Source of the DNA: Escherichia coli
GTDB lineage: Bacteria; Pseudomonadota; Gammaproteobacteria; Enterobacterales; Enterobacteriaceae
Reading direction: 5' to 3' (one strand)
NCBI RefSeq assembly: GCF_003334785.1
Contig: NZ_QOWV01000001.1
Length of the DNA stretch: 64,000 nt
Of the stretch, positions 1 to 64,000 are shown in pieces. The position numbers and the translations under genes are program-made. How positions within the stretch are numbered: position 1 is the stretch's first letter; each line of letters starts with the position of its first letter. The notes under the pieces are model-generated. The model saw only the letters and a list, made by a program, of their open reading frames with translations. It made no database searches and was not told the origin of the DNA.

Positions 1-13594: not shown

Positions 13595-14692
13595 GTGATT
13601 AAATTTCTCTCTGCATTAATTCTTCTACTGGTCACGACGGCGGCTCAGGCTGAGCGTATTCGCGATCTCACCAGTGTTCAGGGGGTAAGGCAAAACTCAC
13701 TGATTGGCTATGGTCTGGTGGTGGGGCTGGATGGCACCGGTGACCAGACAACCCAGACGCCGTTTACCACACAAACGCTTAATAACATGCTCTCACAGCT
13801 GGGAATTACCGTTCCGACGGGCACCAATATGCAGCTAAAAAACGTCGCTGCGGTAATGGTGACAGCGTCACTTCCTCCGTTTGGACGTCAGGGGCAAACC
13901 ATCGATGTGGTGGTTTCTTCCATGGGAAATGCCAAAAGCTTGCGTGGAGGTACGTTGTTGATGACACCGCTTAAGGGCGTTGACAGTCAGGTGTATGCGC
14001 TGGCGCAGGGCAATATTCTGGTTGGCGGCGCAGGAGCCTCCGCTGGCGGTAGCAGTGTTCAGGTTAACCAACTGAACGGTGGACGGATCACCAATGGTGC
14101 GGTTATTGAACGTGAATTGCCCAGCCAGTTTGGCGTCGGGAATACCCTTAATTTGCAACTTAACGACGAAGATTTCAGCATGGCGCAGCAAATCGCTGAC
14201 ACCATCAACCGCGTGCGTGGATATGGCAGCGCCACCGCGTTAGATGCGCGGACTATTCAGGTGCGCGTACCGAGTGGCAACAGTTCCCAGGTCCGCTTCC
14301 TTGCCGATATTCAGAATATGCAGGTTAATGTCACCCCGCAGGACGCTAAAGTAGTGATTAACTCGCGCACCGGTTCGGTGGTGATGAATCGCGAAGTGAC
14401 CCTCGACAGCTGCGCGGTAGCGCAGGGGAATCTCTCAGTAACAGTTAATCGTCAGGCCAATGTCAGCCAGCCAGATACACCGTTTGGTGGTGGACAGACT
14501 GTGGTTACTCCACAAACGCAGATCGATTTACGCCAGAGCGGCGGTTCGCTGCAAAGCGTACGTTCCAGCGCCAGCCTCAATAACGTGGTGCGCGCGCTCA
14601 ATGCGCTGGGCGCTACGCCGATGGATCTGATGTCCATACTGCAATCAATGCAAAGTGCGGGATGTCTGCGGGCAAAACTGGAAATCATCTGA
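13595..14692 (+). CDS. flgI: Flagellar P-ring protein FlgI (365 aa, GTG start)
   Basis: Tandem GTG GTG at 13592-13597; starting at the second gives (M)[24 protein letters not shown]..., 365 aa as recalled for FlgI. Confidence 0.9.
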
Positions 14693-15633
14693 TGATCAGC
14701 GACAGCAAACTACTGGCAAGTGCGGCCTGGGATGCGCAATCACTCAACGAACTAAAGGCGAAAGCGGGCGAAGATCCGGCGGCAAATATCCGTCCGGTGG
14801 CCCGTCAGGTGGAAGGGATGTTCGTGCAGATGATGTTGAAAAGCATGCGCGACGCTTTACCAAAAGATGGCCTGTTCAGCAGCGAGCACACTCGCCTGTA
14901 TACCAGTATGTATGACCAGCAGATTGCCCAACAGATGACGGCGGGCAAAGGTCTGGGGCTTGCAGAGATGATGGTTAAACAGATGACGCCAGAACAACCA
15001 TTGCCAGAGGAGTCCACGCCAGCAGCACCGATGAAATTCCCGCTCGAAACTGTGGTGCGTTATCAAAATCAGGCGCTTTCGCAGCTGGTGCAAAAGGCCG
15101 TGCCACGTAACTACGATGATTCGCTGCCGGGTGACAGTAAAGCATTCCTCGCGCAACTCTCGCTGCCCGCCCAACTGGCAAGCCAGCAAAGCGGTGTGCC
15201 ACATCATTTGATCCTCGCTCAGGCGGCACTGGAATCTGGTTGGGGGCAACGGCAAATCCGCCGCGAAAACGGCGAGCCGAGCTATAACCTGTTTGGTGTC
15301 AAAGCCTCTGGCAACTGGAAAGGGCCAGTTACTGAAATCACCACGACTGAATATGAAAACGGCGAAGCGAAGAAAGTAAAAGCGAAGTTTCGCGTCTACA
15401 GCTCGTATCTGGAAGCCTTGTCGGATTACGTTGGGCTGTTAACGCGTAACCCGCGCTACGCCGCCGTGACGACCGCCGCGAGTGCGGAACAGGGGGCGCA
15501 GGCCCTACAGGACGCGGGCTATGCCACCGATCCTCACTATGCCCGCAAACTCACCAACATGATTCAGCAGATGAAATCGATAAGCGACAAGGTGAGCAAA
15601 ACCTACAGTATGAACATTGATAATCTGTTCTGA
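14692..15633 (+). CDS. flgJ: Flagellar rod assembly protein / muramidase FlgJ (313 aa)
   Basis: Start at [22 protein letters not shown] gives 313 aa; the ATG overlaps the flgI stop (TGATG); matches recalled FlgJ. Confidence 0.93.
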   Translation: MISDSKLLASAAWDAQSLNELKAKAGEDPAANIRPVARQVEGMFVQMMLKSMRDALPKDGLFSSEHTRLYTSMYDQQIAQQMTAGKGLGLAEMMVKQMTPEQPLPEESTPAAPMKFPLETVVRYQNQALSQLVQKAVPRNYDDSLPGDSKAFLAQLSLPAQLASQQSGVPHHLILAQAALESGWGQRQIRRENGEPSYNLFGVKASGNWKGPVTEITTTEYENGEAKKVKAKFRVYSSYLEALSDYVGLLTRNPRYAAVTTAASAEQGAQALQDAGYATDPHYARKLTNMIQQMKSISDKVSKTYSMNIDNLF

Positions 15634-15638
15634 ATAAC

Positions 15639-15665
15639 TCAAGTCCGGCGGGTCGCTGCCGATAA
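15639..15665 (+). promoter_or_regulatory. Candidate sigma-28 class 3 promoter for flgKL
   Basis: TCAAGTCC-N11-GCCGATAA: perfect sigma-28 -10 element, 5/8 match in the -35, correct 11-bp spacing; about 34 nt upstream of the flgK ATG. Confidence 0.55.
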
Positions 15666-15698
15666 TACTCTGTAATTGAAGGCTTATAAGGAACCTCC

Positions 15699-17342
15699 AT
15701 GTCCAGCTTGATTAATAACGCCATGAGCGGACTGAACGCGGCCCAGGCGGCGTTAAATACGGCAAGTAATAATATCTCCAGCTATAACGTTGCCGGATAT
15801 ACCCGCCAAACCACTATTATGGCGCAGGCCAATAGCACGTTGGGCGCTGGCGGCTGGGTTGGCAATGGTGTCTACGTTTCTGGTGTGCAGCGTGAGTATG
15901 ATGCGTTTATTACCAACCAGTTACGTGCGGCGCAGACGCAAAGTAGCGGTCTGACTGCCCGCTATGAGCAGATGTCGAAAATCGACAATATGCTCTCCAC
16001 CAGTACCTCTTCGCTGGCAACACAGATGCAGGATTTCTTCACCAGCCTGCAAACGCTGGTGAGTAACGCGGAAGACCCGGCAGCGCGCCAGGCGCTGATT
16101 GGGAAATCAGAAGGATTGGTGAATCAGTTTAAAACCACCGATCAATATCTGCGCGACCAGGACAAACAGGTCAATATCGCGATAGGTGCCAGCGTTGATC
16201 AGATCAACAACTACGCTAAACAAATTGCCAGCCTGAACGATCAAATCTCGCGCCTGACAGGCGTGGGGGCAGGGGCGTCACCTAACAATCTGCTGGATCA
16301 ACGCGATCAACTGGTGAGCGAATTAAACCAGATTGTTGGTGTAGAAGTCAGCGTTCAGGATGGCGGCACTTATAACATCACGATGGCCAATGGTTACTCA
16401 CTGGTTCAGGGAAGTACGGCGCGGCAACTGGCGGCAGTTCCTTCCAGCGCTGACCCTTCTCGTACGACTGTCGCTTATGTTGATGGGACGGCAGGCAATA
16501 TTGAGATCCCGGAGAAATTACTGAATACCGGGTCGCTGGGCGGCATTCTGACATTCCGTTCTCAGGATCTGGACCAGACGCGTAATACGCTTGGACAACT
16601 GGCGCTGGCATTTGCCGAGGCTTTCAACACCCAACACAAAGCCGGATTTGATGCTAACGGCGATGCCGGTGAAGATTTCTTTGCTATCGGTAAGCCCGCG
16701 GTTCTGCAAAACACGAAAAACAAAGGTGACGTTGCGATCGGTGCCACGGTAACTGATGCCTCCGCGGTACTGGCGACAGATTACAAAATCTCGTTCGATA
16801 ATAATCAGTGGCAGGTCACCCGCCTTGCCAGCAATACCACTTTTACGGTGACGCCGGATGCCAACGGTAAAGTGGCATTTGATGGTCTGGAGTTGACGTT
16901 TACAGGAACGCCTGCCGTTAACGACAGCTTCACGCTGAAACCAGTAAGTGACGCCATCGTCAACATGGATGTATTAATCACCGACGAAGCGAAAATAGCG
17001 ATGGCGAGCGAAGAAGATGCGGGTGATAGCGATAACCGCAACGGTCAGGCCCTGCTGGATCTGCAAAGCAACAGTAAAACGGTGGGCGGTGCGAAATCCT
17101 TTAACGACGCTTATGCCTCGTTAGTGAGTGATATCGGTAATAAAACCGCGACGTTGAAAACCAGTAGCGCCACGCAAGGTAATGTGGTGACGCAGCTTTC
17201 CAATCAGCAGCAGTCGATTTCCGGTGTCAATCTCGATGAGGAGTACGGAAATCTGCAACGTTTTCAGCAGTATTACCTGGCGAATGCGCAGGTTCTGCAG
17301 ACGGCAAACGCGATTTTTGATGCGCTGATTAACATTCGCTAA
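15699..17342 (+). CDS. flgK: Flagellar hook-associated protein 1, FlgK (547 aa)
   Basis: MSSLINNAMSGLNAAQAALNTASNNISSYNVAGYTRQTTI...; matches recalled FlgK. Confidence 0.95.
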   Translation: MSSLINNAMSGLNAAQAALNTASNNISSYNVAGYTRQTTIMAQANSTLGAGGWVGNGVYVSGVQREYDAFITNQLRAAQTQSSGLTARYEQMSKIDNMLSTSTSSLATQMQDFFTSLQTLVSNAEDPAARQALIGKSEGLVNQFKTTDQYLRDQDKQVNIAIGASVDQINNYAKQIASLNDQISRLTGVGAGASPNNLLDQRDQLVSELNQIVGVEVSVQDGGTYNITMANGYSLVQGSTARQLAAVPSSADPSRTTVAYVDGTAGNIEIPEKLLNTGSLGGILTFRSQDLDQTRNTLGQLALAFAEAFNTQHKAGFDANGDAGEDFFAIGKPAVLQNTKNKGDVAIGATVTDASAVLATDYKISFDNNQWQVTRLASNTTFTVTPDANGKVAFDGLELTFTGTPAVNDSFTLKPVSDAIVNMDVLITDEAKIAMASEEDAGDSDNRNGQALLDLQSNSKTVGGAKSFNDAYASLVSDIGNKTATLKTSSATQGNVVTQLSNQQQSISGVNLDEEYGNLQRFQQYYLANAQVLQTANAIFDALINIR

Positions 17343-17353
17343 GGGGAGATAAG

Positions 17354-18307
17354 ATGCGTTTCAGTACACAGATGATGTACCAGCAAAACATGCGTGGTAT
17401 CACCAATTCTCAGGCAGAATGGATGAAGTACGGCGAACAGATGTCGACGGGTAAGCGAGTCGTTAACCCTTCTGACGATCCCATTGCTGCATCACAAGCC
17501 GTAGTTCTCTCCCAGGCACAGGCGCAAAACAGCCAGTACACGCTGGCGCGTACTTTCGCCACTCAAAAAGTGTCACTGGAAGAGAGTGTACTTAGCCAGG
17601 TCACCACTGCTATCCAGAATGCTCAGGAAAAAATTGTCTACGCCAGCAATGGCACCTTGAGTGACGATGACCGGGCCTCGCTGGCTACGGATATTCAGGG
17701 GCTTCGTGACCAGTTGCTGAATCTGGCAAACACCACTGACGGTAACGGGCGCTACATTTTTGCCGGTTATAAAACAGAGACTGCGCCGTTTAGCGAAGAG
17801 AAAGGGAAATACGTCGGTGGAGCAGAAAGTATTAAACAACAGGTCGATGCTTCGCGTTCGATGGTGATAGGGCACACGGGTGACAAAATTTTCGACAGTA
17901 TTACCAGCAACGCGGTAGCGGAACCAGACGGTAGCGCTTCTGAAACCAATCTTTTTGCCATGCTGGATAGTGCCATCGCAGCCCTGAAAACGCCGGTCGC
18001 GGATAGCGAAGCGGATAAAGAAACCGCCGCTGCGGCGTTAGATAAAACCAACCGCGGACTGAAAAACTCGCTGAACAATGTGCTGACTGTTCGCGCGGAA
18101 TTAGGCACGCAGCTGAACGAACTGGAGTCGCTGGATTCATTAGGTAGCGATCGCGCTTTAGGGCAAACGCAGCAGATGAGCGATCTGGTTGATGTGGACT
18201 GGAATGCAACTATTTCATCTTACATCATGCAGCAAACGGCATTGCAGGCATCGTATAAAGCATTTACCGATATGCAGGGATTGTCGCTCTTCCAGCTCAG
18301 CAAATAA
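17354..18307 (+). CDS. flgL: Flagellar hook-associated protein 3, FlgL (317 aa)
   Basis: MRFSTQMMYQQNMRGITNSQAEWMKYGEQMSTGKRVVNPSDDP...; matches recalled FlgL. Confidence 0.95.
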   Translation: MRFSTQMMYQQNMRGITNSQAEWMKYGEQMSTGKRVVNPSDDPIAASQAVVLSQAQAQNSQYTLARTFATQKVSLEESVLSQVTTAIQNAQEKIVYASNGTLSDDDRASLATDIQGLRDQLLNLANTTDGNGRYIFAGYKTETAPFSEEKGKYVGGAESIKQQVDASRSMVIGHTGDKIFDSITSNAVAEPDGSASETNLFAMLDSAIAALKTPVADSEADKETAAAALDKTNRGLKNSLNNVLTVRAELGTQLNELESLDSLGSDRALGQTQQMSDLVDVDWNATISSYIMQQTALQASYKAFTDMQGLSLFQLSK

Positions 18308-18452
18308 TTTCGCTTTAAAACATATCATGAAACTGGGTATGTTTTGTCTGCCTGCTCTGGGATCGCTGGGGCGGGCATTTTTTTGCCTATTTTGCATTGT
18401 TGGTTAGCAAGGATGCCATTCGATGAATTTTAATATGTTGATTCAAAGATGA

Positions 18453-18481
18453 AATAAAAAAGCCCTGGCAGTTACCAGGGC
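18453..18481 (-). terminator. Rho-independent terminator of rne (hairpin also positioned to end the convergent flgL transcript)
   Basis: Hairpin GCCCTGG-CAGTTA-CCAGGGC (18462-18481); the minus strand continues into TTTTTTATTT, 22 nt after the rne stop. On the plus strand the hairpin is followed by a weaker T-rich tract (TTGATTACTTT). Confidence 0.75.
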
Positions 18482-18502
18482 TTGATTACTTTGAGCTAAT
18501 TA

Positions 18503-21500
18503 TTACTCAACAGGTTGCGGACGCGCAGGAGCGGCAGAGGCATGATGTGTTGCCGTATGACCACCTGCGGCACCTTTACCTTCGAAGGCAAAAGTAGGGC
18601 GCTGCCAGTCACTGTGACGCGGTGCCTCCGGAACATATTCCGGTGCTGGAGCGCGCGTCATTGGCGCGGTAGCGTGGTTATGCTCAACGGTGACCTCAGG
18701 TTCGACCGCAGCTACCGTTTCAACTTCTGCTGCGACTTCAGCGACTACTGGCGCGGCAGGTTGAGCAACAACTTCAGGTTCAGCAACTACAACCTCAGCA
18801 GTTTCGACAACTTCTTCAATATCTGCCGTCTCTTCCTGCGGTTCAACCACCGGTTCTGCTTGTTCTGCAACTTCCTGGGCTACGGCAACATCAGACTCGG
18901 TAATCACCTGCGGCTGTTCAGTTACCGCGGCAGCGATCACTTCAGGATGCGTCGTTTCAACCACTTCCGGTTGCGGTTCGGCAACCTGAACGGGGGCTTC
19001 TACGACACCGGCCACTTCTTCAACAACTGGCGCGCTAACAACCGGTTCGATAGCGGCGGCGACAGGGACCTCAGTCACCATCGGCTGCACATGTACTTCT
19101 TCCTGTTCGCGCTGCTCTTCAACCTGTACATCTTGCGGACGTACAATTGGATAGCGGATCCAGACTTTGCCAGAGGCCAGTTCCGGAGACGCGCACGCTA
19201 CGGTCAACGGCATTGGCGACTGGGTTGGATAACGCTCGTCACGATAGCGACGACGACGCTGACCACTTACGCGCAGGTGACGAGGCGAGCGGCGAGAACG
19301 ACGCGGCATGCCACCGTTGTCACGGTTATCAGCATTGTTCTCTTCTTGCTGTTCTGGTGCAGTTTGCGCTACGACTGGCAGCGGGACTTTCACCAGTTCT
19401 GTGCGTGGAGCTGGCGCTTCCTGAACAATTGGTTCGGCAGCGACAGTTTCTTCAACCACCGGTGCGACTACCGCTTCTTCGGCTACGCTTTGCTCGTAAC
19501 GCACTTTCTGATTGAGCTGACGCTGTTTACGACGCGGCTGAACCGGACGTACACGTTCTTCCTGTTCGGTTTCCTGAACAGATTGCTCTTCAACATTCAG
19601 CGCCTTCGCTTCTTGTTGCGCCTGACGTTTATCATCATTACGGCGGCGGCTACGTTCACGACGCGGCGCTTGCTGCTCGTCGGCGGTACGCGCTTTTTCC
19701 GTTACCTCAGCCTGCTGACGGCTCTCACGCGTCTCGGCAGTCTGCTGCTGTGCCTGGCGACGATTACGACGGTTTTCTTCGCGATTATCGCTGCCTTCAG
19801 TACGTTCACTACGGGTGTCGCGGCGCTCATTACGGTCACGGCGGTTGTTCTGACGAGGCTTGCGACGATCCTGTTGACGTTCCGGTTTCGCTTCTGCTTT
19901 CGGTGCTGGTTGCTCGGTCGGTTTGGTTTCTTCACCACCGCTGAACAGCGCTTTCAGTGCGCCGAAGAAGCGGCTCAACAGCCCAGGTTGTGCAGGAGCT
20001 GCTGGTGTTGCCGGTGCAGCTTTCGGTGCTGGAGCTACAACAGGCGCGGCAGGTTCAGCTGGCGTTGGCGCAGGCGGCACATCCGGCATGGCAAAGGTTG
20101 CCAGCGCAGGTTGTTCCGGACGCTTACGTTCAGCGAACTCTTCTTCAGACGGCAGCGCCATCGCTTCTTCATGCAGCTTCGGCAGCATGTAGCTTAAGGT
20201 TGGGGTTTCTTCCCCTTTACGCACGCGCAGCACGTGGTAGTGCGGGGTTTCCATCTGATCGTTTGGCACAATTACACAGCGCACACCGTCCTGACGAGTT
20301 TCAATGGCATTTACCGCAGAACGTTTTTCATTCAGCAGGTAAGAAGCGATTGGCACAGGAACAATGGCGTGAACTTCCTGGGTGTTCTCTTTCAGCGCTT
20401 CTTCTTCGATCAGACGCAGAATAGAGAGCGACAGCGATTCGTTGTCACGCACGGTGCCAGTACCAGAACAACGCGGACAAACGTGATGACTGGATTCACC
20501 CAGTGATGGGCTCAGGCGCTGACGGGACATTTCCAGCAGGCCAAAGCGAGAAATATGGCTGATTTGAATACGCGCACGGTCCTGACGCACCGCTTCACGC
20601 AGACGGTTTTCTACCGCACGCTGGTGGCGTACTGGCGTCATGTCGATGAAGTCGATAACAATCAGGCCGCCGAGGTCACGCAGGCGCAGCTGACGAGCAA
20701 TCTCATCGGCAGCTTCGAGGTTAGTGTTAAACGCGGTTTCTTCGATATCGCCGCCGCGGGTCGCGCGTGCGGAGTTGATGTCGATGGCCGTTAACGCTTC
20801 GGTGCTGTCGATAACAATGGAACCACCAGACGGCAGACGAACTTCACGCTGGAAGGCGGACTCGATCTGTGACTCGATCTGGTAGTGGCTGAACAGCGGG
20901 ATCTCGCCGGTGTACAGTTTGATTTTGCTGCTGAAATCCGGGCGACCTAATGCAGCGATATGCTGACGTGCCAGTTCGAGCACTTTCGGGTTATCGATAA
21001 GGATTTCGCCGATGTCCTGACGTAAGTAATCGCGGAATGCGCGAACGATTACGTTGCTCTCCTGATGAATCAGGAACGGGGCCGGGCGGCTTTCAGCGGC
21101 TTTTTTGATGGCTTCCCAGTGTTTCAGACGGAAGCTTAAATCCCATTGCAGCGCCTCAGCAGATTTGCCGACGCCAGCGGTGCGCACGATAAGCCCCATG
21201 CCTTCCGGCAGTTCAAGGCTTGCCAGTGCTTCTTTTAATTCGGTACGGTCGTCGCCTTCGATACGGCGAGAAATGCCACCCGCGCGCGGGTTGTTCGGCA
21301 TCAGAACCAGATAGCTACCCGCCAGACTGATAAAGGTGGTTAATGCCGCGCCTTTGTTGCCGCGCTCTTCTTTATCGATCTGAACAATGACTTCCTGACC
21401 TTCACGCAACACATCTTTAATGTTGGGACGACCATGAGCACTGTAGTTAGCAGGGAAATATTCGCGGGCAATTTCTTTTAGTGGGAGGAAACCGTGACGT

Positions 21501-21688
21501 TCAGCGCCGTAATCAACAAAAGCAGCTTCCAGACTCGGTTCAATGCGGGTGATTTTACCTTTGTAGATGTTTGCCTTTTTCTGCTCGTGCCCTGGACTTT
21601 CGATATCCAGGTCATACAGACGCTGCCCATCTACAAGGGCAACGCGCAACTCTTCCTGCTGAGTTGCGTTGATTAACATTCTTTTCAT
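18503..21688 (-). CDS. rne: Ribonuclease E (1061 aa)
   Basis: [61 protein letters not shown]... (S1 and catalytic domains), followed by an Arg-rich and then acidic/Pro-rich low-complexity C-terminal half; 1061 aa as recalled for RNase E. Confidence 0.97.
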
Positions 21689-22050
21689 CGTAACTTACTC
21701 ATTATTCTTACATTGACGACTAAGCTGCGGGCAAAGTAACGCCTTTCCGGGTGTGAACCGATGGCCTCGTGTCTAGTCGCGTCGCCAACCTCACGGTTAT
21801 CGTCAGCTCAAAGAGGCGCAGAGTGTCGGTTGCCCGTTTTTCATGCGGAAAAACAGCGCAATTATCAAAGAAACAGACTGGGTATTACTCTCCAGAAATA
21901 TTTCCATCTACCGGTAAGGACTGCAACCCGCAGCCCGCTAACTGCCTGAAAGATCAATACGTCTTACGCCATTGCTGCGTGGATGATCGGTCGGGCAAAA
22001 TGGGTTATTCCGTAAAATTTCTTGTTTTAACAAGGATGGACACGGAAACG
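21689..22050 (-). promoter_or_regulatory. rne long 5' untranslated leader (autoregulatory region)
   Basis: 572-bp non-coding gap upstream of rne. That rne has a leader of roughly 360 nt whose stem-loops mediate RNase E autoregulation is established knowledge; boundaries here are approximate and structures were not folded. Confidence 0.55.
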
Positions 22051-22260
22051 GCCTCATTATTCCACTGCAAGCCTTGTTATAGCAAGATGACTTTTACCAT
22101 TTATCACCCGCTTACTCACAGTTTTTTCACTTCTTGCTGGTGATTGGTTTAATAACCATCAATAAAGTGATCACGCAGTGAAGTAATAAGGTGCAAAAGT
22201 AAATATAAGCATAGAAAAATGAGTGGCGCGAATCCTGTTGGCTAATTAGAATCGCCAACC

Positions 22261-23220
22261 ATGAAAACAGAGACTCCATCCGTAAAAATTGTTGCTATCA
22301 CCGCTGACGAAGCGGGGCAACGTATCGATAACTTTTTGCGTACCCAATTGAAAGGCGTACCAAAAAGTATGATTTACCGTATTTTGCGTAAAGGCGAAGT
22401 GCGGGTGAACAAAAAACGTATTAAGCCTGAATATAAACTCGAAGCGGGTGATGAGGTGCGTATTCCACCGGTTCGCGTTGCTGAGCGGGAAGAAGAGGCG
22501 GTTTCGCCACATCTGCAAAAGGTGGCGGCGCTGGCGGACGTCATCTTATATGAAGATGATCACATCCTGGTGCTGAATAAACCTTCCGGTACGGCGGTAC
22601 ATGGCGGCAGTGGTTTAAGCTTCGGCGTTATTGAAGGTTTGCGGGCGTTGCGCCCGGAAGCGCGGTTCCTTGAACTGGTTCATCGTCTTGACCGGGACAC
22701 CTCAGGTGTTTTGCTGGTAGCGAAAAAACGCTCGGCGTTGCGTTCTCTGCATGAGCAATTACGTGAAAAAGGGATGCAAAAAGATTACCTGGCGCTGGTG
22801 CGCGGTCAGTGGCAGTCGCATGTGAAGAGCGTTCAAGCACCGTTACTGAAAAATATTCTGCAAAGCGGCGAACGTATCGTGCGTGTGAGTCAGGAAGGCA
22901 AACCGTCGGAAACACGCTTTAAAGTGGAAGAACGCTATGCATTTGCCACCCTGGTGCGTTGTAGCCCGGTAACAGGGCGTACTCACCAGATCCGTGTGCA
23001 TACACAATATGCGGGTCATCCGATTGCCTTTGACGATCGCTACGGTGACCGTGAATTTGACAGGCAGCTCACTGAAGCAGGCACGGGATTAAATCGCCTG
23101 TTCCTGCACGCTGCAGCGTTGAAGTTTACTCATCCGGGGACCGGTGAGGTGATGCGTATCGAAGCTCCGATGGATGAAGGTTTGAAGCGTTGTTTGCAAA
23201 AGCTGCGTAACGCGCGCTAA
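22261..23220 (+). CDS. rluC: 23S rRNA pseudouridine synthase RluC (319 aa)
   Basis: MKTETPSVKIVAITADEAGQRIDNFLRTQLKGVPKSMIYRILRKGEVRVN... (S4 domain + RluA-family core); matches recalled RluC. Confidence 0.95.
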   Translation: MKTETPSVKIVAITADEAGQRIDNFLRTQLKGVPKSMIYRILRKGEVRVNKKRIKPEYKLEAGDEVRIPPVRVAEREEEAVSPHLQKVAALADVILYEDDHILVLNKPSGTAVHGGSGLSFGVIEGLRALRPEARFLELVHRLDRDTSGVLLVAKKRSALRSLHEQLREKGMQKDYLALVRGQWQSHVKSVQAPLLKNILQSGERIVRVSQEGKPSETRFKVEERYAFATLVRCSPVTGRTHQIRVHTQYAGHPIAFDDRYGDREFDRQLTEAGTGLNRLFLHAAALKFTHPGTGEVMRIEAPMDEGLKRCLQKLRNAR

Positions 23221-23249
23221 TACAAGCATATAAACCTGATAATGGGCGG

Positions 23250-23326
23250 TTGGCCTGATAAGGCGTTTACGCCGCATCAGGCCGCCAGCACCGATTGCCG
23301 GATGCGACGTAACCACATCCGGCGCA
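23250..23326. repeat. REP/BIME cluster downstream of rluC
   Basis: GGCCTGATAAGGCGTTTACGCCGCATCAGGC followed by an oppositely oriented GCCGGATGCGACGTAACCACATCCGGCGC: two REP-type palindromes. Confidence 0.7.
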
Positions 23327-23331
23327 AAAAA

Positions 23332-23916
23332 CTATCCCATCAGCGGGTTTTTCCCTTCCCGACGTAACATCTGACACAGCGCGATTAGCGGTAAACCAAC
23401 CAGCGTGTTAGGATCACGCCCCTCTAAACGCTCAAACAGCGTAATGCCAAATCCTTCACTCTTAAAGCTACCCGCGCAGTGCAGGGGATGCTCTTTACGC
23501 ACGTAATTATCAATCTCCGCCTCGCTCAGGTGACGGAAATGGACGTCAAAAGGCTCCACTTCTGTTTGCAGATGCCCATTCGCCGAATTAAACAACGCCA
23601 GTCCAGTATAGAAGGTGACGATATTGCCGCTGGCTTTGCGTAATTGCAGACGGGCATTTTCTTCCGTTAACGGTTTACCGGTGATTTCGCCATCAAGAAC
23701 ACATACCTGGTCTGAACCAATAATTAAATGATCCGGATAACGTGACGCCAGAGATTGCGCTTTTTCTTGTGCCAGTCGAAGCACCAACTGTCGCGGTGAT
23801 TCGTCGCTGCGTGGGGTTTCGTCGACCTCTGGTGCTGCACATTCAAAAGAGATTTGCAGTTTTTCCAGAAGAGCGCGACGCCATGGCGAGGTGGAGGCTA
23901 AAATAAGTTTAGGCAT
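23332..23916 (-). CDS. yceF: Maf-like nucleotide pyrophosphatase YceF (194 aa)
   Basis: Start at [35 protein letters not shown] gives 194 aa; Maf family; matches recalled YceF. Confidence 0.9.
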
Positions 23917-24102
23917 ATTTTTTTCCATCAGATATAGCGTATTGATGATAGCCATTTTAAACTATGCGCTTCGTTTTGCAGGTTGATGTTTGTTATCAGC
24001 ACTGAACGAAAATAAAGCAGTAACCCGCAATGTGTGCGAATTATTGGCAAAAGGCAACCACAGGCTGCCTTTTTCTTTGACTCTATGACGTTACAAAGTT
24101 AA

Positions 24103-24636
<534 letters not shown>

Positions 24637-24675
24637 TTGGTGCTCCCCGTTGGATCGGGGATAAACCGTAATTGA

Positions 24676-24861
<186 letters not shown>

Positions 24862-36682: not shown

Positions 36683-38872
36683 TCAGAATTGATACGTGCC
36701 GGTAATGCTGAAATTACGCGGTGTGCCGTAGACGATAGAACCTTCCACGTTGGTATCGTAGGTTTTGTCGAACAGGTTATTGACGTTCCCCTGTAACGAG
36801 AAGTTTTTCGTCACCTGGTAGCGGGTGAAGAGATCCACCAGCGCGTAGCTACCTTGCTCGGCGCGGAAGGTGCCATACGGCGTCACGGTGTCGGTATACA
36901 CGCGATTTTGCCAGTTAACACCACCGCCGACCGTCAACTCTGGCATGACAGGCAACCGATAGCTGGTGAACATTTTAACCGTGGTGCGTGGCAGATTAGG
37001 ATTAACGGCGTTTCCTTCGTTATCCTCTGCAATATAGCGCGTTGCGCCAAATGTCAGCTGCCAGTTGTCGGTAATTGCGCCGTTGAGTTCAAATTCCACC
37101 CCTTTACTGACTGTCCCATCCACCGCTTTATAGGCGGTTTCGCCGTTGCTGCCGGGGATAGGTGTACCGGTGGACTGAGCGACATTATCCTGCTCAATAC
37201 GGAAGATGGCTAACGTGGTGGTCAGACGGCTATTCATCCAGTCCGATTTCAGACCCAGCTCGTAGTTGTTACCGGTGATTGGAGCCAGATATTTGCCTGA
37301 ACTGTCACGATCATTTTGCGGCTGGAAAATAGAGGTATAGCTGGCGTAGGTCGACCAGTTGTCATTGATGTCAAACACCAGACCAGCGTAAGGCGTGGTG
37401 TGGTTTTTCTCCATGCTGTAAGTCAGCGTATCAACCCGCCAGTTGGTATAACGTGCGCCGAGGATCAGATGCAGCGGATCGGCAAGGGTGACACGAGTGG
37501 CAGCATATAACGATTTCATATGTGTGGTATCGTCCTGCGCCAGGCTCTGTGGTGACCAGTCGGTTTGTGGGAAATTGCCATTAAAGTTGTAGAAACTGCC
37601 AATTTCATCCGGGAAGATGTTGGCCCATGAACTGAAGTAACGATTGTTTTGTTTGCTGTAACTGCCACCAAACATTAGATTGTGCTGACGACCAAACAAT
37701 TCATAACTACCGTCAGCGAACAAATCCAGCGCATCAACTTTACGTTTGCCACTGTTCCAACCGGTGCCGCCGACATAATCAAAGCCAGGTCCATAATTAC
37801 TGTATGGCCCAACCAGCATACCATCCGCTTTGTTTACATAGGCATCGACATACATCATTTTGCTGTCAAATTCGACTTCAGAGTGGGTGGCATTCAGTGT
37901 CGCTTGCCAGGTATCAGCAAACTGCTGCTTCAGGGTCATAAAGACCTTGTTGATCTCTTTATCGTTGTACGCCCAGTCAGGTGCGGTACTGCGTGCGCGA
38001 TCGTAACTGTTGCTGCTGCCATCAGTATTCCAGCGCGGTAAACCGCCCCAGGTAGGGCTATTAACATCAATGCGCTGATATTCGTAACCGGCTGAAAGCG
38101 TCGTAAGATCGCCTAAATCAGCATCGACAATGCCCGAGAAGAAGGTCTTTTCACTGTTGTAGCGGTCCAGCCATGAGTCGTTATTCTGGTAGCCGCCGAC
38201 AATTCGCGCGCGGATTTTACCGTCTTCGGTGAGTGGGCTTTGTAAATCCGCCACATACCGTTCTTTGTTCCAGCTACCGTATTCCGCCGAGACATCGCCT
38301 TTAAATTCACGACTGGTCGCGTGTTTTCGAACCATATTAATTGCCGCAGATGGATTACCCGTCCCGGTCATGAGTCCTGTCGCGCCACGCACTACTTCTA
38401 CGCGTTCAAAGAGTGCCATATCAGAAAGTGCGTCGCCCAGATTCCAGCGCGATTCAAAATAGGTGGGGATACCATCAACCATATAGTTATCGATCTGGAA
38501 TCCGCGGGAATAATAAAGAGCACGATCGGAATCCGCCTGACTTTTGCTGATCCCCAGCGTGTTTTCCATCACTTCGCCCAGCGTTTGTAACTGCTGATCT
38601 TCCATCCGCTGCTGGCTAACAATAGTGACCGACTGAGGAATATCACGTTGAGTCATCTGCATTTTGGTACCCGCAGAGGTAGACGTTACGCTGTAATCAT
38701 TTTCGCCATCATCTGGAGCTGTGGCTGAACCCTCAACAATCACCGTTTCTTCAGTGGCTGGTGCAGCAAAAGCGGCAGAAGGTAATAGTGCCAGTGCTAT
38801 GCAACCGGCAAGTAGTGACGGTTTGGTGATGGCTTGATATTGATTATCCCTGTTAAATTGTGTTGAAAGCAT
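36683..38872 (-). CDS. fhuE: TonB-dependent outer-membrane ferric siderophore (coprogen/rhodotorulic acid) receptor FhuE (729 aa)
   Basis: MLSTQFNRDNQYQAITKPSLLAGCIALALLPSAAFAAPATEETVIVEGSA... (signal peptide, TonB box) ending in the aromatic residue typical of beta-barrels (...SITGTYQF); matches recalled FhuE. Confidence 0.95.
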   Translation of the reverse strand: MLSTQFNRDNQYQAITKPSLLAGCIALALLPSAAFAAPATEETVIVEGSATAPDDGENDYSVTSTSAGTKMQMTQRDIPQSVTIVSQQRMEDQQLQTLGEVMENTLGISKSQADSDRALYYSRGFQIDNYMVDGIPTYFESRWNLGDALSDMALFERVEVVRGATGLMTGTGNPSAAINMVRKHATSREFKGDVSAEYGSWNKERYVADLQSPLTEDGKIRARIVGGYQNNDSWLDRYNSEKTFFSGIVDADLGDLTTLSAGYEYQRIDVNSPTWGGLPRWNTDGSSNSYDRARSTAPDWAYNDKEINKVFMTLKQQFADTWQATLNATHSEVEFDSKMMYVDAYVNKADGMLVGPYSNYGPGFDYVGGTGWNSGKRKVDALDLFADGSYELFGRQHNLMFGGSYSKQNNRYFSSWANIFPDEIGSFYNFNGNFPQTDWSPQSLAQDDTTHMKSLYAATRVTLADPLHLILGARYTNWRVDTLTYSMEKNHTTPYAGLVFDINDNWSTYASYTSIFQPQNDRDSSGKYLAPITGNNYELGLKSDWMNSRLTTTLAIFRIEQDNVAQSTGTPIPGSNGETAYKAVDGTVSKGVEFELNGAITDNWQLTFGATRYIAEDNEGNAVNPNLPRTTVKMFTSYRLPVMPELTVGGGVNWQNRVYTDTVTPYGTFRAEQGSYALVDLFTRYQVTKNFSLQGNVNNLFDKTYDTNVEGSIVYGTPRNFSITGTYQF

Positions 38873-39205
38873 TTGAAATCTCTTGGTTTATGTTGTCGTC
38901 AGGCTCATGCCGGAGGAGGGTGATGAGCGATTATATTTAGTGTGCGAATAATTTTGTTTGTAAATGCAAATGAGAAATATACGCATTCATATTTGTCATG
39001 TAAACCAAACAGAGAATGTCTTTTCAGCGCATTCGCAGGCAGAAATGGGAATAATGGCGATATATACGGCAGCAAAACGATTTTTTGCTTAAGAAATCGT
39101 GAGTTAAGGTTGAAAGAGCAGGTTTAACTCGACCATACTCTATACTCGCAGTGTGGCGCGGCGTAGCATGGCGCAACGCATGGCTATTTGAAAAAGGAAA
39201 ATGTC

Positions 39206-39565
39206 GTGGCAGAAGAAACTATATTCAGCAAAATTATTCGTCGTGAGATCCCCTCCGATATCGTCTACCAGGATGATCTGGTAACGGCGTTTCGCGATAT
39301 TTCGCCGCAAGCGCCAACGCATATTCTGATCATTCCGAATATCCTCATTCCGACTGTGAACGACGTCTCAGCTGAGCATGAGCAGGCGCTGGGACGCATG
39401 ATCACCGTAGCGGCAAAAATTGCTGAGCAAGAAGGTATTGCCGAAGATGGCTATCGTCTGATCATGAATACCAACCGCCATGGCGGACAAGAGGTTTACC
39501 ACATCCATATGCACTTGTTGGGTGGCCGTCCGCTGGGACCAATGCTGGCGCATAAAGGTCTGTAA
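39206..39565 (+). CDS. hinT: HIT-family purine nucleoside phosphoramidase HinT (119 aa, GTG start)
   Basis: GTG at 39206 gives (M)[44 protein letters not shown]... with the HIHMHLL histidine triad, 119 aa as recalled for HinT; the ATG at 39188 gives a 6-aa longer form. Confidence 0.88.
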
Positions 39566-39567
39566 CG

Positions 39568-39945
39568 ATGAGAAAAGGATGCTTTGGGCTGGTGTCTCTG
39601 GTGTTGTTACTGCTGGTGGGCTGTCGTTCACATCCGGAAATTCCGGTGAATGATGAGCAATCGCTGGTGATGGAGTCATCTTTATTGGCTGCGGGCATCA
39701 GTGCAGAAAAGCCCTTCCTTTCGACGTCTGATATTCAACCTTCAGCATCCTCAACGCTTTATAACGAAAGGCAAGAACCCGTTACCGTTCATTATCGTTT
39801 TTACTGGTATGACGCCAGAGGGCTGGAGATGCATCCTCTGGAAAGGCCACGCAGCGTTACCATTCCCGCACATTCGGCGGTAACGCTGTACGGCAGCGCC
39901 AATTTTCTGGGGGCGCACAAAGTCAGACTTTATCTATATTTGTAA
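39568..39945 (+). CDS. ycfL: Lipoprotein YcfL (125 aa)
   Basis: MRKGCFGLVSLVLLLLVGCRSHPEIPV... (lipobox LVGC); starts 2 nt after hinT; matches recalled YcfL. Confidence 0.9.
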   Translation: MRKGCFGLVSLVLLLLVGCRSHPEIPVNDEQSLVMESSLLAAGISAEKPFLSTSDIQPSASSTLYNERQEPVTVHYRFYWYDARGLEMHPLERPRSVTIPAHSAVTLYGSANFLGAHKVRLYLYL

Positions 39946-39958
39946 GGGGTGAATCTTG

Positions 39959-40580
39959 ATGACAAAAATGAGTCGCTACGCCTTGATTACCGCGCTGGCG
40001 ATGTTTCTCGCCGGGTGTGTGGGGCAACGTGAACCTGCACCGGTAGAAGAAGTGAAACCAGCGCCGGAACAACCAGCCGAGCCACAACAGCCTGTCCCCA
40101 CAGTGCCCTCGGTGCCGACGATCCCGCAGCAGCCAGGCCCAATTGAGCACGAAGATCAAACTGCACCGCCTGCGCCGCATATTCGCCATTATGACTGGAA
40201 TGGCGCAATGCAGCCGATGGTCAGTAAGATGCTTGGGGCTGACGGGGTGACTGCGGGTAGCGTCCTGCTGGTTGATAGCGTTAACAACCGTACTAACGGT
40301 TCGCTGAATGCCGCAGAAGCGACCGAAACGCTGCGAAATGCGCTGGCTAATAACGGGAAATTTACCCTGGTTTCCGCCCAGCAACTGTCGATGGCGAAGC
40401 AACAGTTAGGTTTGTCGCCGCAGGACAGTTTAGGCACCCGTAGTAAAGCCATAGGCATTGCCCGCAATGTCGGCGCTCATTACGTGCTGTACTCCAGCGC
40501 CTCTGGCAACGTTAACGCTCCGACCCTACAAATGCAGCTGATGCTGGTGCAGACGGGCGAAATTATCTGGTCAGGTAAAG

Positions 40581-40600
<20 letters not shown>
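39959..40600 (+). CDS. lpoB: Outer-membrane lipoprotein activator of PBP1B, LpoB (213 aa)
   Basis: [50 protein letters not shown]... (lipobox, Pro-rich linker); matches recalled LpoB (YcfM). Confidence 0.92.
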
Positions 40601-42441
<1,841 letters not shown>

Positions 42442-42463
42442 CCCTGGCTTATGTGAGGAAGCG

Positions 42464-43006
42464 ATGATTATCTATTTACACGGTTTTGACTCTAACAGTC
42501 CGGGTAACCACGAGAAAGTCTTACAATTGCAGTTTATTGACCCGGATGTACGCTTGATAAGCTACAGTACGCGGCATCCGAAACATGATATGCAGCATCT
42601 GCTTAAAGAAGTGGACAAAATGTTGCAACTGAACGTTGACGAGCGTCCGCTAATTTGCGGCGTTGGCTTGGGCGGATACTGGGCGGAACGGATTGGTTTT
42701 CTTTGCGACATCCGCCAGGTGATCTTCAACCCTAATTTGTTCCCTTATGAGAACATGGAAGGCAAGATTGATCGCCCGGAAGAGTATGCCGATATTGCCA
42801 CTAAGTGTGTGACCAACTTCCGTGAGAAGAATCGCGATCGTTGCCTGGTGATTTTGTCGCGTAATGATGAAGCGCTTAACAGCCAGCGGACATCTGAAGA
42901 GTTGCATCATTATTACGAGATTGTCTGGGACGAAGAGCAGACGCACAAATTCAAGAATATCTCCCCGCATTTACAGCGCATTAAAGCGTTCAAAACCCTC
43001 GGGTAA
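42464..43006 (+). CDS. ycfP: Alpha/beta-hydrolase-fold protein YcfP (180 aa)
   Basis: Start at [24 protein letters not shown] gives 180 aa, matching recalled YcfP; the six-frame ORF extends 19 codons upstream. Confidence 0.88.
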
Positions 43007-43014
43007 ATGCCCTC

Positions 43015-43135
43015 GTCGCATCAGGTAACCTTGCCGGTACCTGATGCGCTCCGAATTCTGTGGGTCGGATAAGGCGTCCACGCCGCATCCGACAGTCGAG
43101 CATCAATGCCTGATGCGCTTCTTATCAGGCCTACC
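43015..43135. repeat. BIME / REP cluster downstream of ycfP
   Basis: Three REP-type palindromes: CGCATCAGGTAACCTTGCCGGTACCTGATGCG, GTCGGATAAGGCGTCCACGCCGCATCCGAC and GCCTGATGCGCTTCTTATCAGGCCTAC. Confidence 0.7.
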
Positions 43136-43254
43136 GAACGCCCTGCATACACCCCTCACTCTATATCACTCTCACAAATTCGCTCAAATAATAAACAATA
43201 AACTCTGTTTTTTGATCTCACCCGGTAAAGTCGCCTATCTTTTCAGCAACAAAA

Positions 43255-43268
43255 CTTGATTAACATCA
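43255..43268 (+). promoter_or_regulatory. FNR-consensus site upstream of ndh
   Basis: TTGAT-TAAC-ATCAA, a perfect match to the FNR half-site consensus TTGAT-N4-ATCAA, about 140 bp upstream of the ndh start. Anaerobic repression of ndh by FNR is established. Confidence 0.6.
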
Positions 43269-43405
43269 ATTTTGGTATGACCAATGCACCATTCATGTTA
43301 TTCTCAATAGCGAAGAACATTTTCATTGCTGTAACCTGTTGTTAATTAAGAGCTATGTTAATAACCATTAATTAACAATTGGTTAATAAATTTAAGGGGG
43401 TCACG

Positions 43406-44710
43406 TTGACTACGCCATTGAAAAAGATTGTGATTGTCGGCGGCGGTGCTGGTGGGCTGGAAATGGCAACACAGCTGGGGCATAAGCTGGGACGCAAGAA
43501 AAAAGCCAAAATTACGCTGGTCGATCGTAACCACAGCCACCTGTGGAAACCGCTGCTGCACGAAGTGGCGACTGGCTCGCTTGATGAAGGCGTCGATGCG
43601 TTGAGCTATCTGGCCCATGCGCGCAATCATGGTTTCCAGTTCCAGCTGGGTTCCGTCATTGATATTGATCGTGAAGCGAAAACAATCACTATTGCAGAAC
43701 TGCGCGACGAGAAAGGTGAACTGCTGGTTCCGGAACGTAAAATCGCCTATGACACCCTGGTAATGGCGCTGGGTAGCACCTCTAACGATTTCAATACGCC
43801 AGGTGTCAAAGAGAACTGCATTTTCCTCGATAACCCGCACCAGGCGCGTCGCTTCCACCAGGAGATGCTGAATTTGTTCCTGAAATACTCCGCCAACCTG
43901 GGCGCGAATGGCAAAGTGAACATTGCGATTGTCGGCGGCGGCGCGACGGGTGTAGAACTCTCCGCTGAATTGCACAACGCGGTCAAGCAACTGCACAGCT
44001 ACGGTTACAAAGGCCTGACCAACGAAGCCCTGAACGTAACGCTGGTAGAAGCGGGAGAACGTATTTTGCCTGCGTTACCGCCACGTATCTCTGCTGCGGC
44101 CCACAACGAGCTAACGAAACTTGGCGTTCGCGTGCTGACGCAAACCATGGTCACCAGTGCTGATGAAGGCGGCCTGCACACTAAAGATGGCGAATATATT
44201 GAGGCTGATCTGATGGTATGGGCAGCCGGGATCAAAGCGCCAGACTTCCTGAAAGATATCGGTGGTCTTGAAACTAACCGTATCAACCAGCTGGTGGTGG
44301 AACCGACGCTGCAAACCACCCGCGATCCAGACATTTACGCTATTGGCGACTGCGCGTCATGCCCGCGTCCGGAAGGGGGCTTTGTTCCGCCGCGTGCTCA
44401 GGCTGCACACCAGATGGCGACTTGCGCAATGAACAACATTCTGGCGCAGATGAACGGTAAGCCGCTGAAAAATTATCAGTATAAAGATCATGGTTCGCTG
44501 GTATCGCTGTCGAACTTCTCCACCGTCGGTAGCCTGATGGGTAACCTGACGCGCGGCTCAATGATGATTGAAGGACGAATTGCGCGCTTTGTATATATCT
44601 CGCTATACCGAATGCATCAGATTGCGCTGCATGGTTACTTTAAAACCGGATTAATGATGCTGGTGGGGAGTATTAACCGCGTTATCCGTCCGCGTTTGAA
44701 GTTGCATTAA
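43406..44710 (+). CDS. ndh: Type II NADH:quinone oxidoreductase NDH-2 (434 aa, TTG start)
   Basis: TTG at 43406, preceded by AAGGGGG at the right spacing, gives (M)[56 protein letters not shown]..., 434 aa as recalled for Ndh; the six-frame ORF from ATG 43379 is 9 codons longer. Confidence 0.88.
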
Positions 44711-44919
44711 TCGACGTACACTGGCGGATGTGGCATAAACGCCTCATCCGCCCTTGAGGAACAGCGCGATCGGCAGCCGCGTTGTATCAGGCATCCTTTC
44801 AGACTCCTCCGAATCCTTAAGTATTTCCAGCCATTCCCGCGCTTTTCATCTTCTGTCTGATAGCTGCTTTTCTCCTTCGCTTGCATGATTGGCATAACTG
44901 CAAAGAAGGAGGTGTTCCC

Positions 44920-45459
44920 GTGAATAAATCAATGTTGGCGGGTATCGGGATTGGTGTCGCAGCTGCGCTGGGCGTAGCGGCAGTGGCCAGTCTGAACGTG
45001 TTTGAACGGGGCCCGCAATACGCTCAGGTTGTTTCTGCAACCCCAATCAAGGAAACGGTTAAAACACCGCGTCAGGAGTGTCGCAACGTCACAGTGACCC
45101 ATCGTCGACCGGTGCAGGATGAAAATCGCATTACCGGGTCGGTGCTCGGCGCTGTTGCTGGCGGCGTGATAGGGCATCAGTTTGGTGGTGGTCGCGGTAA
45201 AGATGTCGCCACTGTTGTGGGGGCGCTGGGTGGTGGATATGCCGGTAACCAGATCCAGGGCTCTCTCCAGGAAAGCGATACTTACACGACTACGCAACAG
45301 CGTTGTAAAACGGTGTATGACAAGTCAGAAAAAATGCTCGGTTATGATGTGACCTATAAGATTGGCGATCAGCAGGGCAAAATCCGCATGGACCGCGATC
45401 CGGGTACGCAGATCCCGCTAGATAGCAACGGGCAACTGATTTTGAATAACAAAGTATAA
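44920..45459 (+). CDS. ycfJ: Glycine-zipper (Rick 17 kDa antigen-like) membrane protein YcfJ (179 aa, GTG start)
   Basis: GTG at 44920, preceded by AGGAGG, gives (M)NKSMLAGIGIGVAAALGVAAVASLN..., 179 aa as recalled for YcfJ. Confidence 0.85.
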   Translation: MNKSMLAGIGIGVAAALGVAAVASLNVFERGPQYAQVVSATPIKETVKTPRQECRNVTVTHRRPVQDENRITGSVLGAVAGGVIGHQFGGGRGKDVATVVGALGGGYAGNQIQGSLQESDTYTTTQQRCKTVYDKSEKMLGYDVTYKIGDQQGKIRMDRDPGTQIPLDSNGQLILNNKV

Positions 45460-45482
45460 CAAGGCTGTACTCTGCAATTTGG

Positions 45483-45516
45483 CCCCTCATTCGCTCAGGC
45501 TGAGGGGCTTTTTTTG
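45483..45516 (+). terminator. Rho-independent terminator of ycfJ
   Basis: Hairpin GCCCCTCA-ttcgctcaggc-TGAGGGGC followed by TTTTTTT. Confidence 0.75.
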
Positions 45517-45520
45517 CGAC

Positions 45521-46153
45521 TTATTTCACCAGTTCGGGCCATAAACGCAAAGTCGTTCCGGCAATCTGCATCAGTTTTTCCAGCGATGCACCTTCGCGTG
45601 CGCTGATCGACATCCCCTGAATAATACAATTAAGGAATTCTGCCAGATGTGTCACGTCACAGTGGGGCGGGATTTCCCCGCGCGCTTGTCGTTGACATAA
45701 AAACTGCTGCAAAGTGCGCTCTTGCATCGCATGGCGTGATTTCAACGTATTGGCGATATCTCCTGAATCTGGGGAGAGGGTGGTGCAGTTGTTGATCATG
45801 AAGCAGCCTGCCGGGGTGTCTTTGCTGGTAAAGCAGTTGGCGATGGCAGCAAAATAGTCAGCCAGCGCAGACTCCACGCTTTTCTCTTCACAAAACAGCT
45901 GTGCTTCATGCTTAGCGGCAAAACGATCGATATAGCGGTCGAGAACGGCACGAAATAACCCCTCTTTGTTGGTAAATTCCGCGTATAGCGTGGGCGCTTT
46001 GGCTCCGGTCGCTTCGACGAGGTCCGCAAGAGAAGTCGCTTCATAACCGTGTTGCCAGAACAATTTCATGGCCTTATCAAGCGCGGCATCCCTGTCGAAC
46101 ACTTTTGGGCGGCCACGGCTTTTTTTTACACATTGTGTTGAGTCAGTTGCCAT
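45521..46153 (-). CDS. comR: TetR-family transcriptional repressor ComR (210 aa)
   Basis: Start at MATDSTQCVKKSRGRPKVFDRDAALDKAMKLFWQHGYEATSLADLVEATG (TetR HTH) gives 210 aa, matching recalled ComR (YcfQ). Confidence 0.88.
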   Translation of the reverse strand: MATDSTQCVKKSRGRPKVFDRDAALDKAMKLFWQHGYEATSLADLVEATGAKAPTLYAEFTNKEGLFRAVLDRYIDRFAAKHEAQLFCEEKSVESALADYFAAIANCFTSKDTPAGCFMINNCTTLSPDSGDIANTLKSRHAMQERTLQQFLCQRQARGEIPPHCDVTHLAEFLNCIIQGMSISAREGASLEKLMQIAGTTLRLWPELVK

Positions 46154-46309
46154 GATGCCGTTGTACCTGGTGACTGTGAATGAAAGGTTATTATAAAAAT
46201 AATCACCTCCGTTCACCAGTCCAGATCCCATAAAAATAATTGCTTTCTATTTAACTGAAATTTAAAGATTTTTAAATTAATTAATGATTGTTATAAAAAA
46301 TATCTTGTA

Positions 46310-46325
46310 TGTGATCCAGATCACA
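46310..46325. promoter_or_regulatory. CRP-consensus palindrome in the comR / bhsA divergent intergenic region
   Basis: TGTGA-TCCAGA-TCACA: both half-sites match the CRP core consensus TGTGA-N6-TCACA exactly; contains two GATC sites; 69 bp upstream of the bhsA ATG. Confidence 0.5.
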
Positions 46326-46393
46326 TCTATCATTTAGTTATCGATCGTTAAGTAATTGCTTGCGACGTCATTCATCTGCATAAGGCCACTATT

Positions 46394-46651
46394 ATGAAAA
46401 ACGTAAAAACCCTCATCGCTGCGGCGATTTTAAGCTCCATGTCATTTGCCAGCTTTGCGGCTGTCGAAGTTCAGTCAACGCCAGAAGGCCAACAAAAAGT
46501 CGGTACAATCAGTGCTAACGCGGGGACAAATCTGGGATCGCTGGAAGAGCAGCTGGCGCAAAAAGCGGATGAGATGGGCGCAAAATCTTTCCGTATTACT
46601 TCTGTAACCGGTCCGAATACCCTCCATGGAACAGCAGTAATTTATAAATAA
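46394..46651 (+). CDS. bhsA: Stress-response / biofilm outer-membrane protein BhsA (85 aa, YdgH/BhsA family)
   Basis: MKNVKTLIAAAILSSMSFASFAAVEVQSTPEGQQKVGTISANAGTNLGSLEEQLAQKADEMGAKSFRITSVTGPNTLHGTAVIYK; matches recalled BhsA (YcfR). Confidence 0.92.
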   Translation: MKNVKTLIAAAILSSMSFASFAAVEVQSTPEGQQKVGTISANAGTNLGSLEEQLAQKADEMGAKSFRITSVTGPNTLHGTAVIYK

Positions 46652-46690
46652 GCATTAACCCTCATTAATGCCTGCTACTGCTGATTTTTT

Positions 46691-46724
46691 CCCCGCGACA
46701 TGCCGTGTCGCGGGGATTTTTTTA
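46691..46724 (+). terminator. Rho-independent terminator of bhsA
   Basis: Hairpin CCCCGCGACA-tgcc-GTGTCGCGGGG followed by ATTTTTTTTA. Confidence 0.8.
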
Positions 46725-46732
46725 TCCGGGCT

Positions 46733-47695
46733 TTACAGCGTTTGTGGGCTCACTTGATGACGGCGGACATCCACCGGCATCCCGGAACGGACATCCATCA
46801 CATGTTGCATCACTTCAGCGTCAGTTTGTGCTGCATCTTTAAATGATTGCATTGCGCTATTCAGCGTAATTGGCAGCAGCTGCGGATCGTCATCAATCTT
46901 CTCTGACAGCGGCTGATGTACTTCAACCAGACGCGCACCGTTTGGTTCGGCAGAGACTTTTATCGGAGTGTTGATGATATTCACTTTGGTGCCTGGGGTG
47001 ACCTGGCTAAAGAGTGTTTTGATATCGTCATCCCGCAGACGAATACAGCCAGAACTTACCCGCATGCCAATGCCGAAATCGGCGTTCGTACCATGAAGCA
47101 AATAAACGCCGCCATAGGCCGCCAGACGAATCGCATGATGGCCCATTGGGTTATCCGGTCCAGCCGGCACTACCGCAGGCAACTCAATTCCCTGTGCTTT
47201 ATAACGGGCGCGGATGTTTGCCGTTGGCGTCCAGGTTGGGTTTGCACGTTTGTCTGAAACGGTGGTCACCATTGTCGGTGTCAGCGTGTCACCACCTAAC
47301 TGACCAATACCTATTGGATACACGGTTACCGAATTTTTACCCGGCGGGTAGTAATAGAGACGCAGCTCCGCAATGTTGATCACAATGCCTTCGCGCGGCG
47401 CATCTGGAAGTAGGGTTTGCAACGGGATCGTTAACACGCTGCCCGCGCGCGGTACGTAAGGATCAACGCCGGGGTTAGCCTGTAACAGAGCGAGAAAGCC
47501 GACGTTGTATTTTTTGGCGATGGCTTCCAGAGAACCACCGTCATTTTCCACCACATGAAATTTGTTTTCGCCAACCAGACGACTGCCCGCTGGCGGCAGC
47601 GGCCAGGTGTTGGCTTTTGCCGGTAGCGCCAGCGCCACGGCAGCGGCGAACGTAAAAAACGTTAGCCAGCGAGAAAAACGCGTTTTGATCATCAC
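46733..47695 (-). CDS. ldtC: L,D-transpeptidase LdtC/YcfS (320 aa, GTG start)
   Basis: (M)MIKTRFSRWLTFFTFAAAVALALPAKA... with signal peptide, LysM region and YkuD catalytic domain (...HGTNADFGIGMRVSSGCIRL); 320 aa from the GTG matches recalled LdtC. Confidence 0.88.
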   Translation of the reverse strand: MMIKTRFSRWLTFFTFAAAVALALPAKANTWPLPPAGSRLVGENKFHVVENDGGSLEAIAKKYNVGFLALLQANPGVDPYVPRAGSVLTIPLQTLLPDAPREGIVINIAELRLYYYPPGKNSVTVYPIGIGQLGGDTLTPTMVTTVSDKRANPTWTPTANIRARYKAQGIELPAVVPAGPDNPMGHHAIRLAAYGGVYLLHGTNADFGIGMRVSSGCIRLRDDDIKTLFSQVTPGTKVNIINTPIKVSAEPNGARLVEVHQPLSEKIDDDPQLLPITLNSAMQSFKDAAQTDAEVMQHVMDVRSGMPVDVRRHQVSPQTL

Positions 47696-47838
47696 CAAAA
47701 ATCCATAATAAATATAAGGTTATTGTAATAAACAGATAAGCCTGAATTATGGATGGTGACAGTGTCGGATAGTGCAGGGAAGTGCAAAGAATTTGTAAAT
47801 GTTGCAGATGGGGGCGCAGAAACGCCCCCGATTTACCA

Positions 47839-50800
47839 TTAAGCGATCGCGTTCTCTTCCAGTTCACGCATAAACTGGCGTACCCATTCGATACGCGTTT
47901 TCCGCTCACTCAAATCCTGAATAAATTTCAGGCGCGTCGGACCATCAAGGCGGTAATGCTGCGGCTGTTTTTGCAGCAAACCAATCAACCAGGCCGGATT
48001 AACGTGATTCTTCTCGGCAAATTCGATCACCCCGCCTTTCTCATTACCTTCCAGCTTCCTGATCCCCAGTTTCTGCGCTTGCTGGCGCAGACGGGCAATA
48101 TCCAGCAGGGTACGCGCCGGATCTGGCAGCAGGCCGAAGCGATCGATAAGCTCGACTTTGATCTCTTCCAGTTCGTTTTCCGTTTTGGCGCTGGCAATAC
48201 GTTTGTAGAACGACAGACGCGTGTTCACGTCAGGGATGAAATCATCTGGCAATAGCGACGGCATCCGCAGCTCGACTTCTGTTTGCTGGCTGGTGAGATC
48301 TTCCAGCGACGGCTCGCGTCCGGCTTTCAGTGCATCGACGGCGTTTTCCAGCAACTCCATATACAGCGAGAAACCGATGGTTTCCATTGAGCCGCTTTGT
48401 TCTTCGCCAAGCAGTTCACCCGCGCCGCGAATCTCCAGATCGTGCGTTGCCAGCGCAAAACCTGCCCCGAGATCTTCCAGCGAGGCAATTGCTTCAAGAC
48501 GTTTTTGTGCATCGGTAGTCATCGCTTTTGGATGCGGTGTCAGCAACCATGCATATGCCTGATGATGCGAACGTCCGACGCGACCGCGTAACTGGTGCAG
48601 CTGCGCCAGACCGAAGTGATCCGCGCGTTCAATGATAATAGTGTTGGCTGTCGGGATGTCGATCCCGGTTTCGATAATGGTTGTACAAACCAGCACGTTG
48701 AAACGTTGATGATGGAAATCATTCATCACCCGTTCCAGTTCGCGCTCGCGCATCTGCCCGTGACCGATGGCGATCCGCGCTTCTGGCACCAGTTCTGCCA
48801 GCCGTTCGGCGGCTTTCTGAATGTTTTCCACATCATTGTAGAGATAATAAACCTGTCCTCCGCGCAAAATTTCACGCAGGATCGCCTCCCGGACCACCAT
48901 GCTGTCATACTCACGGACAAAGGTTTTAACTGCCAGACGACGGGCGGGCGGCGTGGCGATAATCGACAGGTCACGCATTCCGCTCATTGCCATATTCAGC
49001 GTACGTGGGATCGGCGTTGCAGTAAGCGTCAGAATATCCACGTTCGCGCGCATCGCTTTAATGCGCTCTTTATGACGCACCCCGAAGCGGTGTTCTTCAT
49101 CGACAATCAGCAGGCCTAAATCTTTAAACTTGACGTCACTTTGCAGCAGTTTGTGCGTACCGATCAGAATATCGATTTTCCCTTCCGCCACTTCCGCAAG
49201 GATTTGCGTCTGCTCTTTGGCGCTGCGGAAACGGGAGATCATTTCGATACGTACCGGCCAGTTGGCGAAACGGTCGCGGAAGTTGTCGTAATGCTGCTGC
49301 GCGAGAAGGGTGGTAGGCACCAGCACCGCCACCTGCTTGTGGTTATCTACTGCCAGGAAAGCTGCGCGCATCGCCACTTCTGTTTTACCAAAGCCAACAT
49401 CGCCGCACACCAGACGATCCATTGCCAGCGGCTGACACATGTCGCTAAGTACCGCATTAATGGCCTGCGCCTGATCCGGCGTGGTTTCAAACGGGAAGCT
49501 GTCGCAGAACAACTGATACTGCTCACGATCGTGTTTAAACGCGAAGCCCTCTTTGGCGGCGCGTTGCGCGTAGATATCCAGCAATTCCGCCGCCACATCA
49601 CGCACTTTTTCCGCCGCTTTCTGCCGCGCGCGTGACCACGCATCGCCGCCAAGTTTATGCAGCGGGGCGTTTTCTTCCGCGCCACCTGCGTAACGGCTAA
49701 TCAGATGCAGTGACGACACCGGAACATACAGTTTGGCGTCGTTGGCATAGGTGAGCATCAGATACTCGCCAGTAATGCCACCCGCTTCCAGCGTGGTCAT
49801 TCCGGCATAACGACCGACGCCGTGCTCCAGATGGACCACCGGCTGACCAATATGCAGTTCCGCAAGGTTACGGATCAGTGTATCGGGGTTGATGGTGCGG
49901 CGAGAATCCTGACGACGACGGGCAACGCGTTCACCGAGCAGATCGCTTTCGCAAATCAGCGCCAGATTACGCACCGTATCGACAAAACCATGTTCGGCAG
50001 CGCCAATCATCAGATAACGCCCACGGTCGCTGGCTTCATCAAGACGCATAATGCGTTGCGGAGCAATTTTAATTCGTGCGAGCAGTTCACCCAGCGCTTC
50101 ACGGCGACCTTCACTTTCTACCGAGAACACCACCGGACCGTCGAAAGTCTCGAGGAACTTACGCAGCGCATCCAGCGGCGCTTTTTGTTGTGCCTGAACG
50201 GCCAGGTCTGGCAGTTTCTGGAAACCTAAATTGGCATTCGCGGCTTTTGTCGGTAAATGTTCAGTTTTTAGCTGCACCCGGGGCCAGTTTTTCAGCTCTG
50301 AGAAGAGCTCGTCCACCCGCAGCCAGAGCGATTGTGGTGGCAACAGCGGGCGCATCGGATCGACGCCGCGATTCTCAAAACGCGCCAGCGTGTCAGCCTG
50401 GAAACGTTCGGCACTGGTTTCCAGATCGCCAGTATTCACGAGCAAGGTATTGGCAGGGAAATAACTGAACAGCGGCGGCAGTGGTTCGCTGAAGAACAAT
50501 GGCTGCCAGTACTCGATCCCGGCAGGTAATGTGCCTTTACTCACTTGCTGGTAAATATGTTCTGGATCGCGCTTCACTTCGAAGGTATCGCGCCACTGGC
50601 TGCGGAACAGTTCAATTGCCGCTTTATCGGTCGGAAATTCGTGCGCGGGCAGCAGATTGATCGCTTCTACTTCCTCCAGCGTGCGCTGGCTGTCGACGTC
50701 AAACACCCGCAGGCTGTCGATTTCATCATCAAAGAAATCAAGACGATAAGGCAGCTCACTCCCCATCGGGAAGAGATCCAGCAACGCGCCGCGCGTGGCG

Positions 50801-51285
50801 TATTCGCCGTGCTCCATCACCTGGTCAACATGGCGATAACCGGCGCTGTCCAGTTGGGTTCGTAATGCATCTCGTGACAGGCGCTGACCTTTTTTCATCA
50901 CCAGCGCATGACCGTGGAGAAAACTGTGTGGGCAAACGCGCTGCATAAGCGTATTCACCGGAACAATCAGTACGCCACGCTGCATCGTCGGTAGCTGGTA
51001 AAGGGTGGAAAGGCGCGAGGAGATAATGTCCTGATGAGGCGAAAAACTGTCGTAGGGAAGAGTTTCCCAGTCCGCCAGATTCATCACCATTTGATCGGTA
51101 AACTGGCTGATTTCATCATGCAAACGCAGAGCATTTTGCATATCTGGTGCAATGAGTACCACCGGACCGGCGTGACGTTCGGCAATTTCCGCTACCAGCG
51201 TTGCACAGGCTGCGCCGGTTAACTCGCCCAGCAGACGCTGCTCACCCGCTTTGACGGGCAGCGTATAACGATATTGTTCAGGCAT
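47839..51285 (-). CDS. mfd: Transcription-repair coupling factor Mfd (1148 aa)
   Basis: Start at MPEQYRYTLPVKAGEQRLLGELTGAACATLVAEIAERHAGPVVLIAPDMQNALRL gives 1148 aa; superfamily 2 helicase motifs; matches recalled Mfd. Confidence 0.95.
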   Translation of the reverse strand: MPEQYRYTLPVKAGEQRLLGELTGAACATLVAEIAERHAGPVVLIAPDMQNALRLHDEISQFTDQMVMNLADWETLPYDSFSPHQDIISSRLSTLYQLPTMQRGVLIVPVNTLMQRVCPHSFLHGHALVMKKGQRLSRDALRTQLDSAGYRHVDQVMEHGEYATRGALLDLFPMGSELPYRLDFFDDEIDSLRVFDVDSQRTLEEVEAINLLPAHEFPTDKAAIELFRSQWRDTFEVKRDPEHIYQQVSKGTLPAGIEYWQPLFFSEPLPPLFSYFPANTLLVNTGDLETSAERFQADTLARFENRGVDPMRPLLPPQSLWLRVDELFSELKNWPRVQLKTEHLPTKAANANLGFQKLPDLAVQAQQKAPLDALRKFLETFDGPVVFSVESEGRREALGELLARIKIAPQRIMRLDEASDRGRYLMIGAAEHGFVDTVRNLALICESDLLGERVARRRQDSRRTINPDTLIRNLAELHIGQPVVHLEHGVGRYAGMTTLEAGGITGEYLMLTYANDAKLYVPVSSLHLISRYAGGAEENAPLHKLGGDAWSRARQKAAEKVRDVAAELLDIYAQRAAKEGFAFKHDREQYQLFCDSFPFETTPDQAQAINAVLSDMCQPLAMDRLVCGDVGFGKTEVAMRAAFLAVDNHKQVAVLVPTTLLAQQHYDNFRDRFANWPVRIEMISRFRSAKEQTQILAEVAEGKIDILIGTHKLLQSDVKFKDLGLLIVDEEHRFGVRHKERIKAMRANVDILTLTATPIPRTLNMAMSGMRDLSIIATPPARRLAVKTFVREYDSMVVREAILREILRGGQVYYLYNDVENIQKAAERLAELVPEARIAIGHGQMRERELERVMNDFHHQRFNVLVCTTIIETGIDIPTANTIIIERADHFGLAQLHQLRGRVGRSHHQAYAWLLTPHPKAMTTDAQKRLEAIASLEDLGAGFALATHDLEIRGAGELLGEEQSGSMETIGFSLYMELLENAVDALKAGREPSLEDLTSQQTEVELRMPSLLPDDFIPDVNTRLSFYKRIASAKTENELEEIKVELIDRFGLLPDPARTLLDIARLRQQAQKLGIRKLEGNEKGGVIEFAEKNHVNPAWLIGLLQKQPQHYRLDGPTRLKFIQDLSERKTRIEWVRQFMRELEENAIA

Positions 51286-51412
51286 AACGGTTGTCAGATT
51301 CTCGTTAGGATATGCCTCAACATATGGGGGCATATCTCTGATAAGCAATGCTGTTCATTATCCGTAATCGACATGGTTTAGCAAATTGAATCGCCCCGGC
51401 TGGGGCGATGGC

Positions 51413-52486
51413 TTAGCGGGAGTAACTGCCGGCAGCGGGCAGTGAAGGCGGGGAGAACAACAGATCGCTGAATGCACGCTGTGAAAGTTTTCTTACCAGC
51501 AAGCCCGCAACAGTACAGATGAACAAACTGACAAAGGGATAAACCAGCAGGAGTGTCAGTTCGACTTGCGGCGACCAGCGTGCTGCGTTCATTTGCGCAA
51601 GCAGAGTTAAGCTGAATATTTCAACCAGAATGCGATGGGTGGTGTAGATAGCAATGGTGTTGGAGCCAATCACATTCAGCAGGCTGGTGGAGCGCATACC
51701 GAATCGTTGCTCGTATTGATAAAACAGCTTCATGATCACCACAATCGATACCAGCGACAACAGCAGCGAGATAGTAAACAACCAGGCACCGACCGCCAGA
51801 ACGGTAAGCAAAGAAGCCATCAGCAGATGGCGGCGCAACGGCACCTCTTTAACACAGGTCATTATTGTTGCGCCAAACCATGCGCCAAGGCTGTAATAAG
51901 GCAAATTGCGGATCACACTGTTCATTCCCCACCACGGCGTGGGAACGAAATTAACCGCCACACTCAGCAGTACAAACAAGGCGAATAGTGGCAGCGCCAG
52001 ACGGCTAAAAATTTTACATACCACGAAATAGACAATTAACGCATACAGATACCACAAGCTGGTGCTGGCGGTGATCATCCCGTGCAGGAACTCACCGGTG
52101 GAATCGGCATAAGCGGCATTGGAGGCATTGCTTAAATCGCGCTCAGGTGCCAGCCACTGGTTCAGCGCACTTAACGCCAGCCACTGCACCACGCCCCAAA
52201 GCGCCAGCACCCAGAAGATGTTCCAGATCCGTTTATCGAGACAATTTCCCCACGGTACGCTGTCGATATAGCGGCGAATCAAATAGCCGGATATAAAGAA
52301 AAAAACCGGCATACGAAAGGGGGCAAGGTAAAGATTGAAATAGATCCAGCATTTGCTCAGGACTTCCGATAACGGATGCTGAAAAGTGGTCAGATGCGGA
52401 TAAAAGGTAATGACCGAGTGATAAATCACCACCAGACAAATACATAACCCTTTGATCTGGTTAATCCATAGCTCTTTTTGTTTCAT
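51413..52486 (-). CDS. ycfT: Inner-membrane acyltransferase-family protein YcfT (357 aa)
   Basis: MKQKELWINQIKGLCICLVVIYHSVITFYPHLTTF...; polytopic, acyltransferase-3 family; matches recalled YcfT. Confidence 0.9.
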   Translation of the reverse strand: MKQKELWINQIKGLCICLVVIYHSVITFYPHLTTFQHPLSEVLSKCWIYFNLYLAPFRMPVFFFISGYLIRRYIDSVPWGNCLDKRIWNIFWVLALWGVVQWLALSALNQWLAPERDLSNASNAAYADSTGEFLHGMITASTSLWYLYALIVYFVVCKIFSRLALPLFALFVLLSVAVNFVPTPWWGMNSVIRNLPYYSLGAWFGATIMTCVKEVPLRRHLLMASLLTVLAVGAWLFTISLLLSLVSIVVIMKLFYQYEQRFGMRSTSLLNVIGSNTIAIYTTHRILVEIFSLTLLAQMNAARWSPQVELTLLLVYPFVSLFICTVAGLLVRKLSQRAFSDLLFSPPSLPAAGSYSR

Positions 52487-52636
52487 CAGGACAACACGCT
52501 CTTTTTTAATTTACATGCGGTTGATCCTGCGGGTTATGACCCGAGGTGTAATGGGTATCTGTCTGTATTGGATGATTTTTCAGATTAAGATCAGGCGGCA
52601 AGATTGATGATAAAACATGGCAATTTAGCCGATTGA

Positions 52637-55885
<3,249 letters not shown>

Positions 55886-55913
55886 AGGCAGTACATTAAA
55901 ACAAGGAGCGGCA

Positions 55914-56825
55914 ATGTATTACGGGTTTGATATTGGTGGAACAAAAATTGCGCTTGGCGTGTTTGATAGCGGTCGGCAGTTGCAGTGGGAAAAGCGGGTG
56001 CCGACACCGCGTGACAGCTATGACGCATTTTTAGATGCAGTGTGTGAGCTGGTAGCTGAAGCTGACCAACGTTTTGGCTGTAAAGGTTCTGTCGGCATCG
56101 GTATTCCGGGAATGCCGGAAACAGAAGATGGTACGCTGTATGCCGCCAATGTCCCCGCTGCCAGCGGTAAACCGCTGCGTGCCGACCTGAGCGCACGTCT
56201 TGATCGCGATGTACGCCTTGATAACGATGCCAACTGTTTTGCCCTTTCAGAAGCCTGGGATGATGAATTTACTCAATATCCACTGGTGATGGGGTTGATT
56301 CTCGGCACCGGTGTTGGCGGCGGGCTGATTTTCAACGGCAAACCGATTACCGGTAAAAGCTACATTACCGGCGAGTTTGGCCATATGCGTCTGCCGGTTG
56401 ATGCGTTAACCATGATGGGGTTGGATTTCCCGTTACGCCGCTGCGGCTGTGGTCAGCATGGCTGCATTGAAAATTATCTGTCTGGTCGCGGTTTTGCGTG
56501 GCTGTATCAACACTATTATCATCAACCGTTGCAGGCTCCCGAAATTATTGCGCTTTATGATCAAGGCGATGAGCAGGCAAGGGCGCACGTTGAGCGTTAT
56601 CTGGATTTATTAGCGGTTTGTCTGGGAAATATCCTGACCATCGTTGACCCTGACCTGGTCGTCATTGGTGGTGGCTTATCGAATTTCCCGGCAATCACAA
56701 CGCAACTGGCGGACAGGCTGCCTCGTCATCTCTTACCTGTAGCTCGTGTTCCGCGCATTGAACGCGCGCGCCACGGTGATGCGGGAGGAATGCGTGGTGC
56801 GGCCTTCCTACATCTAACCGATTAA
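55914..56825 (+). CDS. nagK: N-acetyl-D-glucosamine kinase NagK (303 aa)
   Basis: Start at [39 protein letters not shown] gives 303 aa; ROK family; matches recalled NagK. Confidence 0.92.
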
Positions 56826-56840
56826 ACAACAGAGGTTGCT

Positions 56841-57680
56841 ATGCTGTCGCGTCGGGGTCATCGGTTAAGTCGTTTTCGTAAAAATAAACGCCGCCTGCGC
56901 GAGCGTTTGCGTCAGCGTATTTTTTTCAGAGATAAAGTGGTGCCGGAAGCAATGGAAAAACCAAGAGTACTCGTACTGACAGGGGCAGGAATTTCTGCGG
57001 AATCAGGTATTCGTACCTTTCGCGCCGCAGATGGCCTGTGGGAAGAACATCGGGTTGAAGATGTGGCAACGCCGGAAGGTTTCGATCGCGATCCTGAACT
57101 GGTGCAAGCGTTTTATAACGCCCGTCGTCGACAGCTGCAGCAGCCAGAAATTCAGCCTAACGCCGCGCATCTTGCGCTGGCTAAACTGCAAGACGCCCTC
57201 GGCGATCGCTTTTTGCTGGTGACGCAGAATATCGACAACCTGCATGAACGCGCAGGTAATACCAATGTGATTCATATGCATGGGGAACTGCTGAAAGTGC
57301 GTTGTTCACAAAGTGGTCAGGTTCTCGACTGGACAGGAGACGTTACCCCAGAAGATAAATGCCATTGTTGCCAGTTTCCGGCACCCTTGCGCCCGCACGT
57401 AGTGTGGTTTGGCGAAATGCCACTCGGCATGGATGAAATTTATATGGCGTTGTCGATGGCCGATATTTTCATTGCCATTGGCACATCCGGGCATGTTTAT
57501 CCGGCGGCTGGGTTTGTTCACGAAGCGAAACTGCATGGCGCGCACACCGTGGAACTGAATCTTGAACCGAGTCAGGTTGGTAATGAATTTGCCGAGAAAT
57601 ATTACGGCCCGGCAAGCCAGGTGGTGCCTGAGTTTGTTGAAAAGTTGCTGAAGGGATTAAAAGCGGGAAGCATTGCCTGA
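56841..57680 (+). CDS. cobB: NAD-dependent protein deacylase (sirtuin) CobB, long isoform 279 aa; short isoform would begin at about 56952
   Basis: [70 protein letters not shown]...; sirtuin core follows an Arg-rich 37-aa N-terminal extension; matches recalled CobB. Confidence 0.92.
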
Positions 57681-57772
57681 TGCACTACGCTTATCAGGCC
57701 TGCAAGGGGACGCAATTAATTGAATTTGCGGGTTTTGTGGGCCGGATAAGGCGTTCGCGCCCCATCCGGCAT
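57675..57772. repeat. REP cluster downstream of cobB
   Basis: GCCTGATGCACTACGCTTATCAGGCCTGC and GTGGGCCGGATAAGGCGTTCGCGCCCCATCCGGCAT: two REP-type palindromes. Confidence 0.7.
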
Positions 57773-57799
57773 AATACACGCGCACTTTTCCGGCCTCTT

Positions 57800-58588
57800 T
57801 TATCGTTTACTCGTCAATAACAATGCGGCAATAAACGTACAGACACCAATTAGCCCTGCCCAGAGTGGCGATATTCTGGTAATCGCAAAGCTATTATCGA
57901 TATACAAACATAAAGCCTGATAACCCATATTGGCAATAGTCATCGCCACTGCAAATTTTAACGCATAAATAAAACGAGTCGTGTAGTAAAAGATCCTGGA
58001 AAATAAGATAAACGTCGCAGCCCAGGCGATAAAACCTAATGTGTTGGTGCTGCCGGGGGGAGCATTTTCATGCTGTTGTCCTGGATGCGGATAATACGTT
58101 AGTGGCGGCGTCGATTGTTTTAATATCTGTGCTTGTAGAACAGCCAATGCATTATTGATTCCCTGATACCAGAGATCTGCATTTAAATAAGCCAGCGTGT
58201 GATTTTCTATCAGAAGGCCGAGATGTTTATCGTCCAGACCACTTTCAACCTGGCCGTTGGTGATCATAATTAACCGTGGTTCGCGGGTAGTAAATAGTAA
58301 CAGAACACTTCCTTTTACATCACTCAATGAAGATGACGCATGCGCCAGCATCGCTTTACCATTTTGTCTGAGACTGGCTTCATTATTAATGTCGGGTAAA
58401 ACCACAATAAACGGTGCAATTCCCGTTTGTTGGCGAAAAAGCTCGGCTTTATGCGCGATCTCTTCAGCATCTGGTACAGTACCGGTAACGTCCGTAAAAA
58501 GTGTCTTCATTATTGGAATTAATGGCTTGCTGGCTGCTGTCAGAGGCAGGAGTATCAGTAAACTGAGCAGTATAATGAATTTTTTCAT
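57800..58588 (-). CDS. ycfZ: Inner-membrane protein YcfZ (262 aa, DUF2057/YcfZ-YiiX family)
   Basis: [34 protein letters not shown]...; matches recalled YcfZ. Confidence 0.88.
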
Positions 58589-59046
58589 GGGCGGGACTTC
58601 CGTTTCCTGCGTGATTTTTTAGAGGAGGGCATACTTATTAATAAACCGACGGCGATAAAAATAACGCCCATAATGCCGATAAACCCCCATTTAAAAAAAT
58701 TAACCCACGGGTTATTTATCTCAGCCTTTTCAGGATGCCCGGGAGAATAATAAACATTAACTTTATCGCCTTCGCTGTCTTCATAAAAATCGCTGCCGAT
58801 ACTCGAATTGAAAATTAGCGTGTAATCTGGCGTCGGTCGAAAGGCAATGACGGGATACCACGAACCATCTTTACCCGTGCGATGAGAATGACTGGAGTGC
58901 CAGACGGTATCAACAATGACGCCTTCGGTATGAATCGCGTCTTTGCTATAGGTGAACTGGTTATAAAAGACAACAACAGAAATGAGGATCAGTACCAGAC
59001 CGATACCGAGGAATATACGAAAGAAAACTTTACTGTCCTGACTCAT
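58585..59046 (-). CDS. ymfA: Inner-membrane protein YmfA (153 aa)
   Basis: [47 protein letters not shown]...; the stop overlaps the ycfZ start; 153 aa from this Met (the six-frame ORF begins 3 codons earlier at MWLMSQ). Confidence 0.8.
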
Positions 59047-59103
59047 TAGCCACATCCTTGCTAACTAAAAAACGGGCGGTAATACCACCGCCCGCTTGCT
59101 GAA

Positions 59104-60150
59104 TTAACGTCCTGCTTTCAGCTTCTGATAATACTCTTCATAAATGCTGCTGGCTGCGCCAACGTCATTCTGCCATTCGCCATTTTTAATGGTTTCAGCA
59201 TCCGGGTAGAGTGTTTTATCGTTCGCCACTTCTGGACTTAACAGCTTACGCGCCGCAAGGTTTGGCGTTGGATAACCGATAGTTTCAGCAACCTGTTTTG
59301 CCACATCCGGGCGCAGCAGGAAGTTGATCAATTTCAGCGCGCCTTCTTTGTTTTTGGCATTTGCCGGGATCGCCAGGCTGTCCATCCAGAAAATGCCGCC
59401 TTCTTTCGGCCACACCACGTCAATTGGCGTACCCGCCTGGCGTGCAACGAAAGCAGAACCGTTCCAGATCATGCCGAGGTTAACTTCGCCTTCCATGTAC
59501 GGGTTCGCCGGGTTATCGGAGTTAAAGGCTGCCACGTTTGGCATCAGTTTTTTCAGCTCGTTATATGCAGCTTCAATCTCTTTCGGATCGGTGGTGTTAC
59601 CGGAGTAGCCCAGCTTACGCAGCGCCATCTGGAACACTTCACGGGCATCGTCGGTCAACAGCAGGCTGCCTTTGTACTCTGGCTTCCACAGATCGGCCCA
59701 GCTGGTGACAGATTTCGGATCCACCGCATCACCGTTAACACCAATCGCCGTCGCACCCCAGATATACGGAATGGAGTAGTCGTTATTCGGGTCAAAAGGC
59801 TTGTTGAGCATGTCTGGATCGAGATTGCTGAAGTTTGTTAACTTCGACTTGTCGATCTTCTGGATCATCCCTTCTTTACGCATTTTATCAACGTAATAGG
59901 TTGAAGGAACCACCAGATCATAGGCACCGTCTTTGTATGTTTTCAGCTTGGCGTACATGGTTTCGTTCGACTCGTAAGTCGAATAGATAACCTTAATACC
60001 GGTTTCTTTGGTGAACTGTTCAAGCAGTCCTGGCGGCACGTACTCGGTCCAGTTGTAGAAATACAGCGTGTTGTTGTCATCGGCGTGAGCGGCGCTCATG
60101 CCCAGTGCCAGAGCACCCGCCGCGAGCAGGTGGCGTGACCATTTTTTCAT
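59104..60150 (-). CDS. potD: Spermidine/putrescine ABC transporter periplasmic binding protein PotD (348 aa)
   Basis: MKKWSRHLLAAGALALGMSAAHADDNNTLYFYNWTEYVPPGLLEQFTKETGIKVIYSTYESNETMYAKLK...; matches recalled PotD. Confidence 0.95.
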   Translation of the reverse strand: MKKWSRHLLAAGALALGMSAAHADDNNTLYFYNWTEYVPPGLLEQFTKETGIKVIYSTYESNETMYAKLKTYKDGAYDLVVPSTYYVDKMRKEGMIQKIDKSKLTNFSNLDPDMLNKPFDPNNDYSIPYIWGATAIGVNGDAVDPKSVTSWADLWKPEYKGSLLLTDDAREVFQMALRKLGYSGNTTDPKEIEAAYNELKKLMPNVAAFNSDNPANPYMEGEVNLGMIWNGSAFVARQAGTPIDVVWPKEGGIFWMDSLAIPANAKNKEGALKLINFLLRPDVAKQVAETIGYPTPNLAARKLLSPEVANDKTLYPDAETIKNGEWQNDVGAASSIYEEYYQKLKAGR

Positions 60151-60941
60151 TTAACGTCCCCTGTGTTACCTTTCGTTTTATCACGAGCAATAAGCTGGCT
60201 GGCAATAACCATCACCAGCGACAGCACCAGTAATATGGTTGCCAGCGCGTTAACTTCCGGCGATACGCCGACTTTGACCATCGAATAAATTTTTAACGGC
60301 AGAATTTCATAACTTGGTCCGGTGACGAACGAAGAAACTACCACATCGTCCATCGACAGGGTAAAGCTTAACACCCAGCCCGCCGCCACCGCTGGCATTG
60401 CCAGTGGCAGAATGATTTTTCGCAGAATGGTAAATTCGCTGGCACCGAGATCTTTCGCCGCTTCCAGCATTCGCACGTCAAAACCTTTCAGGCGCGAATA
60501 CACCGTCACCACCACAAATGGCAGGCAGAAGGTGATATGCGAGAACAGCAGCGACCAGAAGCCAAGCTGAATACCCAGCAGCATAAACAGCACCAGCAGC
60601 GAAATCGCCATCACGATATCTGGTGACATCATCACCACAAACAGCATTCCGCTAACGAACGGCTTACCACGAAAGCGATAACGGTACAGCGCAACTGCCG
60701 TCAGTGAACCGATAAGCGTAGCAAACGTCGCCGAAAACACCGCCATTGTTAGTGAATGCTGCGCTGCCTGTAACAGGCTGTCGTTGTTCATCAGCAGGCT
60801 ATACCATTTGGTGGTAAAACCCTGCCAGTTGATGCCAAAGCGCGAGCTGTTAAAGGAGTTCACAATCAAAATAATGATTGGGATATACAGGTACGCGTAG
60901 ATAGCGGTCATAAAACCGCCGCGAAGCAGTCGACCGATCAT
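60147..60941 (-). CDS. potC: Spermidine/putrescine ABC transporter permease PotC (264 aa)
   Basis: [47 protein letters not shown]...; 4-nt overlap with potD; matches recalled PotC. Confidence 0.93.
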   Translation of the reverse strand: MIGRLLRGGFMTAIYAYLYIPIIILIVNSFNSSRFGINWQGFTTKWYSLLMNNDSLLQAAQHSLTMAVFSATFATLIGSLTAVALYRYRFRGKPFVSGMLFVVMMSPDIVMAISLLVLFMLLGIQLGFWSLLFSHITFCLPFVVVTVYSRLKGFDVRMLEAAKDLGASEFTILRKIILPLAMPAVAAGWVLSFTLSMDDVVVSSFVTGPSYEILPLKIYSMVKVGVSPEVNALATILLVLSLVMVIASQLIARDKTKGNTGDVK

Positions 60942-61795
60942 TCGAGTTCCACCTTCTTATTCAGCAAACGAGAAGCGCGCCAGTAAACCAGCAACATCAG
61001 GCCCATTACGATAGTCAGCGTAATGCTGGTAGCTGCACCAAACGGCCAGTCACGAATATTAAGGAACTGGACCTTGATGACGTTACCGATCAGCAGGTTT
61101 TTCGCACCGCCCATCAGGTCAGATACATAGAACAGGCCCATCGCTGGCAGCATCACCAGCAGACATCCGGCAATAATTCCCGGCATCGTCAGTGGAATAA
61201 TGATACGGATAAAAGTCTGTAACTTGCTGGCACCGAGATCGCGCGCCGCCTCAAGCAACGGCTTATCCAGTTTTTCGATACTGGAGTACAGCGGCATCAC
61301 CATAAACGGCAGCAGAATGTAAACCAGACCGATAATCACCGCACTGGGCGTGAACATGATACGGATTGGTGTGTCGATAACGCCCAGCCAGAGCAAAAAC
61401 TCGTTGAGATAGCCTTTGGTGCTGAGGAAAATTTTCAGCCCGTAGATACGAATTAATGAGTTGGTCCAGAACGGAACAATCAGCAGAAACAGCAGCAGCG
61501 GACGCACCTTGTGTGGCAACTTCGCCAGAAACCAGGCAAACGGGTAGCCCAGCACCAGGCAGGCGAGGGTGGCGATCAGCGCCATATTCAGCGAGTGCAA
61601 TAGCACTTCAAAATAGAGCGGATCGAGCAGACGCGTGTAGTTATCCAGCGTAAAGACCATTTTGACAAAACTGGCGTCGTCGCGGGTCAAAAAGCTGGTG
61701 CCAATGATCATCAGGTTGGGCAGAAAGACAAACAACACAAGCCAACCGACAATAGTGACAATCACTACATTCTGGAACTTACTTGTGTTCTTCAT
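60938..61795 (-). CDS. potB: Spermidine/putrescine ABC transporter permease PotB (285 aa from ATG; 275 aa if the internal GTG at 61765 is used)
   Basis: [43 protein letters not shown]...; 4-nt overlap with potC; matches recalled PotB. My recollection of the annotated length is 275 aa, so the start is uncertain. Confidence 0.88.
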
Positions 61796-62915
61796 CAGCC
61801 AGTACGACCTCCCAGCTTTCTACCCAATTAATGGCCATTTTTTGGTCGAGAGAGTGGTCAAAGTCAGGATCGTCTTCATTGAAGAATTCGCTGACCATCA
61901 CCATCTTGCCATTTTCCAGTTCAACAACCGACTCCAGCGTCATGCCTTTGTAGTTACGCTCGCGAACGTAACCAATCAGCCCTTCAGCGTGGTTGTCGTC
62001 GTTAATCTCTTCAACACGTAAGTCTTCCGGGCGCAGCAGAACATGCAGTTTTTGCCCCGGTTCAACGGCGAAGTTAACGTAGATATTACATTCGCGGCCT
62101 TCAACGTTGGCGCGTACGCGCTGCTCGTCTAGACGTTCGATGACAGTGGCGTTAAACATATTGATTTCGCCAATGAAGCCGGCAACAAACAGGTTTTTCG
62201 GCTCTTCGTAGATTTCACGCGGCGTGCCGTCTTGCTCAATGCGACCATCGCGCATCACCACAATCCTGTCTGACATGGTGAGTGCTTCTTCCTGGTCGTG
62301 AGTCACAAAGACGAATGTAATGCCAAGCTTACGCTGTAACGCTTTCAGCTCGTTCTGCATTTGCTTACGCAGTTTGTAATCCAGCGCTGAGAGCGACTCA
62401 TCCAGCAACAACAGACGAGGCTTGTTAACCACCGCGCGAGCAATGGCGACGCGTTGCTGTTGACCACCAGAGAGCTGATGCGGTTTGCGTTGAGCGAAGG
62501 TTTCCAACTGCACCATCCGCAGGGCTTCCATCACGCGGGGCGTAATTTCAGCAGCGGGGGTTTTTTGCATGCGCAACCCAAAGGCCACATTTTCGAACAC
62601 GGTCATGTGGGGGAAAAGTGCGTAGCTTTGGAAAACAGTGTTCACATAGCGGTTTTCCGCCGGAACGTGGGTGATGTCCTCGTTATCCAGCATGATGCGT
62701 CCGGAATCAACAGTTTCCAGACCTGCAATCAGGCGAAGAACGGTTGTTTTACCGCAGCCAGAAGGGCCAAGCAGCGTGAGGAACTCGCCATTGTTGATAG
62801 TCAGATCCAGCTGGGGAATGACCTCTTTACCATCAAAGCATTTGCGAATTCCCGCCAATTGCACCAGCGGTGAAAGCGAACTCGGTTGTTTATTCAATTT
62901 TTTACTCTGTCCCAT
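61779..62915 (-). CDS. potA: Spermidine/putrescine ABC transporter ATPase PotA (378 aa)
   Basis: [62 protein letters not shown]... (Walker A, LSGGQQQR signature); 17-nt overlap with potB; matches recalled PotA. Confidence 0.95.
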
Positions 62916-63162
62916 GTAAACGCAACGGATGGCTTACCGATGCGGGGTTTGTGGTTAACCACCTTGGTGACTCTTAATGAGGGCGGTAATTCTACGGCAA
63001 ACCGCTTGAATCGCCAATCTTTGTTGTGAATTACTGGCTTAGCTTTATATTCATTAAGGTAATGCTGATAAATATTCCCGCTTGCAGGGGTAAAAGTGAC
63101 CTGACGCAATATTTGTCTTTTCTTGCTTCTTAATAATGTTGTCACAAAAAGTGAGGGTGACT

Positions 63163-64000
63163 ACATGGATAAACTACTTGAGCGATTTTTGAACTACGTG
63201 TCTCTGGATACCCAATCAAAAGCAGGGGTGAGACAGGTTCCCAGCACGGAAGGCCAATGGAAGTTATTGCATCTGCTGAAAGAGCAGCTCGAAGAGATGG
63301 GGCTTATCAATGTGACCTTAAGTGAGAAGGGCACTTTGATGGCGACGTTACCGGCTAACGTCCCTGGCGATATCCCGGCGATTGGCTTTATTTCTCATGT
63401 GGATACCTCACCGGATTGCAGCGGCAAAAATGTGAATCCGCAAATTGTTGAAAACTATCGCGGTGGCGATATTGCGCTGGGTATCGGCGATGAAGTTTTA
63501 TCACCGGTTATGTTCCCGGTGCTGCATCAGCTACTGGGTCAGACGCTGATTACCACCGATGGTAAAACCTTGTTAGGTGCCGATGACAAAGCAGGTATTG
63601 CAGAAATCATGACCGCGCTGGCGGTATTGCAACAGAAAAAAATTCCGCATGGTGATATTCGCGTCGCCTTTACCCCGGATGAAGAAGTGGGCAAAGGGGC
63701 GAAACATTTTGATGTTGACGCCTTCGATGCCCGCTGGGCTTACACTGTTGATGGTGGTGGCGTAGGCGAACTGGAGTTTGAAAACTTCAACGCCGCGTCG
63801 GTCAATATCAAAATTGTCGGTAACAATGTTCATCCGGGCACGGCGAAAGGAGTGATGGTAAATGCGCTGTCGCTGGCGGCACGTATTCATGCGGAAGTTC
63901 CGGCGGATGAAAGCCCGGAAATGACAGAAGGCTATGAAGGTTTCTATCATCTGGCGAGCATGAAAGGCACCGTTGAACGGGCCGATATGCACTACATCAT
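63163..64000 (+). CDS. pepT: Peptidase T (tripeptidase), 5' portion; continues beyond the window
   Basis: ATG at 63163 gives [84 protein letters not shown]... (M20 family); open to the window end; not in the supplied track. Confidence 0.9.

Follow-up and report, generated by a model that had tools for sequence, protein, structure and literature searches.

Gene context and promoter elements

In the window, which denotes the whole 64,000-nt stretch of Escherichia coli DNA analyzed here, the RefSeq annotation places flgN, flgM, and flgA of the flg cluster on the minus strand; flgBCDEFGHIJKL occupy the plus strand, with rne as the next gene (Table 1). The stop codon of flgJ (TGA, 15631-15633) and the start codon of flgK (ATG, 15699) are separated by a gap of 65 bp (15634-15698). 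A 701-bp stretch around this gap is 100% identical to the sequence of strain MG1655, and all of the 5,426 complete genomes of the species contain it. Five of these matches fall in plasmid-labelled records, which are probably assembly or labelling oddities.

The gap contains two sequence elements whose arrangement is that of a sigma-28 (FliA)-dependent class 3 promoter: a -10 element that agrees with the consensus GCCGATAA at all eight positions, a -35 element, TCAAGTCC, that resembles the consensus TAAAGTTT at five of eight positions, a spacing of 11 nt between them, and a plus-strand orientation upstream of flgK, a late flagellar gene, whose start codon is separated by 33 nt from the end of the -10 box. 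The initial annotation had described a perfect -10 element at 15658-15665, a correctly spaced, weaker -35 element with five of eight matches and a gap length of 65 bp, and a reading of the DNA confirmed each of these details together with the coordinates.

Table 1. Coordinates of the flgKL promoter, the neighboring transcription units and other sigma-28-like sites in the window.
Feature	Position	Strand	Basis and remarks
flgMN class 3 promoter TAAAGATTACCCGTCCCTTGCCGATAAA	7492-7519	-	Inside flgA; 25.4 bits, best sigma-28 match in the window; identical in published ChIP-seq table
flgBCDEFGHIJ class 2 operon, transcript reads through into flgKL	8339-15633	+	Annotation; terminator scan; published RT-PCR
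Sigma-28-like match	9573-9600	+	In flgD; 17.1-17.7 bits (range over three matches); not in ChIP list
-35 element TCAAGTCC of the FliA (sigma-28) flgKL promoter	15639-15646	+	Sequence; 5/8 vs TAAAGTTT; published ChIP-seq motif
11-nt spacer GGCGGGTCGCT	15647-15657	+	Sequence reading
-10 element GCCGATAA, perfect consensus (8/8)	15658-15665	+	Sequence reading
Predicted 5' untranslated leader of the class 3 flgKL transcript	15672-15698	+	Usual sigma-28 -10-to-start distance and sequence
flgK, hook-filament junction protein 1, first gene of the class 3 unit	15699-17342	+	ORF and RefSeq annotation
flgL, hook-filament junction protein 3, second gene of the class 3 unit	17354-18307	+	ORF and RefSeq annotation
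Sigma-28-like match	31209-31236	-	Antisense in pabC; 17.1-17.7 bits (range over three matches); not in ChIP list
Sigma-28-like match	41348-41375	+	In thiK; 17.1-17.7 bits (range over three matches); not in ChIP list
Sigma-28-like match TAAAAATAACGCCCATAATGCCGATAAA	58656-58683	+	Antisense inside ymfA; 22.35 bits; absent from 52 published FliA ChIP-seq sites

If the start site lies as far from the -10 element as is usual for sigma-28, transcription would begin at about 15672-15675. With the start so placed, the leader of the class 3 flgKL transcript would comprise approximately 25 nt; it contains a Shine-Dalgarno-like AAGGA at 15688-15692, 6 nt before the flgK start codon. Primer-extension work is reportedly due to Kutsukake and Ide in 1995 and to Ide and colleagues in 1999. 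A search for a mapped flgKL start in the Cappable-seq supplements and in the transcription start site supplements of Kim (2012) retrieved neither flgK nor the expected coordinates.

FliA binding and FliA-dependent expression

The 28-mer TCAAGTCCGGCGGGTCGCTGCCGATAAT, which is identical to positions 15639-15666 of the window, is the FliA ChIP-seq motif listed for flgKL (Fitzgerald et al., 2014; PMC4183435, Table 2). In that study, occupancy at flgKL was nearly the same as at flgMN (47 versus 48 fold above threshold, FAT). Genomic SELEX with purified RpoF holoenzyme yielded a peak of 27.2 in the spacer between flgJ and flgK as compared to 15.0 for flgM, and the SELEX authors noted earlier in vitro transcription evidence for flgKL as well as its place among the RpoF targets of RegulonDB (PMC5493296). 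In addition, the flgKL fragment has been counted among eight well-characterized sigma-28 promoters and was not bound by CRP (PMC2859248). In the PURE system of reconstituted transcription-translation, sigma-28 is a strong activator of the flgK promoter. Weak activation of the flgK fragment by FlhDC was also observed in this system, and our scan of positions 15400-15800 yielded no sequence basis for it.

In vivo, microarray analyses of a fliA deletion revealed a 5.5-fold decrease of flgK and a 4.9-fold decrease of flgL transcripts, while fliA overexpression increased them 2.2-fold and 1.8-fold, respectively (PMC1935009). A second study reported a flgK expression value of 318 for the wild type, as against 138 for the fliA deletion, a change of about 2.3-fold that was not flagged as significant, and found that fliA overexpression in an flhD deletion returned flgK to at least the wild-type level (PMC4183435). 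The sigma-28 class 3 promoter that the initial annotation proposed for flgKL is thus supported by occupancy of the 28-mer, by holoenzyme binding and activation in vitro, and by fliA dependence in vivo. Its description as a mere candidate was too cautious, as the flgKL promoter is counted among the six canonical promoters of class 3 operons (PMC4183435). Taken together, the site is almost certainly the FliA-dependent class 3 promoter of the E. coli K-12 flgKL operon, operating alongside read-through from the class 2 operon.

Read-through from the flgB operon

RT-PCR identified a transcript that spans the flgJ-flgK boundary, which places flgKL also within the FlhDC-dependent flgB operon (PMC4183435) and bears out the read-through that the initial annotation had suggested. 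Neither an intrinsic terminator nor a sigma-70 promoter was detected in a scan of positions 15400-15800, which extend from the end of flgJ across the gap into the start of flgK. This agrees with the read-through published for the class 2 flgB promoter.

The existence of two sources of flgKL mRNA allows the interpretation that the promoter is real and yet physiologically marginal, with flgKL being expressed essentially by class 2 read-through and the sigma-28 site playing a minor role apart from particular situations like swarming or filament repair. This interpretation is favored by the observation that dual-regulated genes changed less than 4-fold upon fliA deletion as compared to more than 100-fold upon flhDC deletion; under the conditions used by the authors, FliA-dependent transcription contributed very little and most transcription of dual-regulated genes, flgKL among them, originated from FlhDC-dependent promoters (PMC4183435). 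The lack of a terminator-like site between 15400 and 15800 is also in agreement with it. However, a promoter of marginal importance is difficult to reconcile with the 5.5-fold decrease of flgK in the fliA deletion (PMC1935009), with the restoration of flgK in an flhD deletion by fliA overexpression alone (PMC4183435), and with the strict retention of both boxes and their spacing in the 81 sequences described below. A merely marginal role is consequently regarded as unlikely, though it deserves serious weight. The promoter itself is real, and its quantitative share of flgKL transcription varies with conditions.

Conservation of the promoter

A FlgK scan with one genome per species provided 80 loci. 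They represent over 20 named genera, among them Escherichia, Citrobacter, Salmonella, Enterobacter, Kosakonia, Kluyvera, Buttiauxella, and Cedecea. Together with the window, these 80 other Enterobacteriaceae species formed a comparison set of 81 sequences, 76 of which are distinct. In all 81, the -35 core TCAAGT, the 11-nt spacing between the two 8-mers and the -10 core CGATA are invariant upstream of flgK, and the majority of columns in the 11-nt spacer are nearly devoid of information. Fixed boxes around a variable spacer are the pattern expected of a two-box promoter. The complete -10 element was GCCGATAA in 58 of the 81 sequences and a single-base variant of it in the remainder. The -35 element occurred as TCAAGTCC (27 sequences), TCAAGTTT (19), TCAAGTTC (18), TCAAGTCT (12), as well as in three forms that were rare. 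A 91-bp query across the gap matched 4,925 of 5,425 E. coli genomes with at least 99% identity. The lowest-ranked E. coli match in a spread of the listed matches was 95.6% identical and had both boxes intact; of its four substitutions, two are in the spacer and the others just upstream of the -35 element and just after the -10 element. As judged from these alignments, the conservation of boxes and spacing in the 81 sequences argues for selection on promoter function.

Conservation of the gap could alternatively reflect, in the main, a structural or processing element in the RNA of the long flgB-L transcript, namely a hairpin that encloses the -10 element, instead of a promoter. In Enterobacter, Leclercia, and their relatives, the promoter spacer is indeed complementary to the bases just after the -10 element, the hairpins predicted there, which carry the -10 element in the loop, reach -20 to -26 kcal/mol (for example at loci L037, L046, and L026), and the proposed hairpin register pairs 65.5% of cells, compared to 32-44% in slid registers. 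Nevertheless, this percentage of pairing was reached by 32 of 500 shuffles. Covariation in the fixed register, calculated for the 48 sequences of the long-leader clade, amounted to 0.190 versus 0.177 for shuffled alignments and was reached by 67 of 500 shuffles, and RNAalifold returned no consensus structure for this clade. No long hairpin is predicted for E. coli, Citrobacter, and Salmonella. Moreover, the invariant columns are exactly the sigma-28 boxes while the potential stem columns are the variable ones, and direct binding of FliA has been published (PMC4183435, PMC5493296). A hairpin enclosing the -10 element was therefore rejected as a general feature, its covariation not exceeding that of shuffles, with no RNAalifold consensus and no counterpart in E. 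coli, and it is highly improbable that such a structure is the main cause of the conservation. The predicted hairpin of the Enterobacter clade may be specific to that lineage, and it leaves the conservation of the boxes unexplained.

The flgK promoter of Enterobacter, Leclercia, Lelliottia, and related genera lies inside an inverted repeat, in which the tail of the -35 element and the spacer pair with the bases after the -10 element. The loci concerned (L026, L028, L037-L049, L052, L054, L063, and L064; approximately 95 nt upstream of flgK to its ATG) have a leader about 10 nt longer than that of E. coli.

Motif statistics

The composite consensus TAAAGTTT-N11-GCCGATAA was found four times in the window when up to three mismatches were allowed, as compared to 0.53 expected occurrences; one of 100 shuffled sequences contained four. 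The known flgMN promoter is one of the other three matches. A weight matrix was built from 23 published FliA ChIP sites with a FAT value above 4, the two sites within the window being excluded. With this matrix, the flgKL site scored 16.75 bits and ranked sixth among the 127,946 positions of the window; in Markov-1 simulations, 0.1 positions per 64 kb are expected at this score. The value lies within the range of ChIP-validated promoters such as fliA (16.7 bits), modABC (16.8 bits), and fliL (15.7 bits). It is unevenly distributed over the motif, with 14.3 bits contributed by the -10 half and 2.5 bits by the -35 half, in line with the weaker -35 element of the initial annotation.

The flgKL site is equalled or surpassed in score by four unvalidated sites in the window, none of which is part of the published ChIP-seq list (Table 1), so that a motif score alone over-predicts and is no proof of function. 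The highest-scoring of these, within ymfA, may resemble a promoter without being occupied, or may be a weak promoter in the antisense direction. The function of the flgKL site is established by its location, its conservation, and the published experiments, not by its score. A chance consensus match without function, a notion to which these equal or better scores at sites outside the ChIP-seq list and the ten occurrences of GCCGATAA in the window might lend some color, is refuted by published binding and expression data and has a vanishingly small probability, the site being correctly oriented at 33 nt from the flgK start codon, keeping an invariant footprint across 81 sequences, and being supported as a promoter by three independent published experimental lines.

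The octamer GCCGATAA is itself enriched in the window, as its ten copies compare to 2.35 expected and none of 100 shuffles reached ten. Two of the copies belong to known FliA promoters and most of the others are intragenic; codon usage may contribute to their number. One perfect copy is located at 8275-8282 (plus strand) in the divergent regulatory region between flgA and flgB, 56 nt upstream of the flgB start codon. It is preceded by a poor -35 sequence, CCCATTTT, scores 13.9 bits and is absent from the FliA ChIP list. This copy seems to overlap an inverted arrangement of AAATAGCG and CGTTTATT, which we take to resemble an FlhDC box.

Another intergenic region, the flgF-flgG gap (11879-12049), is unusually long for the flgB operon at 171 bp. 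By eye, it harbors at approximately 11971-12007 the palindrome GTAGGCCGGATAAGGCGTTTACGCCGCATCCGGCAAG, which is presumably REP-like. A peak of RpoF holoenzyme binding in SELEX has also been listed for this gap (PMC5493296). Scanning the gap for the sigma-28 motif gave no forward-strand match, the best score of 4.9 bits being found on the opposite strand.

The non-consensus -35 element

At the second position of the -35 element, 19 of the 23 training sites carry an A and two carry a C. In the flgKL promoter, this position is a C in all 81 sequences. Because of this fixation, and because published binding matches that of the near-consensus flgM promoter, the -35 element is a conserved variant rather than a product of decay. 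The term "degenerate," under which it had been introduced, therefore holds insofar as the element departs from the consensus and is weak by the matrix, and fails insofar as it implies decay, TCAAGT being invariant. Since published binding at this seemingly weak site equals that at flgM, weight-matrix scores may misjudge the contribution of the -35 element. It is possible, if still rather doubtful, that the non-consensus -35 element represents a selected setting, which could concern the strength of the flgKL promoter, its timing or its threshold for the FliA level within class 3, or an overlapping function; this suggestion derives from the alignment.

Discussion

The flgKL class 3 promoter has been described before and has been characterized by experiment in this same strain. 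The 28-mer of the window is identical to that of the E. coli K-12 promoter, with no difference between them, so that the site is a rediscovery. In the resulting model, RNA polymerase carrying FliA recognizes TCAAGTCC-N11-GCCGATAA in the flgJ-flgK gap and would initiate a few bases downstream of the -10 element to produce a flgKL mRNA with a short leader. FliA is kept inactive by FlgM until the hook-basal body is complete and FlgM has been exported, and the flgKL promoter would consequently fire late. The sigma-28 promoter would thereby provide a late supply of FlgK and FlgL that is independent of FlhDC. flgKL is also transcribed, at what would be an earlier stage, as the tail of the FlhDC-dependent flgB operon, as nothing appears to terminate transcription after flgJ. 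The role in timing would, in E. coli, follow from the established flagellar hierarchy (summarized in PMC4183435).

Several related promoters exhibit a comparable organization. In Salmonella enterica (locus L025), the flgK class 3 promoter occupies the same position in the gap, displays the same TCAAGTCC-N11-GCCGATAA architecture, and is likewise combined with class 2 transcription, whereas the spacer and leader sequences differ from those of E. coli. This Salmonella promoter is said to have been described by Kutsukake and Ide in 1995 and by Wozniak and colleagues in 2010. A phenotype in swarming and filament repair has been demonstrated in Salmonella, while no such report was found for E. coli. 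The flgMN promoter is also a FliA promoter embedded in a class 2 unit, which creates overlapping operons, and it shares the perfect GCCGATAA and the 11-nt spacer with flgKL. It differs in its intragenic position, in its near-consensus -35 element TAAAGATT, and in its score of 25.4 bits as compared to 16.75 bits; its occupancy is nevertheless about equal to that of flgKL, and its SELEX signal is lower. The fliDST and fliLMNOPQR operons also combine FlhDC/sigma-70 and FliA input, and the FliA site of fliL likewise starts with TCAAG. In these two cases, however, complex promoters are located at the head of the operon, whereas the flgKL FliA promoter lies between cistrons of a longer transcript.

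As the flgKL class 3 promoter belongs to textbook flagellar regulation, its recovery has little value as a discovery and instead serves as a positive control, in which a real promoter was recognized from sequence alone. The footprint across species adds a small point, namely the strict conservation of a non-consensus TCAAGT -35 element, which could serve the study of how sigma-28 promoter strength is tuned among the late flagellar genes.

Follow-up and report, generated by a model that had tools for sequence, protein, structure and literature searches.

The convergent genes flgL and rne of Escherichia coli are separated by a short noncoding gap, which raises the question of where the two transcripts end and what the gap contains. 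We analyzed this locus in a 64,000-nt stretch of E. coli DNA (hereafter, the window; NCBI RefSeq assembly GCF_003334785.1, contig NZ_QOWV01000001.1). A preliminary description made from the sequence alone had proposed that a single hairpin terminates both genes and that flgL consequently carries a 3′ UTR of approximately 170 nt. The ORF coordinates confirmed a 195-nt convergent flgL/rne gap at 18308-18502. Sequence comparison showed that an 8001-nt stretch including the flgL-rne segment is identical to E. coli K-12 MG1655 (NC_000913.3), and MG1655 coordinates are obtained by adding 1,122,679 to window coordinates. The flgL-rne region was matched in all 5426 complete E. coli genomes. Compared with shuffled sequence, the gap folds beyond chance on both strands, with z-scores of -4.4 (plus) and -3.7 (minus), and a terminator scan returned seven terminator-like sites, against 1.1 ± 0.9 in shuffles. 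The features of the locus, in window coordinates, are as follows.

15639-15665, plus strand: sigma-28-type promoter motif (consensus search, 3 mismatches)
17354-18307, plus strand: flgL coding sequence, 317 aa, stop codon TAA at 18305-18307 (ORF list, RefSeq annotation)
18307-18384, plus strand: FlgO sRNA (flgO, b4826), 78 nt (RefSeq, primer SM041, Term-seq, covariance model)
18316-18346, plus strand: FlgO stem-loop 1 (fold, compensatory changes)
18349-18384, plus strand: flgL/FlgO intrinsic terminator, including the U7 tract (terminator scan, fold energy, covariation, Term-seq)
18385-18450, no strand assigned: A-T-rich spacer between the terminators, 66 nt, 33% GC (GC content, insertions in the E. 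coli population)
18451-18483, minus strand: predicted rne intrinsic terminator (terminator scan, fold energy)
18503-21688, minus strand: rne coding sequence (RNase E, 1061 aa) (ORF list, RefSeq annotation)
21713-22049, minus strand: rne 5′ UTR autoregulatory element RF00040, full length, 260 bits (Rfam match)

We conclude with high confidence that the gap consists of two independent, strand-specific intrinsic terminators arranged tail to tail, and that the small RNA FlgO is cut from the 3′ end of the flgKL transcript. The content of the gap is already published and annotated as FlgO; the preliminary description had pointed to a real object and misread its anatomy. The main value of the present analysis is this correction: the gap is not an unexplored 3′ UTR but holds FlgO beside what we take to be rne's own terminator. 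To the published FlgO it adds covariation over 61 sequences, a near-invariant loop, and a polymorphic spacer.

The flgL transcript ends at its own terminator, within FlgO

The RefSeq annotation of MG1655 contains an ncRNA gene, flgO (b4826, "small RNA FlgO"), at 1140986-1141063, an exact match to window 18307-18384. Its boundaries are 18307, where the flgL stop codon ends, and 18384, the final U of a U7 tract. The published FlgO cloning primers map to 18307-18329 (SM041, starting at 18307) and 18403-18425; the clone thus spans 18307-18425 and excludes the hairpin next to rne, which means that the authors' construct depends on the terminator at 18349-18384. A FlgO covariance model scored 75.7 bits at 18307-18384. 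A scan of Rfam 15 at E ≤ 1 gave no match overlapping FlgO, and no Rfam family covers it; the matches nearby, asX2 at 18390-18483 (22 bits, where the gathering score is 70) and BSnc120 at 18439-18500, are at chance level.

FlgO was reported to derive from the flgL 3′ UTR by processing out of the parental mRNA (Melamed et al., 2023, eLife 12:RP87151, PMC10578931). In the same study, northern blots of the wild type and a fliA deletion showed that it is sigma-28-dependent, Hfq co-immunoprecipitation placed it among the most Hfq-enriched RNAs, and its 5′ end was sensitive to a 5′-phosphate-dependent exonuclease, as expected of a processed end (PMC10578931). On northern blots, FlgO appeared as a doublet of about 75 nt (PMC10578931), a size consistent with 18307-18384 and inconsistent with approximately 170-180 nt. 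The doublet presumably reflects heterogeneity of one or two nucleotides at one end. In an independent Term-seq study, a plus-strand 3′ end at 1141063 corresponds to window 18384, and its printed flanks match the window (Adams et al., 2021, eLife, PMC7815308, supplementary file 1); this 3′ end is one entry in a curated table from which the expected rne 3′ end is missing. The published FlgO and the element in the window are therefore the same molecule: their sequence, coordinates, and 5′ end are identical, and the length fits. The sigma-28-dependent FlgO that the preliminary description had named as coming from the flgL 3′ end is thus borne out, both by this literature and by the annotation of b4826 within the gap.

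The top-ranking site of the terminator scan in the gap was on the plus strand at 18349-18377, followed by TTTTTTT (18378-18384). Its stem pairs 18349-18360 with 18366-18377 (12 pairs, 7 of them G-C) around the 5-nt loop GAUCG, and its predicted fold energy is -19.2 kcal/mol on the plus strand versus -5.3 kcal/mol on the minus strand. Many of the pairs are G-U and fold weakly on the minus strand, which makes the terminator strand-specific; as judged from the modelled energies, this asymmetry would mean that selection has acted on the plus-strand structure. Contrary to the earlier claim, the hairpin near rne is therefore not the only strong one in the gap. With this terminator and the Term-seq 3′ end at 18384, the flgL 3′ UTR is about 77 nt long rather than about 170 nt. 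Upstream of the terminator, FlgO stem-loop 1 (18316-18346) is predicted to form an A-U-rich stem of 11 bp with a 9-nt apical loop, AUGAAACUG, at 18327-18335.

A search allowing three mismatches found a sigma-28-type motif, TCAAGTCC-N11-GCCGATAA, at 15639-15665, 34 bp upstream of flgK. It is one of four matches in the window, another of which lies upstream of flgM (7493-7519). An internal sigma-28 promoter within flgL was also considered as a source of FlgO and was rejected, as no match occurs there with up to three mismatches. This distribution of motifs fits an FlgO that is processed out of a longer transcript and has no promoter of its own, and the sequence at 15639-15665 predicts that this motif is the class 3 promoter driving the flgKL mRNA, the source of FlgO.

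We propose the following course of events. The sigma-28-driven flgKL transcript would end at the hairpin 18349-18377 and its U7 tract, giving the 3′ end at 18384. Cleavage by an endonuclease at the stop codon of flgL would then create the 5′ end at 18307 and free the 78-nt FlgO, which is predicted to comprise a 9-nt single-stranded leader, the 11-bp stem-loop with its loop GAAACUGG, and the terminator hairpin with the U tail. The hairpin and U tail at 18349-18384 are the expected Hfq-binding 3′ module, to which Hfq would bind. Since the cut context, UAA|UUU, is A/U-rich and single-stranded, we infer that RNase E could be the releasing nuclease; RNase E prefers RN|WUU, with which UAA|UUU is compatible. 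The rne transcript would end at its own hairpin (18483..18460) and U-rich tail, and the flgL and rne transcripts would not overlap.

Both FlgO hairpins are conserved across Enterobacteriaceae

A scan for FlgL with one genome per species yielded 69 loci; the FlgL peptide patterns used did not pick up Salmonella, and a loop difference has been reported for FlgO of S. typhimurium (PMC10578931). Among these loci, an element of 71-83 nt with two hairpins and a U-tract was found directly after the flgL stop codon as 61 distinct sequences from approximately 20 enterobacterial genera, including Escherichia, Citrobacter, Kluyvera, Atlantibacter, Cedecea, Leclercia, Lelliottia, Kosakonia, Trabulsiella, Franconibacter, and others; one of the 61 sits behind a 57-nt insertion rather than at the stop codon itself. 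The flanks of the elements cannot be aligned across these genera. No such element was found after flgL or within ±1.5 kb in Pseudocitrobacter (L021, L023, L024) and Hafnia (L063, L064).

RNAalifold predicted both stems from the 61 sequences, with compensatory changes in 13 of the 18 pairs: eight of nine in stem-loop 1 and five of the nine consensus pairs in the terminator. Paired cells amounted to 97.2%, versus 27-54% when the partners were slid by one to three columns, and none of 500 column shuffles reached the observed pairing or covariation values by any measure. Both FlgO hairpins thus have strong covariation support across Enterobacteriaceae. Unlike the covarying stems, the first loop, GAAACUGG, is near-invariant: the columns G, A, A, A, and C are each retained in 56-60 of the 61 sequences, the sequence GAAACTGG is present in 47, and the core of the loop reads GAAAC(U)GG. 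We infer that this loop is a functional contact surface for RNA or protein. Divergent first-hairpin loops were seen in three places: Escherichia albertii (L009 2454-2531) has GAAGCCUGG in place of GAAACUGG, together with several compensated stem changes, and L032 (Pseudenterobacter) and L049 also differ.

FlgO and its terminator are intact in Citrobacter amalonaticus, Kluyvera, Atlantibacter, and Leclercia, where flgL and rne are separated by an MFS transporter gene and a LysR gene. The FlgO terminator therefore belongs to flgL and not to the flgL/rne junction. The MFS gene is convergent with flgL, and the FlgO-like element fills the whole gap of approximately 80-90 nt between them (L076 10954-11038; L078, L079, L080); here, the convergent MFS transcript has no structures other than the FlgO hairpins at which to end.

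The role of FlgO itself can be read in several ways. It might be a stable by-product of termination, protected by Hfq and without function, and conserved because flgL must be terminated. Overexpression of FlgO left both flagella number and motility unchanged, and its RIL-seq target set was the smallest and least reproducible among four sRNAs (PMC10578931), as this reading would lead one to expect. It does not account for stem-loop 1, which is dispensable for termination and yet covaries in nearly all of its pairs, or for a loop that has stayed near-invariant across about 20 genera whose flanks have diverged beyond alignment. The two observations point to selection on more than a terminator, and we regard a functionless FlgO as unlikely. 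Stem-loop 1 could alternatively act in cis on the flgKL mRNA, in its processing, 3′-end stability, localization, or coupling to secretion. It always follows immediately upon the flgL stop codon whatever gene lies downstream, a conserved complementary site is absent from the flg cluster, and few trans targets are known, all of which would suit a role in cis. Against this, the released fragment accumulates and is strongly enriched on Hfq, which is typical of trans-acting sRNAs from 3′ UTRs, and we consider an action in cis quite improbable.

The apical loop as a candidate recognition element

A third reading is that FlgO acts through its apical loop GAAACUGG, as a sequence-specific recognition element that would serve either as a seed for mRNA or as a protein-binding site; from sequence comparison, we put this forward tentatively, as possible but doubtful. 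The loop is an obvious target for mutagenesis. Few RIL-seq partners of FlgO were reproducible, namely gatC (four conditions) and flgA (one condition), and the authors suggested that FlgO may not be a conventional base-pairing sRNA (PMC10578931). We found no later publication that gives FlgO a function in the literature searched.

The flgA coding sequence contains the site ACCCAGUUUCG (window 7725..7715, minus strand; nt 460-470 of the CDS), which complements FlgO 18328-18338 through 10 Watson-Crick pairs and one G-U pair (-17.3 kcal/mol); none of 200 shuffles was as good. The codons at this site specify T-Q-F in E. coli versus N/S-M-L/V in two Citrobacter species, Kluyvera, Atlantibacter, and Leclercia, and CCAGUUUC does not occur on the sense strands of the flg clusters of these five. 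Pairing with flgA was accordingly rejected as the cause of loop conservation, since the complement is absent from all five other flg clusters fetched; a contact between FlgO and flgA that is specific to E. coli is possible. In gatC, the site CCCGGUUUCAU, about 100 nt from the 3′ end, forms an 11-bp complement with one G-U pair (-16.4 kcal/mol), which 3% of shuffles equaled; this pairing with the FlgO loop, seen in the E. coli sequence only, is suggestive. The 5′ UTR of ptsG, a further RIL-seq partner that lies in the window, was discarded as a candidate, its complementarity to the FlgO loop being no better than that of shuffles.

The 9-mer CCCAGTTTC, a complement of the FlgO loop, occurs four times in the window (0.42 expected), with FlgO and flgA included. 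The other two copies, at 36512-36520 (minus strand) and 48065-48073 (plus strand), are antisense to the 3′ end of ptsG and, probably, to mfd, as judged by coordinate conversion. These extra copies are probably due to chance.

rne has a predicted terminator of its own across a polymorphic spacer

On the minus strand, a predicted rne terminator with a 10-bp stem and a 4-nt loop lies at 18483..18460, followed by the tail UUUUAUUUC at 18459..18451; it begins 20 nt past the rne stop codon. It contains the hairpin GCCCTGG-CAGTTA-CCAGGGC that the preliminary description had placed at 18462-18481, exactly where we find it; with the flanking A-U pairs, it spans 18460-18483. Its fold energy is -17.2 kcal/mol on the minus strand, where UUUUAUUUC follows, and -15.7 kcal/mol on the plus strand, where it is followed by GAUUACUUUG, which has no U-tract. 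All 13 of the rne-adjacent loci examined have a hairpin and U-tract of the same design, with sequences that differ between genera. According to the terminator model, the hairpin at 18460-18483 thus belongs to rne alone and acts on the minus strand. The earlier assessment of it as a good terminator for rne and a poor one on the plus strand holds, and the part that gave it to flgL as well does not, because the FlgO terminator ends at 18384.

Between the two terminators, the spacer at 18385-18450 is apparently untranscribed. A northern probe to 18400-18480, which had been proposed for detecting an RNA from the flgL 3′ region, lies wholly downstream of FlgO and would miss it, targeting a stretch that is probably not transcribed. 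Outside Escherichia, the spacer cannot be aligned. Within E. coli, the gap was split into two separate matches in 691 of the 5426 genomes. In 687 of these (12.7% of the 5426), window 18384-18449 is replaced by an 882-bp TacAT-like cassette, whose genes for a GNAT toxin and an antitoxin of the DUF1778/TacA family have the same orientation as rne (E. coli 042: L002 3095-3976); the cassette is always present as a single chromosomal copy. The closest solved structure to the toxin is 7ak7 (E = 8e-76), and TacT (5fvj) matches as well. The remaining four genomes carry IS903B in the spacer, flanked by a 9-bp duplication of 18433-18441 (L001 1580-2654). FlgO and the rne terminator are both retained in all 691 genomes, and the FlgO segment is retained in all 5426, which fits a dispensable spacer between two transcription units. 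In E. coli, the spacer is a tolerated insertion site for the TacAT-like cassette, and the window, like K-12, has its short "empty" version. That the K-12 spacer is a remnant of the cassette was considered and dropped, as a BLAST search with a word size of 7 gave no match between the spacer and the interior of the cassette; only a short CAAAGATG motif, noticed by eye, is common to the K-12 spacer and the cassette near its right-hand junction.

These results bear on the original proposal that the hairpin at 18462-18481 is a bidirectional terminator shared by both genes, with an sRNA released from a flgL 3′ UTR of about 170 nt. Bidirectional intrinsic terminators can serve convergent genes, as described in the SEnd-seq literature, and the flgL/rne pair resembles such cases in being convergent, with a short gap and a G-C hairpin that has an A-tract on one side. 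The hairpin is real, folds almost as stably on the plus strand as on the minus strand, and was also returned by a lax scan of the plus strand; transcripts reading through the upstream terminator, which may happen at a low level, could be trimmed back to it. The difference is that flgL and rne each have their own unidirectional terminator, with a U-tract on one strand only: at 18462-18481 it lies on the minus side, at the FlgO hairpin on the plus side, and flgL reaches a stronger, canonical terminator approximately 100 nt earlier. The annotated flgO ends at 18384, as does the Term-seq signal, and FlgO is about 75 nt long. The plus-strand 3′ end that had been predicted at about 18481-18490 does not appear in the curated Term-seq list, which has no plus-strand entry beginning with 11411 (PMC7815308); this absence is weak evidence, given that the expected rne 3′ end is not listed either. 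In addition, the 882-bp cassette parts FlgO from the hairpin in the 687 genomes, and FlgO is intact in several genera in which rne is not adjacent. A shared terminator is therefore very improbable, and two separate terminators remain our reading of the gap.

There is practically no prospect that the in-frame ATG-to-TAG ORF within FlgO (ATG at 18327, 26 codons, stop codon at 18405-18407; part of the ORF 18189-18407) encodes a small hydrophobic protein instead of or besides the sRNA, and this candidate was rejected: it crosses the terminator and stops only past the mapped 3′ end (18384), ATGAAAC occurs in only 22 of the 61 orthologous sequences, the variation tracks RNA pairing with loop indels that are not multiples of three, and an upstream Shine-Dalgarno sequence is absent.

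FlgO among known sRNAs

CpxQ, SroC, and MicL-S are processed, Hfq-binding sRNAs that derive from 3′ UTRs and are of the same type as FlgO. FliX and UhpU-S (PMC10578931) likewise are cut endonucleolytically from an mRNA 3′ end near the stop codon, reuse the parental terminator and U tail as an Hfq module, and are co-regulated with the parent gene. All five differ from FlgO in having validated targets and seeds, of which FlgO has none.

A second FlgO-like copy in the window was considered and rejected: the sole other match of the covariance model was the 3′ part of BhsB, and it reflects generic terminator architecture. BhsB (b4832; 46624-46723, plus strand) is a 3′ UTR sRNA of bhsA, matched at 46655-46723 with 31 bits. 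It has the same architecture as FlgO, in that a short mRNA ends in a weak hairpin followed by a terminator with its U tail, and shows no real sequence homology to it.

Two FlgO-like elements came from assemblies with unexpected labels. A 280-nt contig labelled Arthrobacter agilis (L073) matches the terminal part of E. coli flgL (97% across its final 30 residues) and has a flgO segment identical to that of the window, and a locus labelled Chryseobacterium sp. 18061 (L042) has an enterobacterial flgL followed by a FlgO-like element. Contaminated or mislabelled public assemblies would appear to explain both.

Follow-up and report, generated by a model that had tools for sequence, protein, structure and literature searches.

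The plus-strand open reading frame of 560 codons found at positions 18515-20197 of the window (the whole 64,000-nt stretch of Escherichia coli DNA that was analysed) is, with a probability of about 0.94, a non-coding shadow ORF, i.e. a codon-by-codon mirror of the 3' half of rne, and we infer that this frame is not expressed. Its openness results from the codon register that it shares with rne, from the scarcity of Leu and Ser in the C-terminal half of RNase E and from modest luck (P about 0.01-0.03). It displays properties expected of shadow ORFs: an exact register with the mother gene, a length that rne allows, no conservation beyond chance and the statistics of a shadow strand. The main features of the locus are:

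18503 to 21688, minus strand: rne, coding sequence of ribonuclease E (1061 aa plus stop), from the ORF list, NCBIfam, Pfam and RefSeq
18506 to 20194, minus strand: rne codons 499-1061, the non-catalytic C-terminal half, without any TTA, CTA or TCA (from composition and codon counts)
18515 to 18625, minus strand: extreme C-terminus of RNase E, Pfam PNPase_C (residues 1022-1058, E = 1.9e-17)
19613 to 19663, minus strand: Arg-rich segment [17 protein letters not shown], rne residues 676-692
18460 to 18483, minus strand: terminator-like site for rne, a hairpin followed by a T-run, just 3' of the rne stop
18515 to 20197, plus strand: antisense ORF of 560 codons inside rne, with a TTG start and a TAA stop, judged to be a non-coding shadow
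18500 to 20194, plus strand: stop-to-stop open frame of 565 codons, after the TAA at 18497-18499
20195 to 20197: rne codon 498 (Leu, TTA), read as TAA on the plus strand; the last TTA, CTA or TCA of rne and the 3' end of the antisense ORF

The product of the mother gene matches the NCBIfam equivalog NF008074 'ribonuclease E' over residues 1-1061 with 2008.4 bits (cut-off, 908), and Pfam domains S1 (36-117), RNase_E_G (121-391), RNase_E_G_Thio (403-488) and PNPase_C (1022-1058) were detected. The S1 and RNase E/G catalytic domains are thus carried by the N-terminal half and the PNPase-binding motif by the C-terminus, the arrangement by which a ribonuclease E is recognised, and 'rne: ribonuclease E' is the RefSeq label under all the E. 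coli matches listed. Between positions 18503 and 20200, the window shows 100% identity with genomes of the K-12 type, and the source of the locus is a K-12-like E. coli. The full-length equivalog match, the terminal PNPase motif and the Arg-rich, Pro/Glu/Ala/Val-rich composition are all shared with the C-terminal half (degradosome scaffold) of RNase E from Enterobacterales, from which no difference was found. This half evolves fast and is rich in indels: the rne products of 80 orthologues have between 997 and 1251 aa. The antisense ORF overlaps, at its 5' end, the stretch encoding PNPase_C.

The composition of this half is strongly biased (Ala 14.7%, Glu 14.6%, Val 11.9%, Pro 11.4%, Arg 9.9% and Gln 8.2%), in agreement with the preliminary description, which had reported Arg-rich and Pro/Glu/Ala/Val-rich segments, and the residues 676-692 are indeed Arg-rich. 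That description had also called the region repetitive and of low complexity. This holds for the protein, since its entropy over 40 residues is 3.12 bits in the C-terminal half versus 3.72 in the N-terminal half, but not for the DNA: TRF detected a single array (24 nt, two copies), and the direct repeats are only degenerate ones (60-85%) that mirror the codon composition. DNA repeats were therefore rejected as a cause of the long frame. The proposal that GC-biased codon usage leaves the opposite strand free of stops did not survive either, GC3 being lower in the C-terminal half (0.455) than in the N-terminal half (0.556); GC1 reaches 0.80 in the C-terminal half.

The explanation that we retain lies in the register of the two frames. 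Codon positions 1, 2 and 3 of the plus frame fall exactly on positions 3, 2 and 1 of rne codons; therefore, stops can arise in the plus frame only from TTA, CTA or TCA codons of rne. TTA is found in rne at codons 5, 116, 151, 184, 222, 247, 299 and 498, and the mirror frame runs open from codon 498 to the end of the gene. Leu and Ser together account for 6.2% of residues in the C-terminal half versus 16.6% in the N-terminal half. Residues 499-1061 (563 residues) include 15 Leu and 20 Ser, and the mirror frame stays open because none of these 35 residues uses TTA, CTA or TCA (Leu is encoded by CTG in 12 of 15 cases). Most of this half consists of Ala, Glu, Val, Pro, Arg and Gln, residues encoded by codons that start with G or C. 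The antisense product is, as previously described, rich in Arg (15.4%), Phe (13.2%) and Leu (12.3%). Its richness in these residues and in Thr, Cys and Trp reflects nothing but the complement of rne codons, for instance GAA giving TTC, and CCG and GCG giving CGG and CGC. The frequencies of several residues are extreme (Cys 4.3%, Trp 3.0%, Lys 0.4%, Glu 1.1%), and its composition deviates by a KL of 0.47 bits versus at most 0.19 for the real genes of the window.

How much chance is needed can be estimated. In an average gene, 563 codons without TTA, CTA or TCA would have a probability of 1.7e-6; given the RNase E protein, the probability of an open frame is 0.009-0.015. With the protein held fixed, the longest run has a median of 255 codons under synonymous resampling (P(≥563) = 0.011) and of 296 codons under permutation within rne (P(≥563) = 0.033). 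Correcting for no more than the 35 long ORFs of the window already removes the significance of both P values. The length of the antisense ORF (1683 nt) is unremarkable once the number of genes is taken into account.

Comparison with relatives gives the same picture. Four of 80 Enterobacterales orthologues have a fully open C-terminal mirror frame, versus 5.1 expected from the N-terminal codon usage of each orthologue, which gives no sign of selection keeping the frame open. Over the same 80 orthologues, the N-terminal and C-terminal halves use stop-generating codons for 7.5% and 7.8% of Leu, and for 6.9% and 13.6% of Ser, respectively. Since the C-terminal shares are not below the N-terminal ones, these codons are not avoided. 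A pooled Fisher test comparing the N-terminal and C-terminal halves gave p = 0.03, which we counted against the shadow reading. The plus frame is broken in all sister species examined, with five stops in E. albertii, three in Salmonella and one to six in Citrobacter, and the GTDB representative of E. coli itself has one. Within E. coli, it is complete in seven of ten sampled strains and interrupted in UTI89, 16843 and strain 135. UTI89 and 16843 carry an internal TGA, and other stops occur in L001 and strain 135. Searched as an exact 61-mer, the UTI89 allele with its internal stop turned up in no fewer than 187 of the 5426 complete E. coli genomes, among them that of the type strain DSM 30083.

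The preliminary description had considered the ORF as an artefact that should not be annotated, and had suggested scoring the coding potential of both strands. A 3-periodic Markov model opposing coding and shadow sequences gives the plus frame -0.48 bits/codon, a value in the range spanned by the mirrors of true genes (their mean is -0.60 and their maximum -0.415). Read as rne, this DNA obtains +0.49 bits/codon, which falls in the range of the true genes themselves. Together with the unconserved frame, the lack of any Pfam or NCBIfam match for the antisense product and the lack of a promoter-like site in our scan, these scores bear out that judgement. In addition, an Rfam scan of 18000-22400 revealed no plus-strand family and only two chance-level intergenic matches, and neither the 560-aa product (TTG start) nor the 551-aa product (ATG start) has an exact match in a collection of 15 billion proteins. 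The only homologues of the antisense product are mis-calls on broken rne.

The 99 SNPs are distributed over rne codon positions 3, 1 and 2 in the proportion 61:30:8, and the SNP rate is 5.5-fold higher where changes are synonymous in rne. At rne-synonymous sites, SNPs that are nonsynonymous in the antisense frame are not depleted (53/1128 versus 8/114, not significant in this sample of 99 SNPs). Among transitions that are nonsynonymous in rne, those silent in the plus frame are enriched (21/472 versus 8/593, OR 3.4, p = 0.002). Lineages in which the frame is broken, used as a control, show the same bias in a weaker form (OR 1.48), and the difference between the two odds ratios, computed from counts, corresponds to a z of about 1.9. 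Because the bias has the same direction in broken-frame lineages, we treat this excess at rne position 1 as largely an effect of the genetic code, with a weak unexplained residue.

Signals for the expression of the plus strand were also sought. A consensus scan, which weak promoters can escape, detected no sigma-70-like site in 18309-20400. Upstream of the ORF, downstream of flgL (ORF 17354-18307), lies:

18349 to 18377, plus strand: terminator-like hairpin followed by a run of seven T, 3' of flgL

Plus-strand transcription would end at this site, short of the antisense ORF. No suitable ribosome-binding site was seen ahead of the TTG at 18515; the in-frame ATG at 18542 is preceded, at a distance of 10 nt, by an AGGAG motif. 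We found no relevant report of a gene, transcript or product antisense to rne in the literature, and the papers on overlapping genes and the K-12 antisense-transcription preprint that we consulted make no mention of rne.

Some of these observations were counted against the shadow reading: the 1-3% chance of full openness given the RNase E protein, the intact frame in seven of ten strains, the AGGAG motif before ATG 18542 and the SNP excess with an OR of 3.4. The same four observations could be expected if all or much of the ORF were a young overlapping coding gene present in part of E. coli and overprinted on the fast-evolving C-terminal half of rne, in the manner of olg1 and olg2 of Pseudomonas aeruginosa, and frame -1 is known to harbour long antisense genes (PMC8850804). 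We nevertheless consider such a gene very improbable. The P value for stop depletion is lost on multiple-test correction, whereas the same kind of test gave p < 1e-10 for olg1 and olg2. The frame is truncated in the 187 or more E. coli genomes mentioned above, type strain included, as well as in L001, strain 135 and all sister species examined, and open frames occur at the chance rate among the 80 orthologues. Antisense-nonsynonymous changes are not depleted at rne-synonymous sites, and the position-1 excess is also seen where the frame is broken. Furthermore, the coding score is that of an ordinary shadow, the scan revealed no promoter-like site, the composition of the product is far outside that of the real genes of the window and its homologues are restricted to mis-calls on broken rne. 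A variant of this hypothesis, which we hold to be even less probable, is that the plus frame is translated at a low level in K-12-like E. coli, probably from ATG 18542 with its AGGAG, through read-through or spurious antisense transcripts, and constitutes a very young proto-gene overprinted on this half. If this were true, its 1683 nt would put it on a par with the longest genes of the antisense overlapping kind that have been proposed for prokaryotes.

Openness might also be due to translational selection on rne to avoid the rare codons TTA, CTA and TCA, that is, to a systematic codon bias rather than to composition and luck. Where a gene is highly expressed, this is how its long frame -1 ORFs are classically explained (Silke 1997, cited in PMC3454372), and the preference for CTG at C-terminal Leu residues agrees with it. 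However, in the N-terminal half of rne, 9 of 50 Leu are encoded by TTA or CTA and 2 of 33 Ser by TCA, which indicates no avoidance. The lower GC3 of the C-terminal half does not favour such a bias, the 80 orthologues use these codons in the C-terminal half at least as much as in the N-terminal half, and composition alone lifts the probability from 1.7e-6 to about 0.01. This account therefore appears just as improbable as that of a young overlapping gene, and the shadow reading, with its share of luck, is preferred.

As a shadow ORF, the rne case can be compared with known systems. That the codon content of the mother gene explains long frame -1 ORFs is established (Merino et al. 1994 and Silke 1997, discussed in PMC3454372). 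Such shadow ORFs (Merino et al. 1994; Silke 1997; Mir et al. 2012, PMC3454372) resemble the rne case in their antisense register, with stops arising from TTA, CTA and TCA, and in a length that derives from the codons of the mother gene, without independent conservation or coding signature. The rne ORF differs in being driven mainly by a Leu/Ser-poor, low-complexity protein and not by the codon bias of high expression, and, with 560 codons, it stands at the long end of the class. It is also long and antisense within an annotated gene, as are olg1 and olg2 of P. aeruginosa (PMC8850804) and pop of EHEC (PMC7103648). Moreover, olg1 and olg2 were analysed as frame -1 ORFs, as is the rne ORF, and the length of olg2 (1536-1728 nt) is comparable. 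However, olg1 and olg2 are supported by Ribo-seq and mass spectrometry, with mapped start sites, by their highly significant depletion in stop codons, by ORFs that are intact across the clade and by purifying selection (PMC8850804). By comparison, stop depletion in the rne ORF reaches only p = 0.01-0.03, uncorrected, the frame is broken within the species as well as in all sister species examined, and neither a promoter-like site nor a clear signal of selection was found.

The warning for automated gene callers that had been attached to this region is justified, since fragments of the ORF are already present in public protein collections: P0001 (268 member sequences), P0002, P0003 and P0004, a chimera labelled 'ribonuclease E, partial'. 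A protein under this label has 760 aa, the last 180 or so being nonsense from the antisense frame. Such fragments enter protein databases wherever assembly errors have disrupted rne, whether through frameshifts, scaffold gaps or fold-back chimeras. This case brings nothing new on RNase E or on overlapping genes. Its value is only that of a quality-control example, in which a biased protein segment poor in Leu and Ser gives rise to a very long mirror ORF.

The antisense open reading frame (ORF) announced in the preliminary description was recovered by ORF listing: it starts with TTG, spans 560 codons (18515..20197, plus strand) and faces the 3' half of rne, the plus frame being open over 565 codons from stop to stop, after a TAA at 18497. 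The ORFs of this locus, taken from the ORF listing of the window, and two hairpins are:

15699-17342, plus strand, flgK
17354-18307, plus strand, flgL
18349-18377, plus side, terminator-like hairpin of flgL, followed by a T7 run
18460-18483, minus strand, second hairpin, serving rne, a perfect palindrome AAGCCCTGG...CCAGGGCTT
18503-21688, minus strand, rne, an ORF of 1061 codons
22261-23220, plus strand, rluC

The rne product is a full-length ribonuclease E (NCBIfam equivalog NF008074, 2008 bits for a cut-off of 908) with the Pfam S1, RNase_E_G and RNase_E_G_Thio domains and the C-terminal PNPase_C motif. Each of the 5426 complete E. coli genomes contains the segment 18503-20200, which is 100% identical to K-12-type genomes, and in every row among the matches listed the sole annotation beneath it is 'rne: ribonuclease E'. 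The Rfam element RF00040 (rne5, the autoregulatory element of the rne 5' UTR) matches over its full model length at 21713-22049 on the minus strand (260 bits, gathering score 180) and adjoins the rne start codon on its upstream side. flgL and rne converge towards the hairpin at 18460-18483, which has terminator-like scores on either strand but a T-run only on the rne (minus) side.

The antisense ORF and rne share exactly the same codon register, ORF positions 1, 2 and 3 being rne positions 3, 2 and 1 (hence "mirror ORF"). Because of this register, a plus-strand stop (TAA, TAG or TGA) requires a TTA, CTA or TCA codon in rne. The gene contains eleven such codons, the last of them codon 498, whose TTA (20195-20197) is the stop of the mirror ORF, and none in codons 499-1061. 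This C-terminal half is dominated by Ala (14.7%), Glu (14.6%), Val (11.9%), Pro (11.4%), Arg (9.9%) and Gln (8.2%); Leu and Ser (15 and 20 residues) make up only 6.2% of it versus 16.6% of residues 1-498. The odd composition of the mirror product (15.4% Arg, 13.2% Phe, 12.3% Leu, 8.9% Thr, 4.3% Cys, 3.0% Trp and 0.4% Lys) is the mere complement of rne codons: Phe derives from Glu-GAA (62) and Lys-AAA (12), Arg from Pro-CCG/CCT and Ala-GCG, Leu from Gln and Glu codons, Thr from Arg-CGT, Cys from Ala-GCA and Trp from Pro-CCA. Elsewhere in the window, the 477-codon ORF at 35190-36623 (plus strand) has a stretch of 374 codons without TTA, CTA or TCA, so the window holds a second long register-antisense open frame.

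These three codons account for 2.33% of codons in the average gene of the window, for which the probability of 563 consecutive codons without any of them is 1.7e-6. Given the actual rne protein, this probability becomes 0.009 with the codon usage of the window and 0.015 with that of rne's own N-terminal half. Amino-acid composition thus explains most of the openness, raising its probability roughly 5000-fold, and the remainder is a 1-3% event. Synonymous resampling gives a longest run with a median of 255 codons and a 95th percentile of 480 (P = 0.011 for at least 563), permutation of rne's own synonymous codons a median of 296 (P = 0.033), and a pooled Fisher test of stop-generating Leu/Ser codons (11/83 N-terminal versus 0/35 C-terminal) p = 0.03. 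Once corrected for no more than the 35 long ORFs of the window, let alone for the genome, such a remainder is no longer significant. The preliminary description had attributed the open frame to repetitive, GC-biased codon usage. Low complexity is indeed seen at the protein level (40-residue entropy of 3.12 bits C-terminal versus 3.72 N-terminal), but the C-terminal region of rne is not repetitive at the DNA level. Moreover, GC3 is lower in the C-terminal half (0.455 versus 0.556), and its GC richness is located at codon position 1 (0.80), where it reflects amino-acid composition; the open frame is thus not due to GC-biased codon usage.

Among 80 rne loci of Enterobacterales (one genome per species), the mirror frame has one stop in the GTDB representative of E. 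coli (rne codon 947), five in E. albertii, three in Salmonella enterica arizonae and one to six in Citrobacter, and nearly all others are broken too, with only sporadic fully open frames (Klebsiella oxytoca, Pluralibacter gergoviae and Pantoea piersonii). Fully open C-terminal mirror frames, counting the window, occur in 4 of the 80 full-length orthologues versus 5.1 expected from the N-terminal codon usage of each gene. From the N-terminal to the C-terminal halves of these orthologues, the stop-generating share of Leu codons goes from 7.5% to 7.8% and that of Ser codons (TCA) from 6.9% to 13.6%, the latter being contrary to the direction expected if an open mirror frame were selected for. Stop-generating codons summed over C-terminal halves number 432 versus 317 expected. 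Taken together, these figures therefore show no avoidance whatever. From codon 499 to its end, rne of the GTDB representative (strain SCPM-O-B-8794) has only 89% nucleotide identity with the window. Its divergence greatly exceeds that of most complete genomes, since identity below 95% over 18503-20200 is found in only 13 of 5426, which suggests a divergent lineage or a recombinant allele.

Within E. coli, the mirror frame is intact in seven of ten sampled strains. In UTI89 and 16843, it is interrupted by a TGA resulting from a CCA to TCA change at rne Pro-594 (window-equivalent 19907), and in strain 135 by a TAG. An exact 61-mer search places the UTI89 allele in at least 187 of the 5426 complete genomes, among them that of the type strain DSM 30083 = ATCC 11775. 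In strain 135 (NZ_CP080260.1, 2425408-2427819), rne is annotated as 3300 nt (1099 codons versus 1061) and the match is 114 nt longer than the query. Downstream of rne, a TacA-family antitoxin gene occupies the place that flgL has in the window; the flagellar region beside rne thus appears to be rearranged or replaced in this strain.

Both strands were scored with a 3-periodic order-2 Markov model trained on the 34 remaining long genes of the window. The mirror ORF is shadow-like (-0.48 bits per codon, coding versus shadow), inside the range of the mirror strands of true genes (mean -0.60, maximum -0.415), whereas in the rne reading this DNA scores +0.49 (true genes, at least 0.41). No sigma-70-like site was found between 18309 and 20400, the sole match (18281-18308) lying upstream of the terminator-like hairpin of flgL. 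The start codon TTG (18515) lacks a usable Shine-Dalgarno sequence; the first ATG of the frame (18542) is preceded 10 nt upstream by an AGGAG that itself belongs to rne codons near the C-terminus. Scans found no match to Rfam on the plus strand, nor to Pfam or NCBIfam in the mirror product.

The 99 distinct SNPs from nine E. coli strains comprise 61 at rne position 3, 30 at position 1 and 8 at position 2, and their rate is 5.5-fold higher where they are synonymous in rne (Mantel-Haenszel). At rne-synonymous sites, changes that are nonsynonymous in the plus frame show no significant depletion. One pattern could be viewed as favoring a coding mirror frame: rne-nonsynonymous transitions at position 1, silent in the plus frame, are in excess (21/472 versus 8/593, OR 3.4, p = 0.002; 18515-20194, the same nine strains, a small sample of 29 events). 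However, an enrichment in the same direction is also seen in a control made of nine independent species pairs with two or more stops in the mirror frame (121/5067 versus 99/6087, OR 1.48, p = 0.005). Much of the signal therefore stems from the genetic code and from the relaxed, disordered nature of this protein segment. As calculated from the counts, the two odds ratios show a borderline difference (z ~1.9), and we do not take the weak, unexplained residual excess as evidence of coding.

The warning to gene callers proved justified, since pieces of the mirror ORF are present in databases where rne is broken. A search of the mirror product against 5.8 billion protein clusters returned five entries. 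For instance, P0001 (416 aa, 99% identical, 268 member sequences) originates from an ENA metagenome scaffold in which a 100-N gap splits rne, and in the source assembly of P0002 (NCBI GCA_025847755.1) rne differs from that of the window by 15 indels, frameshift errors that fragment the true gene; from these two sources, gene callers emitted pieces of 391-416 aa. P0004 (760 aa), which NCBI and UniRef call 'ribonuclease E, partial', lies at a contig end (NCBI LVRK01000076.1, 5716-6282). This contig follows the rne minus strand up to window position 19961, then turns onto the plus strand (19471 to 20037), the two parts overlapping by 13 nt where they join. Genuine RNase E therefore runs on into about 180 mirror-frame residues, a chimera that is most likely an assembly fold-back artefact. 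Among the matches listed, RefSeq complete genomes annotate rne and not the mirror ORF.

Long antisense ORFs in frame -1 that result from the mother gene's codon content have been described since Merino et al. 1994 and Silke 1997 and modelled by Mir et al. 2012 (PMC3454372). Judging from its sequence, the mirror ORF is an instance of this class, with the difference that the amino-acid composition of a low-complexity segment does most here, more than expression-linked codon bias. Unlike bona fide antisense overlapping genes such as the experimentally supported olg1/olg2 of P. aeruginosa, for which the same type of stop-depletion test gave p < 1e-10 (PMC8850804), it displays neither significant stop depletion nor clade-wide integrity. 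The reading of this ORF as artefactual is supported, while the mechanism first proposed is corrected to amino-acid composition. Findings of this kind are already known and this one is ordinary; the mirror ORF is of value mainly as an example for annotation quality.

Follow-up and report, generated by a model that had tools for sequence, protein, structure and literature searches.

The rne–rluC gap of Escherichia coli as a regulatory region carrying the rne leader, with yceQ as a probable non-coding frame antisense to it

The 572 bp that separate the divergent genes rne and rluC in Escherichia coli are best read as a densely packed regulatory region without a protein-coding gene, in which the plus-strand open reading frame (ORF) annotated as yceQ is an accidental open frame antisense to the leader of the rne mRNA. 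We give this explanation, taken as a whole, a probability of about 95%. Our analysis of a 64,000-nucleotide (nt) stretch of E. coli DNA (hereafter, the window) establishes a match to a known RNA family, a structure in that RNA that covaries across species, conservation above the neutral level and an ORF that lacks all of the coding signatures looked for. Both the rne leader and the non-coding nature of yceQ are already known, and our results on yceQ match those of Price et al. 2016, Goodall et al. 2018 and Rousset et al. 2018.

Over the 7,001 bases compared (MG1655 1140000–1147000), the window agrees with E. coli K-12 MG1655 at every base, and window positions are obtained by subtracting 1122679 from MG1655 positions. 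rne occupies 18503–21688 on the minus strand and rluC 22261–23220 on the plus strand, with its ATG at 22261, leaving 21689–22260 between them. An earlier note on this DNA, made from the sequence alone, had called this gap the largest in the window and had expected it to encode an rne leader of roughly 360 nt. The first claim holds when the yceQ annotation is ignored, the next largest annotated gaps being 399 bp (ycfP–ndh), 333 bp and 294 bp, and the second is borne out by the RNA family match described below. The arrangement is a general one: among 80 rne loci fetched from other species, rluC lies upstream of rne in 77, and the two genes are divergent with a long gap of about 528–696 bp in 32 Enterobacterales loci. 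In the other gammaproteobacterial loci with rluC upstream (within L034–L081), the divergent order is kept with a gap of 346–924 bp, in Pasteurellaceae, Vibrionaceae, Shewanella, Alteromonadales and others.

Sequence change across the gap is much slower than at the fourfold degenerate sites of its neighbours. Identity to Escherichia albertii is 99% in the leader and 98% in the part from the rne promoter P1 to rluC, compared with 75% and 63% at the fourfold sites of rne and rluC, respectively. Against Citrobacter werkmanii, the corresponding values are 92% and 82% for the two parts of the gap and 67% and 51% for the fourfold sites. Slow evolution of this kind is expected where the level of the cell’s main RNA-decay enzyme is controlled.

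An Rfam scan of 21000–23000 returned a single significant match, the RNase E 5′ untranslated region (UTR) element rne5 (RF00040), at 21713–22049 on the minus strand, with a score of 260.1 bits (E = 4.6e-82; gathering score, 180 bits) and covering model positions 1–333 of 333. This is the E. coli K-12 copy of the family itself, in the same place and with the same hp1, hp2 and hp3 architecture and conserved hp2 core, and nothing differs. When both strands of 21500–22500 were scanned for promoters, the sole promoter-like match was a sigma-70-like sequence on the minus strand at 22056–22085, rne P1, with a −35 hexamer TTGCTA (22085–22080), an 18-nt spacer, a TG and a −10 hexamer AATAAT (22061–22056). 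The rne5 match begins 6 nt downstream of this −10 hexamer, and its first base coincides with a +1 near 22049. Taken together, the predicted promoter and the start of the Rfam match make this the probable start of rne transcription from P1, which gives a leader of 361 nt, the length also described in the literature. From there, the transcript would fold into hp1, hp2 and a branched hp3, and its leader would end in the ribosome-binding site of rne.

Projected onto the E. coli leader, the Rfam structure places hp1 at leader nt 3–42 (22008–22047), hp2 at nt 52–108 (21942–21998; helices 3–6) and hp3 at nt 114–328 (21722–21936; helices 7–14), the last being a long-range stem around three sub-hairpins, all on the minus strand. 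The rne5 element, which makes up the structured part of the 5′ UTR, ends 24 nt before the rne ATG (21686–21688). These last 24 nt, the ribosome-binding region AAUAAUGAGUAAGUUACG at 21689–21712 (minus strand), are fully identical to E. coli (1.00) in 12 of the 14 aligned Enterobacteriaceae loci, with an identity of at least 0.92 in all 14. The minimum-free-energy fold of the leader reproduces hp1, hp2 and the sub-hairpins. Its energy of −103 kcal/mol is not unusual and is no lower than that of shuffled sequences (z = −0.66), so that the argument for structure rests on covariation and is evolutionary, not thermodynamic.

Covariation was assessed in 31 Enterobacterales leaders aligned with MAFFT, without fitting to structure, and the Rfam structure was projected through the E. 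coli row. Across the 84 consensus pairs, 90% of the cells show standard pairing, compared with 32–44% in controls in which the 3′ partners were slid by 1–3 columns. Changes on both sides of a pair are seen in 32 pairs and 147 cells; the slid controls have no more than 22 such pairs and 46 such cells, and none of 500 shuffles reaches the observed values. Both-side changes affect 8 of the 11 pairs in the hp1 region (helices 1 and 2), and examples in hp3 include pair 391/441 (UA in 18 sequences, CG in 13) and pair 136/464 (GC in 15, UA in 13). Judged from this alignment, the structure of the rne leader is kept by compensatory changes.

Of the 32 Enterobacterales loci, 30 have a full-length match to the element that exceeds the threshold, and every match ends 24–29 nt before the rne ATG. 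No match was seen in the other two, from Morganella and Proteus, or in the eight more distant loci that were scanned (L034–L041). In Morganella, Proteus and the distant lineages, rne may be preceded by a long leader whose structure is different and not yet catalogued. In Pluralibacter gergoviae and a Pseudocitrobacter metagenome-assembled genome, hp3 contains an imperfectly palindromic insertion of about 125 nt (at about 2157–2284 of locus L005 and 2160–2285 of L004, respectively). The insertion site is the same in both, between CCGGUAG and AUGGAA (columns 145–272 of alignment A1), and both leaders still score above the Rfam threshold. An ERIC element was considered for the identity of this insertion and set aside as unsupported when a distant blastn search against all E. 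coli genomes found nothing.

The core of hp2, GCAGCAAUGGCGUAAGACGU at 21959–21978 (minus strand), is invariant at 17 of its 20 positions across the 31 sequences (alignment columns 72–82, 84–89 and 91), and the other three positions are conserved in at least 90%. RNase E is reported to regulate its own synthesis through the rne leader (Jain and Belasco 1995; Diwa et al. 2000; Schuck et al. 2009). The latter two studies reportedly identify hp2 as the stem-loop by which RNase E is bound and through which it senses the leader. The conservation of the hp2 core is consistent with this feedback role, in which, following established work, RNase E would bind hp2 and hasten the decay of its own mRNA, providing homeostatic feedback.

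Conservation extends upstream of the leader in discrete blocks, seen in an alignment of 22050–22260 from 15 Enterobacteriaceae sequences. The −10 and −35 hexamers of P1 lie within blocks that are invariant across all 15. A double DnaA box, tTTATCACCCgcTTACTCACAg, composed of two closely spaced 9-mers resembling TTATNCACA, is present at 22100–22121, which is 51–72 bp upstream of the predicted P1 start and within the 3′ part of the yceQ ORF. Of the 14 other Enterobacteriaceae, 12 have the double box almost unchanged, and Cedecea and Klebsiella sp. BIGb0407 have degenerate copies. A ChIP-seq study published in 2024 described a new DnaA-bound site upstream of rne, with its peak at MG1655 1144772 (window 22093), and gave the motif (PMC11317965). 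The conservation of the boxes supports a real input of DnaA into the transcription of rne, or of rluC.

Two further blocks stand out in the same alignment: GATTGGTTTAATAACCA at about 22143–22160, and the near-invariant TAAATATAAGCATAGAAAAATGAGTGGCGCG (TAAATATAAGCATAGAAAAATGAGTGGCGC) at 22200–22230, a candidate upstream promoter of rne or site of rluC regulation. Two additional rne promoters, P2 and P3, were reportedly described by Ow et al. in 2002, and the two blocks may correspond to these promoters or to the site of a regulator. In the clinical isolate E. coli M217 (L082, NZ_AP019189.1), an IS1A element is inserted at window positions 22202–22210, with a 9-bp target duplication, AATATAAGC. 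The insertion splits the 22200–22230 block and parts the rluC promoter region from the whole rne side, and the strain is evidently viable despite it.

At the rluC end of the gap, a −10-like hexamer on the plus strand, TAGAAT (22247–22252), ends 8 nt before the rluC ATG. The sequence TTAGAATCG that contains this hexamer is near-invariant in the 15 Enterobacteriaceae sequences, as is the block TTAGAATCGCC at 22245–22256 that holds it. No Shine–Dalgarno sequence was found before the rluC ATG. rluC is counted among the few known leaderless genes of E. coli (PMC8794815), and the position of TAGAAT, together with the lack of a Shine–Dalgarno sequence, fits an mRNA that would begin at or beside the ATG.

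The plus strand of the gap contains two ORFs, exactly as the earlier note had described them: a 124-aa ORF with a GTG start at 21769–22143 ([31 protein letters not shown]), which runs antisense to the rne leader, P1 and the DnaA boxes, and a 62-aa ORF with an ATG start in another frame at 21761–21949. The note had also named yceQ as a hypothetical gene historically annotated at this position and had judged the longer ORF to be non-coding; on the evidence that follows, we agree on both counts and judge the shorter ORF to be non-coding as well. The MG1655 record lists yceQ (b1085) as a 106-aa ‘DUF2655 domain-containing protein’ at 21823–22143 (plus strand), in the frame of the 124-aa ORF and with a GTG start 54 nt downstream of the start of that ORF. 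PGAP annotates nothing under the ORF in any of 40 sampled complete E. coli genomes, the 124-aa ORF has no Pfam-A match even at E values up to 10, and no NCBIfam match was returned for the ORFs at E values up to 1. Although the name ‘DUF2655’ implies a Pfam family, neither Pfam-A nor NCBIfam in their current versions yields a match.

Within E. coli, the ORF region is at least 99% identical in 5,397 of 5,426 complete genomes. At this near-uniformity, intactness within the species cannot separate coding from non-coding sequence, and the variation is too sparse for dN/dS; other genera were compared instead. In the E. coli genome collection, five matches to the gap fall on plasmid-labelled records and a few genomes have two places, which may be misassemblies, duplications or genuine plasmid copies. 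Open frames of this size are easily come by in the window: its six frames hold 112 ORFs of at least 106 aa, compared with about 70 annotated coding sequences (CDS) of whatever length, which shows that spurious ORFs as long as yceQ are common. A 560-aa ORF at 18515–20197 (plus strand), antisense to the compositionally biased, repeat-rich C-terminal half of rne, illustrates how such long spurious ORFs come about in the window.

It is conceivable that yceQ is a real, evolutionarily young gene, confined to Escherichia apart from a shorter version in Salmonella and some Citrobacter, and expressed solely under conditions as yet unsampled. The length of the frame lends this some colour, as only about 1% of 5,000 dinucleotide shuffles of the gap yield an ORF of 124 aa or more, and the curated MG1655 record still lists yceQ as a CDS. 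The full 124-aa frame is kept unbroken by E. coli and E. albertii, a pattern that fits a young gene, and by no other sampled genus; the other 30 Enterobacterales loci have 2–15 frameshifting indels each, with in-frame stops in most, and the close relative C. werkmanii, at 90% DNA identity, has two +1 insertions and two stops in the ORF frame. The earlier note had proposed weighing the conservation of the frame against that of the RNA structure, and the outcome is that the frame is lost across genera where the RNA structure is kept. A protein database search recovered 32 clusters among 5.8 billion, all enterobacterial and 68–156 aa long, with query coverage of 28–98%, and several of the called homologues, E. 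coli and Shigella entries included, are mosaics that switch among the three E. coli frames.

An 82-codon version from the annotated start does stay open in Salmonella and C. amalonaticus, which again favours a young gene and allows its substitutions to be compared directly. Nei–Gojobori dN/dS against E. coli over these codons is 0.58 for Salmonella and 0.75 for C. amalonaticus, compared with 0.01 for rne. The other two frames of the same DNA give 0.71–1.42 (0.77 and 1.42 for Salmonella), and the ORF is indistinguishable from the +1 frame. Within the ORF, three of the four differences between E. albertii and E. coli are nonsynonymous, and dS against Salmonella is 0.22, a quarter of the 0.86 of rne. 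The ORF sequence is under constraint, though not at the level of a protein.

Substitutions in the ORF lack the third-position bias of a coding sequence, and the synonymous-biased pattern that the earlier note had named as a sign of a real gene is absent. Across 14 Enterobacteriaceae, divergence at codon positions 1, 2 and 3 is 0.187, 0.117 and 0.161 in the ORF, compared with 0.039, 0.005 and 0.363 in rne and 0.043, 0.016 and 0.411 in rluC; the first position is the most variable, which is not coding-like. A chi-square test on the codon-position counts (p ~2e-7) was discarded as not meaningful, the 14 sequences being related. Codon usage is likewise non-genic, at −0.18 per codon for the 124-aa ORF and −0.15 from the annotated start, compared with scores of at least +0.02 for all of the 28 long window genes used as reference (median, +0.37).

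No sigma-70-like promoter was found on the plus strand of 21500–22500. The earlier note’s remark that the longer ORF has no convincing Shine–Dalgarno sequence stands for the GTG at 21769, which has none, and fails for the annotated GTG at 21823, which has an SD-like GAGG (21813–21816) at a good spacing of 6 nt and so counts in favour of a gene. This GAGG is, however, complementary to CCUC, one conserved strand of a helix in the leader. Ribosome profiling, which the earlier note had put forward as a check, is available from published work: Price et al. report no reads for YceQ in three growth conditions and disruption of the ORF in some strains (10.1101/038851). In view of the whole, we regard a young yceQ gene as highly improbable. 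The same small chance attaches to a lineage-restricted de novo protein (Escherichia and, in part, Salmonella) that would be made from a rare antisense transcript of the rne leader in conditions so far unsampled, with the overprinted RNA structure dominating sequence evolution and masking selection at the protein level.

A small protein might instead be encoded by a shorter plus-strand ORF, the 62-aa ORF at 21761–21949 or a smaller one. ORFs of 62–65 aa with nearby starts do exist in several genera, although they occupy different frames in different genera. Divergence at the three codon positions of the 62-aa ORF is 0.126, 0.112 and 0.184, a slight third-position excess; its codon-usage score of −0.30 per codon is the lowest of the three ORFs tested. 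There is no Shine–Dalgarno sequence before the ATG at 21761 and no NCBIfam match for this ORF (the Pfam search covered the 124-aa ORF). We consider a small protein of this kind extremely unlikely.

The accidental-frame explanation also has to account for the apparent conservation of YceQ. This ‘conservation’, together with the small set of ‘DUF2655’ homologues, would mirror invariant RNA and DNA elements on the other strand. The two ‘peptide’ segments conserved best are complementary to leader elements, YVLRHCCV to the hp2 core and DCNPQPANC to the basal stem of hp3, and IYHPLTHS overlies the DnaA boxes. A young gene is not favoured by segments and an SD-like motif that are complements of conserved RNA helices. 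Other spurious ORFs are known to lie antisense to structured RNAs or conserved regulatory DNA, where DNA conserved for non-protein reasons has seeded a small family of ‘hypothetical proteins’; yceQ resembles these and has additionally gained a false ‘essential’ label.

That label can be traced to the overlap of yceQ with the promoter and leader of an essential gene. The Keio and PEC collections once counted yceQ as essential, and the reported essentiality would reflect deletions that remove the rne promoter and leader. Transposon insertions in yceQ are tolerated only in the orientation that is able to drive rne (Price et al., 10.1101/038851), the TraDIS study of Goodall et al. 2018 attributes the earlier ‘essential’ call to the promoter and leader of rne that lie within yceQ, and the CRISPRi study of Rousset et al. 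2018 gives the same explanation of the call, its strand effects being accounted for by rne.

These strand asymmetries also bear on whether the plus strand of the gap gives rise to an antisense RNA, itself non-coding, that would base-pair with the rne leader and so adjust the expression of RNase E, in the manner of an ‘excludon’. ExcludonFinder places rne–yceQ among 16 divergent ‘excludons’ in MG1655 RNA-sequencing data. This listing depends on the annotation of yceQ inside the rne 5′ UTR, and we found no statement of sense-strand yceQ transcription. The transposon and CRISPRi asymmetries are fully explained by transcription of rne, and the lack of a plus-strand sigma-70-like promoter in the scanned region weighs against an antisense RNA just as it does against a gene. 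We rate such an RNA as very unlikely, and retain the accidental frame antisense to the rne leader as the explanation of the ORF.

The finding brings no new biology in itself, and its value lies mainly in keeping annotation clean. The MG1655 reference record continues to show yceQ as a CDS, and the ORF still enters lists for recoding, of essential genes and of ‘excludons’. The comparative tests presented here provide independent, sequence-level support for retiring yceQ.

Follow-up and report, generated by a model that had tools for sequence, protein, structure and literature searches.

An inverted repeat in the transcribed leader of Escherichia coli ndh, probable core of a downstream ArcA operator

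The ndh promoter, leader and inverted repeat

The window analysed here is a 64-kb stretch of Escherichia coli DNA, in which a coordinate is converted to that of U00096.3 / NC_000913.3 by adding 1,122,679. Its ycfP-ndh intergenic region, which was found in 5,426 of 5,426 complete E. coli genomes, contains a perfect 11-bp inverted repeat comprising TTGTTAATTAA at 43339-43349 and the exact reverse complement, TTAATTAACAA, at 43368-43378. The arms are separated by 18 nt, and the right arm ends 27 nt before the TTG start codon of ndh at 43406, exactly as set out in the preliminary description. With mismatches allowed, the repeat extends to 25-nt arms (43332-43356 and 43361-43385) that are 80% complementary. 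The features of the promoter and leader are as follows.

43256-43269, no strand assigned: FNR site I, TTGATtaacATCAA, a perfect site centred at 43262.5 (-50.5), at its published position and conserved in all species sampled
43270-43286, no strand assigned: the published PdhR box for ndh, ttTTGGTatgACCAATg, lying over the -35
43272-43277, plus strand: -35 hexamer TTGGTA (ROSE paper)
43299-43304, plus strand: -10 hexamer TATTCT (ROSE paper), invariant in the alignment
43313, plus strand: ndh transcription start (+1), from the ROSE paper (Pndh at 1,165,992 of U00096.3, TTGGTA-21-TATTCT), a position that fits the FNR site at -50.5
43339-43349, plus strand: left arm of the repeat, TTGTTAATTAA, first repeat element of a plus-strand ArcA-type box, with one variable position in 81 sequences
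43368-43378, minus strand: right arm of the repeat (TTGTTAATTAA on this strand), the strongest repeat element of the published ArcA site, 12.5 bits (Park et al. 2013 Table S4)
43394-43400, plus strand: Shine-Dalgarno sequence AAGGGGG, outside the predicted leader hairpin
43406-44710, plus strand: ndh coding sequence, TTG start, 434 aa, stop codon at 44708-44710; the RefSeq annotation starts at the same base

The assignment of a TTG start to the 434-aa ndh, which had originally been made by agreement in length, holds. The open reading frame at 43406-44710 concurs with RefSeq, the position of the start is fixed across genera, and the alignment reveals indels that are not multiples of three sitting just upstream of it. 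The codon itself is TTG in most genera, ATG in Kluyvera, and GTG in Raoultella, Yokenella and Pseudocitrobacter, among others. The UUG/TTG start of ndh is the finding announced in the title of Young et al. 1981. In the K-12-like E. coli L-form strain LTE (NZ_CP169632.1) ndh is annotated as a frameshifted pseudogene, and the intergenic region is identical to that of the window.

The transcription start was taken from the ROSE paper, a genome-wide in vitro run-off study in which the spacer of Pndh is 21 bp. Counted from this start the repeat spans +27 to +66 within the 93-nt ndh leader, and it is therefore transcribed and clear of the core promoter. The suggestion that the repeat might be an operator overlapping the core promoter is thus incorrect, as the -35, the -10 and +1 all precede the first base of the left arm, while the question of whether the repeat is transcribed is answered in the affirmative. 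A simple sigma-70 scan returned no promoter and is uninformative here, because the spacer of the real promoter is, at 21 bp, atypical and renders the scan blind to it.

Comparison with other genera also bears on the sites upstream of +1. The FNR site at -50.5 is kept everywhere sampled, Erwiniaceae included. The upstream FNR half-site TTGATctcaCCCGG (43212-43225, centre -94.5) was observed in Escherichia only, among the genera compared; at the equivalent position, after ycfP, the other genera have GGGCTGG and then a T run, a terminator-like arrangement. Enterobacteriaceae share an invariant PdhR box, which [Pantoea] beijingensis also has, as TTGGTATAACCAA; Erwinia persicina, Pantoea and Mixta have lost it.

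In dinucleotide-preserving shuffles of the intergenic region, in which perfect arms of at least 11 bp with a spacer of up to 40 nt were counted, such a repeat appeared in 0.4% of cases for the 399-nt region and in 0.7% for its AT-rich 245-nt part, giving a local P of about 0.005. These frequencies, along with the conservation of the arms across Enterobacteriaceae documented below, bear out the earlier opinion that the repeat is too exact to be comfortable as chance in some 400 bp. By the same definition, the whole 64-kb window contains six perfect inverted repeats against approximately 0.4 expected from block shuffles. REP-type palindromes occupy 43017-43135, between ycfP and ndh, and include a perfect 11-bp inverted repeat, CGCATCAGGTA/TACCTGATGCG, at 43017-43048. 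An Rfam match to the REP-derived naRNA4 on both strands of 43063-43131 scored 56.5 bits, just below the gathering score of 59.5. Four other perfect repeats, with arms of 11-12 bp and short spacers, are located at 1377-1423, 6704-6726, 25000-25025 and 46690-46716; they are rich in G+C and may represent terminators or operators.

ArcA boxes in the two arms

ArcA binding at ndh was previously detected by both ChIP-chip and ChIP-seq, with peak heights of 11.9 and 11, respectively, at a resolution insufficient to separate the two arms (Park et al. 2013, PLoS Genet). The ndh site is among the 128 boxes behind the ArcA logo published in that study, which annotated repeat elements at ndh on the minus strand only. 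Mapping of the published sites onto the window showed that the right arm is the core of the 18.7-bit ArcA box, and that both arms match the near-consensus ArcA repeat element TTGTTAATTA. The ArcA features of the leader are listed below.

43339-43356, plus strand: convergent ArcA-type box TTGTTAATTAAGAGCTAT, matrix score 11.3 bits, centre +35.5 (the predicted '+36' of EcoCyc)
43358-43389, minus strand: published three-repeat ArcA site TTATTAACCAATTGTTAATTAATGGTTATTAA, +46/+77 (Park et al. 2013 Tables S4 and S7), an exact match to the window
43361-43378, minus strand: published 18-bp ArcA box ttgttaattaatggttat, 18.7 bits, centre +57.5 (Park et al. 2013 Table S3)

Functional data are available from two organisms. 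Phosphorylated ArcA represses ndh transcription in vitro (Rolfe et al.), and in a Salmonella Typhimurium arcA mutant ndh is up 2.2- to 7.1-fold. ArcA boxes have been predicted on opposite strands at Salmonella ndh, corresponding to the two arms, with GTTAATTAAAGGCTA as the counterpart of the left arm. In vivo reports on arcA and ndh in E. coli conflict, with activation and repression both claimed. ArcA dimers bind direct repeats, and the architectures described for ArcA do not include convergent boxes. The centres of the ChIP peaks, at 43325 and 43337, were considered as an argument for occupancy of the left arm and discarded, as offsets of 25-45 bp occur frequently elsewhere in that table.

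To score the leader independently of its own published site, an 18-bp ArcA matrix was built from 114 published boxes with the ndh site excluded. The right-arm box (43361-43378, minus strand), in which two TGTTA-type direct repeats lie 11 bp apart centre to centre, scored 18.5 bits and ranked top of the 127,966 positions in the window. The left box is, at 11.3 bits, modest and inside the range of ChIP-derived sites, the minimum of which is 9.4. Further matches were returned at 43372-43389 (12.7 bits) and 43320-43337 (10.0 bits), both on the minus strand, such that 4 of the 17 sites in the window scoring at least 10 bits cluster within approximately 70 bp at the ndh leader. The centres of the matrix matches, at +35.5, +51.5, +57.5, +65.5 and +68.5, coincide with the ArcA positions predicted for ndh by EcoCyc (+36, +52, +57, +66 and +68, as quoted by Rolfe et al.). 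The second-best match to the matrix in the window is ATGTAATATCTACGTTAA at 62074-62091 on the minus strand (15.3 bits).

The ndh loci of 85 species, comprising 80 Enterobacteriaceae species, Shimwellia and four Erwiniaceae, were compared; the homologue list was saturated at an identity of at least 84%, leaving Yersiniaceae, Morganellaceae and Vibrionaceae outside the comparison. The preliminary description had asked whether the arms are conserved in other Enterobacteriaceae, and they are clearly so, being near-invariant in 81 sequences from about 80 species of the family, in which 13 of the 22 stem positions do not vary at all. Variation is seen in the first 20 or so nucleotides of the leader and in the middle of the spacer, while the arms and their flanks (GTAAC, ATAAC and TTGGTTAAT) are nearly invariant. 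The minus-strand ArcA box has a median score of 19.1 bits in the 85 species, never falling below 15.3 bits among the 80 Enterobacteriaceae species and scoring 11.9-19.0 bits in Shimwellia and the four Erwiniaceae. For the plus-strand box the median is 12.6 bits, and 50 of the 74 distinct sequences have a weak second repeat element (GCTAT) in it. In about 30 species, exemplified by TTGTTAATTAAGGGTTAT of Enterobacter, this box scores 17-21 bits, and these high-scoring boxes carry the spacer GGGTTAT instead of GAGCTAT. Sequence comparison thus reveals a layout shared across the family, in which two convergent ArcA boxes present four repeat elements that face a 4-bp centre.

The leader hairpin and its cleavage by RNase III

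Folding of the leader, as had been proposed, yields a stable hairpin that dominates the predicted structure of the whole leader.

43332-43385, plus strand: predicted hairpin with a 5-bp outer stem, a 12-bp arm stem and a short apical stem of 4 pairs
43364, plus strand: RNase III-dependent cleavage position, NC_000913.3 coordinate 1,166,043 (Gordon et al. 2017, Table 1 and supplement)

The hairpin has a minimum free energy of -17.2 kcal/mol (z = -4.8), a stability that was matched by none of the shuffles. It is kept at -15 to -25 kcal/mol across Enterobacteriaceae and is weaker in Erwiniaceae, at -8 to -12 kcal/mol; in this survey the Siccibacter row was disregarded as it was mis-anchored. The stem of about 21 bp with small interruptions (5, 12 and 4 pairs) has the length of an RNase III substrate (~20-22 bp), and the reported cleavage position falls in the apical part of the predicted hairpin. 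The ndh transcript is also cut by RNase III in vitro, where it was scored 'Y' with several sites, and cleavage had no reported effect on the stability or half-life of the mRNA (Gordon et al. 2017). The in vitro substrate used in that study (43010-43768) begins 303 nt before the natural +1 and takes in the REP palindromes, so that some of the 'multiple' cuts may lie in these palindromes and not in the repeat.

The proposal that the repeat forms an RNA hairpin that modulates translation from the weak start codon is upheld in part. The leader is transcribed, folds stably and contains an RNase III site within the fold, but the predicted hairpin stops at 43385, short of both the Shine-Dalgarno sequence and the TTG at 43406, and so does not sequester the ribosome-binding site. 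An intrinsic terminator or attenuator was also considered and rejected, as the stem is rich in A-U pairs, the sequence after it, AAUAAAUUUAAGGGGG, contains no U tract, and a terminator scan of 43300-43450 returned no terminator-like site. An Rfam search at a permissive E-value assigned the leader to no family, the naRNA4 match being the sole return.

Base-pair changes were tallied to distinguish selection on the DNA from selection on the RNA. The count covered 81 sequences, 74 of them distinct, and 13 of the 22 stem pairs show no change at all. The pair 43346:43371 is U-A in 50 of the distinct sequences, U-G in 7, C-G in 5 and broken in 12. Double changes are confined to this one pair, and the number of pairs changed on both sides is no better than in shuffles (396 of 500). 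As the arms are almost invariant, covariation is uninformative with respect to RNA structure. Swaps from A-U to G-C are absent in 13 of the 22 pairs, which, together with the conservation of the unpaired flanks, points to sequence-specific recognition. The left arm, the ArcA box of which is only moderate in most species, could just as readily owe its invariance to pairing of the RNA with the right arm, and a secondary role of the RNA is possible. In Shimwellia blattae the inner stem, some 40-60 nt upstream of ndh, reads GGGUUGU...ACAAUCU as compared with GGGUUAU...AUAACUU; this compensatory replacement of A-U by G-C also changes the two inner ArcA repeat elements in a symmetrical manner.

Interpretation and relation to known systems

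The repeat is real, functional and already known, being contained both in a catalogued ArcA-binding region and in a published RNase III substrate. In our judgement it is probably the core of a downstream ArcA operator that extends from +27 to +77 in the initially transcribed region of ndh. The operator would consist of a convergent pair of ArcA boxes facing the 4-bp centre, each made up of two direct repeats of the (T/G)GTTA type spaced 11 bp apart. In both boxes the outer repeat element is the near-consensus TTGTTAATTA, which accounts for the perfect reverse complementarity of the arms. When conditions are micro-aerobic or anaerobic, phosphorylated ArcA would bind this operator, presumably occupying the left arm as well as the right, and lower ndh transcription. 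Repression would presumably be exerted as a roadblock, through hindered promoter escape or early elongation, with ArcA acting alongside FNR (at -50.5 and -94.5) and PdhR (over the -35). The earlier idea of a protein operator is therefore sustained with respect to ArcA, for which there is a ChIP peak, an 18.7-bit box and repression in vitro, but not with respect to overlap with the core promoter. As the operator lies downstream of +1, the palindrome is copied into the mRNA, where it forms the ~21-bp hairpin cleaved by RNase III; on present evidence this processing is either a by-product or a minor level of control.

Three other explanations deserve consideration. Chance is the easiest to dispose of. 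AT-rich low-complexity promoter DNA readily forms TTAATTAA-like palindromes, and about 0.5% of shuffles reach 11 bp, but a fortuitous origin is rejected because the arms are conserved: the repeat is near-invariant in some 85 species in which adjoining leader positions vary, and published protein binding and RNA cleavage both map onto it, leaving this explanation with next to no credibility. We also consider it very unlikely that the palindrome is chiefly a site for another protein, such as a downstream Fis, IHF or NsrR, with ArcA one of several occupants. The Green/Guest laboratory has reportedly described a downstream Fis site or an IHF site at ndh, and a third Fis site is reportedly centred near +51, which corresponds to about 43363. 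Two upstream Fis sites at ndh are characterised, and IPOD-HR shows an ndh promoter with overlapping sites for six factors, the occupancy being attributed, depending on condition, to IHF, PdhR, NsrR or ArcA. However, the arms agree exactly with the repeat consensus of ArcA, and no protein other than ArcA combines a ChIP peak and a mapped motif with repression in vitro at the coordinates of the repeat.

The remaining alternative holds that a function at the RNA level, either a regulatory RNase III site or the tuning of weak UUG translation, is what is selected, and that the resemblance to ArcA sites is secondary. Several observations favour such a role. The hairpin is stable, unusually so for its composition, its counterparts in other Enterobacteriaceae are equally or more stable, and the transcript is cut by RNase III both in vivo, at 43364, and in vitro. 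In addition, sister taxa suggest a U-A to U-G to C-G route for the pair 43346:43371, the inner stem of Shimwellia has changed in a compensatory manner, and pairing accounts for the invariance of the left arm. Against this, the same pair is broken in 12 of the 74 distinct sequences and is the only one with a double change, while the invariance exceeds what pairing needs, reaching into the unpaired flanks TTGGTTAAT and ATAAC. Furthermore, the Shine-Dalgarno sequence and the start codon are outside the hairpin, RNase III cleavage leaves the stability of the ndh mRNA unchanged, the leader belongs to no Rfam family, and the ArcA box is retained in Erwiniaceae even though the hairpin has decayed there. 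On balance, selection primarily on the RNA appears unlikely. Similarly doubtful, at about the same level, is a dual use of the element, in which convergent ArcA boxes would bind a symmetric oligomer of phosphorylated ArcA and the RNase III-processed hairpin would reset the 5' end of the leader and thereby adjust UUG translation. If such a dual use were true, transcriptional and post-transcriptional control of NDH-2 would be coupled.

The ndh promoter is among the most heavily studied respiratory promoters of E. coli, and the stretch described here already features in EcoCyc and in the RNase III literature. The convergent symmetry of the two boxes seems to be the only mildly new point, and has apparently passed without comment before. 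An operator placed in the DNA beyond +1 inevitably gives the mRNA a structure, and whether that structure has been co-opted is a modest question.

As a probable downstream ArcA operator, the element can be compared with three types of known system. It resembles the multi-repeat operators of phosphorylated ArcA (Park et al. 2013; the ArcA box of Lynch & Lin and of Liu & De Wulf) in possessing an 18-bp box with two TGTTA-type repeats 11 bp apart plus an extra element, and in being a long, AT-rich site on a respiratory gene with a ChIP-seq peak. It differs from them in that a second box lies in the opposite orientation, creating a dyad of four elements that is undescribed as a class, and in that the site is wholly downstream of +1. 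Other ArcA sites at positive positions include those of tpx (+2/+34) and caiT (+19/+61) (Park et al. Table S7). In common with the RNase III-processed leaders of pnp, rnc and proP, and others in the set of Gordon et al. 2017, the 5' UTR of ndh contains a stem of about two helical turns and displays RNase III-dependent loss of read coverage in vivo together with cleavage of the transcript in vitro. It differs from those leaders in that no effect on the half-life of the ndh mRNA was found, the stem is almost all A-U, and its sequence is constrained as a DNA site. Finally, the element is similar to roadblock-type downstream operators (lac O2-type and purR-type) in that a repressor site past the transcription start is tied to repression, the step that is blocked at ndh being a presumed one.

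Follow-up and report, generated by a model that had tools for sequence, protein, structure and literature searches.

A consensus-strength CRP site between comR and bhsA of Escherichia coli and its predicted place within the bhsA promoter

The comR-bhsA region and its CRP site

The DNA analyzed here (the window, the whole stretch of 64,000 nucleotides) corresponds to Escherichia coli K-12, with the gene order ndh-ycfJ-comR-bhsA-ldtC-mfd and a sequence identical to K-12 over the stretch that holds the site under study. The genes comR and bhsA diverge from a 240-bp spacer (46154-46393) that is rich in A+T (68.8% vs 48.3% for the whole window) and contains four GATC motifs, against an expectation of 1.06. 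The bhsA product matches the NCBIfam BhsA equivalog at 137 bits (cut-off 90), and an Rfam scan of 45400-46900 returned nothing above gathering scores. The genes and the features proposed for the spacer are collected in Table 1.

Table 1. Genes and sequence features of the comR-bhsA region. A window position equals the NC_000913.3 position minus 1,122,679.
Feature	Position	Strand	Basis or remark
comR (ycfQ), TetR-family repressor of bhsA	45521..46153	-	ORF, RefSeq annotation
Predicted comR -10 hexamer TATAAT, in invariant block ATTATAAAAAT	46190..46195	-	Conserved block
Box U, TTAATGATTGTTAT in E. coli	46281..46294	no strand	Candidate second ComR site upstream of the predicted -35
Predicted bhsA -35 hexamer, TTGTAT in E. 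coli	46305..46310	+	Conserved hexamer
cAMP-CRP binding site TGTGATCCAGATCACA	46310..46325 (NC_000913.3 1,168,989-1,169,004)	no strand	Exact match, PWM, ChIP-seq listing, conservation
Left Dam GATC in the CRP box	46313..46316	no strand	Present in 4/73 spacers, all Escherichia
Right Dam GATC in the CRP box	46319..46322	no strand	Present in 73/73 spacers
Predicted bhsA -10 hexamer TATCAT	46328..46333	+	Conserved hexamer
Box D, 28-bp dyad CATTTAGTTATCGA/TCGTTAAGTAATTG	46331..46358	no strand	Candidate ComR (TetR-family) operator, from the predicted -10 to about +18
bhsA (ycfR/comC), DUF1471 stress and outer-membrane protein	46394..46651	+	ORF, RefSeq annotation

The 16-mer TGTGATCCAGATCACA is the only perfect TGTGA-N6-TCACA found in the 64 kb when both strands were searched at zero mismatch. 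Dinucleotide shuffles put the chance expectation for a perfect core in the window at 0.04, with 4 of 100 shuffles giving one match. Since about four such cores are expected by chance in a whole genome (4.6 Mb / 4^10), the count in the window is by itself insufficient to argue against chance, and the argument instead comes from conservation and published binding. An earlier note on this DNA had described a perfect CRP-consensus palindrome between comR and bhsA, and its sequence, its place, and the AT-rich 240-bp spacer were all correctly given. The same note's remark that exact matches to both half-sites are uncommon agrees with the published in vivo CRP sites, 8 of 107 of which have both cores perfect.

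The quality of the match was assessed with a symmetrised position weight matrix (PWM), which was derived from the remaining 106 in vivo CRP sites of a published ChIP-seq table and applied to all 16-mers of the window. With 21.4 of a possible 21.97 bits, TGTGATCCAGATCACA outscores all 106 sites that make up the matrix (maximum 20.1, median 13.0) and stands 9 bits above the next-best 16-mer of the window. Direct evidence of binding comes from the same table, which lists 111 high-confidence CRP ChIP-seq targets in ETEC H10407 (Haycocks et al. 2015, PLoS Pathog, Table 1). For the peak at 1274886, assigned to the genes ycfQ/bhsA, the MEME site is TGTGATCTGGATCACA, the 16-mer of the window in reverse complement. 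Additionally, a Klebsiella paper cites an electrophoretic mobility shift assay (EMSA) by Zhang, Garcia-Contreras and Wood (2007) for binding of CRP upstream of ycfR, and bhsA is described as regulated by CRP-cAMP in a SMRT methylome paper that cites EcoCyc for the statement (Westphal et al. 2016). Searches of a Crp ChIP-exo paper and its supplements did not find bhsA. The 16-mer is a cAMP-CRP binding site of very high affinity, and it is almost certainly a bona fide CRP site occupied in vivo. The note's reading of the palindrome as a CRP site was correct, given that the same 16 bases appear in the published ChIP-seq table and, at second hand through the Klebsiella paper, an EMSA is cited for the region. 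By the same token, a CRP site at ycfQ/bhsA is already known from that table and from curated databases.

Conservation of the site was examined among the Enterobacteriaceae. A scan for ComR in one genome per species yielded 80 loci, 72 of which retain comR and bhsA as a divergent pair separated by 238-250 bp, and 73 orthologous comR-bhsA spacers were aligned. In all 73, a CRP-like box occupies the same column of the alignment; the median score of these boxes is 19.5 bits, and 72 of them exceed the median of the in vivo sites. Identity over the 16 positions of the box runs 0.64, 0.97, 1, 1, 1, 0.62, 0.56, 0.56, 0.56, 1, 1, 1, 1, 0.97, 1, 0.95; across the 73 spacers the half-sites (GTGA and TCACA) are thus held at 0.97-1.0 and the centre at 0.56-0.62, and the profile correlates with the information content of CRP sites (Spearman 0.66, p = 0.005). 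Fixed half-sites around a free centre are the signature of CRP, and the site is clearly under selection. There is one exception to the CRP-like pattern. Positions 10-11 of the box are GA in every spacer and the mirror-image positions vary, a difference that CRP specificity does not explain, so that something else also constrains the right half. The alignment consensus around the box reads TTGACg.GTGA....GATCACA..TAT.ATTT, and among complete E. coli genomes the exact 30-mer around the site is present in 5329 of 5426.

Promoter context and the sign of regulation

The alignment suggests that the box lies between the hexamers of a conserved sigma-70 promoter for bhsA. A -35-like hexamer starts 6 nt before the box in 66 of the 73 spacers (TTGACG in 59, TTGACC in 6), and TATCAT or TATGAT begins 18 nt after the box start in 64. 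In other genera the TTGACG hexamer sits one base further left than the TTGTAT of E. coli and ends just before the CRP box; in Escherichia, 17 bp separate TTGTAT, a poor -35 (3 of 6), from TATCAT. When promoters in the 73 spacers were ranked with a crude home-made sigma-70 scoring matrix, the one enclosing the box (TTGACG-18-TATGAT) was the best on the plus strand in 70, and the one with the invariant TATAAT before comR was the best on the minus strand in 52. The conserved hexamers predict a bhsA transcription start at about 46339-46341, and a published SELEX peak for the RpoS holoenzyme, at 1168238 in old coordinates, corresponds to about position 46336. By this prediction the CRP box would fill 16 of the 17-18 bases of the promoter spacer, and its centre (46317.5) would fall at about -22, a position at which a bound protein is expected to repress. 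Relative to the predicted start, the centre is not near -61.5 or -41.5, the positions suited to class I and class II activation; a centre at -22 argues for a repressor-type site, not against binding by CRP.

That the box would lie between the -35 and the -10 of the predicted bhsA promoter had been missed in the earlier note. A bhsA promoter given by Shimada 2014 (TTCACC-17-AATAAT, 46212-46240) was also considered and was rejected: its -35 lacks conservation, and its rank is third in E. coli and never first in other species.

At a promoter arranged in this way, a CRP dimer bound over the spacer could not share the DNA with RNA polymerase. CRP would then most likely serve as a second, carbon-source-linked repressor that shuts bhsA at high cAMP, and repression by CRP would add to that exerted by the local TetR-family repressor, ComR, for which copper is the inducer. 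We lean, by a little over even odds, toward repression through promoter occlusion as the net effect of CRP on bhsA. Published PPTP-seq data, in which comR was knocked down by CRISPRi and the activity of the bhsA promoter was recorded, bear on this point. The log2 change was 3.39 in M9 glucose (FC_Glu), 1.91 in LB (FC_LB), and 1.51 in M9 glycerol (FC_Gly, not significant), in a comparison for which other explanations are possible, the conditions having been measured on different sorters and with different replicate numbers. Derepression that is weakest where cAMP-CRP is high is as predicted for a second, CRP-mediated repressor, and we regard the pattern as suggestive. A response of bhsA to crp had no match among the PPTP-seq supplement rows listed.

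CRP could instead activate, either at a class II-type bhsA promoter with its -10 in TCGTTAAGTAAT (start at about 46359-46361) or at the divergent comR promoter. Most catalogued CRP sites do activate, and the most frequent distances of those in the ChIP-seq study are about 40.5 and 92.5 bp upstream of starts (Haycocks et al. 2015), whose table assigns the peak here to both ycfQ and bhsA. The weak TTGTAT of E. coli is typical of the -35 of activator-dependent promoters, and at the paralogue ybiJ a CRP box is followed after about 19 nt by TATACA, in a class II-like arrangement. However, a class II -10 at bhsA would be due about 29.5 bp from the box centre, at 46347-46352, and the sequence there is a poor GTTAAG; the shifted candidates TTAAGT and TAAGTA miss the register by 1-2 bp and are without key -10 bases. 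The conserved promoter predicted around the box is the top-scoring one in 70 of the 73 spacers. Toward comR, about 134 bp lie between the box centre and the predicted start, which is no standard class I distance. Finally, derepression upon comR knock-down is greatest in glucose, the condition in which an activator would be absent. On this evidence we consider activation unlikely.

Candidate ComR operators and the GATC motifs

Two copies of a palindrome of a different type, built on TAACGATCGTTA and as well conserved as the CRP box, flank the predicted bhsA promoter. The downstream copy, Box D, is an inverted repeat that is 82% self-complementary, with a core, TTATCGATCGTTAA, at 46338-46351 and a GATC at its centre (46343). 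The core TATCGATCGTTAA is invariant in 70 of the 73 spacers, and in 64 the centre of Box D lies 27 bp from that of the CRP box. The upstream copy, Box U, shares the core motif of Box D and departs from the consensus by 0-4 mismatches. Its consensus in other genera is TTAACGATCGTTAT, which contains the perfect palindrome TAACGATCGTTA, and its centre is 30 bp from the CRP centre in 66 of the 73 spacers. A third, weaker and partial copy of the motif (AAC.A.C.TTATAAAAA) overlaps the predicted comR -10. The PPTP-seq study reports negative autoregulation of comR, contrary to an earlier report described in a review. In the protein searches, the nearest solved homologue of ComR was CifR of Pseudomonas aeruginosa (E = 5e-32), and relatives of ComR all shared at least 72% identity with it among the matches listed. 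ComR would most probably bind the flanking TAACGATCGTTA-type dyads and not the CRP box, with one dyad extending from the predicted -10 to about +18 and the other just upstream of the -35. Judging by these sequence features, the ComR operator is probably formed by the flanking dyads, not by the 16-mer.

The earlier note had left undecided whether the palindrome is a CRP site, the ComR operator, or both. The first possibility stood; the second, whether ComR acts there alone or competes or co-occupies with CRP, now appears quite improbable. Points in favour of a ComR operator at the 16-mer are its setting and the regulation of bhsA. It is a perfect palindrome between a gene for a TetR-family regulator and a divergent target, and it overlaps the core promoter of that target, the classical location of an operator; bhsA, moreover, is strongly repressed by ComR, as the log2 3.39 upon knock-down attests. 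However, the 16-mer, the 28-bp dyad, and Box U are all palindromes that lie between regulator and target and overlap the promoter of the target, a trait that does not discriminate among them. Binding of ComR in vitro to the comC promoter region is described in the same review, which, citing Mermod 2012, locates the ComR site some 60 bp upstream of comC. The 28-bp dyad, 36-63 bp upstream of the bhsA ATG, fits this distance, and the 16-mer, at 69-84 bp, does not agree with it. A second protein that reads the right half could account for the invariant GA at positions 10-11, but the fixed half-sites and free 4-base centre match the information content of CRP sites, and the flanking dyads offer better candidates. 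The DUF1471 paralogues ybiJ, yahO, and yjfY likewise have CRP sites in front of them and lack a ComR neighbour, indicating that CRP control does not need ComR. Four species keep comR and have lost bhsA, and these loci do not separate the operator candidates because the CRP box and both dyads were deleted together. A published ChIP-exo study of YcfQ-8myc, the sole in vivo map of ComR, reported three weak sites elsewhere and no peak at bhsA, a point against ComR binding at the flanking dyads. Overall, the best explanation, to which we assign a probability of roughly 60%, is that a CRP site in the bhsA promoter spacer would repress and that ComR would act from the flanking dyads.

The GATC motifs raise a further question. 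The note had pointed to two Dam sites within the palindrome, and both are present; the right one is conserved outside Escherichia and the left one is not. GATC in both halves is found in 4 of the 107 in vivo CRP sites, and the bhsA site is the sole one to combine this with two perfect cores. Beyond the box, the central GATC of Box D is present in 70 of the 73 spacers and that of Box U in 27. GATC occurs in only about 21% of in vivo CRP half-sites, and the right GATC is therefore more conserved than CRP specificity alone predicts, an invariance that is unexplained.

With GATC in its half-sites, bound CRP should hinder Dam, and the adenines would stay under-methylated at high CRP occupancy. The interplay of occupancy and methylation that the note had envisaged is plausible and has a precedent, in that a GATC upstream of bhsA belongs to a list of 66 sites at which methylation shifts in the course of long-term culture, a list that also includes the CRP-controlled mtlA region (Westphal et al. 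2016). In the SMRT data for strain ZK126 the entries are 1072523 and 1072524, which represent a single GATC of the bhsA non-coding region on its two strands (Westphal et al. 2016, Table S2). The published coordinate, however, matches none of the four spacer GATC motifs exactly. Judged by distance to the yccS site in W3110 and MG1655, a distance of 146,820 or 146,821 was required, and the nearest values were 146,831 and 146,837; ZK126 apparently has about 23.5 kb of extra DNA between bhsA and ycgM/fadR. The variably methylated GATC may be that at 46313, that at 46319, or that of Box D at 46343.

These motifs could be taken as parts of a pap/agn43-type epigenetic switch dependent on Dam, in which methylation and occupancy exclude one another and give rise to heritable ON and OFF subpopulations for bhsA. 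In its favour are the pair of GATC sites within the CRP box together with the one in the middle of the adjacent dyad, the conservation of the right site (73/73) and of the Box D site (70/73) beyond what CRP requires, and the significantly time-varying methylation of both strands upstream of bhsA. The motifs do lie inside a protein-binding site, but the paired arrangement is confined to Escherichia (4 of 73 spacers) and so cannot be a conserved function, and roughly a fifth of in vivo CRP half-sites (the ~21% above) contain GATC anyway. Partial methylation at CRP-protected GATC sites, a group that here includes mtlA of the same table, is a known passive effect; Wang and Church in 1992 and Hale and colleagues in 1994 reportedly ascribed it to occupancy. 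In the data considered here, nothing pointed to bistable bhsA expression or to an epigenetic switch. We judge a switch of this kind very unlikely. A chance palindrome without function, for which one could cite the approximately four perfect cores expected per 4.6-Mb genome and the match in 4 of 100 window shuffles, is refuted for practical purposes by the published ChIP-seq occupancy and by retention of the column in 73/73 species while neighbouring unconstrained bases vary, along with presence of the exact 30-mer in 98% of complete E. coli genomes.

Significance and comparison with known systems

As a CRP site, the palindrome adds nothing new, and its modest value is that of a clean, consensus-strength CRP box inside a promoter spacer. 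The analysis itself adds three points at the level of prediction: a location of the CRP box within the promoter spacer, which would imply repression; a proposal for the ComR operator; and the unexplained invariance of the right GATC. bhsA is among the most stress-inducible genes of E. coli, and its phenotypes are reportedly glucose-dependent, as Zhang and colleagues are said to have found in 2007. CRP as a second repressor, if true, would explain this dependence as well as the medium-dependent derepression upon loss of ComR. For the still-undefined ComR operator, the spacer alignment supplies a concrete and testable proposal. A more elaborate scheme can be drawn, namely a three-protein device conserved across the Enterobacteriaceae in which CRP sits in the promoter spacer between two ComR dyads (at 30 and 27 bp), each element has a GATC, the right one of the CRP box being invariant for a reason other than CRP specificity, the bend induced by CRP aids bridging by ComR, and cooperative co-repression is coupled to methylation feedback and cell-to-cell heterogeneity; we hold this to be improbable.

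Among known systems, the closest counterpart is the catalogued CRP target ycfQ/bhsA itself (Haycocks et al. 2015; EcoCyc), which is the same locus and the same 16 bases, without any difference at the level of the site. For this target, the table of Haycocks et al. (2015) gives no promoter position, sign of regulation, ComR, or GATC.

With respect to the GATC motifs, the bhsA box resembles those of mtl and cdd, where GATC sites are protected by CRP and under-methylated; in all of them a GATC is part of the TGTGATC half-site of a strong CRP box. mtlA shares with the bhsA-upstream GATC the list of variably methylated sites (Westphal et al. 2016). Compared with mtl and cdd, the box at bhsA differs in having, in E. 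coli, GATC in both halves, as in 4 of 107 in vivo sites, and a third GATC 24 bp away in the putative ComR dyad.

The putative 28-bp ComR dyad with its second core copy resembles the two-site or long-dyad operators of TetR-family proteins such as CifR and QacR IR1, a likeness that concerns the candidate flanking dyads and not the 16-mer. For CifR, a two-site arrangement was reportedly described by Ballok and colleagues in 2012. CRP sites located between or beside the operators of a local repressor are familiar from the lac promoter, where the CAP site is inside the LacI O1-O3 loop, and from CytR-CRP nucleoprotein complexes. These systems have in common with bhsA a fixed spacing, here in the order Box U, 30 bp, CRP, 27 bp, Box D, and the likeness is one of analogy only. 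The protein order at bhsA (putative repressor, CRP, repressor) is the inverse of that in the CytR systems, and the 57 bp between the candidate operators do not correspond to a whole number of helical turns.

Examples of repressive CRP sites lying over a core promoter are gal P2 and cyaA P2. At these promoters, as predicted for bhsA, a CRP dimer over the -35/-10 region excludes RNA polymerase. The starts and the repression were established experimentally for gal P2 and cyaA P2, whereas at bhsA both are predicted, and the bhsA box, wholly inside the predicted spacer at about -22, would occupy an unusual register.

Repeated and conserved elements around comR and bhsA

The spacer between comR, which encodes a TetR-family repressor, and the divergent stress gene bhsA carries a direct repeat, AAC.A.C.TTATAAAAA, whose comR-proximal copy bears the comR -10 element (TATAAT, minus strand) and whose second copy, corresponding to the candidate ComR-operator dyad Box U, bears TATAAC on the same strand. 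This arrangement, which is relevant to the reported autoregulation of comR, could represent an additional, second promoter for comR or else a third site for ComR. The spacer alignment revealed additional conserved blocks, aaAAATaa and TAT...taTGAAa..TAa, and the spacer as a whole was marked as H-NS-associated in a SELEX study. In the bhsA 5' leader, 3' of the second candidate dyad (Box D), the same alignment identified a half-site-like element, CTTGCGAC, represented by TTAACGAC in other genera, and a second conserved element, CATTCATCTGC, immediately 5' of the Shine-Dalgarno sequence.

The longest comR reading frame (236 aa) has a counterpart among proteins predicted by automated annotation (P0001). 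A start at 46153, yielding a 210-aa product, is backed by both RefSeq and the alignment, and the 236-aa call therefore engulfs the comR promoter. At the other end of the locus, the small RNA bhsB (b4832) overlaps the bhsA 3' end and the bhsA terminator in the RefSeq annotation; an Rfam scan at bhsB returned hairpin-type matches, all of them sub-threshold.

Positions of features in the window and of CRP boxes at DUF1471 paralogues
Feature	Position	Source
comR-proximal repeat copy	46178-46203	window
Second repeat copy (Box U)	46280-46300	window
Conserved spacer blocks	46232-46268	spacer alignment
Conserved leader elements	46362-46382	spacer alignment
ATG of longest comR ORF	46231	window
Extra stretch of 236-aa comR	46154-46231	window
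bhsB	46624-46723	RefSeq annotation
ybiJ CRP box (L085)	centre 57.5 bp upstream of ATG	NC_000913.3
yahO CRP box (L086)	centre 116.5 bp upstream of ATG	NC_000913.3
yjfY CRP box (L087)	centre 139.5 bp upstream of ATG	NC_000913.3

Variation in locus and genome structure

Four loci, from Enterobacter sp. ENT03 and Bisph1, Pseudescherichia vulneris and Escherichia sp. ESNIH1 (L058, L062, L072, L073), have lost bhsA and most of the spacer by deletion; comR adjoins ldtC, only the comR-proximal promoter block of the spacer is kept, and these comR copies are orphan genes that lack their known target. Kosakonia sacchari SP1 possesses two comR-bhsA modules (L061, L076), whose ComR proteins are 75% and 69% identical to that of E. 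coli, and in the second module the CRP box, with the sequence AGTGATGTAGATCACA, is retained along with Box D and Box U.

In the methylation data, the ZK126 positions (Westphal 2016, Table S2) place bhsA ~23.5 kb farther from ycgM/fadR than in W3110 or MG1655, and the yccS-bhsA distance shows a ~11-17 bp mismatch with these strains; together, these discrepancies indicate that the ZK126 reference differs in structure from both K-12 references.

CRP sites among DUF1471 paralogues

Four DUF1471 paralogues, bhsA, ybiJ, yahO and yjfY, have upstream CRP sites in the CRP ChIP-seq table (Haycocks et al. 2015), and the DUF1471 family as a whole may be under CRP control. At ybiJ, a TATACA hexamer lies ~19 nt downstream of the CRP box in NC_000913.3, an arrangement that resembles a class II layout and from which that of bhsA differs.

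Follow-up and report, generated by a model that had tools for sequence, protein, structure and literature searches.

IF2 alpha/beta, ClpB 93/79 and CheA L/S are pairs of bacterial proteins in which one open reading frame gives two products with a common C-terminal core, and the two products differ in an N-terminal regulatory segment. In these genes one mRNA serves both starts, and the second product comes from ribosomes that initiate internally. For cobB of Escherichia coli, by comparison, a separate internal promoter has been reported (PMC6209979). The E. coli cobB ORF gives a 279-aa CobB-L and a 242-aa CobB-S, and both proteins have been detected (Umehara 2018, Genes 9:473, PMC6209979). Among constructs with a C-terminal His-tag, those with 1218 or 417 nt of upstream DNA produced both bands; an upstream stretch of 30 nt, or the cobB-L ORF alone, gave CobB-S only, and the cobB-S ORF alone gave no product (PMC6209979). 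These bands therefore place the CobB-L promoter at -417..-30, inside nagK, and the CobB-S promoter at +1..+111, and BPROM returned promoter candidates at -347..-319 and +51..+83 (PMC6209979). The native proteins have been seen in MG1655, where an anti-CobB western reveals species of 31.5 and 26.7 kDa (NAR 2026, PMC12926920). Long and short CobB isoforms from this locus are therefore already known and published for E. coli's own cobB. The initial annotation of the DNA studied here had proposed that both isoforms could be made from the locus, which the published constructs and the native western bear out, and the western blot that it suggested as a check is already in print.

The N-terminal tail of CobB-L has been associated with ligand binding. 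Polyphosphate (KD 48.8 nM) and dsDNA (KD 6.42 uM) are bound by CobB-L only, and polyphosphate inhibits the deacetylation of DnaK by CobB-L but not by CobB-S (PMC12926920). Binding of c-di-GMP requires residues 1-37 and is abolished by truncation, and after any one of the substitutions R8A, R17A or E21A binding is weakened and the enzyme no longer responds to c-di-GMP (preprint 10.1101/362293). The two proteins, the promoter intervals and the ligand binding have thus been demonstrated in print. In Salmonella, the long isoform is described with 273 aa and the short one with 236 aa, and transcription starts at two sites (Tucker & Escalante-Semerena 2010, as cited in PMC6209979, PMC10965786 and PMC8603916); the N-terminal domain is responsible for oligomerisation and for Zn2+ binding (PMC10965786). 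According to the summary in PMC8603916, YiaC-dependent N-terminal acetylation lowers the activity of the long form (Parks & Escalante-Semerena 2020), and in that account this modification is reported for Salmonella CobB only. Erwinia is a stated exception to the conservation of the two isoforms (PMC8603916).

The window, which is the whole stretch of 64,000 nucleotides of E. coli DNA that was analyzed, carries the same gene with the same sequence as the published CobB-L/CobB-S locus (PMC6209979, PMC12926920), and there is no substantive difference between them. The features are collected in the table. The cobB ORF is 840 nt long, and its translation agrees exactly with the earlier description of a 37-residue extension followed by an internal Met at 56952, where the Sir2 core opens with its NAD-binding part. 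The upstream neighbour nagK ends in a TAA stop at 56823-56825 and leaves a gap of 15 nt to the cobB ATG; therefore, no gene overlaps the cobB tail, as had been claimed. The 401-nt nagK-cobB junction is found with 95-100% identity in 5426/5426 complete E. coli genomes, and RefSeq names the two genes there as nagK and then cobB, a 'Sir2 family NAD+-dependent deacetylase'.

The protein matches Pfam SIR2 (PF02146) with E = 5.8e-54 over residues 48-221, which covers the full model (1-180). The NCBIfam equivalog NF001755 reaches 599.8 bits (cut-off 318), with residues 1-275 aligned to 1-275 of the 278 model positions. Since this alignment starts at residue 1, the tail belongs to the curated family. 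The remaining CobB models do not reach their cut-offs, and their alignments start only at about residue 37-43. The residues of the NAD-binding GAGxSxxSGI motif (G48, A49, G50, S52, A53, E54, S55, G56, I57) are invariant in 42 Enterobacterales sequences, and so are H147, C155, C174, C176 and C177. From established sirtuin knowledge we take H147 to be the catalytic residue and the four cysteines to bind Zn. The E. coli CobB chains in the PDB are identical to the window protein over residues 39-279, and the solved structures (1S5P, 6RXJ-6RXS) all begin at residue 39/40, without the tail. The gene is almost certainly the E. coli K-12-type cobB, which encodes an NAD+-dependent sirtuin protein deacylase made as two isoforms.

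Some observations at this locus stand apart. In E. coli strain E1433 (NZ_CM180511.1) the junction match ends at query position 296/401, about 56995 in the window, and the gene is annotated just as 'NAD-dependent protein deacylase'; a disruption or rearrangement within cobB may be present. Five of the 5427 junction matches are plasmid-labelled records, which is unexpected for a core chromosomal locus. These records may represent replicons with a wrong label or large captures of chromosomal DNA. No Rfam family was found in 55000-59500 on either strand, and the idea of a non-coding RNA there was rejected.

Table. Features of the cobB locus in the window
Feature	Coordinates	Strand	Basis
nagK (N-acetylglucosamine kinase), upstream neighbour	55914..56825	+	ORF; RefSeq 912-nt nagK
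Candidate CobB-L promoter in nagK, TTGCGT-17-TATCAT	56494..56522	+	Relaxed scan, 8/12; PMC6209979
Shine-Dalgarno AGAGG for Met1, 5 nt before ATG	56831..56835	+	Duplex with 16S 3' end, -7.0 kcal/mol
cobB CDS, CobB-L (279 aa + TGA stop)	56841..57680	+	ORF list and translation; RefSeq cobB in E. coli genomes
37-codon Arg-rich N-terminal extension, CobB-L-specific	56841..56951	+	12 Arg + 3 Lys; translation
BPROM-predicted -35/-10 of internal CobB-S promoter (+51..+83)	56891..56923	+	Coordinates converted from PMC6209979
Reduced synonymous variation, codons 27-40	56919..56960	+	Composition-corrected synonymous diversity, O/E
SD-like AGTGGTG (Val33-Val34 codons), 9 nt before Met38	56936..56942	+	Duplex -6.0 kcal/mol
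CobB-S reading frame (242 aa), start Met38 ATG 56952-56954	56952..57680	+	In-frame ATG; published CobB-S
Six extra codons (KAGSIA) + TGA, running into REP element	57660..57680	+	One T lost from ancestral TAA stop
Membrane-protein ORF, 262 aa	57800-58588	-	ORF list
Membrane-protein ORF, 156 aa	58585-59055	-	ORF list

The tail is strongly basic. Besides one His, Arg and Lys make up 15 of its 37 residues, compared to 21 of the 242 residues of the core, an enrichment far above the rest of the protein. The initial annotation had counted 13 Arg/Lys; the correct figure is 15, which is also the number of basic residues given by Umehara 2018 (PMC6209979). It had also called the tail predicted amphipathic, and this description is not supported for a helix. 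Between 40 and 66% of shuffled versions of the tail equal or exceed its maximum alpha-helical hydrophobic moment, and an amphipathic helix was rejected as a descriptor of the tail. The R-x-R-x-R alternation of residues 18-26 is modestly unusual, as 2-8% of shuffles reach it at 170-180 degrees. In an AlphaFold2 model built from the 42-sequence alignment the core blocks have a pLDDT of 86-98, the tail forms a lone helix over residues 5-30 with a pLDDT of about 50, and the linker at residues 27-36 falls below 50. The model suggests that the tail is a flexible appendage.

The tail is conserved across the order. One genome was taken per species, which gave 80 Enterobacterales loci that include Escherichia, Citrobacter, Salmonella, Enterobacter, Klebsiella, Hafnia, Yersinia, Serratia, Rahnella, Pantoea, Erwinia, Pectobacterium, Edwardsiella and others, and the tail is open and basic in 80/80. 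The tails have in common the motif R-x-x-R-[FLY]-[RK]-K-x-[KR]...R-[LF]-R-x-R-[IV]-F-x-[RT]-D. In the order-wide alignment of 42 sequences R8, R22 and R24 never change, and conservation reaches at least 90% at R4, R11 and R17; E21 is variable among the sequences compared. Pairwise Nei-Gojobori estimates over 41 colinear Enterobacteriaceae sequences give a dN/dS of 0.156 for the tail versus 0.049 for the core, and these sequence comparisons indicate that purifying selection acts on the tail. The Arg codons of the tail interchange among CGT, CGC, CGG and CGA while the residue stays Arg. The low dN/dS and these synonymous swaps show that conservation acts at the protein level, and therefore that the tail is translated.

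This conservation bears on the reading in which the short form is the sole functional enzyme, the upstream ATG is over-annotated and the tail is an untranslated leader. Such a reading could appeal to the crystal structures and most of the biochemistry, which use the core from residue 39/40, to the other CobB family models, which align only from about residue 37-41, and to the insolubility of CobB-L in one laboratory's hands (PMC6209979). The purifying selection, the synonymous Arg changes, the open frame in all 80 species and the Shine-Dalgarno sequence before Met1 argue against it, as does the need for residues 1-37 in ligand binding (PMC12926920, 10.1101/362293). CobB-L has also been seen in westerns, including as the native protein (PMC6209979, PMC12926920). 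The published westerns have already refuted this reading, and it retains virtually no credibility.

Both starts carry features of translation initiation sites. A GAGG/GGAG-type Shine-Dalgarno sequence lies 5-9 nt ahead of Met1 across the order. The duplex energy of the AGTGGTG site before Met38 is reached by only 16% of background core positions, and the Val33 and Val34 codons that form it are nearly always GTG (20/21 and 16/19). AGTGGTG is therefore the probable ribosome binding site of CobB-S, as judged from the sequence. The folding energy is -6.5 kcal/mol around Met38 versus -16.4 kcal/mol around Met1. Codons 39-42 are almost fixed and A-rich, GAA-AAA-CCN-AGA, with GAA in 25/25, AAA in 36/37 and AGA in 34/38. 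Taken together, these analyses agree with a function for both starts. The in-frame codons TTG23, GTG33 and GTG34 were considered as other starts and rejected as likely ones, with Shine-Dalgarno duplexes of -1.8 to -2.9 kcal/mol. A hairpin that would sequester the Met1 Shine-Dalgarno sequence and AUG by pairing the nagK 3' end AACCGAUU with AUCGGUU of codons 7-9 (-16.4 kcal/mol) was also rejected; its z-score against shuffles is -1.37, and no conserved or covarying structure was found in 19 species. The ribosome-profiling literature on retapamulin and cobB yielded no relevant match.

The codon at the Met38 position differs among lineages. It is ATG in 53/82 sequences, and four others (two Citrobacter, Brenneria and Pectobacterium; loci L004, L006, L056 and L080) have GTG, so that 57/82 have ATG or GTG. 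Eight sequences from Serratia, Rahnella, Rouxiella and Hafnia psychrotolerans have CTG or CTA (loci L062, L066, L068, L070, L073, L075, L077 and L078), and these lineages have an in-frame ATG five codons upstream of the column, for example in D-T-M-A-A-A-E-L-K-K-P. A short isoform in the CTG/CTA and GTG genera may use a shifted or non-ATG start. The column is ACA in 2/82, and the 15 Erwiniaceae-type sequences (Pantoea, Erwinia, Mixta, Izhakiella) all encode His or Tyr there, which fits the published Erwinia exception to the two isoforms (PMC8603916). The orthologue of Salmonella enterica (locus L010) is 90% identical to the window protein and has the same 37-residue basic tail and internal Met; at the internal start it has two adjacent Met (MMENPRV).

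Synonymous variation is reduced upstream of Met38. The minimum O/E among all 266 eight-codon windows of the gene is 0.57 at residues 27-34; the value at 28-35 is also low, that at 33-40 is 0.62, and none of the twelve lowest windows falls outside residues 10-44. The dip measures 0.61-0.73 in 45 Met38-bearing sequences versus 0.92-1.07 in the 15 His/Tyr38 Erwiniaceae-type sequences, in a comparison of related sequences whose statistics ignore kinship. The dip over codons 27-40 probably reflects embedded CobB-S signals, namely the end of the internal promoter, the transcription start site and the ribosome binding site. Erwinia and Pantoea CobB, which are made as the long form only, have an Arg-rich tail like that of the window, with the motif R-x-x-R...RFRQRIF-x-RD, but unlike the window they have His or Tyr at the core boundary and no synonymous dip upstream. 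Since both the Met and the dip are missing there, the internal start is a lineage-specific addition or loss. In a separate observation, R30 (56928-56930) and R42 (56964-56966) are encoded by the rare codon AGA in most Enterobacteriaceae (31/34 and 34/38). The remaining Arg residues of the tail are specified by CGN codons. The AGA codons fit nucleotide-level constraint around the CobB-S start, although their cause is not established.

These features also bear on the suggestion that only the long form is made and that the shorter band results from a proteolytic clip in the disordered linker. The linker at residues 27-36 is indeed predicted to be disordered (pLDDT <50), and the Erwiniaceae do without a Met at position 38. 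However, CobB-S was obtained from constructs that are unable to make CobB-L, both the one with 30 nt of upstream DNA and the ORF alone (PMC6209979), and a selected initiation site is indicated by the SD-like site, by the A-rich codons that follow Met38 and by the synonymous constraint found upstream of it in a lineage-specific manner. Proteolysis is therefore a very improbable source of the short form.

The promoters are less clearly marked in the sequence. A simple scan for the sigma-70 consensus found no site in 56300-57900. In a relaxed scan the best match in the 3' part of nagK is TTGCGT(56494)-17-TATCAT(56517-56522), which scores 8/12 and coincides exactly with the -347..-319 elements of PMC6209979. 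Promoter activity has been demonstrated just for the interval -417..-30 (PMC6209979). Within the tail the relaxed scan gave weak matches of 7/12 only, such as TTGCGT(56907)-18-GATAAA(56931). The internal promoter is thus supported by experiment (PMC6209979) and by the constraint map rather than by consensus matching. For E. coli it is based on one plasmid study and the Salmonella precedent.

It is possible, though on balance unlikely, that CobB-S is owed mostly or also to ribosomes that start internally at Met38 of the long mRNA (nagK-cobB or cobB-L), and not to an internal promoter. Met38 has its own SD-like site and weak local folding, there is no convincing sigma-70 match inside the tail, and an earlier reporter study, as cited in PMC6209979, had tested -400..+151 of cobB and detected no promoter activity. 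Against this, a promoter-less plasmid with the cobB-L ORF yielded CobB-S only and one with the cobB-S ORF yielded nothing, which places a promoter in +1..+111 (PMC6209979). Internal initiation and an internal promoter are compatible routes and are not mutually exclusive.

In the preferred explanation, which is very probable, CobB-L would be translated from the ATG at 56841 on mRNAs with 5' ends further upstream, which come from a promoter inside nagK or from transcription that starts at the nagK promoter and reads through. CobB-S would be translated from the ATG at 56952, mainly on a shorter mRNA whose promoter lies within +1..+111 of cobB. The tail of 37 residues would then be a flexible regulatory appendage, present in CobB-L only, that binds polyanions and ligands. 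Binding of c-di-GMP, polyphosphate and dsDNA by the tail, together with oligomerisation, would modulate the activity of CobB-L, and CobB-S would escape this control. Compared to the published E. coli work, the present analysis adds comparative support, in that the tail is conserved as protein, SD-like sites precede both starts and synonymous constraint lies before Met38, as well as a proposed position for the CobB-S ribosome binding site and the constraint zone.

The C-terminal end of the window protein is altered. CobB has 279 aa in the window; the usual length is 273 aa, which is seen in E. coli O157:H7, in E. albertii, in Salmonella and in almost every other species, and homologue matches cover residues 1-273 only. 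The alignment places a deletion at the 57659/57660 junction, where GGA TTA TAA AGC became GGA TTA AAA GCG; aligned with O157, E. albertii and Salmonella, the window has GGATTA-AAAGC where the others have GGATTATAAAGC. The window CobB is six residues longer than Salmonella CobB because of this stop-codon deletion. The new TGA stop sits within a REP-like element (GCCTGATGC...GCTTATCAGGCC). The 3' end of K-12-type cobB is found with at least 99% identity in 1691/5426 complete E. coli genomes, and the other matches listed for the 3' end span one extra base.

The region beyond the gene also differs among strains. REP-like repeats follow cobB in the window, and then the two minus-strand membrane-protein ORFs. 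In E. coli O157:H7 (L001 2464-3401, compared with window 57681-59055) potD lies only about 155 nt after cobB; therefore, the two ORFs are a strain-variable insertion or deletion beside cobB. The downstream sequence of E. albertii is of the window type.

It is an even call whether the two additional features of this locus are both correctly read, that is, whether codons 27-40 are dual-coding in a lineage-specific manner, together with Met38 and not in Erwiniaceae, and whether the 279-aa protein is a derived stop-loss allele reading into the REP element.

E. coli relies on CobB as its main lysine deacylase. The tail makes CobB-L sensitive to c-di-GMP, polyphosphate and nucleoid association, and this sensitivity links second-messenger and stress signalling to the acetylome. 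This role of the tail is already in the literature for the exact gene, and the window finding adds nothing new to it. The constraint map over codons 27-40 is a small, testable pointer to the positions of the CobB-S signals. If the dual coding is true, the ratio of the long to the short isoform would be an evolvable trait that could be read from synonymous sites.
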